Assembly (NCBI GenBank): GCA_964416985.1
Contig: CAYQFS010000002.1
Span: forward strand, 1 to 55,154
Length of the DNA: 55,154 nt
Source of the DNA: an uncultured Candidatus Saccharibacteria bacterium
GTDB taxonomy: Bacteria > Patescibacteriota > Minisyncoccia > Phycocordibacterales > PALSA-1337
Reading direction: 5' to 3'
Under the pieces are notes generated by a model. It saw only the letters and a program-made list of their open reading frames with translations. It was not told where the DNA came from and ran no database searches. Position numbers and translations under genes: made by a program. Below, in pieces: positions 1 to 55,154 of the stretch (positions are counted from its first letter, which is position 1; every line of letters begins with the position of its first letter).

Positions 1-318
1 ATGGAATTTGCAGTTATACAGACAGGCGGAAAGCAGTACAAGGTCTCTGCGGGAGAAACCGTAAAGATTGAGAAGCTAGCTGGAGACCACAAGGAAGGCG
101 ACAAAGTCGTCTTTGACAAGGTTGTGCTTGTTGATAATGGCAAAGACACTACTATCGGAACGCCTTTTATCGAGAAGGCAAAGGTTACTGGCGTCATCAC
201 CAAGATCGGCCGAGCAGCAAAGATTAACGTCATCAAGTACAAGCAGAAGAGCAAGTATTTCAAGAAAAACGGACATCGCCAGCCATTCTTTGAGGTCAAA
301 ATTGAGGGGGTGAAGTAA
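1..318 (+). CDS. rplU: 50S ribosomal protein L21
   Basis: MEFAVIQTGGKQYKV N-terminus and KNGHRQPF C-terminal motif of bL21. Confidence 0.97.
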   Translation: MEFAVIQTGGKQYKVSAGETVKIEKLAGDHKEGDKVVFDKVVLVDNGKDTTIGTPFIEKAKVTGVITKIGRAAKINVIKYKQKSKYFKKNGHRQPFFEVKIEGVK

Positions 319-327
319 AGAAATTAA

Positions 328-582
328 ATGATTCCGTCACCATCGTGGCTCATCTTTAATCTTATAGTTGAGCTTTTGATATTAATACTCGTTATTCTCG
401 TACCTCTCGGGATCATTTCAGGGATTGTTTTTATTTTTGTGCGAAAGGCTGAACTAGATCTCAAGAAGAAAAGTATTTATAAAAAGGTAATGATCTGGAG
501 TTTTGTAGGACCTATTGGTGGATTGATTTTTATTTTAATAGTTTGGGGATTTGTTTACGTTCTCGGTCAGACATTAGCTTAA
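328..582 (+). CDS. small hypothetical membrane protein (2 TM)
   Basis: 84 aa, two long hydrophobic stretches separated by a basic loop. Confidence 0.7.
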   Translation: MIPSPSWLIFNLIVELLILILVILVPLGIISGIVFIFVRKAELDLKKKSIYKKVMIWSFVGPIGGLIFILIVWGFVYVLGQTLA

Positions 583-633
583 TGCGCCTTACTGTAAGGT
601 GGTAAAAAATAACGAAAAGTTCGTTAAAAAGTA

Positions 634-1236
634 CTATCCTCGATTCTTCAGCGCACTTTTGATTGTCTCTCCATCCGCATACTCAAGCTCTGTTCCCGTT
701 GAAAGTCCTCGTCCAAGTACCGAGACCTTCAGATTCTTGTCTGAAAAATTCTCTGCGATGTGATCACGAATAAAATCCGCTGTATGTTCGCCGTCAGCTG
801 TTGCATTTAATGAAAGAATAATTTCTTTGAATTGTCCTTTCGAAATTCGGGAATCGAGTTCTTTGAGACGAACTCTTTTCTCAGGTTCTTTTTCAAGAAT
901 GGGAATGATTCCACCTAAAACAAAATAGAAGCCATTGTAGACTTTGCTTTTTTCAATTGCCTCAAAGTCGACGTCGCGAGAGACAATCATGAGCTGTGTC
1001 GCATCACGGTTTGGATCACTACAAACAGGGCAGGTTGTAGAGCGTCCATCAGGATAAAAGCGATAACAGAGAGAGCATATGCGAACACTTTTCTTTATCT
1101 CGGTAATAAGTCGCGAAATGTCCTCGAGTTCGGAGGAATTGCGGGTCAAAAGAAAATAGACAAAGCGTTTTGCCTGGCGGGGACCGATTCCGGGAAATTC
1201 CCTAAAATATTCTGCAAGTTTATGAAGAGGATCCAT
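634..1236 (-). CDS. recR: recombination mediator RecR
   Basis: HhH (FPGIGPRQAKR), Cys4 zinc finger, TOPRIM region (LSLNATADGEHT, GRGLSTGTELEYAD). Confidence 0.96.
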   Translation of the reverse strand: MDPLHKLAEYFREFPGIGPRQAKRFVYFLLTRNSSELEDISRLITEIKKSVRICSLCYRFYPDGRSTTCPVCSDPNRDATQLMIVSRDVDFEAIEKSKVYNGFYFVLGGIIPILEKEPEKRVRLKELDSRISKGQFKEIILSLNATADGEHTADFIRDHIAENFSDKNLKVSVLGRGLSTGTELEYADGETIKSALKNRG

Positions 1237-1254
1237 CGTATGGGTGGGTGTGAA

Positions 1255-2652
1255 TTAAAAATCAGCGCTTCCCGGAGCTGCAAAATCTCCAAAGTCGCTC
1301 TTTTCGACGCTCATGAATGTTGTCTTCTTTTCATCAAAGTAGAGTTCAACCATTCCCGTGGCACCGTTTCGATGCTTTTCAATGAGGATTTTTGCAATGT
1401 TTGGCCGAGCAGAATCCTTGTCATACTTGTCCTCACGATGAATGAACATTACAACATCGGCGTCTTGTTCAATAGATCCTGAATCTCGAAGGTCGGAGAG
1501 TCGTGGCTGGCCTCCTCGTTGCTCAACCGCTCGAGAAAGCTGTGAGAGAGCAATGACGGGAACTTCAAGCTCTCGAGCAAGCTGTTTCAATGAGCGGGAG
1601 ATTTCGGTGACCTGCTGGACCATGTTGTCGCTGTTTCGCGACTGTGTAGGAACCATGAGCTGTAAGTAATCAACGACAATGAGCCCGAGTCCCTTTTCAG
1701 ATTTGAGACGTCGGGCAACAGCGCGCATCTTCAAAATATTGTTTGCAGGCTGGTCATCGATGTAGATAGGTGCATTTGAAAGGCGATCCATTGCATCCCG
1801 GATTGCCTTGAAGTCATGTTCAATGGAAAGGTTGTGTCCTGTTCGGAGTTTCCAAGCATCAACTTGAGATTCTGCAGAAAGCATACGGTCAACGAGTTGC
1901 TGCGAACTCATTTCAAGAGAAAAGATACCGACAGGGACTTTGTGGTCGATTGCTGCCTTGCGAGCAATATCGAGAGCAAGAGAAGTTTTTCCCATGGAAG
2001 GTCTGGCTGCGAGGATAATAAGATCGGACTTCTGGAATCCAGCAAGCTTGTTGTCGAGTCCGACAAATCCTGTTGGAACACCACGAAGTTCATGCTTTGT
2101 ATTGTGGAGATGATCAATTCTCTCCCAAGCTTCAGAGAGCGTGTCTCCGATTGCCACAAATTTGTGAGTTCCGGTGAAGTTTGTCACCTCAAAAATCTTT
2201 TTCTCTGCCTTGTCGAGAAGTTCGTCGAGTTCTCCGGCTTCATCAAAGCCAAGTTCTCCCACAAATTCAGAAGCGGTAATGAGATCTCGCATAATATGCT
2301 TCTTTTGCACAATCTCGGCGTAGTATTTTGCATTTGTTGAAGAAGGAACTCCCTGAACAAGCTCGGTGAGGTAACTCATTCCTCCGCATTGTTCGAGAAG
2401 ATCTTTTTCTTTGAGACGTGATGAAAGGGAAAGGAGATCGATCGGCGTGCCTTTGGTATGAAGTTCCATCATTGTCGCCCAGATCATACGGTGCCGGTCG
2501 GAATAAAAAGATCGTTCAAAAATAATATCGGTTACATCATGCATCACTTCTGGACGAATCATGATTGAACCTAGAAGAGCCTTCTCCGCTTCGAGGCTTT
2601 GTGGGGGAATTCTCAGATCCTTTGTTTTGAAATAAGGCGATGTCGAATTCAT
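1255..2652 (-). CDS. dnaB: replicative DNA helicase DnaB
   Basis: PPQSLEAE N-terminus, Walker A ARPSMGKT, VDYLQLM, SDLRDSGSIEQDAD; no intein. Confidence 0.98.
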   Translation of the reverse strand: MNSTSPYFKTKDLRIPPQSLEAEKALLGSIMIRPEVMHDVTDIIFERSFYSDRHRMIWATMMELHTKGTPIDLLSLSSRLKEKDLLEQCGGMSYLTELVQGVPSSTNAKYYAEIVQKKHIMRDLITASEFVGELGFDEAGELDELLDKAEKKIFEVTNFTGTHKFVAIGDTLSEAWERIDHLHNTKHELRGVPTGFVGLDNKLAGFQKSDLIILAARPSMGKTSLALDIARKAAIDHKVPVGIFSLEMSSQQLVDRMLSAESQVDAWKLRTGHNLSIEHDFKAIRDAMDRLSNAPIYIDDQPANNILKMRAVARRLKSEKGLGLIVVDYLQLMVPTQSRNSDNMVQQVTEISRSLKQLARELEVPVIALSQLSRAVEQRGGQPRLSDLRDSGSIEQDADVVMFIHREDKYDKDSARPNIAKILIEKHRNGATGMVELYFDEKKTTFMSVEKSDFGDFAAPGSADF

Positions 2653-2795
2653 GTGTTTCCAATTATATCACCCTCAAAATAAAAGGGGAGAAGTTCGGCA
2701 AGCACAAAAGTTCATAAGGTGTGGGAAGGGTGGGGAAAAGATCGGCTTAATAAAGGTTTATCCACTTTCATTTATAAAAATGCTATACTTTCCCC

Positions 2796-3245
2796 ATGAA
2801 AATACTTGTCGCTTCGGATCATGCTGGTTTTGAACTCAAAAACAAAGTAAAGGACTTTTTGAAGACCGAGGGCTTTGATGTTGAAGACATGGGAGCCGCA
2901 ACGTTTGTTGAGGATGATGATTACCCAAAATACATGGTTCCAACGGCCATGAGAATCATAAACGACCCGGAAAATACAAAGGCGATTATTTTTGGAAAAT
3001 CAGGTCAAGGAGAGGCAATGGTTTCAAACCGTTTTCCAGGAGTTCGCGCAGCGGTTTATTATTCACACAACCTCGAGATCATTCGACTCTCACGACAGCA
3101 TAATGATGCAAATATACTTTCGATTGGTGCTGGATTTATTACAGAAGAGCAGGCGATAGAAGCAGTGAAAACGTGGATTGCGACACCGTTCAGCGCAGAA
3201 GAGAGACATACGAGACGAATTGAGCAAATGGATAATATTCAATAA
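2796..3245 (+). CDS. rpiB: ribose-5-phosphate isomerase B (Cys-less, GxSGxGE type)
   Basis: ASDHAGFELK, GKSGQGE, SRQHNDANILSIGA motifs. Confidence 0.93.
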   Translation: MKILVASDHAGFELKNKVKDFLKTEGFDVEDMGAATFVEDDDYPKYMVPTAMRIINDPENTKAIIFGKSGQGEAMVSNRFPGVRAAVYYSHNLEIIRLSRQHNDANILSIGAGFITEEQAIEAVKTWIATPFSAEERHTRRIEQMDNIQ

Positions 3246-3256
3246 TTTTTACAACC

Positions 3257-3922
3257 ATGGAAATAATTCCCGCGATTCTGCCAAAAGATTTTAAAGAAAT
3301 AGAAGAAAAGATTGAGCTCATTACTGGCATGGTGACACGTGTGCAGGTGGATATTTGTGATGGAAAATTTGTGCCGTCAACGACATGGCCGTACAAAAAA
3401 CCGGATTCAAATTATGAGGCAATCCTTCGAGAAGAAAGAGGAATGCCGGAATGGGAGACGATTGATTACGAATTTGACCTCATGATCAAGGATCCAACGG
3501 AGGATGATATGAGAAACTGGCTTTCAGTTGGAGCTGCACGAATTGTTCTTCACGCAGATTCATCTCCTGATCTAACACCTTGTATAAATGTTTTGAATGG
3601 ACTTGCGGAAATCGGCCTTGCATTAAATATAAAAACTCCGATAGATGTAATTGAAAAATATAAAGACAAGATCTCGTATATACAACTCATGGGAATTACC
3701 AAAGTCGGTTTTCAAGGACAGGCTTTTGATCCGAGAGTTCTTTCTAAAATTAAGGAAATAAAAGAAAAGTATCCTGAGATGGTTGTGCAAATAGATGGGG
3801 GAGTGAGTCTTGCGACGGCAGAAGAACTTCGAGATGCAGGAGCGGATCGGCTCATTGTGGGTTCGGCCCTTTTTGGATCTGACAACGTTGTGGATACTCT
3901 CTATCAACTTCAGAGAATCTAA
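3257..3922 (+). CDS. rpe: ribulose-phosphate 3-epimerase
   Basis: IIPAIL, DICDGKFVP, QIDGGV, IVGSALF; context between rpiB and tkt. Confidence 0.88.
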   Translation: MEIIPAILPKDFKEIEEKIELITGMVTRVQVDICDGKFVPSTTWPYKKPDSNYEAILREERGMPEWETIDYEFDLMIKDPTEDDMRNWLSVGAARIVLHADSSPDLTPCINVLNGLAEIGLALNIKTPIDVIEKYKDKISYIQLMGITKVGFQGQAFDPRVLSKIKEIKEKYPEMVVQIDGGVSLATAEELRDAGADRLIVGSALFGSDNVVDTLYQLQRI

Positions 3923-3937
3923 TGGTACAATTATGAG

Positions 3938-4828
3938 ATGAGACCCACGTCGCCTCTCACTGAAGAAAAAGCTCGTGCTCTTTTTGAAAAAGCATATACA
4001 ATTCGACAATCAATTGTCGAGATGCTCATTGAGGCAAAATCAGGTCACACCGCGGGCCCTCTCGACATGGCTGATGTTTTTACCTACCTCTATTTTCACG
4101 CCCTGAAGTACGATGCAAAAAATCCTAAATGGGAATATCGAGATAGGGTTGTTCTTTCGAATGGACATATTTGCCCAGTTTTGTATGCCACAATGGCTCA
4201 CGCTGGATATTTTCCTTTGTCTGAATTAAAAACGCTTCGAAAATTTGGTTCAAAACTTCAGGGTCATCCTCACCGGGAATTTTTGCCAGCTCTTGAAACT
4301 TCCTCAGGTCCTCTTGGTTCCGGTTTGTCACAGGCTGTTGGAATGGCTCTCGCCGAAAGAATGGATTTTGGAAAAACTTCAGGAAAGCAGTTTGTTTGTC
4401 TTACGGGTGATGGAGAACTCGATGAAGGACAAAATTGGGAGGCTATTATGCTTGCAGGAAAAGAGAAAATTCAAAACCTCACTGTTTTTGTCGATCGAAA
4501 TAATATCCAGATTGATGGATTTACCGAAGACGTCATGCCTTTGAATCCTCTTGCAGATAAATGGCGCTCATTCGGCTGGCATGTTCAGGAGGTTGATGGG
4601 CACAATTTTCGCGCTCTCGATGGTGCTTGGACTCAGGCCCTCTCTGTTTTTGACCGACCTTCGGTTATCATTTGCTACACCATTGCCTCAAAGGGTGTTC
4701 CAGAATTCGAACGTAAATATGAATGGCACGGCAAACCTCCGACGACGCCGGAGGAAATAGCCACTGCCCGTTCGGCACTCCATATTGTTAGGACAATGGG
4801 AGGAAAGGTGAAAGGAGAGCATGAATAG
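3938..4828 (+). CDS. transketolase, N-terminal (TPP-binding) subunit
   Basis: SGHTAG, LSNGH, GDGELDEGQNWEA TPP motif. Confidence 0.95.
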   Translation: MRPTSPLTEEKARALFEKAYTIRQSIVEMLIEAKSGHTAGPLDMADVFTYLYFHALKYDAKNPKWEYRDRVVLSNGHICPVLYATMAHAGYFPLSELKTLRKFGSKLQGHPHREFLPALETSSGPLGSGLSQAVGMALAERMDFGKTSGKQFVCLTGDGELDEGQNWEAIMLAGKEKIQNLTVFVDRNNIQIDGFTEDVMPLNPLADKWRSFGWHVQEVDGHNFRALDGAWTQALSVFDRPSVIICYTIASKGVPEFERKYEWHGKPPTTPEEIATARSALHIVRTMGGKVKGEHE

Positions 4829-4867
4829 GTGAATATTTAAAAAGTATTAAATAATAATTAAAATAAT

Positions 4868-5134
4868 ATGAAAAAATTTGAAATAACATTGAAGGTAGGT
4901 TTTATTTTACTTGCGCTTGCACTTATCATCACAGGTCAAGTCAATTCAATGGGGCTCATGATTTTCCTTCTTGTGAGCTTTGCTCTTGGAGGAGTTCTCA
5001 TCTTTAATAAGGATTCGAGCTATAGTCACAAGCACACAAAGAAAGAATTTAAGATTCGAAAACTTGAGGGAGTCATTCTTGTTCTCTTTTCAGTCTTTGC
5101 GTGGTGCTGGCTTACTGGAATCATTGTGATGTAA
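4868..5134 (+). CDS. small hypothetical membrane protein (3 TM)
   Basis: 88 aa with three hydrophobic segments, between the two transketolase halves. Confidence 0.7.
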   Translation: MKKFEITLKVGFILLALALIITGQVNSMGLMIFLLVSFALGGVLIFNKDSSYSHKHTKKEFKIRKLEGVILVLFSVFAWCWLTGIIVM

Positions 5135-5159
5135 ATCTGTCCGGTAATTTTTGTCTGTA

Positions 5160-6161
5160 ATGATTAACCCTGATCAAAAATTAAATCCAAAACTTCTCGA
5201 TCTAAATGTCGAGCAGGTTCCTATCCGAAAAGGCTTCGGAGAGGGACTTTTGATTGCGGGTGATCATGACAAAAACGTGGTGGGACTTTGCGCGGATCTC
5301 ACTGATTCGACTCAGATGCATCTATTTAAAAATAAATATCCTGATCGATTTATCCAGATGGGAGTTGCGGAACAAAATCTCGCCTCAGTCGCTTCTGGAC
5401 TTGCAGCAATGGGAAAGATTCCATTCATAACTTCGTATGCAATGTTTTCTCCAGGAAGAAATTGGGAGCAGATTCGTACAACTATTTGTTACAATGATCG
5501 CCCAGTCAAAATTGCCGGATCTCATGCTGGAATTTCTGTCGGTCCTGACGGAGGAACCCATCAAGCTATCGAAGACCTTGCCATTACTCGAGTCATTCCA
5601 AACATGGTTGTTATCTCTCCTTGTGACGTCATTGAGGCCAAAAAGGCGACTATTGTTTCTGCTCAAACAAAATATCCAACATACATTCGTCTTGCTCGTG
5701 AAAAAACGCCGGTCATTACAACTGATGCAAGTCCTTTTGTAATTGGAAAATCCCAACTTCTTTTTGCTCCGGCACACAACCAGCGAGCCGAAGTGGGAAT
5801 TATTGCAACTGGCGCTCTTGTCTACAAGGCTCTTAAGGTTGCAGTGGATCTCGAAAGGGAAGGAAAGAGAGTCAAGGTTTTGAATCTCTCGACCATTAAA
5901 CCTCTCGATGAGGATGCTGTCTGGCGTCTTGGTCACGAGACAGGAGCCCTCGTAACTGTTGAGGAACATCAGATTATTGGTGGAATGGGATCTGCGGTTG
6001 CCGAATGCGTTGCTCGTCACTATCCTGTTCCGATTGAATTTATCGGAGTCAAAGATAAATTTGGCCAGTCAGGAACACCCGATGAACTCCTCGAGCACTA
6101 TGGAATGGGGGAGAGACATATAAGGGAAGCTGTGAAGAAGGTGCTATTGCGAAAAAAATAG
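5160..6161 (+). CDS. transketolase, C-terminal (pyrimidine-binding) subunit
   Basis: GVAEQN, GPDGGTHQ, VTVEEH motifs; ATG 5160 preferred over TTG 5151. Confidence 0.95.
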   Translation: MINPDQKLNPKLLDLNVEQVPIRKGFGEGLLIAGDHDKNVVGLCADLTDSTQMHLFKNKYPDRFIQMGVAEQNLASVASGLAAMGKIPFITSYAMFSPGRNWEQIRTTICYNDRPVKIAGSHAGISVGPDGGTHQAIEDLAITRVIPNMVVISPCDVIEAKKATIVSAQTKYPTYIRLAREKTPVITTDASPFVIGKSQLLFAPAHNQRAEVGIIATGALVYKALKVAVDLEREGKRVKVLNLSTIKPLDEDAVWRLGHETGALVTVEEHQIIGGMGSAVAECVARHYPVPIEFIGVKDKFGQSGTPDELLEHYGMGERHIREAVKKVLLRKK

Positions 6162-6174
6162 ATTTTGCTATAAT
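6147..6174 (+). promoter_or_regulatory. sigma70 promoter TTGCGA-N16-TATAAT with extended -10
   Basis: TTGCGA 6147-6152, TGC-TATAAT 6166-6174, 7 nt before ATG 6182. Confidence 0.6.
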
Positions 6175-6181
6175 TTTCTCC

Positions 6182-6268
6182 ATGAACATCGTTTCATCAT
6201 ATTCATTCATTAAGACCCTATCAACTAAGACTCTTTCCAGAGTTGGTCTTTGTGATGTATCTCGATAA
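6182..6268 (+). CDS. putative leader peptide (28 aa, MNIVSSYSFIKTLSTKTLSRVGLCDVSR)
   Basis: leaderless uORF overlapping alternative RNA stems upstream of a terminator. Confidence 0.45.
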   Translation: MNIVSSYSFIKTLSTKTLSRVGLCDVSR

Positions 6269-6315
6269 ACGATAAATCCTAAAGACGAGCTCTGGAATAA
6301 CCCAGGGCTCGTTTT
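6227..6315 (+). promoter_or_regulatory. putative transcription attenuator (terminator/antiterminator)
   Basis: terminator stem 6285-6295/6302-6312; competing 16/17-bp helix 6235-6251/6281-6297; local 1:2 stem 6230-6243. Confidence 0.6.
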
Positions 6316-6359
6316 GCAATGATTTGCAAAATTAGTACACCGACAACTAAACCAAAATT

Positions 6360-6641
6360 ATGAGTGGAAAAAATCTACCAGGAGTAACGGTCGAATCCTT
6401 TCCCTTTGATTCTAATAAAAAAATCCTAGAATTTCCGGCTGATGCTCCAGTTTTCAAGACGAAAAGAAAGCCTGCCCGAAGAGATCGAGATCCTGCACCA
6501 AGAATTTCAGGGAGGAATCATTGGCTGATTGTTAATGGTCAATTCCAACTTGTCACATTCACTGGGTCAGTTTGGCGTCCTGTTATGAAGCGCCAGTATC
6601 TGCACCAGCGTTTCCCAGGACTGAATGGTGGCGGCGATTGA
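6360..6641 (+). CDS. hypothetical basic protein
   Basis: 93 aa ORF after the attenuator, A-rich initiation context (AAACCAAAATTATG), followed by a terminator. Confidence 0.6.
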   Translation: MSGKNLPGVTVESFPFDSNKKILEFPADAPVFKTKRKPARRDRDPAPRISGRNHWLIVNGQFQLVTFTGSVWRPVMKRQYLHQRFPGLNGGGD

Positions 6642-6662
6642 CGTTGGTCAGTCTCATTGCAC

Positions 6663-6698
6663 AAAAGCCCGTTTGGATAACCTCCAAGCGGCTTTTTT
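6663..6698 (+). terminator. intrinsic terminator
   Basis: imperfect hairpin aaaagc...tttgga-taacc-tccaag...gctttt with T-tract. Confidence 0.6.
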
Positions 6699-6707
6699 AT
6701 TGCAATT

Positions 6708-6741
6708 AAAAAAACAGCGCATCCACTAAGGATGCGCTGTT
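6708..6741 (-). terminator. intrinsic terminator of ORF 6756-7241
   Basis: perfect 12-bp stem AACAGCGCATCC/GGATGCGCTGTT with plus-strand A-tract. Confidence 0.75.
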
Positions 6742-6755
6742 GTGAAAAAGAGACA

Positions 6756-7241
6756 TTAGGAAGTCCGTTGCCCCAGGACATCCACAATTGTGCTAACGAT
6801 CTGAATTCCCCCATCGGGCGAGTCCAGTCGGGCATGTTTTCTACCGAAGTACACAGTCTGGTCTTCTAGTTTCAGCTGTCGACTGAGTAGTATGTTTCTT
6901 GTGCTCGCATGAGTCACTAGTTCAGTAGCCATTCCGACAAGGCTTGGTACGTGCTCAAGTCGGGTCAGATAAAATGTGCAATGAGCAGCATTTTTTTTGG
7001 GGATGATAATATCCCATACCACCTGGTGATTAGAATTTGGAAGCCATCCTTTGTCGTCCAGGGTTACTTCTACAAAGCACATTAATTTTGATAACGAGCC
7101 CAATGTGGCGAGCATATCTGGTTCGCGAATGTCATTTGCAAGTTTTACCGAGAAACAAGTTGATTTCATAGTATCGGGACAAAGATCCGTACTTCGTGTT
7201 GTTGCCATAGCCATATGGCGCACGAAGAGTTGTTTGATCAA
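6756..7241 (-). CDS. hypothetical protein (start uncertain)
   Basis: 161 aa ORF with own terminator and an upstream TTGACT -35-like element; no recognised family. Confidence 0.6.
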   Translation of the reverse strand: MIKQLFVRHMAMATTRSTDLCPDTMKSTCFSVKLANDIREPDMLATLGSLSKLMCFVEVTLDDKGWLPNSNHQVVWDIIIPKKNAAHCTFYLTRLEHVPSLVGMATELVTHASTRNILLSRQLKLEDQTVYFGRKHARLDSPDGGIQIVSTIVDVLGQRTS

Positions 7242-7311
7242 ATATAACCAAATCTTCTGTAATTAGTCAAGTATTTTAATTTCACTAAATATGAGATTCT
7301 TATAGATAATC

Positions 7312-9405
7312 ATGCCCCTCTTTAAAATCGCAAACGACATGAAGCCGGCTGGTGACCAACCAAAGGCCATCGAAGCCCTTGGAAAAGGCCTCGACAAAGG
7401 TTTGACACATCAGACCCTTTTTGGCGTGACAGGATCAGGCAAAACATTCACCATGGCCAATGTCATTGCAAACCATAACAAACCAACACTCGTCATTGCC
7501 CACAACAAAACGCTCGCGGCCCAGCTCGCTCAGGAGTATCGAGAATTTTTTCCAGACAATGCTGTTCATTATTTCGTTTCATACTATGACTACTACCAGC
7601 CTGAGGCCTACATGCCGGTGACTGATACATATATAGAGAAGGAGGCAATGATAAACGAGGAAATAGAGCGCCTTCGTCATGCTTCAACACAGGCTTTACT
7701 CACGAGAAAAGATGTGATCATTGTAGCGTCAGTTTCGTGCATTTATGGTTTGGGAAGTCCTGAAGAATATGAAAAGGAAAATATGAAGATTGCCGTAGGA
7801 ATGGAATTTTCTCGCTCAGATCTCATCCGGCGCCTCATTGATATTCATTTTGAAAGGACAAATGCAGATATAACCTCGGGAACATTTCGAGCAATTGGAA
7901 ACGTCATCGAAGTGATGCCTGTCAACGAAAAAGTTCTTTACCGAATTGAATATGAGGGAAATACGGTTTCAAAAATTCTTGAACTCGATTCTGTAACCCG
8001 AACGATTCGAAAAGAACCCATAACAGTTTTTATTTTCCCAGCAAAGCATTTTATCAGTACCGATGAGCAGTCAAAGAGAGCATTTAAAACAATTCAAGTC
8101 GAACTCGAAGATCGTCTTGCTGAGCTTGGAAAAGCAGGAAAACTTCTTGAGGCAGAACGACTGAAGAGACGTGTAAAGTACGATCTCGCTCTCATTAAGG
8201 AAGTTGGATATTGCAATGGAATCGAGAATTACTCACGACATTTTTCAGGAAAAGCTCCTGGAGAAGCGCCTGATACGCTTCTTTCATATTTTCCGCACAA
8301 GGCAGATGGTACGCCTGATTTTTTGACAGTGATCGATGAATCGCACGTCACTGTTCCGCAGATCGGTGGAATGTACGCAGGGGACGCTTCTCGAAAAAAT
8401 ACTCTCATTGAGTTTGGTTTTCGTCTTCCTTCAGCACGAGACAATAGGCCGCTTAAATTTGAGGAATTTGAAAAACGAGTTGGTCAGGTTATTTACACTT
8501 CTGCAACTCCAGGGAAATTTGAAAAAGAGAAAAGCGAACAAATTGTTGAACAGATCATTCGTCCGACAGGCCTCATTGATCCCGTTGTTGAAGTGCGACC
8601 AATTATTGAGAATGGCTCGTTCAAAGGTCAGATTTTTGATTTTATCGATGAAGCTGAAAAGGTAATTAAAAAGGGCTTCCGAGTTATTGCCACGACATTG
8701 ACCAAAAAGATGGCAGAGGACCTCAGTGAATTTCTAAAGGAAAAGGGAATCAAAGCCGAGTATCTTCATAGCGATGTGAAAACCATCGATCGAATCACTA
8801 TTCTTACTGATCTGCGAAAAGGAAAGTTTGATGTGATTGTAGGTGTTAATCTCTTGCGAGAAGGTCTTGATCTTCCCGAAGTTGCTTTGATTGGAATCCT
8901 TGATGCCGACAAGGAAGGATTTCTTCGCTCTGAAACGTCCCTCATTCAGATTATCGGTCGAGCTGCAAGAAATATTGAGGGTCGCGTTATTCTCTATGCA
9001 GATCATCGTACCGGTTCCATTGAATACGCAATCAGAGAAACTGAACGCCGAAGAAAAATTCAGACTGATTTCAATACCGCACATGGCATTACTCCAAAAA
9101 CCATTATCAAAAAAATACAGGATATTACCGACCAGCTTCAAACTGAGCACGACAAGGCCGTGAGTGAACTTGTGAAAATTGACGAGGAACTTCTCCGCAC
9201 AAACCCGAAACTTCTCATGAAGCAAAAAAGCAAGGAAATGGAAGAGGCTGTGAAGATTCTTGATTTTGAGACAGCGGCACTTATCCGTGATGAACTACTC
9301 GAACTTGAAGCAAAACTTGAGAAAGAGGAGAAGAGAAAGAAGAAGGAATTAAAGAAAGAAAAGGGGACAGATATACGCAAGAAGAAAGAAGAGTTGAGGG
9401 GGTAA
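7312..9405 (+). CDS. uvrB: excinuclease ABC subunit B
   Basis: GVTGSGKT, AHNKTLAAQL, YYDYYQPEAY beta-hairpin, DESH, QIIGRAARN. Confidence 0.98.
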   Translation: MPLFKIANDMKPAGDQPKAIEALGKGLDKGLTHQTLFGVTGSGKTFTMANVIANHNKPTLVIAHNKTLAAQLAQEYREFFPDNAVHYFVSYYDYYQPEAYMPVTDTYIEKEAMINEEIERLRHASTQALLTRKDVIIVASVSCIYGLGSPEEYEKENMKIAVGMEFSRSDLIRRLIDIHFERTNADITSGTFRAIGNVIEVMPVNEKVLYRIEYEGNTVSKILELDSVTRTIRKEPITVFIFPAKHFISTDEQSKRAFKTIQVELEDRLAELGKAGKLLEAERLKRRVKYDLALIKEVGYCNGIENYSRHFSGKAPGEAPDTLLSYFPHKADGTPDFLTVIDESHVTVPQIGGMYAGDASRKNTLIEFGFRLPSARDNRPLKFEEFEKRVGQVIYTSATPGKFEKEKSEQIVEQIIRPTGLIDPVVEVRPIIENGSFKGQIFDFIDEAEKVIKKGFRVIATTLTKKMAEDLSEFLKEKGIKAEYLHSDVKTIDRITILTDLRKGKFDVIVGVNLLREGLDLPEVALIGILDADKEGFLRSETSLIQIIGRAARNIEGRVILYADHRTGSIEYAIRETERRRKIQTDFNTAHGITPKTIIKKIQDITDQLQTEHDKAVSELVKIDEELLRTNPKLLMKQKSKEMEEAVKILDFETAALIRDELLELEAKLEKEEKRKKKELKKEKGTDIRKKKEELRG

Positions 9406-9522
9406 TGGCTTGTGGTATAATTATGCCATCAGAACGCAAGTCTTAACGTTGTCCTTGCGTCAGGCTATTTTCAAAAAGTGATTTCACATCACTGTTTGTT
9501 TTATTAATTAATAATCAAAATT

Positions 9523-10038
9523 ATGAATAAAGAACATACAAATAATATTGTAATTTACGAGGATAAGAAAGGGAATATTGAGTTGAGGGCGGATATTGAA
9601 AAGGATACGATTTGGGCGACGCAGGAGCAGATTAGTAAGTTGTTTGAATGCGAGAGAAGTGTTATTACGAAACACCTCAGGAATATCTTTAAAGACCAAG
9701 AACTACAAGAAAATTCAGTATGTGCAAAACTTGCACATACTGCTACGGATGGTAAGAGGTATAAAGTTCAATGTTACAACCTCGACGCCATCATTGCAGT
9801 CGGTTATCGTGTCAATTCCAAGAAAGCCACCCAATTCCGTATCTGGGCGACAGGGATATTGAAAAGGTATCTCGTCGAAGGACATGTACTCAATAAACGC
9901 AGACTCGAGGAAGCACCTCAGAAGCTTCTCGGTCTTTATGAGACAATTGCACTTCTTGAGTCGAAAGCCCTTGGTGGAAAATTGAGAGGCAAATTAACCT
10001 TAAAATTAACTGAGGAACTTGAACCACTCGAAAAGTAG
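9523..10038 (+). CDS. RhuM-family DNA-binding protein (N-terminal domain only)
   Basis: TIWATQEQISKLF, YNLDAIIAVGYRVNSKKATQFRIWA motifs. Confidence 0.85.
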   Translation: MNKEHTNNIVIYEDKKGNIELRADIEKDTIWATQEQISKLFECERSVITKHLRNIFKDQELQENSVCAKLAHTATDGKRYKVQCYNLDAIIAVGYRVNSKKATQFRIWATGILKRYLVEGHVLNKRRLEEAPQKLLGLYETIALLESKALGGKLRGKLTLKLTEELEPLEK

Positions 10039-10086
10039 CCTCTTACTATCCACATATCCATTTTACCAACATGGTATACTAGTGCC

Positions 10087-10878
10087 ATGAAAGAAAAAGT
10101 TCTCATTGCCTTGAGTGATGTCTCGCTCGCCACTCTCATTTCTCAGAAGCTTTCCTCAGAAGGCTACAAACCATCGGTTGCTAAAACTGGGGAAGAAGCG
10201 CTCGAACAAATGAAGAATTCAAGTCCCGATCTTGTTCTCATTGACCTTGTTTTGCCAGGCAAAAACGGCTACGACGTTCTTTCTGAAAAAAGTTTTGAAA
10301 GAACCATTACAAAAATTCCTGTTATCATTATTTCAAATACCGGGGCACCGATCGAGATGAGAAGAATTCCTTCAACGACGAGTGTTAAGGACTACATTAT
10401 CAAAGCTCATGTAGAGGTTTCGGATGTTATGGAAAAAGTGGCAAAAGTTTTTGGCTATCAAGGTGGAGCTACTGTCCCAAGAGAGACTCGTGACGATGCT
10501 TCCGCAGGAAATGGAAAAAAGATTCTCTGGGCTGAGGATGATAAATTTTTAAGCTCAATTCTTTTGAAGAAATTTGAGTCATCGGGCTATACAGTTATGA
10601 AGGCCGACAATGGGGATCAAGCTCTCGAAATGATTCACAATACTACTCCAGATATAGTAGTTCTCGATATTCTTCTTCCGGGACTTAGCGGTTTCGATAT
10701 TCTCCAAAAGATTCATATGGAAGAAAAATTTAGAACGATCCCCGTCATCATGCTCTCAAATATGAGCCGCCCAAGTGATCTCGAAAAAGCCAAGATGCTC
10801 GGTGCCCAAAAGTTTCTCGTAAAAGCAGCAGTTTCTCTCGACCAAATTGTCAAAGAGGTAGCGAGTCTCATTAAATAG
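10087..10878 (+). CDS. tandem receiver-domain (REC-REC) response regulator
   Basis: two CheY-like domains (DLVLIDLVLPGKNG; AEDD...DIVVLDILLPG), no output domain. Confidence 0.88.
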   Translation: MKEKVLIALSDVSLATLISQKLSSEGYKPSVAKTGEEALEQMKNSSPDLVLIDLVLPGKNGYDVLSEKSFERTITKIPVIIISNTGAPIEMRRIPSTTSVKDYIIKAHVEVSDVMEKVAKVFGYQGGATVPRETRDDASAGNGKKILWAEDDKFLSSILLKKFESSGYTVMKADNGDQALEMIHNTTPDIVVLDILLPGLSGFDILQKIHMEEKFRTIPVIMLSNMSRPSDLEKAKMLGAQKFLVKAAVSLDQIVKEVASLIK

Positions 10879-10895
10879 TTTTATATAAAAGCAAA

Positions 10896-10915
10896 CCGCC
10901 AGTGTGACCTGGCGG
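10896..10915. terminator. terminator between convergent genes
   Basis: CCGCCAG-tgtgac-CTGGCGG stem. Confidence 0.6.
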
Positions 10916-10922
10916 CTTGTTG

Positions 10923-11480
10923 TTATGGTGAGGGTGGACGCTCGATTTCGATAATATGATGAGCAATAGCAAATCGTGTGAGGCCTGCGACATTGTGGAT
11001 ACCAAGCTTTCTCATGATTCTTTCGCGGTGTGTCTCGACAGTTCTCACTCCGATATTCATCAGTACAGCGATTTCCTTATTGGAAAATCCTTCCGCGATC
11101 AATTTCAAGGTCTCGTTTTCTCTTTCTGAAAGCGTTGGCGACAGTTGTCCGTTATTGCCGTATAGCTTGTCTAGAAGGTGTAATGAATCCTGTGGTATTC
11201 CTGGGGTTTTTTTAAAAGAATCACATAAATCCCTTAGCGCAATAAGAACTATATGATCTTCAGCTTTAATGTCCGGAGAGACTTCGGTGTAAGATATACT
11301 TCTGGCTAATTGTCGAGCGATCAATTTTAAAAGTGAAAGCTCGAATGTATTAATAAGTCTATTTTGTGTTCCTTGTCCGAGGATCAAGCCGCAGATTTCG
11401 ATGAGTTTTATCTGTTCTCTACGAAGTGGCTCAGCCGCTCTTATGGTGGTTGAATTGAGAGTAATGGCGTTGGCATTCAT
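10923..11480 (-). CDS. LuxR-family HTH regulator with unknown N-terminal domain
   Basis: C-terminal LSERENETLKLIAEGFSNKEIA...TVETHRERIMRKL; start moved to ATG 11480 because a TTGACA-N18-TACCAT promoter overlaps the longer ORF start. Confidence 0.82.
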   Translation of the reverse strand: MNANAITLNSTTIRAAEPLRREQIKLIEICGLILGQGTQNRLINTFELSLLKLIARQLARSISYTEVSPDIKAEDHIVLIALRDLCDSFKKTPGIPQDSLHLLDKLYGNNGQLSPTLSERENETLKLIAEGFSNKEIAVLMNIGVRTVETHRERIMRKLGIHNVAGLTRFAIAHHIIEIERPPSP

Positions 11481-11579
11481 ATTTTTCAAGGGGTTGTGGG
11501 TTAAACATCTCTTCCCGCATGGTAGCTTGGAGATATGCCTGTTGTCAATCACTCAAATTTGTGATAATATCCTCCCATT

Positions 11580-14195
11580 ATGGCTGGATCCAAAAAGACA
11601 TCTTTTCATGCTGAAGGCAATATGGAAGGAAAAAACAGTGACAAAATCATTGTTAAGGGAGCTCGTACTCACAATTTGAAAAATATTACCGTCGAGATGC
11701 CTCGAAACAAGATGATTGCCATCACTGGGCTTTCAGGATCAGGGAAATCATCACTTGCATTCGATACGATTTTTGCAGAAGGGCAGAGACGATATATAGA
11801 ATCACTTTCTTCGTATGCTCGACAGTTCCTCCGCCAAATGCAAAAACCTGATGTCGATGAGATCATAGGACTTTCACCAGCTATTTCCATTGACCAAAAG
11901 TCCCGCTCAAATAATCCTCGTTCGACTGTTGCGACTATTACAGAAATTTACGACTACCTTCGAATTCTCTTTGCTCGAGTCGGGAAACCTCACTGTCTCG
12001 TCTGTGGGAGGGAAATTCATCGTATTTCAAAAGAGGAAATTTTCAATACCGTTTTGAAACAAGTTCTTTCTCATGAAAAGTCTGGGAAAAAAGTAATGGG
12101 AGTTGAGGTTAGTGCTCAGAAAGTTCTCATTTACGCTCCGGTTATCGTGGGGAGGAAAGGAGAGTACTACCAGCTTCTCTACGACCTTCTTGGGAAAGGT
12201 TATGACCGTGTAAAAATTGATGGAAAAGTTATGCGCCTTCGTGAGCAGATTATTCTCGATAAAAACAAGAAGCATGACATTGACGTTCTTGTTGATGAAA
12301 TATTCTTGAGCGAATTTAAGGACAAAAAGCAGTCGGGAAATGCCAAGGAGCGTCTCTCAGAGGCTCTTGAAAAGGCGATTGATGAAGCCCAGGGTCTTAT
12401 TAAAATAGAATTTCCTGATGAGGAAAAACTGATGTCCGTAAAGTTCATGTGTCCATATGATGGCTTTTCATATCCAGAAATAGAGCCCCGCCTGTTTTCC
12501 TTCAATTCACCGTATGGGGCCTGCCCTACCTGCAATGGTCTTGGAACAAAAGAATTTTTCAGTGATGAAGAATGTCCTTCATGTAAGGGTGCCCGTCTTC
12601 GTGAAGAGGCTCTCTTCGTAAAAATTGGAGACAGGAATATTGTAAATGTCACGGCGCTTTCGATTGAAGAAGCAAAAAATTTCTTCGAGAAAATTACTTT
12701 GACTGAGACAGAAAAGGAAATTGCAAAAGTTATCTTGAAGGAAATTGAATCTCGTCTCCAGTTTATGCTCAATGTAGGTATTGAATATCTCACACTCGAC
12801 CGCCGTGCTCACACGCTCTCGGGTGGAGAAGCGCAGAGAATTCGTCTTGCCTCACAGCTCGGTTCCGGCCTCGTCGGAGCTCTCTATGTGCTTGATGAAC
12901 CGACAATCGGGCTTCATCAGCGGGACAATGATCGTCTCATCAAGACGCTTGTTGATCTTCGTGATCTCGGGAATACCATCATCGTTGTTGAACATGATGA
13001 AGATACAATGTTTGCATCCGATTACATCATTGATATTGGTCCAGGAGCTGGAGTTCACGGAGGTAAGGTTGTTGTTTCCGGATACCTCGACGAACTTTTG
13101 ACTGCAAAGAAAAATGACTCAGATTCCCTTACACTCTCATACCTTCGAGGGGAGACGAAGATCGATCTTCCGGAGACTCGTCGAGAGCCAAAGGGTAAAA
13201 TCATGATTCGAGGTGGAAATATATTTAATATAAAGAATTTGAATATTGATATTCCTCTCGGTTGTTTCAATGTTATCACAGGAGTTTCTGGTTCGGGAAA
13301 ATCATCCTTTATGTATGAAATTCTTTACAAAAATCTCCAGGGTCAGCTCGAACGAAGGCACCGCACGTCACAGATTTATAATGCTGAAAGTTTTACCGGA
13401 GGCGAATACCTCGGCCGAACAATTCTCATTGATCAGTCACCAATTGGCCGAACACCTCGGTCAAATCCTGTCACATACACTGGAGCATGGCAGCACATCC
13501 GTGATCTTTTTGCCGCATCCGATGAAGCACGAGCACGAGGCTGGGGTCCAGGGCGATTCTCCTTTAATGTAAAAGGTGGTCGATGCGAAGCTTGCCAGGG
13601 TAATGGAGAAATTGCCGTTGAAATGCACTTCCTTCCGACTGTTTATGTCCCCTGTGAGGTCTGCGGTGGAAAGAGATTTATGAAAGAAACTCTTGAGGTT
13701 AAATATAAGGGAAAGAGTGTCCATGATGTGCTTCACATGACAATCGAAGAGTCGATGAAATTCTTTGAAGATATTCCTGCTGTGAGTGATCGTCTCGAGA
13801 CTCTTTCTCAAGTTGGTCTCGGGTATCTTCAGCTTGGTCAGTCTGCAACCACCCTTTCGGGCGGAGAAGCCCAACGTGTAAAGATTTCTGCAGAGCTCTA
13901 TCGTGCTCATCTCCAGAAGACTATTTACCTTCTCGACGAACCGACAGTTGGTCTTCACTACGAGGATGTTCGAAAGCTCATCGAAATTCTCCAGCACTTG
14001 GTTGAAAAGGGAAATACTGTTGTTGTGATTGAACACAACCTCGATCTCATCAAATCTTCTGACTATATTATCGACATTGGACCTGAGGGAGGGGATAAGG
14101 GAGGAAAAATAGTTGCAAAAGGGACGCCAGAGGATGTTGCACGAAATGAAAAGTCGTATACAGGAAAATATTTGAAAAGGGTTTTGAAGAAATAA
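11580..14195 (+). CDS. uvrA: excinuclease ABC subunit A
   Basis: two ABC modules ([26 protein letters not shown] x2) and zinc fingers. Confidence 0.98.
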
Positions 14196-14200
14196 AAAAC

Positions 14201-14226
14201 AGCCGGTAGTCGTAAGGACTCCGGCT
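14201..14226. terminator. terminator between convergent genes
   Basis: AGCCGG-t-AGTC-gtaag-GACT-CCGGCT stem with flanking A-tract. Confidence 0.6.
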
Positions 14227-14246
14227 ATTCTGAGTTAACTCGCTCT

Positions 14247-14657
14247 TTACTTTCCAGCCTCTGCTAATGGAAGGAAATCCAGTTGTGCGAGAGCGTGGTC
14301 AAGTATGTCGTGTGTGAACGGTTTTTTGATTTCGACCGTTCTCCATTGTACCTGAAACATGTCGAGGAGGTCGGGGATTAGCTGATGTGCTGACATCAAT
14401 ATGATTCGAGATTCCTTGGGGATGATGTTTTCAGTGGCTAGGGTGTGGCTAAAGCCATCTGGTAGGGCAAAATCCAGGAAAATAAGGTCAAATGTCTCTT
14501 GTGCAAGTAGTTTGCTTGTTTCCGCAAGTGATTTTGCACTAAAAATCTGAGATGGAAGTTCGCCATACCCCTTCTGAAGGGTTCTTCTGAGGCCTTGTGC
14601 GACCAAATCTTCATCCTCAACAATGAGGATGCGAGCTTCGATTGATAATTTTTTCAT
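14247..14657 (-). CDS. single-domain response regulator (CheY-like)
   Basis: ILIVEDED, DLIFLDFALPDG, IILMSA, KKPF. Confidence 0.85.
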   Translation of the reverse strand: MKKLSIEARILIVEDEDLVAQGLRRTLQKGYGELPSQIFSAKSLAETSKLLAQETFDLIFLDFALPDGFSHTLATENIIPKESRIILMSAHQLIPDLLDMFQVQWRTVEIKKPFTHDILDHALAQLDFLPLAEAGK

Positions 14658-14770
14658 GAACTAGGCTTTCTGAGATTGTTGTTGTGTGGGTTGTCTGTCA
14701 ATAAAATACTATCAAGAATGTATTATGTCAATGGCACCTGTGAACAACAATGTGTACAGAATAAAAAACA

Positions 14771-14797
14771 CGCAGCGAAGTCCTGTGACTTGCTGCG
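14771..14797 (-). terminator. intrinsic terminator
   Basis: CGCAGC-g-AAGTC-ctgt-GACTT-GCTGCG with upstream plus-strand A-tract. Confidence 0.6.
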
Positions 14798-14820
14798 CGC
14801 TTGCTGTACGCTACTTTCCT

Positions 14821-15366
14821 TCAGACTCTGACTAAACTTATTCCTTCGTCGTGAAGGGTTTGTCTAAGCTCATTAAAATCTGATGGAGCCTTTATTACCT
14901 TGGGCCTCTGTTCACCAATTATCTTTGTCATGAGCTGAAATATCGTTGCCACTTTGTCGTGAGAAACAATGACAACTTCTAGCTCCTTGGTCCGCTCGTT
15001 ACTATGAAGCCTGCGGTAAAATTGAACGACGTGGTCAATTTGACTATCCTGATCAACGATGACAAACACCAGTTCGAAGGTGTGTATCATTGTCATTGAT
15101 AACGCTGTCTCAAGTTCGCACATACATTCGCAACTCAAAACACCCACCATTGTTATCATCAGCCCAAATTCTTCCACATTCTTTTCATTACCATCCCCCG
15201 TTACCAGAATTGATTTATGGGACATTTTTGCCTTTCGTAATTGGTTTTTCCTACTTAATCTGAAATTGAGAGTAGCACGAATATCCAAATCAGTCAAATT
15301 CGATCTCTCCAAGAAAAAACAGGCATTCCTTACGGTTTGCCTGTTTCTGATATTCACCGACATCAT
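14821..15366 (-). CDS. atypical (pseudo-)receiver-like protein
   Basis: beta/alpha pattern SILVTGD...FELVFVIVD...VVIVS...VIKAP resembles REC without a canonical phospho-Asp; start at ATGA overlap 15366 (alternative 15225). Confidence 0.5.
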   Translation of the reverse strand: MMSVNIRNRQTVRNACFFLERSNLTDLDIRATLNFRLSRKNQLRKAKMSHKSILVTGDGNEKNVEEFGLMITMVGVLSCECMCELETALSMTMIHTFELVFVIVDQDSQIDHVVQFYRRLHSNERTKELEVVIVSHDKVATIFQLMTKIIGEQRPKVIKAPSDFNELRQTLHDEGISLVRV

Positions 15367-15629
15367 ATTCCTTCTTCTCCAGTCTCCGTATTTTGATCCT
15401 TGTTGGCGGAATCTGAAAGGCTCCAGCATAACAACAGGACGAGGAACTCGAAGAATATTTCCTTTGTCCAGTTGACGATTCCTCCAACCCAATAGGGGAT
15501 TTTGCACATGAGCCACCATATACACTGGAGTATGAAGATAAAGAGCAATCCGAATACAGCAGTGGTGCGGTTCTCGAAAAAGTCCATCTCTTCGTAGCCT
15601 GGCGGTGTGCTGTCCTGTATGTTTTTCAT
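15363..15629 (-). CDS. small membrane protein
   Basis: 88 aa, hydrophobic core, AGGAGG SD, TAATG coupling to the upstream gene. Confidence 0.6.
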   Translation of the reverse strand: MKNIQDSTPPGYEEMDFFENRTTAVFGLLFIFILQCIWWLMCKIPYWVGGIVNWTKEIFFEFLVLLLCWSLSDSANKDQNTETGEEGI

Positions 15630-15799
15630 TACAACCTCCTTTCGCTAGTCACCCAGTCCAACACAATCTTCGCAGAGGCGAGACTTATGGCGATGAGAAG
15701 TGTTGTGACGAATCCCGCTTCGTACAGTGAAGCTATTCCCATGGTTACCCAAAGGAAGGTGAGCGGCCAGTATTCGACTGCATAGAGGAGTAGTTTCAT
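15629..15799 (-). CDS. small membrane protein (56 aa)
   Basis: MKLLLYAVEYW... start 15799 with GGAGGAG SD and ATGA overlap; 2 TM. Confidence 0.6.
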   Translation of the reverse strand: MKLLLYAVEYWPLTFLWVTMGIASLYEAGFVTTLLIAISLASAKIVLDWVTSERRL

Positions 15800-16014
15800 G
15801 ATCTCCTCCCTGCGTTTCGCTTTAGCCTGCGCTCTTTTGATTGGATAAAAAGACAACTGATTCCAAAAACGATGGCAAGGAGGGCGATAATTATTCCGAT
15901 AGCCGACCAAAACGTCTTTGTCCCAAGAGTCACCCAGAATCCAAAAAAGAATAGGAAGAACAGTATGATGGGAGCAATGCACGATAGTCTTTCAAAAAAG
16001 GTTTTTCCATCCAT
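15796..16014 (-). CDS. small membrane protein (72 aa)
   Basis: 2 TM plus basic tail, GAGGTG SD. Confidence 0.6.
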   Translation of the reverse strand: MDGKTFFERLSCIAPIILFFLFFFGFWVTLGTKTFWSAIGIIIALLAIVFGISCLFIQSKERRLKRNAGRRS

Positions 16015-16086
16015 AAATCACCTCACAAGGTTTCAGTGACAAGCTACATGCTTGCCAAGGTCTCATATATTGATACTATGTAAATC

Positions 16087-17310
16087 ATGAAGAGTCAATC
16101 ATATGACAGTGCACAACTTCCTGATGCTCCTGGAGTCTATTTCTTTAAAAACAAGGAGGGAAAAATTCTCTATATTGGCAGAGCGACATCACTTCACGAC
16201 CGGGTGAAGAGCTATTTTGGTAATGACCTTATTCGTACAAGAGGACCGCTTCTCGTCGACATGGTGACGGAAGCAGAGGTAATTGAATACGAAGAAACTG
16301 ACTCTGTTCTTGAGGCGATCATCCTTGAGAGCAATTTGATAAAGGAGCATCAGCCGTACTTCAATACAAAGGAAAAAGATAATAAAAGCTACAACTATGT
16401 CATTATTACCGAAGAAGAATATCCGCGCGTTCTTCTTGTGCGAGGTAGGACACTTGAAGTAGTAAAGAAGGAACTTCTTAAGTTTAAAATAAAAAATCAG
16501 TTTGGACCGTATCCTCAAGGGTCGCTTCTCCGCGAAGCACTTCGCATTGTAAGAAAAATTTTCCCGTTCAGGGATGCAAAGGCACTCATTCCTCACCAGG
16601 AATCTTTCTACCGCTCCCTCGGTCTTTCTCCAAAGACAGATTCTCCCGAAGCAAAAAAGGAATACCTGAGAACAATCAGGAATCTCACTATCTTTTTTCA
16701 AGGAAAGAAAAAGGAGCTTGTAAAAACTCTTGATAAGGAAATGGCAGCGTATGCCGCTCACAAGGAATTTGAAAAGGCAGGCGAAATTAAAAAAACTCTT
16801 TATGCTCTGAGTCACATTGAAGATGTGGCTCTCATTAAAACAGAGTCAAGCACAAAAAGAGAGGGCTTTCGAATCGAAGCGTACGACATTGCTCATATGT
16901 CAGGAAAAAATGTTGTTGGAGTAATGACGGTTGCCTATGATTTTGAAATTGAGAAATCCGAGTATAAAAAGTTTCGAGTCTCCAAAAGCGTGAATGATGA
17001 CACAGGAAATCTAAAAGAGATACTCACTCGCCGACTCAGACATGCTGAATGGGGAATGCCAAGCCTCATCGTCGTCGATGGTGGACTGGGGCAATTGAAT
17101 GCGGCACAGGAAATCGTCACAATGTTTGGTCTGAACATTCCTCTTGTTTCTGTCATTAAAAATGACGCTCACAAACCAAGCTACTTTTTGGGAAATGAAG
17201 AATTGGCTCTGAAATACAAAGATATTATTTTAAAGCTTAATGCTGAGGCGCATCGGTTTGGTATTGCCTATCATAAAAATCTTAGAAAAAGGAACTTCTT
17301 GAAGCCATAA
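16087..17310 (+). CDS. uvrC: excinuclease ABC subunit C (short, no C-terminal HhH)
   Basis: GIY-YIG (PGVYFF...LYIGRA), UVR region, RNase H-like IEAYDIAH...IVVDGG, EAHRF. Confidence 0.93.
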   Translation: MKSQSYDSAQLPDAPGVYFFKNKEGKILYIGRATSLHDRVKSYFGNDLIRTRGPLLVDMVTEAEVIEYEETDSVLEAIILESNLIKEHQPYFNTKEKDNKSYNYVIITEEEYPRVLLVRGRTLEVVKKELLKFKIKNQFGPYPQGSLLREALRIVRKIFPFRDAKALIPHQESFYRSLGLSPKTDSPEAKKEYLRTIRNLTIFFQGKKKELVKTLDKEMAAYAAHKEFEKAGEIKKTLYALSHIEDVALIKTESSTKREGFRIEAYDIAHMSGKNVVGVMTVAYDFEIEKSEYKKFRVSKSVNDDTGNLKEILTRRLRHAEWGMPSLIVVDGGLGQLNAAQEIVTMFGLNIPLVSVIKNDAHKPSYFLGNEELALKYKDIILKLNAEAHRFGIAYHKNLRKRNFLKP

Positions 17311-17329
17311 TTTGTATGGAAAGGCTGCA

Positions 17330-17358
17330 TTGCATTTACATGGGGAATGTGTTATGAT
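17330..17358 (+). promoter_or_regulatory. sigma70 promoter TTGCAT-N17-TATGAT
   Basis: near-consensus hexamers with 17-nt spacer and TG extension. Confidence 0.6.
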
Positions 17359-17363
17359 GTTTG

Positions 17364-17525
17364 CAGGTTGTTTTTTTCCTTCTCGTGGTTCCTCCGATGT
17401 TAGACATCCATGCATCGATGTCGTCGAGGTGTTGCGAGAAGGAACTTACTTGGTCCGGGCATGTTTGAACCTATAGGTTGCCATCGCGTGGTGGTTAAAA
17501 AGGTTCGTCAGCCCGGGCCTTTTTC
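17364..17525 (+). ncRNA. candidate structured small RNA (family unassigned)
   Basis: own promoter; long hairpins 17376-17444 and 17452-17519; terminal T-tract; ddl has a separate -10. Confidence 0.4.
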
Positions 17526-17577
17526 TTTTCCATCTTTCCCATTCTTTTTAAATACAATTGTTTGCTATACTTATTCC

Positions 17578-18516
17578 ATGAAAGCATCTCACCCACTTCG
17601 TGTTGCAGTTCTTCGCGGAGGACCGAGCGATGAATTTGACGTTTCGCTCAAAACAGGGGCGACTGTCATTGAACATATTCCAAAAGATTTTTATCATGTC
17701 CAAGATATTGTCATTGCCAGCGATGGAGTCTGGCACAAGAACGGCGTTCCTATTACTCCGCACAAAGCTATTTCTCAAACTGACATCATTTTTAATGCTC
17801 TTCACGGTGCATATGGCGAAGACGGAAAGCTCCAGCATATTCTCGAACTTCACCGAATTCCTTTTACGGGTTCTGGTTCTTTTGCTTCTGCTGTGGCTAT
17901 GAACAAGGTACTTGCAAAAGAGGTGTTTAAAAAGAGTGGAATTAAAACTCCACAGTATAAAGTTGCTCGTGCAGCTGACAGACTTTCTTCAAGTGATCAC
18001 GCTACTCTCTTTCGTACATTCTCATTGCCGTTCATCGTGAAGCCAGTTTCGAGTGGTTCATCCGTTGGTGTTACGCTTGTCAAAGATTTTGCTTCGTTTG
18101 AACCGGCACTTCAAAATGTCTTTGCTCTCGATAATGATGCTCTCATCGAAGAGTTTATTCCGGGAGTTGAGGCAACCGTTGGGATAATCGAGGGGTACCG
18201 TGACCATGATCTCTATGCTCTACCTCCAATCGAGATACGTCAGTCAGATAAAATTGTCCCCGGTAACTTTTCTCATGATATTAAAAAAGAACTCGAGGAT
18301 CTTGCACGCAAGGTTCATAGCGTCCTTGACCTTCGCCACTATTCCCGCACCGATTTTATCGTCACACCAAAGAGAGGGATTTTTGTTCTCGAGGTCAATA
18401 CCTTGCCTGGTCTCACTTCAGAATCCCTTATTCCAAGGGCTCTTTACTCAGTTGGCTCATCGCTCTCTCATTTTCTTGATCATCTTTTAAAGCTTGCGGT
18501 GGGGAAGAAGAGGTAA
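17578..18516 (+). CDS. ddl: D-alanine--D-alanine ligase family protein
   Basis: GGPSDEFDVSL, ALHGAYGEDG, KPVSSGSSVG, EVNTLPGLT; ATG 17578 follows TGCTATACT. Confidence 0.92.
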   Translation: MKASHPLRVAVLRGGPSDEFDVSLKTGATVIEHIPKDFYHVQDIVIASDGVWHKNGVPITPHKAISQTDIIFNALHGAYGEDGKLQHILELHRIPFTGSGSFASAVAMNKVLAKEVFKKSGIKTPQYKVARAADRLSSSDHATLFRTFSLPFIVKPVSSGSSVGVTLVKDFASFEPALQNVFALDNDALIEEFIPGVEATVGIIEGYRDHDLYALPPIEIRQSDKIVPGNFSHDIKKELEDLARKVHSVLDLRHYSRTDFIVTPKRGIFVLEVNTLPGLTSESLIPRALYSVGSSLSHFLDHLLKLAVGKKR

Positions 18517-18583
18517 GGCGGTTCCGGCTTTGATTTTTAATACGAAATACGCTATATTACTCCTGTTAGGAAAGTATGTAATT

Positions 18584-18656
18584 GGGCCCTTAGCTCATCT
18601 GGTAGAGCACCTCATTTGCAATGAGGGGGTGGCAGGTTCGAGTCCTGTAGGGTCCA
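18584..18656 (+). tRNA. tRNA-Ala(TGC)
   Basis: cloverleaf: acceptor GGGCCCT/AGGGTCC with G3:U70, anticodon arm CCTCA-TTTGCAA-TGAGG, T arm GCAGG-TTCGAGT-CCTGT; CCA not encoded. Confidence 0.96.
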
Positions 18657-18683
18657 CAACGATTTGTGTTATAATACAATCAA

Positions 18684-18974
18684 ATGGGACTAATACTTAT
18701 CTTCATTATATTTCCGGTAGCATTTGTATTTTTTATTTCAGTAAAGTTATTTAGAAATAAAAGATTAGTAATTTCGTCAAGCCGTGAAGTTTCCGGAGTT
18801 TTTGTGAAAATACTCGCTTGGATTTATTTACTAATTGGTATTATTGCTACGACACAGTTTTTTTATTTTGGTGATAATCTTAGCGCAAGCACAAAGATGT
18901 ATCCATTATTTGGAATTATAATAGTAAGTGCTACCATTGTCAGTGTATTTTTTAGTAAATCTCGCCAACCTTAA
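18684..18974 (+). CDS. hypothetical membrane protein (3 TM)
   Basis: 96 aa hydrophobic; TGT-TATAAT 8 nt before ATG. Confidence 0.7.
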   Translation: MGLILIFIIFPVAFVFFISVKLFRNKRLVISSSREVSGVFVKILAWIYLLIGIIATTQFFYFGDNLSASTKMYPLFGIIIVSATIVSVFFSKSRQP

Positions 18975-19151
18975 TTTAAGGTGAGAATTATGACCGAGTC
19001 CTGTAGGATATATCTCATATCGTAATTTGTTTCAAAGCTAATGAACCATTATGGACATATTGACTTTACTGTTCTAGTATGTTATTATTAACGTAGAACC
19101 ACAGAACGTGGAACTAGGAAGACATTCCTGAACCTTGAACTAGGAGTAATT

Positions 19152-19604
19152 ATGTTTGGAAAAAAGAAAAGTCCCGTACTCACTGCCACTACATGTACCA
19201 TGCTTGAGCAGCTTCGGCTCGCCATAGAGGTAGCCACAGGAAAAAGAACATGTTTTGTAAGTATGGATCTCAATACTTGCCGCGGTAAGGTGAGGATGGG
19301 AGATAAAGAGGAGGAAGTTACAGTTATCTATAGGAGGGATGACCTTCTCGAATTTAGTTTTGGTGCCGATAAAGATTGGCTTACGGCAGTATTTTGGAAC
19401 CATAACACGTATGTAAAGGTCGGAAGTCTGCACAATGCTTCTGTGAGATTAACGGTCGCAGGTGATTTTACGATGCAGTGGGTCGGTACCTCCATGAGTG
19501 ACCGAAAGGAAGAACCACTATTTTTTTCCGAAGCCCAATATTGTGCTAAAGTGAGGGGTTTGACCTTGGACCAATTACTTGCATCGAGGCCTGTAAATCA
19601 ATAA
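19152..19604 (+). CDS. hypothetical protein
   Basis: 150 aa ORF with TTGACT-N17-TATTAT promoter, AGGAG SD and downstream terminator. Confidence 0.65.
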   Translation: MFGKKKSPVLTATTCTMLEQLRLAIEVATGKRTCFVSMDLNTCRGKVRMGDKEEEVTVIYRRDDLLEFSFGADKDWLTAVFWNHNTYVKVGSLHNASVRLTVAGDFTMQWVGTSMSDRKEEPLFFSEAQYCAKVRGLTLDQLLASRPVNQ

Positions 19605-19649
19605 CCCGCCAGAACACAAAACCCGTCGTTCGTTTGGCGGGTTTCTTTT
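19603..19649 (+). terminator. intrinsic terminator
   Basis: AACCCGCCA...TGGCGGGTT stem then TCTTTT. Confidence 0.65.
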
Positions 19650-19782
19650 AATACCCCTGCTTCTTCGGAAGGATACCTCTTTACTTATAGGAGTAAATAT
19701 TTTAAATAAAAAACCGCACCAGAATCCCTAAAGGGGAGACTGGTGCGAGTTCTGAGTCTGAGGACAACCATTGAGACATCTA

Positions 19783-20211
19783 TCACCAATAATCATAACG
19801 ACGAGGTACGCTGTACCCAAACATTGCCGCCGCTGTTGGCCGTGGCTGGTTGAGAAAACTCAAATCCGGAGCGGTGAATTCCATGGTCTGAGCCTTCTCA
19901 GTGAGCTTCACAACGATGCGCATTTTGTCAGGCTCAAATGAGATGATTTGGAAAGCTTCGGTAAGATCAACGCACCCAATGCCTGTCCAGGTATTTTTTG
20001 TCCGGCTTGCGGCTGCATAGGCCATGGCGATGCGCTTGGCATATGTGAATGATCCTCCGAACTCTGAAGTAAATTCTCCGAGAATGCCGTCGAAGGAGAT
20101 TTTGAGACCAGCTCCGCATTCTTTGCTAAGAAGATTGGGCATTGGATCAGTAGTTGTTTGCACCAATGCAATCTTGGTCTTAGCAAGTTTCGGCTTTTTT
20201 GTTGCACTCAT
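19783..20211 (-). CDS. hypothetical protein
   Basis: 142 aa ORF, AATCAAAATTATG initiation context, terminator near 19710-19750. Confidence 0.65.
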   Translation of the reverse strand: MSATKKPKLAKTKIALVQTTTDPMPNLLSKECGAGLKISFDGILGEFTSEFGGSFTYAKRIAMAYAAASRTKNTWTGIGCVDLTEAFQIISFEPDKMRIVVKLTEKAQTMEFTAPDLSFLNQPRPTAAAMFGYSVPRRYDYW

Positions 20212-20316
20212 AATTTTGATTCACTTTCATTACTGGGTTTGACCGTCTACCCAAAACTTTACTCCTAAAGCGTTTTTTGTCAACAAATCCGCAAGATGCT
20301 AGGATAGTTAGTACAT

Positions 20317-21189
20317 ATGCATTCCATCCTCCTTTATTACAAATATATCCCTCTCGAACATCCTGAAAAAATCACCGGATTGCAGAAAGTTTTGTGTCAA
20401 AAATTAAACCTCAAGGGTCGCATCATTATTGCTAAAGAGGGAATAAATGGAACGGTAGAAGGGCTCGATCATGACATTACAACCTACATGGAAGAGACGA
20501 GGAAGATTCCTGAGTTTGCAGATATTCAATTTAAAATAAGTAAAGGAACAGGAACCGCATTTCCGAGACTCTCAGTGAAAACAAGAAATGAAATTGTAAC
20601 ACTTGGACGGCCAGAACTTTTTCCAAGGCCTGGTGAGACTGGGGCAGCGTATCTTTCGCCTGATGAACTTCATAGTTGGTTTCAAAACAAGGAGAAGGAT
20701 TTTGTAATATTTGATATGAGGAATGACTACGAATTTGAAGCGGGAAGATTTGATAATTCGGTGGTGATGCCGGTCAGATATTTTAGAGACATTCCACAAC
20801 ACGTAAGGGAGATTGAAAAAATGAAACATAAAACAGTTGTGGCTGTTTGTACAGGAGGAGTGCGTTGTGAAAAGGGAACAGCATATCTCAAAAAAGAACT
20901 CGGATTTAAGGATGTCTACCAATTACATGAGGGAATCGTGACGTATATGAACAAGTATCCACAAGGGCATTTCAAGGGATCGCTTTATGTTTTTGACAAT
21001 AGGATGACCATGAGGAGCGAAGGAATGCCGGAAGTAATTCTCGGAAAATGTGAAGGCTGTGCAGAGGCCTGTGAGCAATTTGTAAATTGTTCACTTTCAA
21101 CCTGCAGAAAGCAGTCTATTTTTTGTAATGAATGCCTCGAAAAAATGGGAGGGAAGGACAAGTGTATCTGTCGAGAGCACGTGGTATAA
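20317..21189 (+). CDS. trhO: rhodanese-domain tRNA uridine(34) hydroxylase TrhO/YceA family
   Basis: LLYYKY, LKGRIIIAKEGINGT, DMRNDYE, CTGGVRCEK, GSLYVFDNR. Confidence 0.88.
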   Translation: MHSILLYYKYIPLEHPEKITGLQKVLCQKLNLKGRIIIAKEGINGTVEGLDHDITTYMEETRKIPEFADIQFKISKGTGTAFPRLSVKTRNEIVTLGRPELFPRPGETGAAYLSPDELHSWFQNKEKDFVIFDMRNDYEFEAGRFDNSVVMPVRYFRDIPQHVREIEKMKHKTVVAVCTGGVRCEKGTAYLKKELGFKDVYQLHEGIVTYMNKYPQGHFKGSLYVFDNRMTMRSEGMPEVILGKCEGCAEACEQFVNCSLSTCRKQSIFCNECLEKMGGKDKCICREHVV

Positions 21190-21199
21190 TCACTGCATT

Positions 21200-22333
21200 A
21201 TGAAAACAACAGGATTATCAGGCAATGAAATATATTGCCTTGACAAAATTGGCTACAAAGCTGGTGATTTACTCGTGGGAAACAGCGTGCATTCATTGGG
21301 TTTGGGACGAAGTATTGGCTCAACATTTAGGGCAATCGCCGGTGGAGAAGTAACTCAGTTTACACATTTGATAGAGGAGGGTCGTGAAGCCGCTCTCATG
21401 CGAATGGAAAAGGAGGCACAAGATCGTGGAGCAGTCGGTATTACGGGGGTGACAAGTGAAATCGTCTTTCACGGAACAAATATTGAATTCCTTTCTGTTG
21501 GATCATCCCTCCATACAAAAGGAAATGATGGAACACCTGAAAAATATTCATTCAGCACTTCAGCAGATGGTCAGGATCTCTATGCTCAGGAAGATGCAGG
21601 ATATAAACCCTTAAAATTTGTCTTTGGAAATGTTGCCTATTCGATAGGAATTGCAAGCGGAATTCTTGGGGCACTCAAGACTCTCGCGAGAGGTGAGGTT
21701 CGTGAATTCTCAGATATTTTTAATAAGACACGCCATCTTGCTCTTGAACGAATTACAAATGAAGCAAAAAAAGCTGGAGCAAATGCTGTCGTCGGAATCG
21801 AGACGACCATCCTCCCGCTTATGGGCTCTGGTCTCCAGGAAATGCTCATGATCGGAACGGCAGCTCACAACCCCTATTTACCAAAGGACTCAGTCGTAAC
21901 AAGCGACCTTACACCACAAGAAATGTGGAATCTCAATAAGATGGGATATGCTCCTGAGAAAATCCTCATCGGGACGTCGGTGTATTCCCTTGGACTTGTA
22001 GGAAGCATAACATCAGCATTTAAGTCTCTCGTTAAGGGTGAAATAAAGGAACTTTCACATCTTATTTATGAAGCTCGCGAAAACGCTCTCAAAATTGTAA
22101 ATGCAGAAGCAGAAAAAATAGGTGCAGATGAGGTTGTTGGTGTAAAGACATATGTGTACCAGCTTGGTAGTGGCCTCATCGAATTTTTGGCAATTGGAAC
22201 AGCGGTCAAAAAGATTCCTGGACTCAAGAACCAGAGTGCTGAACTCGTTCCTCAGGTTTTTGCTCAGGACTGGGATACATTTGTAAACACTGCTGAGTTC
22301 AGCTTTGGCGTTGATCTCAACAAAGGAATGTAG
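21200..22333 (+). CDS. triple YbjQ/UPF0145 (heavy-metal-binding-like) domain protein
   Basis: three repeats of GE(V/I)xxF/L...R..AL.R/K...EA...GA..VVG; start 21200 after TGGTATAAT. Confidence 0.8.
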   Translation: MKTTGLSGNEIYCLDKIGYKAGDLLVGNSVHSLGLGRSIGSTFRAIAGGEVTQFTHLIEEGREAALMRMEKEAQDRGAVGITGVTSEIVFHGTNIEFLSVGSSLHTKGNDGTPEKYSFSTSADGQDLYAQEDAGYKPLKFVFGNVAYSIGIASGILGALKTLARGEVREFSDIFNKTRHLALERITNEAKKAGANAVVGIETTILPLMGSGLQEMLMIGTAAHNPYLPKDSVVTSDLTPQEMWNLNKMGYAPEKILIGTSVYSLGLVGSITSAFKSLVKGEIKELSHLIYEARENALKIVNAEAEKIGADEVVGVKTYVYQLGSGLIEFLAIGTAVKKIPGLKNQSAELVPQVFAQDWDTFVNTAEFSFGVDLNKGM

Positions 22334-22345
22334 TAGCATTTGACT

Positions 22346-22492
22346 ATGGAAATCATAGAAACGATCTGGGAAATCCTCTTTAAAGCGATAAAGTTCCTTC
22401 TGTGGGTACTCGTGGGAGTTCTTGTTCTTCCATGTGTGTTTGTTTCCGGTATTCTCTATCCAAAGTGGGAAAAGTGGGGAGAAAAATTCTAG
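22346..22492 (+). CDS. small membrane protein (48 aa), not in ORF track
   Basis: MEIIETIWEILFKAIKFLLWVLVGVLVLPCVFVSGILYPKWEKWGEKF fills the gap between genes. Confidence 0.6.
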   Translation: MEIIETIWEILFKAIKFLLWVLVGVLVLPCVFVSGILYPKWEKWGEKF

Positions 22493-22507
22493 AGCATCTA
22501 CTACAGA

Positions 22508-23881
22508 ATGACACCGACAATCTTTATCATTTTTGGAATCACCGGAGACCTTTCGGGGAGAAAACTTCTTCCGTCACTTTTAAATTTGTATGTAAAAAAG
22601 CAGCTTCCTGCAAAGTTTGCTATTGTCGGTTTTTCTCGCCGTTCATTTACCCGTGAAGAGTTTCGTGAATACATTCGCAGTCACATGAAGGTGAAGCCCG
22701 GTGAATATCGCGAAGAGGAGATCAAACATTTTCTCGATCATATGTACTACGAGCAGGGGATGTTTGACGATGCACGCTCGTATGCGTCTCTTGCAGGCCG
22801 GCTCAAGATTCTTGATGATAATTTTCATCAGTGTTCAAACAAACTCTTTCATCTTGCCGTTGCTCCGACATTCTACGAGACAATTCTCACTCATCTCTCG
22901 AACTCTGGCCTTACCGTTCCATGTGGGGGAAATGAGGGCTGGACTCGCGTGCTTGTTGAAAAGCCTTTTGGAAATGATATTGAAACCGCCAGAGCTCTCG
23001 ACAAAAAACTCGCGGATCTTTTTGATGAAACGCAGATTTTCCGCATTGACCACTACCTTGCAAAAGAAGCGCTCCAGAATATTATGGCTTTTCGATTTAC
23101 AAACTCTCTCTTTGAGCCTCTCTGGAAAAAAGAGCATATCGACGCCGTTCACATTAAACTTTTTGAAAAAATCGCAATTGAAGGTCGAGGAAGCTTTTAT
23201 GATGATGTGGGAGCTCTGAAAGATGTTGGACAAAACCACATTCTTCAGATGCTTGCCGTCATTGCAATGGAGCAGCCAAAAACTCTCGACGCTGTTTCAA
23301 TTCGAAAAGAGCGTGCAAAAGTCCTTGGCCAGCTCACTCCGATTACTGCAAAAAATATACGAGATGTAGGAATTCGTGGTCAGTACGAGGGTTATGTCAA
23401 TGAAAACGGAGTACGCAGAAACAGTCAGACTGAGACATATTTTCGTCTTGAAACATATGTAAATAGTCCGCGTTGGAAAAAGGTCCCTTTTTATCTCGAA
23501 AGTGGTAAGTCACTTGCAGAAAACAAATCGGAAATCGATGTCTATTTCAAAAATGAAAAGGATCCAGAGAAACAGAACATTCTCACGTTTCGCATTCAGC
23601 CTGATGAGGGAATTAAGATTCGTTTTTGGGTAAAGACCCCAGGCTTTGACATGAAAGTCGAGCCGAAGACTCTCAAATTTAAGTATGCTGATTTTGCATC
23701 TCTCCAGCTCCTTCCTGATGCATATGAGCGTGTGCTCTTCGATGCCATCATGGGGGATCAGACACTTTTTACCTCGACCGATGAAGTGCTTGCCGCCTGG
23801 AAATTCATTACGCCAATTGTTGGTGCGTGGAGCAAGGTACCTTTGACGATATATAAAAAGGGTGCCCAAAGTGTGGTATAG
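22508..23881 (+). CDS. zwf: glucose-6-phosphate 1-dehydrogenase
   Basis: GITGDLS, EKPFG, RIDHYLAKE, DVGQNH, AYERVL. Confidence 0.97.
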   Translation: MTPTIFIIFGITGDLSGRKLLPSLLNLYVKKQLPAKFAIVGFSRRSFTREEFREYIRSHMKVKPGEYREEEIKHFLDHMYYEQGMFDDARSYASLAGRLKILDDNFHQCSNKLFHLAVAPTFYETILTHLSNSGLTVPCGGNEGWTRVLVEKPFGNDIETARALDKKLADLFDETQIFRIDHYLAKEALQNIMAFRFTNSLFEPLWKKEHIDAVHIKLFEKIAIEGRGSFYDDVGALKDVGQNHILQMLAVIAMEQPKTLDAVSIRKERAKVLGQLTPITAKNIRDVGIRGQYEGYVNENGVRRNSQTETYFRLETYVNSPRWKKVPFYLESGKSLAENKSEIDVYFKNEKDPEKQNILTFRIQPDEGIKIRFWVKTPGFDMKVEPKTLKFKYADFASLQLLPDAYERVLFDAIMGDQTLFTSTDEVLAAWKFITPIVGAWSKVPLTIYKKGAQSVV

Positions 23882-23911
23882 TTTCAGAAATTAAAATTAA
23901 TTATAGAAAAT

Positions 23912-24139
23912 ATGTTTGGAAACTTTCTAATGAAAGCAATGCTTAAGAAGCAGATGAAGGGAATGCCTGAGGAACAGCAGGAATATTTTTTGACTTTGAT
24001 TGAAAAGAATCCTGATTTCTTTATGAAAATTGCACAAGAAGTGCAGGAAAAGACAAAGGGAGGAATGTCTCAGAATGATGCGATGATGATGGTGATGAAA
24101 AACCACGAGGCGGAATTGAAGGAGATTGTTAAAAAATAG
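23912..24139 (+). CDS. small hypothetical helical protein
   Basis: 75 aa K/E/M/Q-rich ORF with AT-rich leader. Confidence 0.75.
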   Translation: MFGNFLMKAMLKKQMKGMPEEQQEYFLTLIEKNPDFFMKIAQEVQEKTKGGMSQNDAMMMVMKNHEAELKEIVKK

Positions 24140-24286
24140 TTAAGACACACTTCCTACACTTTTCTATCTTGATTTTTTGCTGTCGCTTTTGATATTATTA
24201 CTCACAACACAACCACTACGTTTATTACAGTACCGATTGAGGTATTGTCCAGCATTAGTTTTATCAATCGTTAGCGCACAATACCC

Positions 24287-24673
24287 ATGATAGAAGAAAA
24301 AGAACCACCATATTTTAAAGAGTTCAGGAATCTTGTTGTAAAGAGGTTTGATCAATTGGAAGTAAAAATAGAGAAAGAAGTAGAAAGTCTCGCTCTTTCG
24401 ACCGCAAATCAATTTAAAAGAATAGATGAACGGTTTGATGAAATAGATCTTAGATTTGATGGAGTAGATCAAAGATTAGATCGGCTAGAGATAAGAATCG
24501 AGGCGGTAGAAAATGTCTGTGACGGTCTTGTCCATAACATGGCTGGAATAAAGAAAAATATAGAGATGATAGAAGTATACATTGGTGGGTACGAGGTAAG
24601 AGCCACTAACTTTGAACAAATTGTTTTGCAGGATTTAAGACCTAGGATTGTCGCTCTTGAGAAATTGGCCTAA
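24287..24673 (+). CDS. coiled-coil hypothetical protein
   Basis: heptad-like RFD/RID/RLD repeats. Confidence 0.7.
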   Translation: MIEEKEPPYFKEFRNLVVKRFDQLEVKIEKEVESLALSTANQFKRIDERFDEIDLRFDGVDQRLDRLEIRIEAVENVCDGLVHNMAGIKKNIEMIEVYIGGYEVRATNFEQIVLQDLRPRIVALEKLA

Positions 24674-24694
24674 CGATGCTACAGTTCTTGCACT

Positions 24695-25792
24695 ATGAGT
24701 CTTTCCATCGGCATCGTCGGCCTTCCGAATGTGGGCAAATCGACTCTCTTTAATGCTCTTACAAAAAAGAGCGTGCTTGTTGCAAACTATCCTTTTGCGA
24801 CGATTGACCCCTCAGTTGGAGTCGTAGCTGTTCCTGACGAGCGACTTTGGAAGCTTTCTGAATTTTCAAAGACCCAAAAAACTGTTCCGGCAGTCGTGGA
24901 GTTTGTTGATATTGCTGGACTTGTCAAAGGAGCATCCGACGGAGAAGGTCTCGGAAACCAATTTCTTTCTAATATTCGTGAGACAGATGCTATTGCTGAA
25001 GTCGTAAGAATTTTTGAAGATGACAATATTATCCATGTTGATGGAAAAATAAATCCCATTAAGGATATTGAGGTAATTAATCTTGAACTCATTCTTGCTG
25101 ATCTTCAGACAGTTACAAAACGTCTTGCAAATCTCAACAAAGAAGTCAAAGCAGGTAAAAAAGAGGCCATTATCGAAAATGGACTCGTTGAACGGATCAA
25201 AATTGCACTCGAGGCTGGAAAGCTCGCATCGACTGTTGAGGCAAATGAATTTGAAAAGCCATTTTTGAAATCACTCCACCTCCTCACTTCAAAACCATTT
25301 ATGTATATTTTGAATAAGAAAGCAGGAGGGAAGAATCTTGATGAAATGAATGATGAACGCTACAAAGCCCTTATTTCATTTTTTGCTGACAACAAAGCAA
25401 AATGGGTAATCGTTGACGCTGGAATTGAACATGAACTTAAAGACATTGATGATAAAGATAAAAAAGAACTGAGGGAGGGTCTTGGTTCAAAGGATGACGG
25501 AATCGATGATCTCATTAAAAAAGGTTACGAACTTTTGAATCTTATTACCTATTTTACAACTGGCGAAAAGGAGACACGAGCCTGGACGATCGGTCGTGGC
25601 TGGACTGCACCTGAGGCTGGGACTGCTATTCATGGAGATTTTAAGGATAAATTTATTCGGGCAGAAGTCATTGAGTGGGACAAACTGATCGAATCGGGAT
25701 CATTTGGCGCTGCGCGCGAAAAAGGGCTTTTGAGGACGGAGGGGAAAGAGTATGTGGTGAAGGATGGGGATGTGATGGAGTTTAAGATCTAG
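24695..25792 (+). CDS. ychF: redox-regulated ATPase YchF
   Basis: GLPNVGKSTLFN, NYPFATI, DIAGLVKGAS, TGS domain ending YVVKDGDV. Confidence 0.97.
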   Translation: MSLSIGIVGLPNVGKSTLFNALTKKSVLVANYPFATIDPSVGVVAVPDERLWKLSEFSKTQKTVPAVVEFVDIAGLVKGASDGEGLGNQFLSNIRETDAIAEVVRIFEDDNIIHVDGKINPIKDIEVINLELILADLQTVTKRLANLNKEVKAGKKEAIIENGLVERIKIALEAGKLASTVEANEFEKPFLKSLHLLTSKPFMYILNKKAGGKNLDEMNDERYKALISFFADNKAKWVIVDAGIEHELKDIDDKDKKELREGLGSKDDGIDDLIKKGYELLNLITYFTTGEKETRAWTIGRGWTAPEAGTAIHGDFKDKFIRAEVIEWDKLIESGSFGAAREKGLLRTEGKEYVVKDGDVMEFKI

Positions 25793-25869
25793 GCACCTTG
25801 CAAAAACTGCGTTTTCTGGTACTCTTTCGGGGACGTATTTCTGCTCTTTAACCCAAATCTATTCCGCCT

Positions 25870-25971
25870 ATGACGACATCTCGACGTACAAGGATGGGCG
25901 TTGGTCTGCTCATTATCTCGTTGGTTCTGCTTGCTTGGGTGGTTGTTATTGCAAAAGCATTCAGTAAGTGA
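25870..25971 (+). CDS. putative 33-aa single-TM peptide
   Basis: MTTSRRTRMGVGLLIISLVLLAWVVVIAKAFSK with upstream promoter-like sequence and hairpin at 25979-26022. Confidence 0.45.
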   Translation: MTTSRRTRMGVGLLIISLVLLAWVVVIAKAFSK

Positions 25972-26043
25972 TCAAATAAACCCCGCTAGATCTGTACAGG
26001 TTTCTGTACTCTAGTGGGGTTTTGTTATATGATACTCATCACT

Positions 26044-28887
26044 ATGACCCCGTATGACCACAGCAAAATTGAGAAGAAATGGCAGAAGTATTGGGAAGCA
26101 AAGAAACTGTACAAGGCAAGCGACACATCCAAGGCAAAGAAATTCTATGCACTCATCGAATTTCCATATCCATCAGGAGATGGACTCCATGTTGGACACA
26201 TCAGAAGCAACACGGCCATGGATGTCATTTCAAGAAAGCGCCGAGCAGAAGGATACAATGTACTCTATCCAATTGGCTGGGATGCATTTGGACTTCCGAC
26301 AGAAAATTATGCAATTAAGACAGGAATTCAGCCTGCAGTCGTAACAAAAAGGAACACCGCAACATTTCGAAAGCAGCTTAAGGCACTCGGCTTCTCATTT
26401 GACTGGTCGCGGGAGATAGATACGACGGATCCAAAATACTACAAATGGACACAATGGATTTTCTTGCAGTTTTTGAAGAAAGGACTCGCATACAAAAAAA
26501 AGATGACGATCAATTGGTGTCCAAAGGATTTAATCGGCCTTGCAAACGAGGAAGTTGTGAACGGCTGTTGTGAACGCTGTGGTACAAAAGTTGAGAAAAA
26601 AGAAAAGGAACAATGGATGCTTGCCATTACAAAGTACGCAGACCGACTCGACAAGGATCTCGATGAGACGGAATTTCTCGAGAAAATAAAAATCCAACAG
26701 CGAAATTGGATTGGTAAGAGCGAGGGGGCAGAAATTGAATTTGAAATAAAGGGAAGAGACAAGAAGATAAAGGTCTTTACCACTCGACCAGATACGATTT
26801 TTGGTGTTACGTATGTTGTTCTTGCTCCTGAACATGAATATGTAAAAGAACTCAGTGCTTCAGCTGCAAATAATTCCGAAATTGAATCATATATAAAAGG
26901 AGTAAAGACAAAATCGGATATTGAGAGAACTGATGCGACTTCATTAAAAACTGGTGTGCAAATAAAAGGCGTTAGTGCTCTACATCCTGCCACAAAAGAA
27001 GAAATTCCAGTCTGGATTGCTGACTATGTTCTTGCTGACTATGGAACGGGAGCTGTAATGGCTGTTCCGGCACACGATGAGCGAGATGGAGCCTTCGCAA
27101 AGAAATATAAATTGCCCGTGAAGCAGGTTATCGAGCCACTCTATATTAAAAAGGACGGGGTTGATGCTGTAAAAGAAGGAAAACCGTTTGTGGAAAGGGA
27201 AGCTGCAATTTGTATCGTAAAGCACTGGTCTGAGGATAAGTATCTTTGTTCAAAATGGAAAACAAATGACTGGAGGGGATTTGTTATTGGAGGAATTGAA
27301 CGGGGAGAAAATGAGGGAGTGGCTGCTGTAAGAGAGCTCGCGGAAGAGACAGGATATATTAATGGGAAATACATAAGGACTCTCGGAAAATTTCATTCAA
27401 AGTTTTGGCATGATGTAAAAGCAGTCAATCGTCACGCGCATTTTAAAGTTGTATATATTGAACTTCAAAGTAATGCACGACAGGTGGTAGCAGAAGAAGA
27501 AAAGAAGCTTCATGATATCGAGTGGGTTTCAAAAAAAGAGGTGAGGGATTTTATCAATCGCCCTGATCTTAAATATTCCTGGGATCTTTTTGCTTCTTCC
27601 TATGTTGCCTATGCTGGCGATGGAATTCTCATTAATTCTAGTGATTTCAACGGAAAAGAATCTCAGACTGTTCACAAAGAAATTACAGAATTTGCCCAAG
27701 GAAAGTGGGTTACCAAGTTCAAACTTCGCGACTGGATCTTTTCACGTCAGAGATATTGGGGTGAGCCGATCCCAGTTGTTCACTGCGAAAAATGCGGAAT
27801 CGTCCCATTGCCTGAAAAAGAATTACCTCTCAAGTTACCAAAAGTAAAAAACTATCAGCCAACAGAAACAGGAGAATCGCCCCTTGCAACGATTTCAAAA
27901 TGGGTAACTACAAAGTGTCCAACATGCAAAGGACCGGCACGACGAGAGACCGACACTATGCCAAACTGGGCAGGATCAAGTTGGTATTACTTGCGTTACA
28001 TTGATCCAAAAAATACAAAGGCATTTGCTGACCCGGAGAAAATAAACTACTGGACGCCGGTTGACTGGTACAACGGAGGAATGGAACACACGACACTCCA
28101 CCTTCTTTACTCGCGATTTTGGCACAAATTTCTCTTTGACCTCGGACTTGTACCGACCTCTGAACCATACAAAAAAAGAACATCTCACGGACTTATCCTT
28201 GCTTCTGGAGGAGAGAAGATGTCAAAGTCAAAAGGTAATGTCATTAACCCTGATTCAATTGTAAAAACCGTCGGGGCTGATGCCTTGCGTGTATACGAAA
28301 TGTTCATGGGGCCTTTTGATCAGCATATTGCCTGGGATACCAACAACATTGCCGGATCTCGACGATTTATCGAGCGAGTTTGGAAACTTGCCGAGAGAGT
28401 TGGTTCTCCAACAGCCGAAAGTGCTCTAAAAGTTGATGCAATTATTCACAAGACGATCAAAAAAGTCTCTGATGATATTGAGGAGATGAAATTTAATACA
28501 GCAATTAGCGCGATGATGATTGCTGTAAATGAACTTGAAAAAGAGACAGTTATTTCGCCAGATTCGTACAGAATTCTCGTAAAACTTTTCTCACCATTTG
28601 CACCACATGCTGCAGAAGAGCTCTGGGCAGGGCAAAAGGAGAAAAAGTCGGTGCACGTAGCTCCCTGGCCAGTTTTTGACCCTTCAAAGGTGGTCGAAAG
28701 CTCGGTAAAGATCGTCGTTCAGATCAATGGAAAGGTCCGTGCAGAGTTTGAGATGGCTGCAGGGGCTTCAGATGATGAAATCAAGAAGGTCGCCCTTGAG
28801 CGTCCTGAGATAGCAAAATGGATAGAGGGGAAGGAGATCAAAAAGGTCATCGCAATAAAGGGAAGGCTTGTCAATATCGCGGTATAG
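26044..28887 (+). CDS. leuS: leucine--tRNA ligase with inserted NUDIX domain
   Basis: HVGH, GWDAFGLP, editing motifs FTTRPDT and GTGAVMAVPAHDERD, KMSKS; start refined to ATG 26044. Confidence 0.97.
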   Translation: MTPYDHSKIEKKWQKYWEAKKLYKASDTSKAKKFYALIEFPYPSGDGLHVGHIRSNTAMDVISRKRRAEGYNVLYPIGWDAFGLPTENYAIKTGIQPAVVTKRNTATFRKQLKALGFSFDWSREIDTTDPKYYKWTQWIFLQFLKKGLAYKKKMTINWCPKDLIGLANEEVVNGCCERCGTKVEKKEKEQWMLAITKYADRLDKDLDETEFLEKIKIQQRNWIGKSEGAEIEFEIKGRDKKIKVFTTRPDTIFGVTYVVLAPEHEYVKELSASAANNSEIESYIKGVKTKSDIERTDATSLKTGVQIKGVSALHPATKEEIPVWIADYVLADYGTGAVMAVPAHDERDGAFAKKYKLPVKQVIEPLYIKKDGVDAVKEGKPFVEREAAICIVKHWSEDKYLCSKWKTNDWRGFVIGGIERGENEGVAAVRELAEETGYINGKYIRTLGKFHSKFWHDVKAVNRHAHFKVVYIELQSNARQVVAEEEKKLHDIEWVSKKEVRDFINRPDLKYSWDLFASSYVAYAGDGILINSSDFNGKESQTVHKEITEFAQGKWVTKFKLRDWIFSRQRYWGEPIPVVHCEKCGIVPLPEKELPLKLPKVKNYQPTETGESPLATISKWVTTKCPTCKGPARRETDTMPNWAGSSWYYLRYIDPKNTKAFADPEKINYWTPVDWYNGGMEHTTLHLLYSRFWHKFLFDLGLVPTSEPYKKRTSHGLILASGGEKMSKSKGNVINPDSIVKTVGADALRVYEMFMGPFDQHIAWDTNNIAGSRRFIERVWKLAERVGSPTAESALKVDAIIHKTIKKVSDDIEEMKFNTAISAMMIAVNELEKETVISPDSYRILVKLFSPFAPHAAEELWAGQKEKKSVHVAPWPVFDPSKVVESSVKIVVQINGKVRAEFEMAAGASDDEIKKVALERPEIAKWIEGKEIKKVIAIKGRLVNIAV
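27139..27606 (+). other. NUDIX hydrolase domain inserted in LeuRS
   Basis: exact GX5EX7REUXEEXGU box GGIERGENEGVAAVRELAEETGY at 27289-27357. Confidence 0.88.
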
Positions 28888-28983
28888 GGGCAATTTAAGA
28901 TGAGATTAATCATTAATACACCAAACAGTTGACTTATATACAAGAAGGTGATAAAACATAGATATCTAATTACACAATAATCC

Positions 28984-30030
28984 ATGGCATCTACAACATT
29001 CAAACCAAAGCAGTCTATCAAGCGCCTTCTCTCGGTTCTTCCTGATCGTGCCCGTGACGTGCTTGTGAGCCGATATGGTCTTGGAAAAAATACTGAAAAA
29101 ATGACACTTGATGCCATTGGAAAACTCTACGGAATTACCCGAGAGCGAGTTCGACAGATCGAAAATTACGCCATCGCTAACATTCGAAAGTCAGATGCTT
29201 ACAAAGCAGAAAGAGCTGCCTTTTCTGAGCTCGAGGATCTCATACACTCTCTCGGAGGGATTGTTGTTGAGGATGATTTTCTTGGACATGTTTCAAAGGA
29301 CAAGTCACTCCAGAATCACATTAACTTTCTTCTCGTAGTTGGTGATATCTTTAAGAAAAAGAAGGAAGACGAAGAGTTCAAGCATCGATGGCATGTAAAT
29401 GAGGAGCTTGCGAAGCAGGTTGAGGCTTCTCTTCAGAAACTTTATACAGGTCTTACCGACCAGGATCTTTTGCCTGAATCAGAAATGGTTGGAAAGTTCC
29501 TCGAACACCTCGAAGATGTTTCAGAAAAATACAAAAATCAGGAAGTTGTTCGACGATGGCTCTCTCTTTCAAAGAAAATAGGAAAAAATGCAATTGGTGA
29601 ATGGGGAGTTGCTCATTCTTCAAACGTAAAAACAAAGGGTATGAGAGACTATGCCTTCCTCGTCATTCGAAAGCATGGTTCACCTATCCATTTCCGAGAA
29701 GTTGCAAAGCAGATCTCGCAGGTTTTCAAAAAGAAGGCCCATGTCGCTACAACTCACAATGAACTCATCAAGGATCCTCGATTTGTACTCGTTGGACGTG
29801 GACTTTATGCTCTTGCAGAATGGGGATACATGTCAGGAGTAGTGAAGGACGTTATAAAGAAAATTCTCGAAAAGAGTGGACCTCTCACAAAGGATGAGAT
29901 CGTTGCAAAGGTTTTGAAGGAGCGATACGTCAAGGAAAACACCATCATGGTCAATCTCCAGAACCAGAAATACTTCAAGAAAGACAAGGAGGGAAGATAC
30001 AGCGCCATCTCACAGGCAGTTACAGCATAA
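28984..30030 (+). CDS. sigma70 region-4 HTH plus C-terminal winged-HTH (RNAP delta/HARE-like) protein
   Basis: LSVLPDRARDVL..RYGL...TLDAIG..YGITRERVRQIE; C-terminal PIHFREVA...HNELIKDPRFVLVGRGLYAL. Confidence 0.75.
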   Translation: MASTTFKPKQSIKRLLSVLPDRARDVLVSRYGLGKNTEKMTLDAIGKLYGITRERVRQIENYAIANIRKSDAYKAERAAFSELEDLIHSLGGIVVEDDFLGHVSKDKSLQNHINFLLVVGDIFKKKKEDEEFKHRWHVNEELAKQVEASLQKLYTGLTDQDLLPESEMVGKFLEHLEDVSEKYKNQEVVRRWLSLSKKIGKNAIGEWGVAHSSNVKTKGMRDYAFLVIRKHGSPIHFREVAKQISQVFKKKAHVATTHNELIKDPRFVLVGRGLYALAEWGYMSGVVKDVIKKILEKSGPLTKDEIVAKVLKERYVKENTIMVNLQNQKYFKKDKEGRYSAISQAVTA

Positions 30031-30057
30031 AAAACTTCTGGTATACTGTAGGGGTAT

Positions 30058-31332
30058 ATGATCATATTCGGAGAATATTTTCCCCAGCTCTACGAACAGT
30101 TTCACTCTGCTCTTCTTCCCGATGTTCTAAGTATCCTCATCACGGTGGCATTTCCTGTGCTAGCCTTTATTCTCGGTTCAATCTTTTTTCCTCTGTGGGT
30201 TGATTATGTTCGAGGTCGTAATTTTCTTTCGATAAAGTACACAGTCCTCGAAATCAGGCTTCCCAAGGAGACAACAAAATCTCCTCTCGCTATGGAACTT
30301 TTTTTACATTCCATCCACAATACATCCGATGGAAGTAAATTCAAGCAATTCTGGCTCGGAGAAACAAGACCTTGGTACTCTCTCGAACTTGTGTCGTTCG
30401 CTGGACAGGTTAAATTTATGATTTGGACAGAGGACCGAAGAAAAATCACGCTTATGAGTGCACTCTACGCTCAGTATCCAGGGATCGAAATCCATGAAGT
30501 CGAGGATTACACAAAAGGTGTTTTCTATGATGGAAGTATCCATAAAATATGGTCAACTGAATTTGAATTTACTAAGCCTGATCCGTACCCAATCAAAACA
30601 TACGTTGATTATGCCCTCGACAAGGATCCAAAGGAGGAATACAAAGTCGATCCTCTCGTTCCGGTTCTCGAATACCTTGGAAGCGTAGGTCCAAATCAGA
30701 TTGTCTGGATGCAGTTTATTATTCGCGCACATGTTCCTGAGCAATTTAAACCAGGGCATTGGTTTGCAAGGACAGACGCATGGAAGGATGCAGCTATTAA
30801 AGAGGTCAATAAAATCCTCATGCGCGATTCAAAATCAAAGATTGCCGGGATAACAGCTGAGAATCCAGAAGGAACTCGAGTTACTATTAGTCCTGGTGAG
30901 CAGGAGGTGGTCAAGGCACTCGAGAGGAGTATTTCGAAGTTGCCGTTTGATGTTTGTATTCGCTGCATGTACATGGCGAAGAAGGATATTTTTGATACGC
31001 CGTTCGGAATTGGGGGAATCATCGGTGGCATGAAGCATTTTTCTTCTGAACATCTCAATGGATTTAAACCGGCAAAAAGATGGACGTCGAAGCTCGATTC
31101 CCCGTGGCATGATTACAATAATATCCGTCGAAACAGGATCTCGAAAGATTTTTTGATGGCCTACAAGCTTCGCTCGGCTTTTTATAGTCCCTATGCTGAC
31201 AGCAAGATTCTCGTCATGAATACCGAGGAGCTTGCGACGATGTATCATTTCCCTGGTTCTACAGCTGGAACGCCAACTCTCACACGTGTTCCTTCAAAGA
31301 AGAGCCAGGCTCCAGCCAATCTTCCTATCTAG
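30058..31332 (+). CDS. conserved hypothetical protein with N-terminal TM
   Basis: 424 aa, YSLELVS, ALYAQYP, NTEELATMYHFP motifs recalled from CPR proteins. Confidence 0.7.
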   Translation: MIIFGEYFPQLYEQFHSALLPDVLSILITVAFPVLAFILGSIFFPLWVDYVRGRNFLSIKYTVLEIRLPKETTKSPLAMELFLHSIHNTSDGSKFKQFWLGETRPWYSLELVSFAGQVKFMIWTEDRRKITLMSALYAQYPGIEIHEVEDYTKGVFYDGSIHKIWSTEFEFTKPDPYPIKTYVDYALDKDPKEEYKVDPLVPVLEYLGSVGPNQIVWMQFIIRAHVPEQFKPGHWFARTDAWKDAAIKEVNKILMRDSKSKIAGITAENPEGTRVTISPGEQEVVKALERSISKLPFDVCIRCMYMAKKDIFDTPFGIGGIIGGMKHFSSEHLNGFKPAKRWTSKLDSPWHDYNNIRRNRISKDFLMAYKLRSAFYSPYADSKILVMNTEELATMYHFPGSTAGTPTLTRVPSKKSQAPANLPI

Positions 31333-31347
31333 TTCTCACACTCTTAT

Positions 31348-32304
31348 ATGCGGATTACCCGAAAGAAATACAGTTACGCGGTCGTCACTCTTTCTGTTTC
31401 TATCTTTTTAATTCTCCTCGGTCTTGCATCGAGAGCGCCATACGGTTTTCCTAAGGAATCGTTTGATGTTCACATTGCAAAGAATTCCTCGCTTTCAAGC
31501 CTGACAAAGGATCTAGTTTCTAAAAAAGTAATTTTATCGCCGTTTCTTTTTAAGGTTGCAGTCGTACTATTTGGTGGTCAGGGTGGAGTAAAGAGCGGGG
31601 ATTATCGTTTTCATAAGCCTCAGACAGTTTGGACTGTGGCATACCGAGTTGTCCACGCAGATCAGGGCCAGCCAAAAGTGAGTGTCACCATCCCTGAAGG
31701 TACAAATGTTTCCGACATGGCATTTATCCTCATGAAGCAGCTTACTGATTTTAATGCTCCTCGTTTTGTTTCCCTCGCAGCAAAATATGAGGGCTATCTT
31801 TTCCCTGATACATATTTCTTTTTGGCAAATGCTGATTCAGAAGAAGTTATACGGACTATGCGATCCCGTTTTGATGAAAAAATAAAGACAGCTGATGCTC
31901 AAATTAAATCATTCAGGAAGCCTTTGAAAGATGTGATTATTATGGCCTCGATTGTTGAAAAAGAAACGTACAATGACGAGACTCGAAGAATTGTCGCAGG
32001 GATTCTTTGGAAACGTCTCGAAAAGGGAATGGCTCTTCAAGTTGATGCACCATTTTATTATATTACCGGAAAAGCAGGAAATTTTTCTCAGGCAGACTTG
32101 AAAATTGATTCTCCCTACAACACCTACAAATATGCCGGTCTTCCAAAGGGGCCCATTTCAAACCCTGGCCTCTCAACAATTATCGATACTGTGATGCCGA
32201 TGCAGACGCCATACTGGTTCTATTTGACTGATAAAAAGGGAGAGATGAGGTTTGCGGAGACATACGAAGGTCATTTGGCGAATATTAATAAGTATTTAAG
32301 GTAA
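31348..32304 (+). CDS. mltG: endolytic transglycosylase MltG
   Basis: TIPEG, EGYLFPDTY, MASIVEKE, SPYNTY..GLP.GPISNPG. Confidence 0.95.
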   Translation: MRITRKKYSYAVVTLSVSIFLILLGLASRAPYGFPKESFDVHIAKNSSLSSLTKDLVSKKVILSPFLFKVAVVLFGGQGGVKSGDYRFHKPQTVWTVAYRVVHADQGQPKVSVTIPEGTNVSDMAFILMKQLTDFNAPRFVSLAAKYEGYLFPDTYFFLANADSEEVIRTMRSRFDEKIKTADAQIKSFRKPLKDVIIMASIVEKETYNDETRRIVAGILWKRLEKGMALQVDAPFYYITGKAGNFSQADLKIDSPYNTYKYAGLPKGPISNPGLSTIIDTVMPMQTPYWFYLTDKKGEMRFAETYEGHLANINKYLR

Positions 32305-32413
32305 TGTAAGCACAAGGGGGCAGTATAGTTTAATTTGAGGCACTTCAGCTAACTGTAGTGCTCAAAAAAGAAAGCCGGACGCGGGGTCCGGCTTTGTGCG
32401 AGGGGAGAAAGGA

Positions 32414-32632
32414 TTATTTCTCTATAAATTCCTTGCTTTGATTAGATTTGTCTTGCAAATCGGCCTTCTTCATGTGCGGCCTTAAAAAGGCCAGACCCGC
32501 CAGAGATATCGCCATGAGCAAAAGGGCGACAGTTGTCTTTTTTCGTGACGCAGAAAGTATACAGAAAATTAATGACATCAGGAACACCGCAGAGCAAGTC
32601 GCAGAGAGGTTGGCAGCATTTATCGAATTCAT
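32414..32632 (-). CDS. small membrane protein
   Basis: 72 aa, 2 TM, terminator AAAGCCGGAC/GTCCGGCTTT downstream (about 32368-32396). Confidence 0.5.
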   Translation of the reverse strand: MNSINAANLSATCSAVFLMSLIFCILSASRKKTTVALLLMAISLAGLAFLRPHMKKADLQDKSNQSKEFIEK

Positions 32633-32706
32633 GATTAATAATGGGAAGAAGTTCTTGTCGATGAGCGTTATTGCTCAAATTCAAATTTAGTTATATAGTA
32701 GATTAT

Positions 32707-33792
32707 ATGAAAAGTCAAGGCTTGGCAAGAGGGATGGGAAAGAAAGTCTACATCGGCATGTCGGGCGGAGTTGATAGCTCTGTCTCTGCTGCTTTGCTCA
32801 AAAAAGAAGGGTACGATGTTACTGGAGTTTTTATAAAAGTTTGGCAGCCAGATTGGATCAATTGCACATGGAAAGAAGATAGACTTGATGCAATGCGGGT
32901 AGCTGCTCAGCTTGGAATTCCATTCGTAACTCTTGACCTTGAAAGAGAATATAAAGAAGAGGTCGTCGACTATATGATTCGAGAATATAAACTCGGAAGA
33001 ACCCCCAACCCAGACGTGATGTGCAATCGTTTTGTGAAGTTCGGCGGGTTTTGGAGCTGGGCCATGAAACAAGGTGCAGATTTTGTTGCGACTGGGCACT
33101 ATGCTCAAGTACAAAAGAATGATAAAGGTTTATACGAGCTTATTGCCGGAAATGATTCAAACAAGGATCAGTCGTATTTTCTATGGACCCTGACACAGGA
33201 GCAGCTTTCAAAAACACTTTTTCCTGTGGGAAATATTGAAAAACCTGAGGTCCGTGAACTTGCAAGGAAATTTAATTTACCGACTGCAGAAAAAAAAGAC
33301 AGTCAAGGACTTTGCTTCATCGGAAAGATCGATGTGAAAGAATTTCTTTCGCACTACATTGACCTGAAAAAGGGAAATGTACTCAATGAAAAGGGAGAAA
33401 TAATCGGGGAACACGACGGAGCATTTTTTTATACAGTCGGGGAACGTCACGGCTTTACCATTACAAAAAAATCACCAAACGATAAGCCACACTACGTTAT
33501 CTCGAAAGACATTGATGCAAACACGATAACTGTTTCATGTAAATTGGTTGATGGAAGTTTTCCGAATGCTCAGACTGAGGTCTCTCTACGAGAGATAAAT
33601 TGGAATCAGGGGAAAATTCCAAAAGGAAATAACCTCTATGTCCGATCACGATACCGAGAGCCCTTACAGAAGATAGTAAAAATTAACGAAAAATTCGTTA
33701 ATTTTGAAAACCCACAATCAACACTGTCTCCTGGGCAATCTCTAGTTGTTTATGACGGTGACATTTGTCTAGGGGGTGGGATTATAGAGTAG
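32707..33792 (+). CDS. mnmA: tRNA 2-thiouridine(34) synthase MnmA
   Basis: SGGVDSS, NPDVMCN, ATGHYA, KDQSYFL, DSQGLCF, PGQS. Confidence 0.97.
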   Translation: MKSQGLARGMGKKVYIGMSGGVDSSVSAALLKKEGYDVTGVFIKVWQPDWINCTWKEDRLDAMRVAAQLGIPFVTLDLEREYKEEVVDYMIREYKLGRTPNPDVMCNRFVKFGGFWSWAMKQGADFVATGHYAQVQKNDKGLYELIAGNDSNKDQSYFLWTLTQEQLSKTLFPVGNIEKPEVRELARKFNLPTAEKKDSQGLCFIGKIDVKEFLSHYIDLKKGNVLNEKGEIIGEHDGAFFYTVGERHGFTITKKSPNDKPHYVISKDIDANTITVSCKLVDGSFPNAQTEVSLREINWNQGKIPKGNNLYVRSRYREPLQKIVKINEKFVNFENPQSTLSPGQSLVVYDGDICLGGGIIE

Positions 33793-33825
33793 CCCCATGC
33801 TATACTATTTCCAATACCAATAACC

Positions 33826-34665
33826 ATGAACCACCTCATAACCATTACCAAGGCTGATGGAACAAAGGAGCTTTTTGAGGAGCAGAAACTGGCTGATTCT
33901 CTTTTAAATGCTGGTGGAAATCCTGAAATTGTAGAAAGTATAGTAGGCCTTGTTGAAAAGGAGATGAGGGATGGGATGCCGACAAGCGAGATTTATTCGA
34001 GGGCATTCAAGCTACTTCGGGAACACTCAATGCCTCTCGCAGTCAAATATTCCCTCCGCAGAGCACTCTCAGAACTCGGGCCGGATGGATTTCCATTTGA
34101 AAAGTACGTGGCGAGAATTTTTCAGTCAAAAGGATACGAGACTCTTACAGACCAGATGGTTCTCGGAGCATGCGTACCTCACGAGGTTGATGTTGTTGCC
34201 TGGAACAATGAAAAGCTTATAATGGTCGAAGCGAAGTTTCATAATGAATTTGGTCTCAAGTCAGATCTCAAGGTAGCACTCTACATCAAGGCGCGCTTTG
34301 ACGATCTTAGAGGCAATATGTTTTCATACGGAGGATTTAAAAGAAAACTTGATGAAGGCTGGCTTGTAACAAATACAAAATTTACGGACCAGGCAATTCG
34401 CTACGGAGAATGCCAGGGAATAAAGATGATCGGATGGAATTATCCCAAAAAAGGCAACCTCCAAGATATAATCGAGGAATTGCGCCTCCATCCATTTACC
34501 TGCCTTGCATCTCTTTCAAATGTTCACAAGAAAAATCTCCTAGCAAAGGGCGTGGTGCTCTGTAGCGATCTCGTGAGTCACCCGGAATACCTAAAAGAAA
34601 TCAAAATGAGTCCTGAGGAATCTACGAAGGTTCTAGAAGAAATAAAAATGGTAAGCGGTATCTAA
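33826..34665 (+). CDS. ATP-cone plus PD-(D/E)xK (Mrr-like) nuclease domain protein
   Basis: N-terminal ITKADGTKELFEEQKL ATP-cone; GFPFEKYVARIF, EVDVVA...VEAK. Confidence 0.8.
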   Translation: MNHLITITKADGTKELFEEQKLADSLLNAGGNPEIVESIVGLVEKEMRDGMPTSEIYSRAFKLLREHSMPLAVKYSLRRALSELGPDGFPFEKYVARIFQSKGYETLTDQMVLGACVPHEVDVVAWNNEKLIMVEAKFHNEFGLKSDLKVALYIKARFDDLRGNMFSYGGFKRKLDEGWLVTNTKFTDQAIRYGECQGIKMIGWNYPKKGNLQDIIEELRLHPFTCLASLSNVHKKNLLAKGVVLCSDLVSHPEYLKEIKMSPEESTKVLEEIKMVSGI

Positions 34666-34685
34666 TTTCCAAATTAAAAAATATC

Positions 34686-35276
34686 ATGGCAAAAATAGAT
34701 GAGATGGAAAAAATAAAGAATGAAGTTTGGAACCTCAAAAAATCTCCTCTCTATGCCTACCGCACCGAGAACAATTATTTCCCTGTAATTGGTGAAGGAA
34801 GCCACAATGCAAACATTATGTTTGTCGGGGAAGCTCCCGGAAAAAATGAGGCGAAAACAGGCCGGCCATTTTGTGGTGCTGCAGGAAAAATTCTTGATGA
34901 ACTTCTTGCTACTGTAATAATTGACCGGAAAAACGTCTATATAACTAACATTGTAAAGGACAGACCACAAATGAACCGCGATCCACTTCCCGAGGAAATA
35001 GAGGTCTATGGACCATTCCTTGATCGGCAGATAGAAATTATCAAGCCGAAAGTGATTGCTACTCTTGGTCGCTATGCAATGGGATACATCATGAAGAAGT
35101 TTGGGCTCGATCTCGAGCTTGAACCGATAGGGAAGGCTCATGGGAAGGTGTATACAGCACAAGCATCCTACGGCCCTATTGAAATAGTGACTCTCTACCA
35201 TCCGTGCGTTGCAATCTATAACAGAAGCACGCTCGATACCCTGAAAAAGGATTTTGAGGTACTGCGAGGGCATTAA
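34686..35276 (+). CDS. uracil-DNA glycosylase, family 4-like
   Basis: VIGEG, GEAPG..E...GRPF, YITNIVK.RP..NRDP, LYHP. Confidence 0.92.
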   Translation: MAKIDEMEKIKNEVWNLKKSPLYAYRTENNYFPVIGEGSHNANIMFVGEAPGKNEAKTGRPFCGAAGKILDELLATVIIDRKNVYITNIVKDRPQMNRDPLPEEIEVYGPFLDRQIEIIKPKVIATLGRYAMGYIMKKFGLDLELEPIGKAHGKVYTAQASYGPIEIVTLYHPCVAIYNRSTLDTLKKDFEVLRGH

Positions 35277-35288
35277 TTAAAAACTATC

Positions 35289-35855
35289 ATGAACGCCAAT
35301 AAAGATGTATCGATTGAATATGCTCACATCTACACCAACAACAAGATTGGCGAAGAACATGAACTTTCACTTGAAATTTTAAGTACGCTCTACAAGCAGG
35401 AGGAGGACAGGGAGCACACGATTTCCCTCGTTGTTCTGATTGATGACTATGCCTTCCCTGATTCATCATTTGATTACGATACATTTTCTGGATGGCTTCA
35501 GGAAATGGGATTTACTCCCGATGTCATGCTCAGAGAGTCACAGCTTGTCTCGCTTGCAGAGGAGGTACGCTGGCTTATTAGAGATGACGAACTCCGGGAT
35601 AAGATCTCGGATTTTATTAAAACAAAAAAGTATCCGTGCTCGCTTCTCACGGCCGCCTGGTATCTCTTGAGACTTGGCTACCTCTCATCACCACTTTTTG
35701 ACACACGATATATCTCCCGCGGCCTCATTAACATTCTTCCTCTTGATTTCAAGCCCTACGAAGAAAAAGCACTCGAGATTATTCGCTCAACAAAGTTCTC
35801 TCAGGCGGCAAACCAGATTCAGTATCGGTATTTTGAAGGAAGGCTTGTAGCCTGA
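35289..35855 (+). CDS. hypothetical protein, possibly SCO2522-like
   Basis: motifs SIEYAHIY, LIDDY, LRES, CSLLTAAWYLLRLG, INILP. Confidence 0.6.
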   Translation: MNANKDVSIEYAHIYTNNKIGEEHELSLEILSTLYKQEEDREHTISLVVLIDDYAFPDSSFDYDTFSGWLQEMGFTPDVMLRESQLVSLAEEVRWLIRDDELRDKISDFIKTKKYPCSLLTAAWYLLRLGYLSSPLFDTRYISRGLINILPLDFKPYEEKALEIIRSTKFSQAANQIQYRYFEGRLVA

Positions 35856-35868
35856 TATACTTGCCGAT

Positions 35869-37695
35869 ATGAAAAGATCACAGAAAAAGTTTGCGACGGC
35901 CACGAAGCTCCTTGACTATCTAAACGATACATACTACAAACTCCACGAGGATTTTGAAAAAAATTTTTGGATTTCCTATATGGGGGATCATAGTGTCGAT
36001 GCAGAGATGAACAGGGCCGAATCCGCCCGGGATTCTTTTAGTGCTGACACCTTTCTAGCGGCAGTGGTCGCAGCTTTCATTAAAACATCAAGAGGAAATA
36101 TTAAAGACCGGCTTCTTGTCTGGAAAAGATATTTTGATGCCTGGCAGGTTCCTCCGGAGGCACTGAAACTCAAAGAAAAAATTGCTGATCTTGAGGCGAA
36201 AATAATGAAAATCCAAACAAAAAGAAAGGAGGGTTATATCGACCCTTCAACAGGAAAGTTTGTTGAAGCTTCTGAGAACAAAATGAGGACAATTATGAGA
36301 ACTCATCCTGACGAAGCAGTTCGAAAAGCTTGTTTTGAAAGCATGGAAAAACTCCCCTACAATACTATCAATGAATACGTCGAGGTTCTTAAACTACGAA
36401 ATCAGTTTGCACAGATGACCGGCTACAAGGATTTTTACGATTATAAACTACAGACAGTTGAGGGAATGACAAAGAAAGAAGTTTTTTCTATTTTTAATCA
36501 AATTTACGAGAAAACGAAATACGCCTTCAAGAATATTGAGAAACTTGAAAAAGAGAAACCTGGCCTCAGAAAGCCGTGGAATTTTGGCTACATGCTTGCG
36601 GGGAATTTTACCAAGGAGGAGGATCCGTATTTTCAGTTTGAGGATGCTCTCATGTACTGGGGAAAATCGTTTATGGCTCTCGGCGTGAAATTTAGAAAGG
36701 GAACTCTCACTCTCGATCTCGTCGACAGGAAGGGAAAATACAATAACGGTTTCTGCCACGCTCCTGCGCCAGTTTTTTATAAAAATGGGAAACGCATTCC
36801 AGGAAGGAGTAATTTCACCTGCAATGCTGTTCCGGGCCAGGTTGGTTCCGGAGTCCAGGCAATTAACACCCTTTTTCACGAAGGAGGGCATGCTGCGCAG
36901 TTTTCAAATGTCGATGAAAAGGAGGTCTGTCTCAATCATGAATATGCACCAATGACTGTGTCCTGGGCAGAGACTCAGAGCATGTTTATGGATGATATTT
37001 CAAGCAGTATTGAATGGAAAATGAGGTACGCAAAGTCAAAAGATGGAAGACCCTACCCCTTCGAGCTCTATGAAAGGAAGGTCAGAGCTCTTCATGTCAT
37101 TCGCCCTCTCGAGATGATGCATATGTGTAGAATTATTTTCTTTGAAAAGGCCATCTATGAAGCAAAAGACATCACTCCTGAATTTGTTATGGAAACCGCG
37201 AGAAAAACCCTCGAGAAATACATGTGTTTCTCAGAAGAATCTCTTTCTATCTTAAATACTCCCCATATTTATTCATGGAATAGTTCTGCCTACTATCATG
37301 GCTACGGTCTTGCTCAGCTTGGTGTCGAGCAGTGGAAGGAATATTTTTTCAAAAAGTACGGATACATCGTGGATAACCCAAATATTGGAAAAGAAATGCA
37401 AGAAATTTGGAAATTCGGCTCTCGATACTCAGTCAATAAATTTATGAAAATGGCGACTGGGAAAAAATTGAGCCCCAATGCCTTTATTAAAGACGCAACA
37501 ATGCCACTCCCGAAGATTCTGAGGCAAGCAAAGACGAGGATTGCTCGGCTCGAGAAAGTCCCTCGTTCCTCAAAGTTGGTTGATCTCGACGTTTCAATCT
37601 TTCTTGTTCATGGTAAAATGAAGATCTCAGACAATTCTAAGAGTTTCGAAGACATGGATGCAAAATACCGAAAGTGGCTTGCCAAGCTTAGTTAA
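35869..37695 (+). CDS. M3-family metallo-oligopeptidase
   Basis: HEGGH zinc motif, downstream WAETQS glutamate, YYHGY. Confidence 0.85.
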   Translation: MKRSQKKFATATKLLDYLNDTYYKLHEDFEKNFWISYMGDHSVDAEMNRAESARDSFSADTFLAAVVAAFIKTSRGNIKDRLLVWKRYFDAWQVPPEALKLKEKIADLEAKIMKIQTKRKEGYIDPSTGKFVEASENKMRTIMRTHPDEAVRKACFESMEKLPYNTINEYVEVLKLRNQFAQMTGYKDFYDYKLQTVEGMTKKEVFSIFNQIYEKTKYAFKNIEKLEKEKPGLRKPWNFGYMLAGNFTKEEDPYFQFEDALMYWGKSFMALGVKFRKGTLTLDLVDRKGKYNNGFCHAPAPVFYKNGKRIPGRSNFTCNAVPGQVGSGVQAINTLFHEGGHAAQFSNVDEKEVCLNHEYAPMTVSWAETQSMFMDDISSSIEWKMRYAKSKDGRPYPFELYERKVRALHVIRPLEMMHMCRIIFFEKAIYEAKDITPEFVMETARKTLEKYMCFSEESLSILNTPHIYSWNSSAYYHGYGLAQLGVEQWKEYFFKKYGYIVDNPNIGKEMQEIWKFGSRYSVNKFMKMATGKKLSPNAFIKDATMPLPKILRQAKTRIARLEKVPRSSKLVDLDVSIFLVHGKMKISDNSKSFEDMDAKYRKWLAKLS

Positions 37696-37706
37696 TTAAA
37701 CCCTCA

Positions 37707-38003
37707 ATGATAAATCCTCAAATAGTTGATTATATACGAACACAATTGCGTCAGGGCGCGACAAAGGAAAGCATCTTGACCTCTATGACCGCAGGCGGAT
37801 GGAACGCCACTGATGTCGAAGCTGCTTTTGGGGAGGCAACCAAGGGCTTCGAACAGATCAAATCATCTCAATCCTTCGCCCCAGTTCTACAGAAAGAGGA
37901 GGGGCATCCTATACTTAAAGTGATTGGGGTTATTATACTTCTCGTCATAATTATTCTCTGCGTTCTATTTTTCATTGGTTCGGCAGAAGCTCCACTACTC
38001 TAA
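37707..38003 (+). CDS. hypothetical membrane-anchored protein
   Basis: N-terminal helical module (IVDYIRTQLRQG...GW...DVEAAF) plus C-terminal TM. Confidence 0.7.
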   Translation: MINPQIVDYIRTQLRQGATKESILTSMTAGGWNATDVEAAFGEATKGFEQIKSSQSFAPVLQKEEGHPILKVIGVIILLVIIILCVLFFIGSAEAPLL

Positions 38004-38080
38004 TCAATTGACATATTTCTATATAATAGTATTGTATAGCGAGACGCACCAATAGTAACTCGGTCAACCAAACCAAACTT

Positions 38081-38194
38081 ATGTTCATTGGAGTTCTTCT
38101 TATTGTGGTCGCAGTAGTCATTGCACCCTTTCTCATCTTCGTTCTTCACCCATCCTGGAGGCATGGGGCTTCTCGAAGGTTCAGTGGTGAGTAA
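38081..38194 (+). CDS. putative 37-aa single-TM peptide
   Basis: MFIGVLLIVVAVVIAPFLIFVLHPSWRHGASRRFSGE, AAACCAAACTTATG context, strong terminator downstream. Confidence 0.55.
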   Translation: MFIGVLLIVVAVVIAPFLIFVLHPSWRHGASRRFSGE

Positions 38195-38217
38195 TCGCAA
38201 AATCAATCACCCCTCAG

Positions 38218-38256
38218 AATCCGCCACACGGCTCACGTGGCGGATTTCTTTTTTTA
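38218..38256 (+). terminator. intrinsic terminator
   Basis: perfect 10-bp stem AATCCGCCAC/GTGGCGGATT plus T-tract. Confidence 0.75.
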
Positions 38257-38271
38257 TGCTAAACTCCTTGC

Positions 38272-40092
38272 ATGAATTCATCCGAGATACGTTCACGATT
38301 TCTACGCTTTTTCGAGAAAAGGGGGCACACGACAATCCCTTCAGCTTCTCTCGTGACATCCGATGAAAAAGGGGTAACAAATTCCACCCTTTTTAATACT
38401 GCGGGCATGCAGCCTCTTGTTCCGTATCTCCTTGGAAAATCTCATCCGCAAGGAACTCGGCTTGTCGATGTCCAGAAATGCCTCCGCACTGTCGATATTG
38501 ATGATATCGGAGACAAAACACATGCGACGTTCTTTGAAATGCTTGGAAACTGGTCACTCGGAGATTACTTTAAAGAAGAGGCGATCAAGTGGAGCTATGA
38601 ATTTTTGACTTCAAAAGAGGAAGGGCTTGGGCTCGATCCATCCCGACTCTACGTTACGGTCTTTGAAGGAGATGCAAACGCTCAGAGGGATGACGAATCT
38701 GCAAAAATCTGGCAGTCAGTCGGCGTAGCAAAAAACAGAATATATTTTAAAGATGCGAGCGCAAACTGGTGGCCGGCTGTAAAGGTAGGGAAAGAAGATG
38801 GGTGGACCGGGCCGACTGGACCATGCTCCGAGATGTTTTATGATATTACAGTAGATGGCTTGGGCGATCTTACTCCTGAGGAATTTGAAAAAGCAGACAG
38901 CGAACAAAAGGTAGTCGAGATCTGGAACGACGTTTTTATGGAATTCGAGAAAGTTGATGGAAAAATTGTCCAAAAACTTGCAAAGAAAAATGTTGATACA
39001 GGAGCCGGACTTGAGCGTCTCGCGGCGGTTTTACAGAAAGTAGACAATATTTATGATACGGATCTTTTGAAGCCAATGATGGCTCTCATGAAGAATCCTG
39101 CAGCAACTCTCGAGAGCAAGCGTATTGTTGCCGACCATCTCAAGGCAAGTACATTCCTCATTTGTGATGGAATTACTCCATCAAACTCGGACAGAGGCTA
39201 CATCCTTCGTCGCCTCATTCGCCGTGCAATTATAAATACTACGGACCGCAAGCTAGACGAACCTCGAATATCTCGTTTTGTTGACACTCTCGTCTCAATA
39301 TACGAATCTGCATATCCAGAACTCGCTGCAAAAAAGGACCACATTAAAAAAGTACTCCTCGACGAATCGACAAAGTTTTCTGAGGCACTGACAAATGGTA
39401 TTCGTGAATTTAATAGGATAGCTACATCGGGGTCAATTTCTGGAAGTGATGCCTTCAAGCTTTTCTCTTCGTACGGTTTACCGATTGACGTAACTCGCGA
39501 ACTAGCCAAAGAAAAAGGACTAACTGTTGACATCAATGGATACGAGACTGAATTTAAAAACCACCAATCCCTCTCTCGCTCTGGTGCCGAACAAAAGTTC
39601 AAAGGTGGACTTGGGGATGCAAACGACCCGATGGTTGTCCGTTACCACACAGCAACCCACCTCCTCCACCAAGCACTTCATGATGTTCTCGGAGAAAATG
39701 AAGGAAATCAGAAGGGTTCAAACATTACCGCAGAAAGATTGAGATTTGATTTTGCCGGAACAAAACTTTCAGATGAACAAAAAAAGAGAGTAGAAGAAAT
39801 TGTAAATGAAAAAATACGGGAGGCTTTGCCGGTGCAGCACATTACAATGCCACGAGAAAAAGCAGAAAAGACAGGGGCACGGCATTTCTTTGGAGAAAAG
39901 TATGGGGACGAGATTTCTATTTATTTTGTAGGAAATGACCTCGGGTCAGCATATTCAAAGGAATTCTGTGGAGGACCACATGTCACCAACACAAAGGAAC
40001 TCGCTGGGCCAGAGGGAACATGGAAATTTAAGATACAGAAGGAAGAGGCAGTGTCTCAAGGTGTGCGAAGAATCAAGGCTGTTCTCGCGTAA
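38272..40092 (+). CDS. alaS: alanine--tRNA ligase (no C-Ala domain)
   Basis: AGMQP, FFEMLGN, DTGAGLER, editing motifs HTATH and CGGPH; ends after editing domain. Confidence 0.96.
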   Translation: MNSSEIRSRFLRFFEKRGHTTIPSASLVTSDEKGVTNSTLFNTAGMQPLVPYLLGKSHPQGTRLVDVQKCLRTVDIDDIGDKTHATFFEMLGNWSLGDYFKEEAIKWSYEFLTSKEEGLGLDPSRLYVTVFEGDANAQRDDESAKIWQSVGVAKNRIYFKDASANWWPAVKVGKEDGWTGPTGPCSEMFYDITVDGLGDLTPEEFEKADSEQKVVEIWNDVFMEFEKVDGKIVQKLAKKNVDTGAGLERLAAVLQKVDNIYDTDLLKPMMALMKNPAATLESKRIVADHLKASTFLICDGITPSNSDRGYILRRLIRRAIINTTDRKLDEPRISRFVDTLVSIYESAYPELAAKKDHIKKVLLDESTKFSEALTNGIREFNRIATSGSISGSDAFKLFSSYGLPIDVTRELAKEKGLTVDINGYETEFKNHQSLSRSGAEQKFKGGLGDANDPMVVRYHTATHLLHQALHDVLGENEGNQKGSNITAERLRFDFAGTKLSDEQKKRVEEIVNEKIREALPVQHITMPREKAEKTGARHFFGEKYGDEISIYFVGNDLGSAYSKEFCGGPHVTNTKELAGPEGTWKFKIQKEEAVSQGVRRIKAVLA

Positions 40093-40116
40093 TTGAACAC
40101 ATGCTATACTTTATGC

Positions 40117-41292
40117 ATGTTCTCCCTGCTTTCTCGTAAAGTTCACAAAGATCTTTCCCTCATCATCGATGTTCAGAGCGGAGTTGTCCGCGGCTCTCTT
40201 GTCTCATTGAATAAGAACGAAATTCCCCACGTCATTTATCTTTTCTCACGGACACTTCCTCACAAAAACGAGGTTGATGGATCTTACCTTACGACGCTTA
40301 TGCTCAAGGCACTCGAGGAAGTTGCTCTCAAAATTTCAACAGAAGGTTTTGCTCGAGCAGGGGAGGTTGGTTACGGAGGTCATTCACTCCAGACAATACA
40401 CTATGTGATGTCTTCACCATGGATTGTCTCGCAGTCGAAAACAGTAAAAATTGCATATGAAAAAGATACAGAAGTGACCGAGGCCTCGGTGCATACCTTG
40501 GTCGAAAAGGAACGCGACTCACTGATCAAGAAATTTCATGAGGGAAATCTAAGTGCTGAGTACGAGAAAGATCTGACATTCATTGAACAAAAAATATTTG
40601 ATGTACGTCTTAATGGCTACACTGTCCAGGACTATCGTGGAAAAAAGGCAAAGAGTTTTGAGATTTCATTTGCTGTAACGACGAGTTCAAAATATATCCT
40701 TTCAAAAATGGAGGAAATCGTGGGTAAGGTTCTCCGAAGTAAAGAGCAGGAGTTTCATTCAGCCCTTCTTCTCCAGTACTCTGCCCTAAGGACAATCGTA
40801 GGGAACCGGGATGAATATATTTCACTCCACGTCCATAGCGAACTTACCGATATTGTAGTCGTCAAAAGGGGAATCAGCTCCTACCTCGCATCATTTCCTT
40901 TTGGAACTGCGGAGCTTTTGCGAAGGCTTTCAGCTGCTCTTGGCACGAGTGAGGAATCGGGAAATTCTCTTCTCGCCCTTCACCAAAATGGAAAACTCGA
41001 GGATACAGAACATCATCGTGTTGATGCAATTCTCAAACCAATTCTTGCTGAATGGCAGAGTACGCTCCTTTCAGTGCTTGGAACAATAGGTGAGAAAACT
41101 GTCCTTCCTCGGCTCGTGTATCTTTCGGCTCATTCAAATGCAGAACTATTCAAGATGACTCTCATCGAGACAAAATTTGAGGTTCTCCCGTTCAACTATA
41201 CTCTTGTGGAAAAGGCTGTAGCGTTCGAAAAAACCTCTGAGAAAAGTTCATTTATGGGAATTTATGCAGTGGCCCTTAATGGTATGATATAA
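40117..41292 (+). CDS. FtsA/PilM-like actin-fold protein
   Basis: IIDVQSG N-terminal motif, LNGY, LHVHSELTDI...SFPFG; start 40117 after TGCTATACT. Confidence 0.6.
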   Translation: MFSLLSRKVHKDLSLIIDVQSGVVRGSLVSLNKNEIPHVIYLFSRTLPHKNEVDGSYLTTLMLKALEEVALKISTEGFARAGEVGYGGHSLQTIHYVMSSPWIVSQSKTVKIAYEKDTEVTEASVHTLVEKERDSLIKKFHEGNLSAEYEKDLTFIEQKIFDVRLNGYTVQDYRGKKAKSFEISFAVTTSSKYILSKMEEIVGKVLRSKEQEFHSALLLQYSALRTIVGNRDEYISLHVHSELTDIVVVKRGISSYLASFPFGTAELLRRLSAALGTSEESGNSLLALHQNGKLEDTEHHRVDAILKPILAEWQSTLLSVLGTIGEKTVLPRLVYLSAHSNAELFKMTLIETKFEVLPFNYTLVEKAVAFEKTSEKSSFMGIYAVALNGMI

Positions 41293-41294
41293 TT

Positions 41295-42698
41295 ATGGCA
41301 ATGAGATCAGAAAAAAAAGTGGTGCAAGATATCGTGCCGAGTTCACGAAGAACGATACGCAACATTTCATTCGAAGAAGAAACAGCCGCTAGGTCTGGAG
41401 GTCGCACTCGTGCCCGAAGGGAAGTAAGTGAGGAGGTAGACGAGGATCGAGGAGTAAAAATCCCCATTCATACAAAAAAAGTCGTTCGCGAGGAAGTGGA
41501 GTACGAGGAACGACCTGCCCCAAAACAGAGGAAAAAAAGAAGGGCGTCTGGAACCCTCATTACATTTATAATTGTTTTTCTCTGCATTGCCGTCATTGCG
41601 GTAGCACTTTCCCTTTTGTATTCGAAGGCGGTTGTGACTATTGTACCTAAAGTCATAAATATTCAGGTCGATGGAACATTCACCGCGAAGAAAGCCCTTA
41701 CTTCAGTGAATTCTGCTGATCTTTCCTATGACGTCATAACACAAAAGGCCACTGCAAGCTCACCAATACCGGCAACAGATGGTCCATTTACTCAAACAAA
41801 AGCAAAAGGGACAGCATACCTCTATAACGAACAAAGCTCTGCACAAAAAATAGTAGCTGGAACACGCCTATCAAATACAAATGGACTTATATATCGCACA
41901 GTTGCAACTGTTACGATTCCCGCTGCAAAAACTACTGCAGGAAAACTTGTTCCGGGGAGTATCTCAAGCTCCATCATTGCAGATCAGGCTGGAGCACAGT
42001 ACAACATGCTTCTTTCAGACCTCACTGGTGACCTCAAAGTTGTAGCATACAAGGGTGGAGACAAATATACCAAGGTCTATGGCCGAACAAAAACAGATGT
42101 AGTCGGAGGTTTCCTAGGAAATAAAAAAATAATTTCTCCAGAAGCACGAAAGGCAGCGGTTGATACACTCGAAGCATCCCTCAAGGCAAAACTCGCCCAA
42201 CAGATCGCGACTTCTCACCCTGAAGGTTCAATCGTGTACGACAGTGCCTCGATATATGAGTATCAAGTCACCGATGTCACTAGTAAGGCATCGAGTACCG
42301 CTGAGGTTTCAGTCACGGCAACTGCGTACAGTATCGCCTTCAAGTCGGATACCCTTCTCAAGGCTATTGGAGCAAAAGAGCTTGAAAGATTCCCAGTACC
42401 AACCTATTCAACTGAAGGCCTCGACAAACTCTCATTCTCTATTATTAATGCAAAGGACTTTTCAGCTAAAAAAGGAACCACTCTCATTTTCCTACTCAAA
42501 GGCCCCTTGAAACTTACTGGAACATTTCCAGAAAATACACTTAAAAATGAACTCAGGGGTATAACTCTTGAGGCAAGTAATCCTGTTTTTGCTAGGTATC
42601 CGGCTATTGGAAATGCCCAAGTTCTCATTACTCCGTTCTGGATGAGATCATTCCCGAACTCAGCAAGTAAAATCACACTTGAGGTGAAAACAGAGTAG
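41295..42698 (+). CDS. bitopic membrane protein with baseplate-J-like domain
   Basis: charged N-terminus, single TM, KAKGTAYLYN...GTRL...ADQAGAQYN...GG segment. Confidence 0.6.
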   Translation: MAMRSEKKVVQDIVPSSRRTIRNISFEEETAARSGGRTRARREVSEEVDEDRGVKIPIHTKKVVREEVEYEERPAPKQRKKRRASGTLITFIIVFLCIAVIAVALSLLYSKAVVTIVPKVINIQVDGTFTAKKALTSVNSADLSYDVITQKATASSPIPATDGPFTQTKAKGTAYLYNEQSSAQKIVAGTRLSNTNGLIYRTVATVTIPAAKTTAGKLVPGSISSSIIADQAGAQYNMLLSDLTGDLKVVAYKGGDKYTKVYGRTKTDVVGGFLGNKKIISPEARKAAVDTLEASLKAKLAQQIATSHPEGSIVYDSASIYEYQVTDVTSKASSTAEVSVTATAYSIAFKSDTLLKAIGAKELERFPVPTYSTEGLDKLSFSIINAKDFSAKKGTTLIFLLKGPLKLTGTFPENTLKNELRGITLEASNPVFARYPAIGNAQVLITPFWMRSFPNSASKITLEVKTE

Positions 42699-42817
42699 TG
42701 CTATACTGACCTTACATAAGACGAAACCCAATCGCAGAAATGCAAACTGGGGGTGGAATTCGTTGGTATTGACTTCTACCCAGTGTTTCTGATAGTATGT
42801 GCAAACGCGCAAAATTG

Positions 42818-43078
42818 ATGGATTTAAACAAAAACAAGCCACAAATAGGAGGGTCAGTCGCTCCAATCACACCTAACGCGAACCTCGCGTACGGAGTTGT
42901 GACCGAAGCTCTGCCAAACACCCTCTTTCGAGTGAAGCTTGATGGAAAAGATGAAATCGTGATGGCGTATCTTGCGGGAAAAATGAGAATGCACCGCATA
43001 AAGGTTTTGATCGGAGACAAGGTAGAACTTATCATTGATCCGTACGGAGGAAGGGCTCGAATAAGCAAACGACTTTAA
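42818..43078 (+). CDS. infA: translation initiation factor IF-1
   Basis: [32 protein letters not shown]; start 42818 or 42797. Confidence 0.96.
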
Positions 43079-43083
43079 TACAC

Positions 43084-43200
43084 ATGAAAGTAAAAGCTTC
43101 AGTAAAAAAAATCTGTCCGAAATGCGAAACTGTCCGACGAAAGGGCTATGTGTATGTTATATGCAAGGCAAACCCTCGACACAAGCAGCGACAAGGCTAA
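43084..43200 (+). CDS. rpmJ: 50S ribosomal protein L36 (not in ORF track)
   Basis: [38 protein letters not shown], zinc-binding form. Confidence 0.97.
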
Positions 43201-43232
43201 TCAATTAACCCACTTTTAATACTTACACTATA

Positions 43233-43613
43233 ATGCGTATCCTCGGTATCACAATTCCAGACAATAAACAGCTCGAAATCGCCCTTACTGAGCTTTATGG
43301 TGTTGGACGAGCACGATCTAGATTTGTTTTAAATAAAGTCAAAGTAAATCCAGCCATGAAGGTCAAGGAACTTTCAGTCGATCAGGAAAATGAAATTCGA
43401 AAAGTTGTAGAATCATTCCGAATAGAAGGAGACCTCAAGCGAGAAGTTGCAAGCAACATCAAGCGACTGAAAGACATCAAGACATACCGCGGAAGCCGCC
43501 ACGCTCGACGACTCCCTTCACGAGGACAGAGAACAAAGACAAATTCACGAACTATCCGAGGAAACGTCAGAAAGACCATGGGTTCAGGACGAAAGAAGGA
43601 GGAAAAGAAATAA
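43233..43613 (+). CDS. rpsM: 30S ribosomal protein S13
   Basis: LTELYGVG, YRGSRH..LPSRGQRTKTNSRT. Confidence 0.98.
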   Translation: MRILGITIPDNKQLEIALTELYGVGRARSRFVLNKVKVNPAMKVKELSVDQENEIRKVVESFRIEGDLKREVASNIKRLKDIKTYRGSRHARRLPSRGQRTKTNSRTIRGNVRKTMGSGRKKEEKK

Positions 43614-43637
43614 CATAACATCATTACTACCACTATC

Positions 43638-44072
43638 ATGGGAAAGAATCGAATCGTTACAACAGAAACAAAGCCAAAAGATGCTGCAGCTGATGCGGGA
43701 GCAAAGCAAGTTGCCGCAAAAAAGCGAGTTGATGTCGGTATTCTCTATGTTCAGTCAACCTACAACAACACAAAGGTCCTCTTTACCGATGTAAGTGGGA
43801 ACGCACTCATGTGGTCCTCGAGCGGGTCTCTTGGTTTCAAGGGTGCAAAGAAAGGAACTCCTTTTGCAGCAGCTAAAGTTGGGGAAACTCTCGCTATCAA
43901 GGCTCAGGCTCTTGGTGTTAAAGAAATAAAAGTGGTTGTAAAGGGTGTTGGTTCTGGAAGAGAATCAGCTATCCGAGGTTTCGTTTCAAAGGGAATTCTC
44001 ATTAACTCGATCAAAGACGAAACTCCTGTCCCACACAACGGACCGCAGCCAAAGAAGCCGCGACGAGTATAA
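43638..44072 (+). CDS. rpsK: 30S ribosomal protein S11
   Basis: STYNNT, GFKGAKKGTPFAA, TPVPHNG. Confidence 0.98.
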   Translation: MGKNRIVTTETKPKDAAADAGAKQVAAKKRVDVGILYVQSTYNNTKVLFTDVSGNALMWSSSGSLGFKGAKKGTPFAAAKVGETLAIKAQALGVKEIKVVVKGVGSGRESAIRGFVSKGILINSIKDETPVPHNGPQPKKPRRV

Positions 44073-44100
44073 CGTATAACCCTTAAATTATTTATCATAT

Positions 44101-44712
44101 ATGAAAATCGGACCAAAATATAAAATTGCACGAAGACTCGGAGCGCCTGTGTTTGAAAAGACACAGACTCAGAAGTATGCTATCCGCCTTGGACAGCGAA
44201 ATGAATCGAGCGGAAAGGGACGACCTCGAGCAAAGAGCGATTATGGTCTCGGACTTATTGAGAAGCAGAAGGCGCGATTTAGCTACGGTATTACCTCAAA
44301 GCAGTTTGGAAATTACGTAAAGAAGGCTGTCGAAAAAAAGGGTAACTCAGGAGAGCTTCTTGTTCGAATTCTTGAAGGACGTCTTGATAACGTCGCTCTC
44401 CGAGCTGGTTTTGCTCCGACACGACAGGCAGCGCGCCAACTTACGTCCCATGGCCACCTTACGGTCAATGGAAGTATTGTAACCATTCCTTCATACCAGG
44501 TGAAGGTTGGGGATGTAGTAGGTATCAGAGAGGGAAGCAAGAAGAAGCCTCTTTTTGCAACTCTTGATGAGCGATTGAAGGCAGTGAAGATCCCAGCATG
44601 GCTTAAGCTCAATTATGACAAGAAAGAAATTACCGTCGACGGCATACCGCACGTGGAGCAGAGCGAGCTCCTCTTCAATGTTGGTGCAGTGCTCGAGTTC
44701 TACAGCCGTTAA
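44101..44712 (+). CDS. rpsD: 30S ribosomal protein S4
   Basis: GPKYKIARRLG, LEGRLDNV..RAGFA.TRQAARQL.SHGH. Confidence 0.98.
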   Translation: MKIGPKYKIARRLGAPVFEKTQTQKYAIRLGQRNESSGKGRPRAKSDYGLGLIEKQKARFSYGITSKQFGNYVKKAVEKKGNSGELLVRILEGRLDNVALRAGFAPTRQAARQLTSHGHLTVNGSIVTIPSYQVKVGDVVGIREGSKKKPLFATLDERLKAVKIPAWLKLNYDKKEITVDGIPHVEQSELLFNVGAVLEFYSR

Positions 44713-44756
44713 TTTTTAACAATCATTATCAAAGCCATTAATTTTTAAATAAAACC

Positions 44757-45725
44757 ATGTCGACAAACCACACAATCGTAGTTCCATCAAAGCCTAAGAT
44801 CATCCGAGAGGAAGGATTCAGCGGCATTTATGAAATTGACGGCCTTTACCCAGGCTACGGTCACACTCTTGGAAACTCACTCCGACGAATTATTCTTTCG
44901 TCTCTTCCTGGTGCTGCGGTCACAAAGGTGAAGGTCAAGGGAGTCGAGCATGAATTTTCTTCAATGAGCGGCGTTAAGGAAGACGTCATCACACTCCTTT
45001 TGAATTTGAAGAAACTCCGAATCAAACTTATTACTGAGGAGCCACAGGTTCTCATTCTCAAAGCAAAGGGAGTAAAGACTGTTTCTGCAAAGGACATCGA
45101 AGTACCTGGGCAGGTTGAAATTTTGAACCCAGATCTCGTTATTGCCCAGCTCACTGACAAATCAGCAGAGCTTGACATGGAAATCACTGTTGAAAAGGGA
45201 CTCGGCCTTGTTCCAAAGGAAATGCTTCACAAGGATCGTGTTGATATCGGAACAATTGCTCTCGATGCCACATTTACCCCTATCAAAAAGGTAAATTACG
45301 AAGTCGAGAACATGCGTGTCGGAGACCGAACAGACTTCAACCGCCTCCGCATTTCAATTGAAACTGATGGAACTCTCACTCCAAACGAAGCTCTCGAGCA
45401 GTCTATCATCCTCATGATTACTCAGCTCAAGGCTATTGTTGGATTTAAGGAAGAAGAAGTTGTTGCTGAAACTCCAAGCGAATCAAAAGATTCTGCAAAG
45501 GGAGAGGTTAAAGGAGATTTTGATGTTGAGTTCCTCAAGACTCGAATTGATTCTATTGGCCTTTCTCCTCGAACAACAAAGGCTCTTGCGAACGCAAACA
45601 TCCGAACAATCGGAGGTCTTGCTCGAAAGAAGGAAGTCGACATCCTCGATATCGAAGGCCTTGGAAGCAAGGGGATCCAGGAGATCAAGAAGACTCTTGC
45701 TCAGTACAACATTACGCTTAAATAA
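44757..45725 (+). CDS. rpoA: RNA polymerase subunit alpha
   Basis: GYGHTLGNSLRRIILSS, HEFS...GVKED, alphaCTD LSPRTTKAL. Confidence 0.98.
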   Translation: MSTNHTIVVPSKPKIIREEGFSGIYEIDGLYPGYGHTLGNSLRRIILSSLPGAAVTKVKVKGVEHEFSSMSGVKEDVITLLLNLKKLRIKLITEEPQVLILKAKGVKTVSAKDIEVPGQVEILNPDLVIAQLTDKSAELDMEITVEKGLGLVPKEMLHKDRVDIGTIALDATFTPIKKVNYEVENMRVGDRTDFNRLRISIETDGTLTPNEALEQSIILMITQLKAIVGFKEEEVVAETPSESKDSAKGEVKGDFDVEFLKTRIDSIGLSPRTTKALANANIRTIGGLARKKEVDILDIEGLGSKGIQEIKKTLAQYNITLK

Positions 45726-45739
45726 TTTAAAGAACTTCC

Positions 45740-46090
45740 ATGCGACACCATTCATCAACACGAAAATTCGGACGCGAAATGAACCAGAGAGACGCTCTTA
45801 TGCGATCTTTGGCGCGCAATTTGGTGAATGAAGGCCGCATTACAACTACTCTCGCCAAGGCAAAATCTCTCCGACCATACGTCGAGAAGCTTGTGACCAA
45901 GGCAAAGTCAGGAACTCTCGCATCACGACGACTTTTGGTAAGCAAAATTCATGGAGAACCTGAGGCAAAGGTCCTCATTGAAACCCTTGCTCCAAAGTAC
46001 AAGGATCGAAAAGGAGGATATACACGAATCATTCGCCTTCCTCGCCGAGAGCTTGACGCGGCAGAGATGGCTATGATTGAATTTGTTTAA
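45740..46090 (+). CDS. rplQ: 50S ribosomal protein L17
   Basis: MRH...RKFGR, RITTTLAKAK, GGYTRI. Confidence 0.98.
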   Translation: MRHHSSTRKFGREMNQRDALMRSLARNLVNEGRITTTLAKAKSLRPYVEKLVTKAKSGTLASRRLLVSKIHGEPEAKVLIETLAPKYKDRKGGYTRIIRLPRRELDAAEMAMIEFV

Positions 46091-46105
46091 TACTAAATAA
46101 CCACC

Positions 46106-46450
46106 ATGATATATACAATTGACGCACAGGGTAAGAGGATCGGACGAGTTGCTTCGCAAGCAGCTGTATATCTCATGGGCAAAAATTCTGTAAAGTTCGT
46201 GCGAAATGCCGCTCCCGACGTCAAGGTCAAAATCATCAACTGCGCTAAGGCTTACATTTCTGCAAAAAAGAAGGATGACAAGGAGTACGTAACATTCACA
46301 GGATTCCGAGGAGGTATCAATACCGAAAAGCTCTCAGCTCTCATTGCCCGAAAGGGAGTTGCCGAGCCTTTCCGACTCGCTGTCTACCGAATGCTTCCTT
46401 CAAACAGCCTCCGAAAGGCCATGATGAAGAATTTAACTATCACTGAATAA
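46106..46450 (+). CDS. rplM: 50S ribosomal protein L13 (short)
   Basis: IDAQGKRIGRVAS, VKIINC, AVYRMLP. Confidence 0.94.
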   Translation: MIYTIDAQGKRIGRVASQAAVYLMGKNSVKFVRNAAPDVKVKIINCAKAYISAKKKDDKEYVTFTGFRGGINTEKLSALIARKGVAEPFRLAVYRMLPSNSLRKAMMKNLTITE

Positions 46451-46455
46451 CTTTT

Positions 46456-46872
46456 ATGACTACAGCTACAAAAACTCACGATAAATATATTGAAACTGTT
46501 GGCCGAAGAAAGACTTCGATTGCCCGCGTTCGAATGACTCCTGCCACAAAGACGTCGTATGAAATTAACGAAAAGACTGTCGAGGCATATTTTCCTACAA
46601 AAGAACTCCAGATCACAGCTCACGAAGCTCTCACAACATCAAAGCTTGCTACTACCAAGTTCAAGATTACTGTTCTTGTAAAGGGGGGAGGAATCAGCTC
46701 ACAGGCAGATGCGATTCGACATGGTATCGCCCGAGGCCTCATTGAATATGACAAGGAACTTCGAGGAAGGCTCAAGAAAGCTGGACTCTTGAAACGAGAT
46801 CCGCGAGCAAAGGAACGACGAAAGTTTGGACTCAAGAAGGCTCGAAAGTCTCCACAGTGGAGCAAGCGATAG
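46456..46872 (+). CDS. rpsI: 30S ribosomal protein S9
   Basis: GRRKTSIARV, GGGISSQADAIRHG, RKSPQWSKR. Confidence 0.98.
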   Translation: MTTATKTHDKYIETVGRRKTSIARVRMTPATKTSYEINEKTVEAYFPTKELQITAHEALTTSKLATTKFKITVLVKGGGISSQADAIRHGIARGLIEYDKELRGRLKKAGLLKRDPRAKERRKFGLKKARKSPQWSKR

Positions 46873-47004
46873 TAGCTATTCAACTCATGAAGAAACGGCC
46901 GAGGTTATCCACTCCGGCCTTTTCTTTTATCTTTTGATAGGAGTATACTTAGTACCAGTAAACCGACGTAAACCAAAGTTGTACAGATAGAAAGACAATT
47001 GCGC

Positions 47005-47115
47005 ATGTTCTTACTATTTAAAACATTGGAATTGATCAAAAAGATTCGTGACTGGATGACTCCGCCCGTAGGGTATGAGGATGAAAGAGGCTTTCACGAA
47101 GTTGCCAAGGAGTGA
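47005..47115 (+). CDS. putative 36-aa protein with GYEDExGFH motif
   Basis: MFLLFKTLELIKKIRDWMTPPVGYEDERGFHEVAKE, between a -10 element and terminator 47120-47150. Confidence 0.5.
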   Translation: MFLLFKTLELIKKIRDWMTPPVGYEDERGFHEVAKE

Positions 47116-47119
47116 GGTT

Positions 47120-47153
47120 AGGGATCGAGGCTTGTAGATGCTCGATCCCTTTC
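47120..47153 (+). terminator. intrinsic terminator
   Basis: AGGGATCGAG/CTCGATCCCT perfect 10-bp stem. Confidence 0.7.
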
Positions 47154-47205
47154 TATTTAGAAAATTCTTGCAAAAAGACTCTACGGACCGTATACTATTT
47201 TTACT

Positions 47206-47766
47206 ATGGACGAAAATACTAAAGAAAATAATGAGGAAGTTATAATCGAAGCTGATGAAAACCTTGATGACTCTGTTCTTGCTGAGGAATCAGCACTTGA
47301 GACAGTAAAATCCCTCAAAGAAAAGCTCAAAAAGGCACTTGCAGAAAAGCAGGAATATTTAAATAGCTGGCAAAGGGACAAGGCTGAATTTATAAACGCA
47401 CGAAAAAGAGACCAGGAAGCGCAGAAGGACTTTGCTCGTTTTTCTAATGAAAATTTGATCTCTGAACTCATTCCAGTGCTCGATAGTTTTAATATGGCAA
47501 TGGGAAACAAGGAGGCTTGGGAAAAGGCTGATAAAAATTGGCGAGTGGGTGTTGAGTACATTGCAAATCAGCTCAAGAAAACCCTTGAGGATTTCGGTTT
47601 GAAGGAAATTGATCCTCTTGGAAAGCCATTTGATCCGATGCGAGATGAAGCAATAGAAGACGGGAAGGAGGGTAATCTCGTGACCACAGTCATACAGAAG
47701 GGTTATGAGCTTAATGGAAAGGTGCTCAAGGCGCCGAGGGTGAAGATTGGGGAGGTTAAGAAGTAG
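47206..47766 (+). CDS. grpE: nucleotide exchange factor GrpE
   Basis: RDKAEFINARKR, LIPVLDSF, FDPMRDEA, QKGYELNGKVLKAPRV. Confidence 0.96.
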   Translation: MDENTKENNEEVIIEADENLDDSVLAEESALETVKSLKEKLKKALAEKQEYLNSWQRDKAEFINARKRDQEAQKDFARFSNENLISELIPVLDSFNMAMGNKEAWEKADKNWRVGVEYIANQLKKTLEDFGLKEIDPLGKPFDPMRDEAIEDGKEGNLVTTVIQKGYELNGKVLKAPRVKIGEVKK

Positions 47767-47770
47767 GTAC

Positions 47771-47797
47771 AAAAAATCCGCACTAATGCGGTTTTTT
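47771..47797. terminator. bidirectional terminator
   Basis: AAAAAATCCGCA-ctaa-TGCGGTTTTTT. Confidence 0.75.
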
Positions 47798-47841
47798 GCG
47801 AAGTTTACCTTCGTGGTTTCCCCTTCTCGCTAGATAGATAA

Positions 47842-47870
47842 AGCATAGGCGATCTTGTACATAAAGTCAA
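47842..47870 (-). promoter_or_regulatory. sigma70 promoter TTGACT-N17-TATGCT, no downstream ORF
   Basis: near-consensus hexamers on the minus strand, ~65 nt before the bidirectional terminator. Confidence 0.55.
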
Positions 47871-47887
47871 GAACAATCTTTTTTCCC

Positions 47888-47902
47888 TGTGGACATAGAC
47901 CG
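47888..47902 (+). repeat. attL-like site (core TGTGGA plus P' arm ACATAGACCG)
   Basis: TGTGGA repeated at 55100-55105; arm is an 8/10 inverted match to 55093-55102. Confidence 0.75.
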
Positions 47903-48190
47903 TAAAACATCGAACACCATCAAAATCTTTGTTTTTGAATGGTATCAATTCTTAAATCACCGTAATAACGGGAAAATAACGGTGAAATTGTAGGAAAAAT
48001 TTATTTTTAAGTACCACAATTCTCATATTAGAATTGTATGTATTTCTCTTTCTTCTTGTACTGGCGCGAATTTTTTTCAAAAAGAGCTTTTGCCCGTATT
48101 AGCGGGCAATTAGCGGGTAATGAAAGCTTAATTTTTCTTTAACTAGTGAATCAAGCCTTAAAATGATAAAATCGTATTATAAATGCCTTT

Positions 48191-49813
48191 ATGTTAAAAA
48201 CTTCCGACCAACAATTTAAAGAATGGCTTACTAAACCAGAAGGACTAAATTTAGAGTTCAAAAAAGCGGAGAATAGTTTCAGTGAATCAAAAGATTTGCC
48301 TGATTATTGTGCTGCCCTGGCTAACGAAGGTGGCGGGAAACTAATCCTCGGAGTAACGAATGATAAGCAAATAACAGGCACGAAGGCTTTTGAAGGTAAT
48401 ACAGACTCACTATCTCATAAAATTTTGCAAATCATAAAAATACGAGTAGATGTTGAAGAAACAATTATTGATGATAAACGCATTTTAATTTTTCATGTTC
48501 CAAGTCGTCCTATAGCAACAATAATTAGTTCTGGCGGTGATTATAGATATCCTATGCGGGCAGGTAGTTCTTTAGTAGAAATGACTCAAGAAAAGATAAG
48601 AGAAATTCACAGCGAAACGCAATCAGATTTTTCAACACAGATTGTTCCAAAGTTAGCAATTGATGATATGGACCCGTCAGCAGTCGATACTTTTAAAGCT
48701 CTTTGGGCAAGACAGCAAAACAATGATGAGTACCTTAATTTCTCGATGGAAAAGGTATTGAGTTCAATTCACGTTCTTTCAGATGAAGGAATAAACTATG
48801 CTGGTCTTGTTCTTTTTGCCAAAAGCGAGAAAATAAGCGAATTATTGCCTGGTGCAGAAATTATCTTTGAATGGAGGCAGGAAGAAAAAATAGGGCATGA
48901 CTTTCGTAAAGAATGGCGAGTTCCTTTCTTCTCTATCTTTGATGATATTTGGGCGACTATCAATGCAAGAAACATAAGGTTCCCTTTCCAAGAGGGCTTT
49001 ATACAAAGAGAGGTTTTTGCTTTTAATGAGAAAACTATTCGAGAGGCTGTTTTAAATGCAGTAACACATAGAGACTACAATATTCAGTCACAATCAGTGT
49101 TTATTAAAGCTTCGCCCGAACAATTTTTAATACTAAGTCCTGGTGGTTTTGTAAAAGGCATTACAGCAGAAAATATACTTAATCGTTCCGCTTGGCGTAA
49201 CCGTCGTATTGCAGAAGTGTTGCAAATGGCGGGCTTGGTAGAAAGGGCGGGGCAAGGTATGGATACAATTTTCGGTAATACTATTCGTGAGGGTAAGGGG
49301 GTCCCAGATTTTAGCGGTAGCGATAATGATTGGGTTAGTTTGCATATACCAGCAAAGGTGAAAGATGAACAGTTTATTCTCTTTTTAGAGAAAGTGACAA
49401 ATGACAAACAAATTACTCTCTCCTTTGAAGAAATTTGTGAGCTAGAGAGTATTAGAGAACATCAAAAGGTTACAGATGTCAGTTCAAAAGAGAAATTCTT
49501 GAGTTTGGGAATTATTGAAAAAGTGGGTAGGACCAGTGGGGCAAAATATATTCTTTCTCATAAATGGTATCAATACAAAGAGAGACCAGGTTTGTATACA
49601 AAGATTGTTGGGCTTTCTCGCGAAAAAAATAAAGAACTAATTCTTACTCATCTTATAAAAAATCCTGAAGGAGCAAAAAGTGCTGATTTTCAAGACGCAC
49701 TCGGGCTTGACCAAAAGACGGTTAATAATATGTTACAAGAATTAAAGCAGGAAAATAAAGTTCGATTTGAAGGCGCTAAAGCCTCGGGAAAATGGTTTAT
49801 CGCAAGTAGTTAA
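48191..49813 (+). CDS. AlbA_2/Schlafen-domain ATP-binding protein (RecG-C/HATPase-like plus wHTH)
   Basis: LEFKKA..AALANEGGGKLILGV; IREAVLNAVTHRDY; RNRRIAEVL..GLVERAGQG; C-terminal wHTH. Confidence 0.88.
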   Translation: MLKTSDQQFKEWLTKPEGLNLEFKKAENSFSESKDLPDYCAALANEGGGKLILGVTNDKQITGTKAFEGNTDSLSHKILQIIKIRVDVEETIIDDKRILIFHVPSRPIATIISSGGDYRYPMRAGSSLVEMTQEKIREIHSETQSDFSTQIVPKLAIDDMDPSAVDTFKALWARQQNNDEYLNFSMEKVLSSIHVLSDEGINYAGLVLFAKSEKISELLPGAEIIFEWRQEEKIGHDFRKEWRVPFFSIFDDIWATINARNIRFPFQEGFIQREVFAFNEKTIREAVLNAVTHRDYNIQSQSVFIKASPEQFLILSPGGFVKGITAENILNRSAWRNRRIAEVLQMAGLVERAGQGMDTIFGNTIREGKGVPDFSGSDNDWVSLHIPAKVKDEQFILFLEKVTNDKQITLSFEEICELESIREHQKVTDVSSKEKFLSLGIIEKVGRTSGAKYILSHKWYQYKERPGLYTKIVGLSREKNKELILTHLIKNPEGAKSADFQDALGLDQKTVNNMLQELKQENKVRFEGAKASGKWFIASS

Positions 49814-49983
49814 TAGTAGTTAATAATTGGCACTAAATCTTAAACAAAAGTACTAGTTTAAAGGATAAAAAGTGTCTTAAATAAGTTAAGAATAAGTTGA
49901 GTTTGTTTTAAATGAGGTATGTTTTTTTTAAATGCAAAACATTGTAAAGTGGCCGTTTTTATGGCACAATACTTCTCAATACG

Positions 49984-51192
49984 ATGAACTCGGAAAAGGT
50001 CCAAAAAATTGTAGAGAACATTGGTACTCCCTGCTTTATCTACGACAAAGCGGTTCTTGACCAGAATATACAGAGGGTTTTTACATCTGCTTCTCATCAC
50101 GAATTAAATGAAAGAATAAAAATTTACATCTCATATTTTTCTAATTCTAATCCGGCTTTATTTTCTGAAATTAAGAATGAAAAAATCGGACTCTTACTTC
50201 AAACCGAGGAAGAATGGTACCAGCTTCAGAAAGGGGGTCTTCAGAAAAATATGCTTGTTTCGCCCTCATTTCTTTCTAACGAAGAAATTGATTTTTGGGT
50301 TAGCAAAGGAATTAGAGTAAATCTCGCCTCGCTTGAGGAAGTTCAGTATACATTGGAAAAATACCCAGATTATCCTATCAGCTTTAGGTTGGACTTTACC
50401 TTTTGGCAAAATCAGAGAACAGGAATAAAGAAGAAAGAGCTACCTGCTTTATTAGAAATACTACATAAATACAATAGAAAACCTCACTCATTTCATGTAT
50501 ACGCTGGTACAGGAAGTAGTTTGTCACAGATGAAAAAAGCGGCACAAAGGACACTAAAGCTCTATGAGTCTCATTTCCCTGACGTTGAGGAAATAAACTT
50601 TGGCGGTGGTTTTGGTTTTGACTACACCGCTAAAAAACCAGAGGATAAGCATTTTGATTGGGATAGTTATTTTGCTTTTTTAACCACTCTTATTTCAGAA
50701 AGTAAGGTCCCTAAAAACGTAAAGTTATCTTTTGAGCCAGGTCGTGATTTGTTCGCAGATATTGGAGTTCTTGCGACTAGGGTAAAAAGAGTCCTGAATA
50801 ACAGGTCTGTTTTAGACGTCGCTACTGATAGCTCATTTGTTTATATGCCTTCAGCGACAAAGAGGGCGCGAACTCATCAATTAAATTTTATGAGGGACTA
50901 CAAGATTATGACGGACTTCAGAGCTACAAAAGCTATGTTAAGTGGTTGTACTACTCTCTCAAAAGATTATCTTCTACCTGAAAAGGTTGAGGTACCATCA
51001 GATATAAAAATCGGAGACTTAGTAATCGTAAAAGATGTTGGGGCTTATGGTGCAACGCAACATCTTGAATTTTTGAATAAAAGACCAGCACCGGAAGTCT
51101 TGATAAATGGCGATGAAAACTACTTGATTTCAGAGAGAGGGGCCCTTGAAGATAGGGTACGATATTTGGTTTCTCCCATTAAGAAAATATAA
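49984..51192 (+). CDS. fold-III PLP decarboxylase (LysA/ODC family) homologue, atypical active site
   Basis: GTPCFIYD, INFGGGFG, FEPGR, DVGAYG; YAxKAN motif appears as SYFSNSN. Confidence 0.85.
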   Translation: MNSEKVQKIVENIGTPCFIYDKAVLDQNIQRVFTSASHHELNERIKIYISYFSNSNPALFSEIKNEKIGLLLQTEEEWYQLQKGGLQKNMLVSPSFLSNEEIDFWVSKGIRVNLASLEEVQYTLEKYPDYPISFRLDFTFWQNQRTGIKKKELPALLEILHKYNRKPHSFHVYAGTGSSLSQMKKAAQRTLKLYESHFPDVEEINFGGGFGFDYTAKKPEDKHFDWDSYFAFLTTLISESKVPKNVKLSFEPGRDLFADIGVLATRVKRVLNNRSVLDVATDSSFVYMPSATKRARTHQLNFMRDYKIMTDFRATKAMLSGCTTLSKDYLLPEKVEVPSDIKIGDLVIVKDVGAYGATQHLEFLNKRPAPEVLINGDENYLISERGALEDRVRYLVSPIKKI

Positions 51193-51986
51193 TGAAAATT
51201 GAAGACACAAAACTCTATACATCAGCCGACACCTACTTTGAAGGTCCTGATGGTATGAAAAATGAAGTAGCGATGTGGTACATTGCCTCTGGTTTACTCA
51301 TGAGAGAAATTGCAAAAAGAAAGGGTAATTTACCTTTTGGCGGACTAGGTAAAACACAAGGATATGCCATTACTCCTGACAAAGCTGACACTCTTGATTT
51401 GCTAGACCTTTGTAGCGGTCCTGGTAATTTTGTAAATCACTTAAGCTTTGCTTTTCCCTGGCTCAATGCCGTATGTGTTGATGTGAATGATACTTTCTTG
51501 AAGGCGGGACAAAAGCAGTTTGATAAATGGTCCTTTATCAATGCAGATGTTACAAAGCTTGATTTGGGTAAACAATTTGATTGCGTTACTGCCAGCTCTG
51601 CTTATCACCACATAGAACATAGTCAAAAGATAGATTTCTTAAAAACTATTAAGAAGCACTTGAAGAAGGGTGGTTTTGCTTTGATATGTGAAAACTTCTT
51701 GCCTGAATATTCTTCAGATGAAGAAAGAACTGAAAGCATAAAGCTGTATTACAGCGAACTTATAAGCTACTACAAAGAGGGTAATGCAACAGAAAAATCT
51801 ATTGAGGCTATTGATGAGGTCTTTAAGCTTGAATTAGCCGGAGTGGAAGAACATAAGGTAACAAGAGCTATATTTGAAAAACAGGTGAAAGAAGTGGGAT
51901 TGTCCATAGATATTGATATTGTCGTTTGGCAATCTGAAAAGTTGCGTTCAAGTAATGCAGGTTCGCATGTTTTGGTTTTATCATAG
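51192..51986 (+). CDS. class I SAM-dependent methyltransferase
   Basis: LLDLCSGPG motif I, VCVD, NAD, FDCV.ASSAYHH, LKKGG; TAATG overlap with the upstream gene. Confidence 0.9.
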   Translation: MKIEDTKLYTSADTYFEGPDGMKNEVAMWYIASGLLMREIAKRKGNLPFGGLGKTQGYAITPDKADTLDLLDLCSGPGNFVNHLSFAFPWLNAVCVDVNDTFLKAGQKQFDKWSFINADVTKLDLGKQFDCVTASSAYHHIEHSQKIDFLKTIKKHLKKGGFALICENFLPEYSSDEERTESIKLYYSELISYYKEGNATEKSIEAIDEVFKLELAGVEEHKVTRAIFEKQVKEVGLSIDIDIVVWQSEKLRSSNAGSHVLVLS

Positions 51987-52000
51987 ATAGCCTCGGACCC

Positions 52001-52029
52001 TTGCATTGAATTATACCTCTACGTATAAT
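52001..52029 (+). promoter_or_regulatory. sigma70 promoter TTGCAT-N17-TATAAT
   Basis: near-consensus, 7 nt before ATG 52037. Confidence 0.65.
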
Positions 52030-52036
52030 ATGGGGT

Positions 52037-52852
52037 ATGAAGGAAAAACCTATAGTTATATGCGGTGACTGGTACGACATTGCTTTCGCTAATTTCGTAC
52101 AGAAAGATAAAGAGTTATACGAAAATTACTATTTACTTCTCCAGGTCCCTCGTTATCGTGTCTCTGATACTGATGAAAAATATCGAGTTATAAATTATTG
52201 GGACGAACAAGGCTTGCTCTTGAATGAGCGAGGTAAGACGGACTCGTGGCGCAAGTTTAGTATCCTTGATGTTATTTGGATACGCATACTCCAAACACTC
52301 AAAGAGTACGGCATGGAAGGCGACAAAATTTTACGTCTCAAATCGGACCTATTTCAGGTCCAAGATAAAGAAGGACGATATACGGAGTTTGCTTTCTGGG
52401 TGAATATGGCGCACCACTACAAAGATGTATTTTTGATTGTGTTATCAGATGGCAGAGGGACCATAGCCACAACAACCGACATTGAGTTTCAACAGCTTAT
52501 CGAGCCATTTAAGCAGTCATTTATTTCCGTTGATTTTCGATACATTGTTCGGTCCATTATCTTTCCTAAAAATAAAGGTAAAAAGGTTGTTGAGTTTAAT
52601 CGCAAACTCGATGAGAAAGAAATTGAGCTATTGAACGCACTCTCGAATGTGAACGTTGAGACTGTTACAGCGCATTTGAAGAAAGGCAAGATTGACCGTA
52701 TCGAATGGAAAAGCGTTGAGCAAAACCCTGAACGGCTTTTTGAGATGTTGAGAAAGAAAATTTATGAGTCTCCAAACCAGACCATCACCCTCAAAAGGCA
52801 AGATGGAAAAGTTCTTTTTATAGAGCAGAAAAAGAGTCAGAAATTACCCTGA
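52037..52852 (+). CDS. MerR-family HTH protein
   Basis: YRVINYWDEQGLL...WRKFSILDVIWIRIL..LKEYG. Confidence 0.8.
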   Translation: MKEKPIVICGDWYDIAFANFVQKDKELYENYYLLLQVPRYRVSDTDEKYRVINYWDEQGLLLNERGKTDSWRKFSILDVIWIRILQTLKEYGMEGDKILRLKSDLFQVQDKEGRYTEFAFWVNMAHHYKDVFLIVLSDGRGTIATTTDIEFQQLIEPFKQSFISVDFRYIVRSIIFPKNKGKKVVEFNRKLDEKEIELLNALSNVNVETVTAHLKKGKIDRIEWKSVEQNPERLFEMLRKKIYESPNQTITLKRQDGKVLFIEQKKSQKLP

Positions 52853-52940
52853 CTCGAATAAGGTGACCGAGTAGCGGAGCCATTATATTTCCCGAGACAG
52901 ATGACCGATAAACGGAGTTTGCTCACAAGAAAAATATGAA

Positions 52941-53102
52941 GTGCTTACTCCACAACAAGCTCGGAAGTATCTCAAGAAACGAGACATTTCCGACGAACGA
53001 TTGAAAGTGATACTTGGGTATCTGTACGGATTGGTCGAAACAATGATTAAACAAGAACGAAAAAGCTATGAGCGACATATCAGACAAACAGCACGAGGCT
53101 AA
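52941..53102 (+). CDS. small hypothetical protein (53 aa from GTG; possible frameshifted start)
   Basis: VLTPQQARKYLKKRDISDERLKVILGYLYGLV..., a helical small protein typical upstream of LSRs; not in ORF track. Confidence 0.45.
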   Translation: MLTPQQARKYLKKRDISDERLKVILGYLYGLVETMIKQERKSYERHIRQTARG

Positions 53103-53547
53103 CAAACAAAACGCTCTTTTGGGCGGTGTTAAAACCGACGAGGGTAAGGCTATTTCTCGCTACAACGCCGTACGTCATGGAATTTTGAGAGAAACCATAA
53201 CGGAGTACGAGAAGATAGACCATGAACGCATATTCAACGAGTTTGCCGACTTCTATAAGCCTGAAAATCTCGTTGAGGAAATTCTGGTTGAACGTTTGAC
53301 TGTGGCTTATATAAAAATGGCTCGTGTCTCTCGGGCAGAAAACGAGCTTATGAAAAGTGCTATTGACCCCACGATACCTTTTGGCGAGGGTGTTTCCTAT
53401 TATGAAAAGATTGGATATAAGGTGGTCCTGCCATCGGATAAAGTGACACTACTTTCCGATGTCTATGCTCGATATGAGACTGCTGTAGAAAAGCGTTTCT
53501 ATAGGGCTATGAACACCCTTAATGAGCTTAAAAAGACATACGCATGA
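53068..53547 (+). CDS. hypothetical mobile-element protein
   Basis: GGVKTDEGKAISRYNAVRHG motif; ATGA coupling to the LSR. Confidence 0.75.
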   Translation: MSDISDKQHEANKQNALLGGVKTDEGKAISRYNAVRHGILRETITEYEKIDHERIFNEFADFYKPENLVEEILVERLTVAYIKMARVSRAENELMKSAIDPTIPFGEGVSYYEKIGYKVVLPSDKVTLLSDVYARYETAVEKRFYRAMNTLNELKKTYA

Positions 53548-55139
53548 GTACTAAATCCTCAAAAATGGGTTTGTTTGGTAAAAAGCTCAAGATTGAGGAT
53601 TATGAGTTTGCCCTTAGCTATTGTCGTGTATCTTCAAAGAAACAAGAGCTTGAGGGTAGTGGGCTTGATAGCCAAGAGACCCGAAATGAACAACTCGCAA
53701 AATATCACAAGCTAAAAATCGAGAAAGTTTTTCGGGATACGTTCTCGGGTGGTGGCGATTTCATGAAGCGTCCCGACATGCGTGAGCTTATTGAATATCT
53801 CGACGCACACCCGTACAGAAAATACGTAGTTATCTTTGATGACCTCAAGCGCTTTGCTCGTGACACAAAATTTCACTTTGAGCTTAGGACGGCTCTTGAG
53901 GCTCGCAACGCTTTACCTCTGTGCTCAAACTTTGTCTTTGACGATACGCCCGAAGGTGTCTTTGTCGAGACAATTCAAGCGGCACATAATCAGCTCGAAC
54001 GCGAACAGAATAGACGACAGGTGATAGAAAAGCAGAGAGCATGTCTTGAACGTGGCTATTGGGCTTTTCACTCGCTTAAGGGCTATTCAAAGAGTAAAAC
54101 GAGCATTGGTAAGCGTGATGAGCCTAACGAGCAAAATAAGTACATCAGAGAGCTTTTTGAGGGGTTCTTTTCCGGTCGTTTTCAGCAATTTATTGATGGG
54201 GCACGTTTTCTCAAAGAGACGAAAGTGCTCGGGAAGGCACACCCTGAAAAATATATTGAGACGGTTAAGAGTATTCTCACGCAACCTTTCTACGCAGGCT
54301 TTTTAGAATACCCGAAATGGGAAGTGTCTCGACGACAAGGAATACATGAACCGACTGTCAGCCCTGAATTGTTTGAGGCGGTCCAAAAGAAAATCACCCG
54401 TAACTACAATGTTGTAAAAGTAAGACAAGATATTAACCCTGATTTTCCTTTGCGTGGTTTAGTGAGCTGTGCAGTTTGCAAGAGTAAACTCACTGGCGCA
54501 TGGTCCAAAGGCAAAAAACAATTGTACCCGTATTACTTTTGTCAGAATAAAAAGTGTCCGCTCAAGAGTTCTGTTATCCGAAGGAAGGACCTCGAAGATA
54601 AATTCGAGGAGCTCTTGCAGAAGATGACAACCGACGACGATATTATCGAGCTCGCAAAAGCTGTTTTCATTGACGCAAAAGAAACTGATGAAAAAGAGTC
54701 AGTTTTGGAAAAGAAAACGTATGCCAAGCGAAAAGAAGAATGTGAGGCTGATATTGAAAACTATATGGAGCGTGCCGGTAAAGCCAAGGTCCCGTCAGTG
54801 ATTGCTCAATACGAAAAGAAAATCGAGAAGTTGGCGGCCGAACTTGAACAATTGGAGTCAGATAGCCTTGCCGAGTACGACTATGGCGTACCTTATCGAA
54901 CAGCCTTGGACAAAGTAATGGGCGTGCTTAAAAACCCTTATCCTACTTGGGCGGAGTTCGATGTTTTCGGGCAACAGAAGTTCTTTTCATTCCTTTTTGA
55001 GGTGAATTTAGAGTACGACAAAAAAGAGGGTTATCGAACACCAAAATATACAGTCCTTAAAAGGGTTTTAGAGGAAATTGAGTCCTCTGGCTCGGTTGAT
55101 GTGGAGATGACGGGAGTCGAACCCGCAAACCCCAGCTAG
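53544..55139 (+). CDS. large serine recombinase
   Basis: YCRVSS catalytic Ser, DDLKRFAR, recombinase domain, zinc ribbon CAVC...YYFCQNKKC, coiled coil. Confidence 0.95.
   Translation: MSTKSSKMGLFGKKLKIEDYEFALSYCRVSSKKQELEGSGLDSQETRNEQLAKYHKLKIEKVFRDTFSGGGDFMKRPDMRELIEYLDAHPYRKYVVIFDDLKRFARDTKFHFELRTALEARNALPLCSNFVFDDTPEGVFVETIQAAHNQLEREQNRRQVIEKQRACLERGYWAFHSLKGYSKSKTSIGKRDEPNEQNKYIRELFEGFFSGRFQQFIDGARFLKETKVLGKAHPEKYIETVKSILTQPFYAGFLEYPKWEVSRRQGIHEPTVSPELFEAVQKKITRNYNVVKVRQDINPDFPLRGLVSCAVCKSKLTGAWSKGKKQLYPYYFCQNKKCPLKSSVIRRKDLEDKFEELLQKMTTDDDIIELAKAVFIDAKETDEKESVLEKKTYAKRKEECEADIENYMERAGKAKVPSVIAQYEKKIEKLAAELEQLESDSLAEYDYGVPYRTALDKVMGVLKNPYPTWAEFDVFGQQKFFSFLFEVNLEYDKKEGYRTPKYTVLKRVLEEIESSGSVDVEMTGVEPANPS
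55093..55105 (+). repeat. attR-like site (P arm CGGTTGATGT plus core)
   Basis: core TGTGGA 55100-55105 inside the LSR ORF. Confidence 0.75.
55102..55126 (-). other. tmRNA/tRNA-Ala-like 3' end fragment (T arm, acceptor 3' strand, discriminator)
   Basis: GCGGG-TTCGACT-CCCGT-CATCTCC-A; upstream bases lack the GGAC or anticodon arm expected of an intact gene. Confidence 0.65.
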
Positions 55140-55154
55140 CGAGAAGGAGTTCCA

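Follow-up and report, generated by a model that had tools for sequence, protein, structure and literature searches.

The open reading frame at positions 49984 to 51192 on the forward strand of the window (the whole 55,154-nucleotide stretch of DNA that was analysed) encodes a 402-amino-acid homologue of fold-type III PLP decarboxylases, in which, as judged from sequence and profile alignments and from the identity of the fold, the position of the Schiff-base lysine is occupied by Phe52. On the evidence of its relatives, the lysine is absent by design, and the protein is a member of a large, old Lys-less clade rather than one odd protein. PLP enzymes are conventionally defined by an internal aldimine between the cofactor and a lysine of the active site. 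In the Lys-less branch, neither of the two active-site lysines nor either proton donor has been retained, yet the cofactor pocket is intact, and the function of these proteins would show how B6 chemistry runs without lysine. A literature search yielded no description of a Lys-less fold-III clade, no natural exception to the Lys in fold-type III and no published name, and no model specific to Lys-less fold-III proteins was found in Pfam, NCBIfam, PADLOC or PHROG.

Homology of the protein to the Orn/DAP/Arg decarboxylase superfamily is clear from phmmer, lysA profile and Foldseek matches. The AF2 model (pLDDT 94.9, pTM 0.92) and Foldseek revealed the fold-type III architecture, which consists of an N-terminal TIM barrel and a C-terminal beta-sandwich. 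LysA and BtrK are the best Foldseek matches (TM about 0.8, E about 1e-28) as well as the best phmmer matches in the PDB (LysA 1knw, 2e-16). The Pfam scores lie close to their gathering scores, barely above for PF02784 (Orn_Arg_deC_N; 23.8 bits versus 23.4) and barely below for the C-domain family PF00278 (21.5 bits versus 23). LysA (E. coli 1KNW/1KO0) and BtrK (2J66/7RU7), both of group IV, share with the window protein the two-domain fold, an equal length, the N-terminal strand motif x-N-x-N, the GGG phosphate loop, EPGR, GAY and Asp328. However, the identity is just 18-21%, and the Schiff-base Lys is replaced by Phe52, the Lys of SKFG by Arg, the stacking His by Tyr and CES by TLS. Whereas LysA belongs to the lysine pathway, the window protein belongs to a mobile cassette with a methyltransferase. 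A sequence-only reading of this DNA had maintained that the gene is not ordinary LysA cargo, and the comparison bears this out: the protein falls below the cut-off of the lysA equivalog model TIGR01048 (110.2 bits against 297.9), the RP/Y motif for the distal carboxylate is missing, as are the Lys, the stacking His and both the Cys and the Glu of CESGD, and the gene is island cargo linked to the methyltransferase. The current annotation of such proteins as “diaminopimelate decarboxylase” is a systematic error, and metabolic reconstructions should leave Lys-less genes out of the lysA count. Once a function is assigned to them, these proteins might lead to new metabolites of the amine, polyamine or SAM-derived kind; the organisms concerned include an important plant pathogen and ultra-small symbionts whose metabolism is minimal.

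The reading frame starts with ATG, ends with TAA and contains no internal stops. Phe52 is encoded by TTT at 50137 to 50139 and lies in SYFSNSN (residues 50-56, positions 50131-50151, forward strand), within the motif Y-F-x-N-S-N-P. The Schiff-base Lys of solved structures was aligned with Phe52 by phmmer (YAVKANSN in 4xg1 and YLSLKANNN in BtrK) and again by MAFFT with 41 and 189 relatives, and hhalign set Phe52 under the Lys of MccE (SYKSNN). The placement is secure because the flanking N54 and N56 are kept in all groups, and none of the alignments run placed a Lys at the PLP position. The sequence and the alignments thus agree with the earlier claim that Phe52 replaces the invariant Lys. As TTT is three substitutions away from AAA, Phe52 is no read error, and the invariance of Phe throughout the family, together with its covariation with five other active-site positions, is far beyond chance. 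The second active-site Lys, that of the canonical S-K-F-G loop, is replaced by Arg145 (50416 to 50418, forward strand). The sequence-only reading had also identified HVYAGT in place of HxHxGS and GCTTLSKD in place of GPxCESGD, and both are present on the forward strand. In the former (residues 171-176, 50494 to 50511), the second His is Tyr173 and Ser is Thr176, and in the latter (residues 321-328, 50944 to 50967), Cys is Thr324, Glu is Leu325 and Asp328 is kept. The motifs that it had named for the phosphate and ring of PLP are likewise intact on this strand, namely the phosphate-binding glycine loop GGGFG (residues 207-211, 50602 to 50616), EPGR (residues 251-254, 50734 to 50745) and GAYG (residues 353-356, 51040 to 51051). 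EPGR includes R254 and E251, the latter being the partner of the pyridine nitrogen in established ODC and DAPDC structures. Tyr355 of GAYG is the contact to the cofactor phosphate, and this motif is followed by the family-specific TQH(L/M)EFLNK with the invariant His360.

The conservation of these features was assessed in a sample of 183 relatives, comprising 57 core members and 64 other Lys-less sequences (121 in total, with F, M or V at the Lys position) and 62 Lys-bearing sequences. Phe occupies the Lys position in 57/57 core members, which come from CPR bacteria, DPANN archaea, Streptomyces and Ralstonia and are 37-70% identical to one another, and a Lys there was found in 0/57 core members and 0/64 of the other Lys-less relatives, so that close homologues show no trace of a recent loss. 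The branch extends over CPR bacteria, DPANN archaea, the Ralstonia solanacearum megaplasmid, many Streptomyces, myxobacteria and cyanobacteria; the window itself is assigned to the CPR bacteria solely on the basis of its nearest homologues. In an NJ tree (n=183), the 62 Lys-bearing sequences group together in a single clade, separated from the Lys-less sequences by a single split, and the window protein is placed outside the Lys-bearing clade. The Lys-less clades share recurring joint changes at the active site (K52 to F/M/V, K145 to R, H173 to Y, S176 to T, I323 to T, C324 to T/V and E325 to L/Y/F), and the window protein carries the full set as F52, R145, Y173, T176, T323, T324 and L325. Position 145 is Lys in 53/62 Lys-bearing sequences and Arg in 51/57 core and 46/64 other Lys-less sequences; position 173 is Tyr in 100% of the core and 97% of the other Lys-less sequences and His in 77% of the Lys-bearing ones. 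The pocket itself is common to all three groups: R135, H171, G207-209, E251, P252, G253, R254, D328 and G353-A354-Y355 are conserved at a level of at least 80-100%, with at least 91% for G207-G209, about 100% for E251, Y355, D328 and R135, and 100% in each group for E251. New invariant polar residues appear at H223, H360 and T323, and the sole near-invariant Lys, K149, is confined to the core family. The earlier suggestion that the Lys of SKD acts in trans is rejected, as Lys327 is not conserved; position 327 is Ser in 35/57 core members and variable elsewhere. The Lys-less gene is under strong purifying selection, with dN/dS of 0.06-0.19 in 11 pairs. A lysA gene in recent decay, a pseudogene or an artefact of sequencing, for which nothing speaks but the missing Lys, is contradicted by this range, by the intact reading frame, by the three-change codon TTT and by the presence of Phe in every core relative across two domains of life, and decay can for practical purposes be ruled out.

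The Lys-less gene is the first gene of its cassette, and its stop codon overlaps the start of the second (TAATG), which lies at 51192 to 51986 on the forward strand and encodes a class I SAM-dependent methyltransferase of 264 aa (Pfam Methyltransf_25, 1e-13). A methyltransferase 41-55% identical is found downstream in 21/23 distinct type-A loci, the distances of the two proteins are correlated in a mirror-tree comparison (r=0.84), and a natural fusion of both, P0046, occurs in one lineage. Overlap, adjacency, fusion and co-evolution constitute strong evidence for a functional link. The methyltransferase (AF2 model, pLDDT 95.7) has a motif I of the ordinary SAM type and resembles small-molecule methyltransferases; its best sequence and fold matches are MM_2633 and CysG/BelI, and MM_2633 is in turn reported as the closest structural match of CysG/BelI (PMC11408123). 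All of these are O-methyltransferases that act on small molecules, depend on a metal and carry a His-His-Asp motif; the His-His of MM_2633 is matched in the alignment by the invariant H139-H140 of the window methyltransferase. The resemblance is nevertheless distant (TM about 0.58, identity 17-21%): the window methyltransferase has an extra N-terminal helix and an invariant Glu25 where the CysG/BelI type has the substrate-binding Arg22, and its C-terminal half differs. Orthology of the window methyltransferase with the methyltransferase of the M-type operons described below was considered and rejected, the similarity being that of the SAM motif alone.

A class I SAM enzyme is known to work with a fold-III decarboxylase in MccD/MccE (PMC11350588). 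In microcin C maturation, as in the window, the gene for a class I SAM Rossmann enzyme (about 265 aa) adjoins and overlaps that for a fold-III decarboxylase homologue; MccD transfers aminocarboxypropyl, and the decarboxylase is the N-terminal domain of MccE. However, MccE keeps SYKSNN, fHlHvGS and the C-x-E-C-D loop, all of which the window protein lacks, the mcc gene order is reversed relative to the window cassette, and the ThiF, peptide and immunity genes of mcc are absent from the latter. BLASTP between MccD and the window methyltransferase gave E = 4.7 over motif I only. Membership of the MccD/MccE system is therefore rejected, as no relationship to MccD is detectable beyond motif I and the decarboxylase homologue is not of the MccE type.

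What the analysis shows is the fold, a cofactor pocket that has been conserved, a missing Lys, selection of the purifying kind and genes that are linked and in one case fused; PLP binding, decarboxylation as the reaction, the order of steps and the substrate are inferences. The preferred explanation, to which a probability approaching an even chance is given, is that the protein is a functional, selected fold-type III enzyme with non-covalent PLP and a substrate-only aldimine, feeding the methyltransferase. Such non-canonical chemistry had been one of the two options offered by the sequence-only reading and is the one that we infer. Having neither the Schiff-base lysine nor the second lysine of the active site, the protein would leave a PLP-type cofactor untethered, held non-covalently in the usual pocket as the free aldehyde. 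The substrate would form the aldimine directly with PLP through its alpha-amino group, CO2 would be lost with the pyridinium-Glu251 pair as the electron sink, and the product imine would be freed by hydrolysis rather than transimination. This would be the opening step of a mobile cassette that has two genes, or three in some genomes. Its product would be an amine, formed either from an amino acid or from an aminocarboxypropyl compound that stems from SAM, and would pass to the translationally coupled methyltransferase. A class IV aminotransferase that retains its own Lys is inserted in 7 type-A loci, where it might supply or convert the substrate. Natural loss of the internal-aldimine Lys under selection has a parallel in ColD/E1-type sugar dehydratases, fold-type I PMP/PLP enzymes that are naturally without the Schiff-base Lys and leave the cofactor untethered. 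Unlike the Lys-less clade, these enzymes have another fold and use a His as base at the Lys position; since the residue here is an inert Phe, Met or Val, any base would have to come from elsewhere, with Y173, H223 and H360 as candidates. Some points stand against the preferred explanation. The canonical fold-III Lys speeds Schiff-base exchange, decarboxylation and product release, as seen in ODC K69 mutants, and a Lys-less decarboxylase would accordingly need some compensation for efficiency; none was identified. The nearest relatives of the methyltransferase are carboxyl O-methyltransferases (CysG/BelI), which is a poor fit to simple amine N-methylation. In addition, Lys149 may reach the cofactor, and the loss of both the Lys and the Cys proton donors could redirect the reaction to PMP and aldehyde.

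This last outcome corresponds to a decarboxylation-dependent transaminase or aldehyde synthase, with PLP as a co-substrate and aldehyde and free PMP as products, which is considered unlikely. As there is no Lys or Cys for C-alpha protonation, the quinonoid would be protonated at C4′ (or react with O2), and PMP would leave because nothing tethers it, to be recycled by another enzyme. The joint loss of the general acid/base residues K52 and C324 favours this chemistry, and PDB entry 9cpz, according to its title, is a crystal structure of Cys-to-Ser variants of a fold-III decarboxylase together with PMP and the product aldehyde. Genomic context speaks for it as well: apart from the class IV aminotransferase of some type-A cassettes, the sister clade type B, which also has Phe at the Lys position and occurs without any methyltransferase, lies in a cluster conserved in Ralstonia, Streptomyces and others, where its immediate neighbours are dedicated paralogues of the PMP/PNP oxidase PdxH and the PLP carrier YggS. 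The window cassette, on the other hand, is without PdxH, YggS or an aldehyde-handling enzyme, C4′ protonation is normally carried out by the very Lys that is missing, and many CPR and DPANN hosts are anaerobes, which argues against the O2-dependent version. Moreover, aminopropyltransferase-like partners in other Lys-less operons would need an amine and not an aldehyde. The M-type operons contain LysA-like, SpdSyn-like, MTase, SpdSyn-like and EamA genes, and other Lys-less proteins are fused to SpdSyn-like and MTase domains; such contexts, like the one with an ABC transporter described below, imply an amine-type product. The SpdSyn-like partners of the M type have GGGPGG where Thermus SpeE has GGGEGA, the acid of which contacts the dcSAM amine. 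Its loss is compatible with the use of SAM itself, and the repeated linkage or fusion of Lys-less clades to SAM-binding Rossmann enzymes, together with the MccD/MccE precedent, raises the rather improbable alternative of a decarboxylase for SAM-derived substrates, which would act either as a PLP-type SAM/S-methylmethionine decarboxylase or in the second step of an aminopropylation independent of dcSAM. A sulfonium or polycationic substrate would fit a pocket that has given up its cationic lysines and acquired Phe/Tyr. Nevertheless, the decarboxylase domain of MccE retains the Lys and all canonical motifs, and the window methyltransferase, with its ordinary motif I and its likeness to small-molecule methyltransferases, is unlike MccD beyond that motif. 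In one related clade, the genes are ordered as an amino-acid-type ABC transporter, the LysA-like gene and the methyltransferase, and an importer before the pair suggests an imported amino acid instead. An extension of this alternative, with the same rather low probability, regards the Lys-less fold-III proteins as a distinct ancient class that uses PLP without an internal aldimine on SAM-derived, sulfonium or aminocarboxypropyl substrates. Such proteins could be non-pyruvoyl SAM decarboxylases, or a Rossmann partner could transfer aminocarboxypropyl and the Lys-less enzyme remove CO2, and the window cassette would be the minimal mobile two-gene form, common to CPR bacteria and DPANN archaea.

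The other option of the sequence-only reading, a pseudoenzyme comparable to antizyme inhibitor or prozyme, is disfavoured and ranks below the SAM-based alternatives in probability. The protein would be a dead ligand-binding or scaffold subunit that regulates the methyltransferase or presents its substrate, and antizyme inhibitor and the trypanosomatid prozymes are indeed decarboxylase-type homologues that lack an essential catalytic feature and depend on a partner. The loss of both active-site lysines and of the catalytic Cys, the tight coupling and fusion to a partner enzyme, and the absence of a curated family or a known activity are all in keeping with this view. However, antizyme inhibitor has lost PLP binding, whereas the pocket of the window clade, which is ancient, very diverse and under strong selection, is fully conserved. 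In clades whose partners differ widely, the whole cofactor site, with the Glu for the pyridine nitrogen, shows the same conservation as in active enzymes, the new invariant H223, H360 and T323 look like re-engineering rather than decay, and type B manages without a methyltransferase. If the pocket instead bound another phosphorylated aromatic ligand (indole-glycerol-phosphate-like or nucleotide-like) for a PLP-independent activity, the selective loss of aldehyde-reactive residues, with those for phosphate and ring retained, would be accounted for, and type B also adjoins homologues of TrpD and TrpC, makers of aryl-phosphate intermediates. This is very improbable, as the conservation of Glu251, Arg254 and Tyr355 matches that in PLP enzymes exactly, the PdxH and YggS neighbours of type B suggest B6 vitamers, and no precedent is known in fold-type III.

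With regard to the wider gene neighbourhood, divergent TrmB- or AsnC-type regulators beside cassettes fit small-molecule or amino-acid metabolism. A defence system was considered and rejected on account of these regulators and of the database searches: the decarboxylase homologue had no match in PADLOC or PHROG, and in PADLOC the methyltransferase matched only the generic SAM domain of mad2. The possibility that the Ralstonia type-B cluster is the hdf (3-hydroxy-oxindole) operon was also discarded, as hdfA is RSp0693 and the cluster adjoins metE, RSp0676. In the window, the upstream neighbour within the low-GC island delineated by the GC profile (48191 to 49813, forward strand) encodes a protein with AlbA_2 (Schlafen-like) and HATPase_c_4 domains in Pfam and a PHROG match to a “DNA helicase” family; it is possibly a regulator, with no established link to the cassette. 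Downstream, on the same strand, lie the island gene for a MerR-like HTH protein (52037 to 52852; Pfam MerR_1, 3.7e-5) and the gene for a large serine recombinase, or integrase (53544 to 55139; Pfam Resolvase/Recombinase/Zn_ribbon_recom; PHROG integrase, 3.5e-63). At a threshold of 90% identity, the recombinase has 21 members, which are spread over many contigs, and its presence marks the region as a mobile element. Islands bearing the cassette do carry defence-like neighbours.

The Lys-less homologue of PLP-dependent decarboxylases is encoded by an uninterrupted 1,209-nt ORF on the forward strand (49984–51192; 402 aa). The motifs quoted in the sequence-only reading were each found in the ORF translation where it had placed them, namely SYFSNSN (residues 50–56, with the Phe52 codon TTT at 50137–50139), HVYAGT (171–176), GGGFG (207–211), EPGR (251–254), GCTTLSKD (321–328), and GAYG (353–356). 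The protein belongs to the fold-type III superfamily. Pfam gave weak matches to both Orn/DAP/Arg decarboxylase domains (23.8 and 21.5 bits), and a search of solved structures returned E. coli LysA (2e-16), further DAP decarboxylases, and BtrK. LysA and BtrK were also the top Foldseek matches (TM ~0.8) of an AlphaFold2 model built with 68 sequences (pLDDT 94.9, pTM 0.92). Phe52 is aligned directly under the Schiff-base lysine of the solved structures (“YAVKANSN” and “YLSLKANNN”), and the register of this alignment is fixed because the neighbouring Asn54 and Asn56 are kept in all relatives. Concordant sequence and profile alignments, together with the fold identity, indicate that the protein has no lysine at the PLP position. 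The claim that it is not an ordinary LysA was borne out, as it scored 110 bits against the NCBIfam lysA equivalog model (cut-off 297.9) and failed the LysA-defining tests.

A search of 5.8 billion proteins revealed ~60 close relatives with 37–70% identity in Paceibacterota, Uhrbacteria, Peregrinibacteria, and Nano-, Woese-, and Pacearchaeota, and 66 further loci came from scanning a single genome of each species. Phe occupies the lysine position in every close relative and every added locus; none of them has the Lys that the sequence-only reading had expected in close homologues in the case of recent decay. This core family comprises two types. Type A, which includes the window protein, occurs in CPR bacteria and DPANN archaea and is characterized by the motifs Y-F-x-N-S-N-P, H-x-Y-x-G-T-G-S, and G-x-T-T-L-S-x-D-Y. 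Type B is a sister subfamily (~38% identical) found in many Streptomyces, Mesorhizobium, Aureimonas, Roseibium, and Ralstonia, with the motifs F-F-P-N-S-N-P-H (again with Phe at the Lys position), E-V-Y-C-G-S-G-N, and R-G-R-x-I-L-R-x-D-Y. Across 49 core sequences, whose mean identity is 49%, 42 alignment columns do not vary. The universal Phe, the dN/dS values of 0.06–0.19 (Nei-Gojobori; 11 gene pairs from both subfamilies), and the TTT codon of Phe52, which is three substitutions away from AAA, rule out recent decay, a pseudogene, and a sequencing error.

The lysine-less state marks a clade far larger than the core family, a finding of larger scale than the sequence-only reading had realized. 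HMMER, run exhaustively against 1.84 billion cluster representatives, found 1,553 matches, and the lysine column of 189 aligned full-length relatives contains F (74), K (62), M (31), V (12), P (3), L (2), S (1), or a gap (4). When the 183 rows in which reference columns 52 and 355 are both occupied were placed in a neighbour-joining tree, all 62 Lys-bearing sequences formed one clade and all 121 Lys-less sequences lay outside it, which is a single split; neither the direction of the Lys change nor the total clade size is fixed thereby, because the tree is unrooted and the sampling is skewed toward the query. The Lys-less clades share coordinated changes: the second active-site Lys (S-K-F-G loop) is replaced by Arg145, the ring-stacking His by Tyr173, Ser by Thr176, an aliphatic residue by Thr323, the catalytic Cys by Thr or Val at 324, and the substrate-binding Glu by Leu, Tyr, or Phe at 325. 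P16, Y20, N54, R135, H171, G175, G207–209, E251, P252, G253, R254, H298, G321, D328, G353, A354, and Y355 are 80–100% conserved in the core family, the other Lys-less clades, and the Lys-bearing enzymes alike. In established ODC and DAPDC structures, most of these positions are the ones that bind the PLP phosphate, O3′, and the pyridine nitrogen; therefore, the pocket is retained and the reactive residues alone are exchanged. Residue conservation among the aligned relatives revealed no lysine common to all Lys-less clades. K149, the sole near-invariant Lys of the core family (93%), is not kept in the other Lys-less clades (8%), and at the position of the “SKD” Lys, proposed earlier as a substitute, 35 of the 57 core members have Ser. 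His223 (K-H-F-D-W) and His360 (T-Q-H), which are invariant gains of the core family, are candidate replacement acid/base groups.

A class I SAM-dependent methyltransferase (51192–51986, forward strand, 264 aa) follows, its start codon overlapping the stop codon of the Lys-less gene (TAATG). Of 23 distinct type-A loci, 21 have a homologue with 41–55% identity downstream (the raw count is 25 of 27, since some places were retrieved twice). The two proteins are naturally fused in a 684-aa Peregrinibacteria protein (P0046), and their pairwise distances are correlated across 19 cassettes (r = 0.84). In seven loci, a class IV aminotransferase with its own lysine intact is inserted between the two genes. 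A divergent upstream regulator of the TrmB type or the double-wHTH AsnC type is frequent near type-A cassettes; the remaining neighbourhoods vary, often with serine recombinases and sometimes with ATPases or restriction genes. In one Paceibacterota lineage (L003/L004, 4379–5995), only 6 nt separate the end of a gene for an AAA_15/AAA_21 (SMC_N-like) ATPase from the LysA-like gene that follows, and the two possibly share an operon. By sequence and by fold, the methyltransferase (AlphaFold2 pLDDT 95.7) is closest to MM_2633 and to CysG and BelI, the cystargolide/belactosin O-methyltransferases, with a TM of only 0.58. CysG and BelI bind Ca2+ via a His-His-Asp motif and methylate a carboxylate, and MM_2633 is reported to be the closest structural match of these enzymes (PMC11408123). 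The invariant H139-H140 pair is aligned with the His-His of MM_2633, and Glu25, Glu220, Lys222, and Trp246 are also invariant. Glu25 is located in an additional helix at the N-terminus; the N-terminal segment of CysG, by contrast, has a substrate-binding Arg22. The enzyme is a small-molecule methyltransferase whose target atom may be N, O, or C, and it may be metal-dependent.

Other Lys-less clades occur in different contexts. A ~30% identical clade (“FFACPN”) is preceded by an amino-acid-type ABC importer and followed by a methyltransferase. Met-type operons, found in Cystobacter fuscus (L076, 8001–12000) and Streptoalloteichus tenebrarius (L077, 6841–11727) with relatives in Sorangium and others, encode in order a LysA-like protein, a spermidine-synthase-like protein, a methyltransferase, a second spermidine-synthase-like protein, and an EamA exporter; P0101, P0128, and P0344 are Met-type fusions to a spermidine-synthase-like or methyltransferase partner. 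The first spermidine-synthase-like partner has GGGPGG versus GGGEGA in Thermus SpeE, and the second has GGANGG instead of the acidic GGG(D/E)G motif. The acidic residue of this motif contacts the amine of decarboxylated SAM, and the replacements hint that these partners may not use decarboxylated SAM. On Mesorhizobium huakuii plasmid p_3 (L080, 171843–186958), a Met-type homologue annotated as “alanine racemase” neighbours two radical SAM proteins, split DegT-type aminotransferases, transketolase subunits, DUF3050, and TldD-like proteins. A Val-type relative (L009, 5063–11106) has an asparagine-synthetase/GATase homologue on each side and transposase fragments at the flanks, which looks like another small biosynthetic cluster. 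The type-B cluster is conserved and encodes a B3/4-domain protein, a YggS-like PLP protein, a flavin oxidoreductase (OYE + Pyr_redox_2), TrpD, TrpC, the LysA-like protein, a PdxH-like oxidase, and LysE (L078, CP022482.1 296573–315799; L026, L030, L035, and ~45 further loci). It is present on the megaplasmid of ~128 Ralstonia solanacearum-complex records, where it adjoins metE and the LysA-like gene is annotated “diaminopimelate decarboxylase”. The hdf operon was considered for this cluster and rejected, as it is close by but a different operon.

The intact cofactor pocket, the coordinated replacement of reactive lysines and proton donors, and the strong selection argue for an active enzyme with a non-covalent B6 cofactor. 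The reaction that we favour, at a little under even odds, is decarboxylation, in which the cofactor would be held non-covalently in the retained pocket, a substrate-PLP aldimine would form directly, α-decarboxylation would follow with Glu251 and the pyridinium as the electron sink, and the product would be freed by hydrolysis and passed on to the coupled methyltransferase. This proposal fits the aminotransferase, decarboxylase, and methyltransferase logic of the three-gene cassettes, the amino-acid importer of the “FFACPN” clade, and the amine requirement of the aminopropyltransferase-like operons. Three rivals deserve to be taken seriously. Decarboxylation-dependent transamination, which would yield PMP and an aldehyde, is unlikely but has support, as Lys and Cys are both gone and neither can protonate Cα, PMP and aldehyde build up in Cys variants of a related decarboxylase (PDB 9cpz), and the type-B gene is flanked by dedicated PdxH and YggS copies.

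Specialization for SAM-derived substrates, to which the recurring SAM-enzyme partners and the MccD/MccE precedent (PMC11350588) point, seems rather improbable, since MccE has kept its lysine, the window protein is not of the MccE type, and the window methyltransferase is not related to MccD. A pseudoenzyme subunit is more doubtful still, given the conserved cofactor pocket and the several different partners of the Lys-less clade, and the behaviour of the window protein is unlike that of antizyme inhibitor. Fold type I includes natural B6 enzymes without the Lys, namely ColD and E1, which have His in its place; the Lys-less fold-III proteins have an inert replacement instead. Full-text literature searches found no description of the Lys-less fold-III clade, and Pfam, NCBIfam, PADLOC, and PHROGs contain no model specific to it. 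The Lys-less state is real and biochemically puzzling.

The G+C content of the window falls from ~0.44 in ribosomal-protein genes to 0.34–0.39 over 47.5–52.5 kb. Besides the cassette, the low-GC island (47500–55154) encodes an AlbA_2/HATPase_c_4 protein, a MerR-like protein, and a large serine recombinase (53544–55139); no tRNA was found close to it in the window. The low G+C and the serine recombinase identify the cassette as mobile-island cargo. The recombinase cluster at ≥90% identity has 21 members on many contigs, suggesting that the element is currently active. The cassette is common to CPR bacteria and DPANN archaea, across the boundary between bacteria and archaea; its occurrence at 40–50% identity in both implies transfer between domains. 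The two-gene form (L010–L029) was found in Paceibacterota, Uhrbacteria, Giovannonibacteria, Harrisonbacteria, and Peregrinibacteria and in Woese-, Pace-, and Nanoarchaeota. One locus labelled “Gammaproteobacteria” (L017) has a gene ~80% identical to Uhrbacteria copies and is probably mis-binned. Cassettes tend to be placed among defence-like genes. The AlbA_2 (Schlafen-like) and HATPase_c_4 protein (48191–49813) has a partial-length match to PADLOC pAgo-associated SIR2-PNTD models (E ~1e-14) and also matches a PHROG “DNA helicase” family, and the island of a related clade (L007/L008) encodes a dCMP-deaminase and HATPase_c_4 protein and a restriction enzyme.
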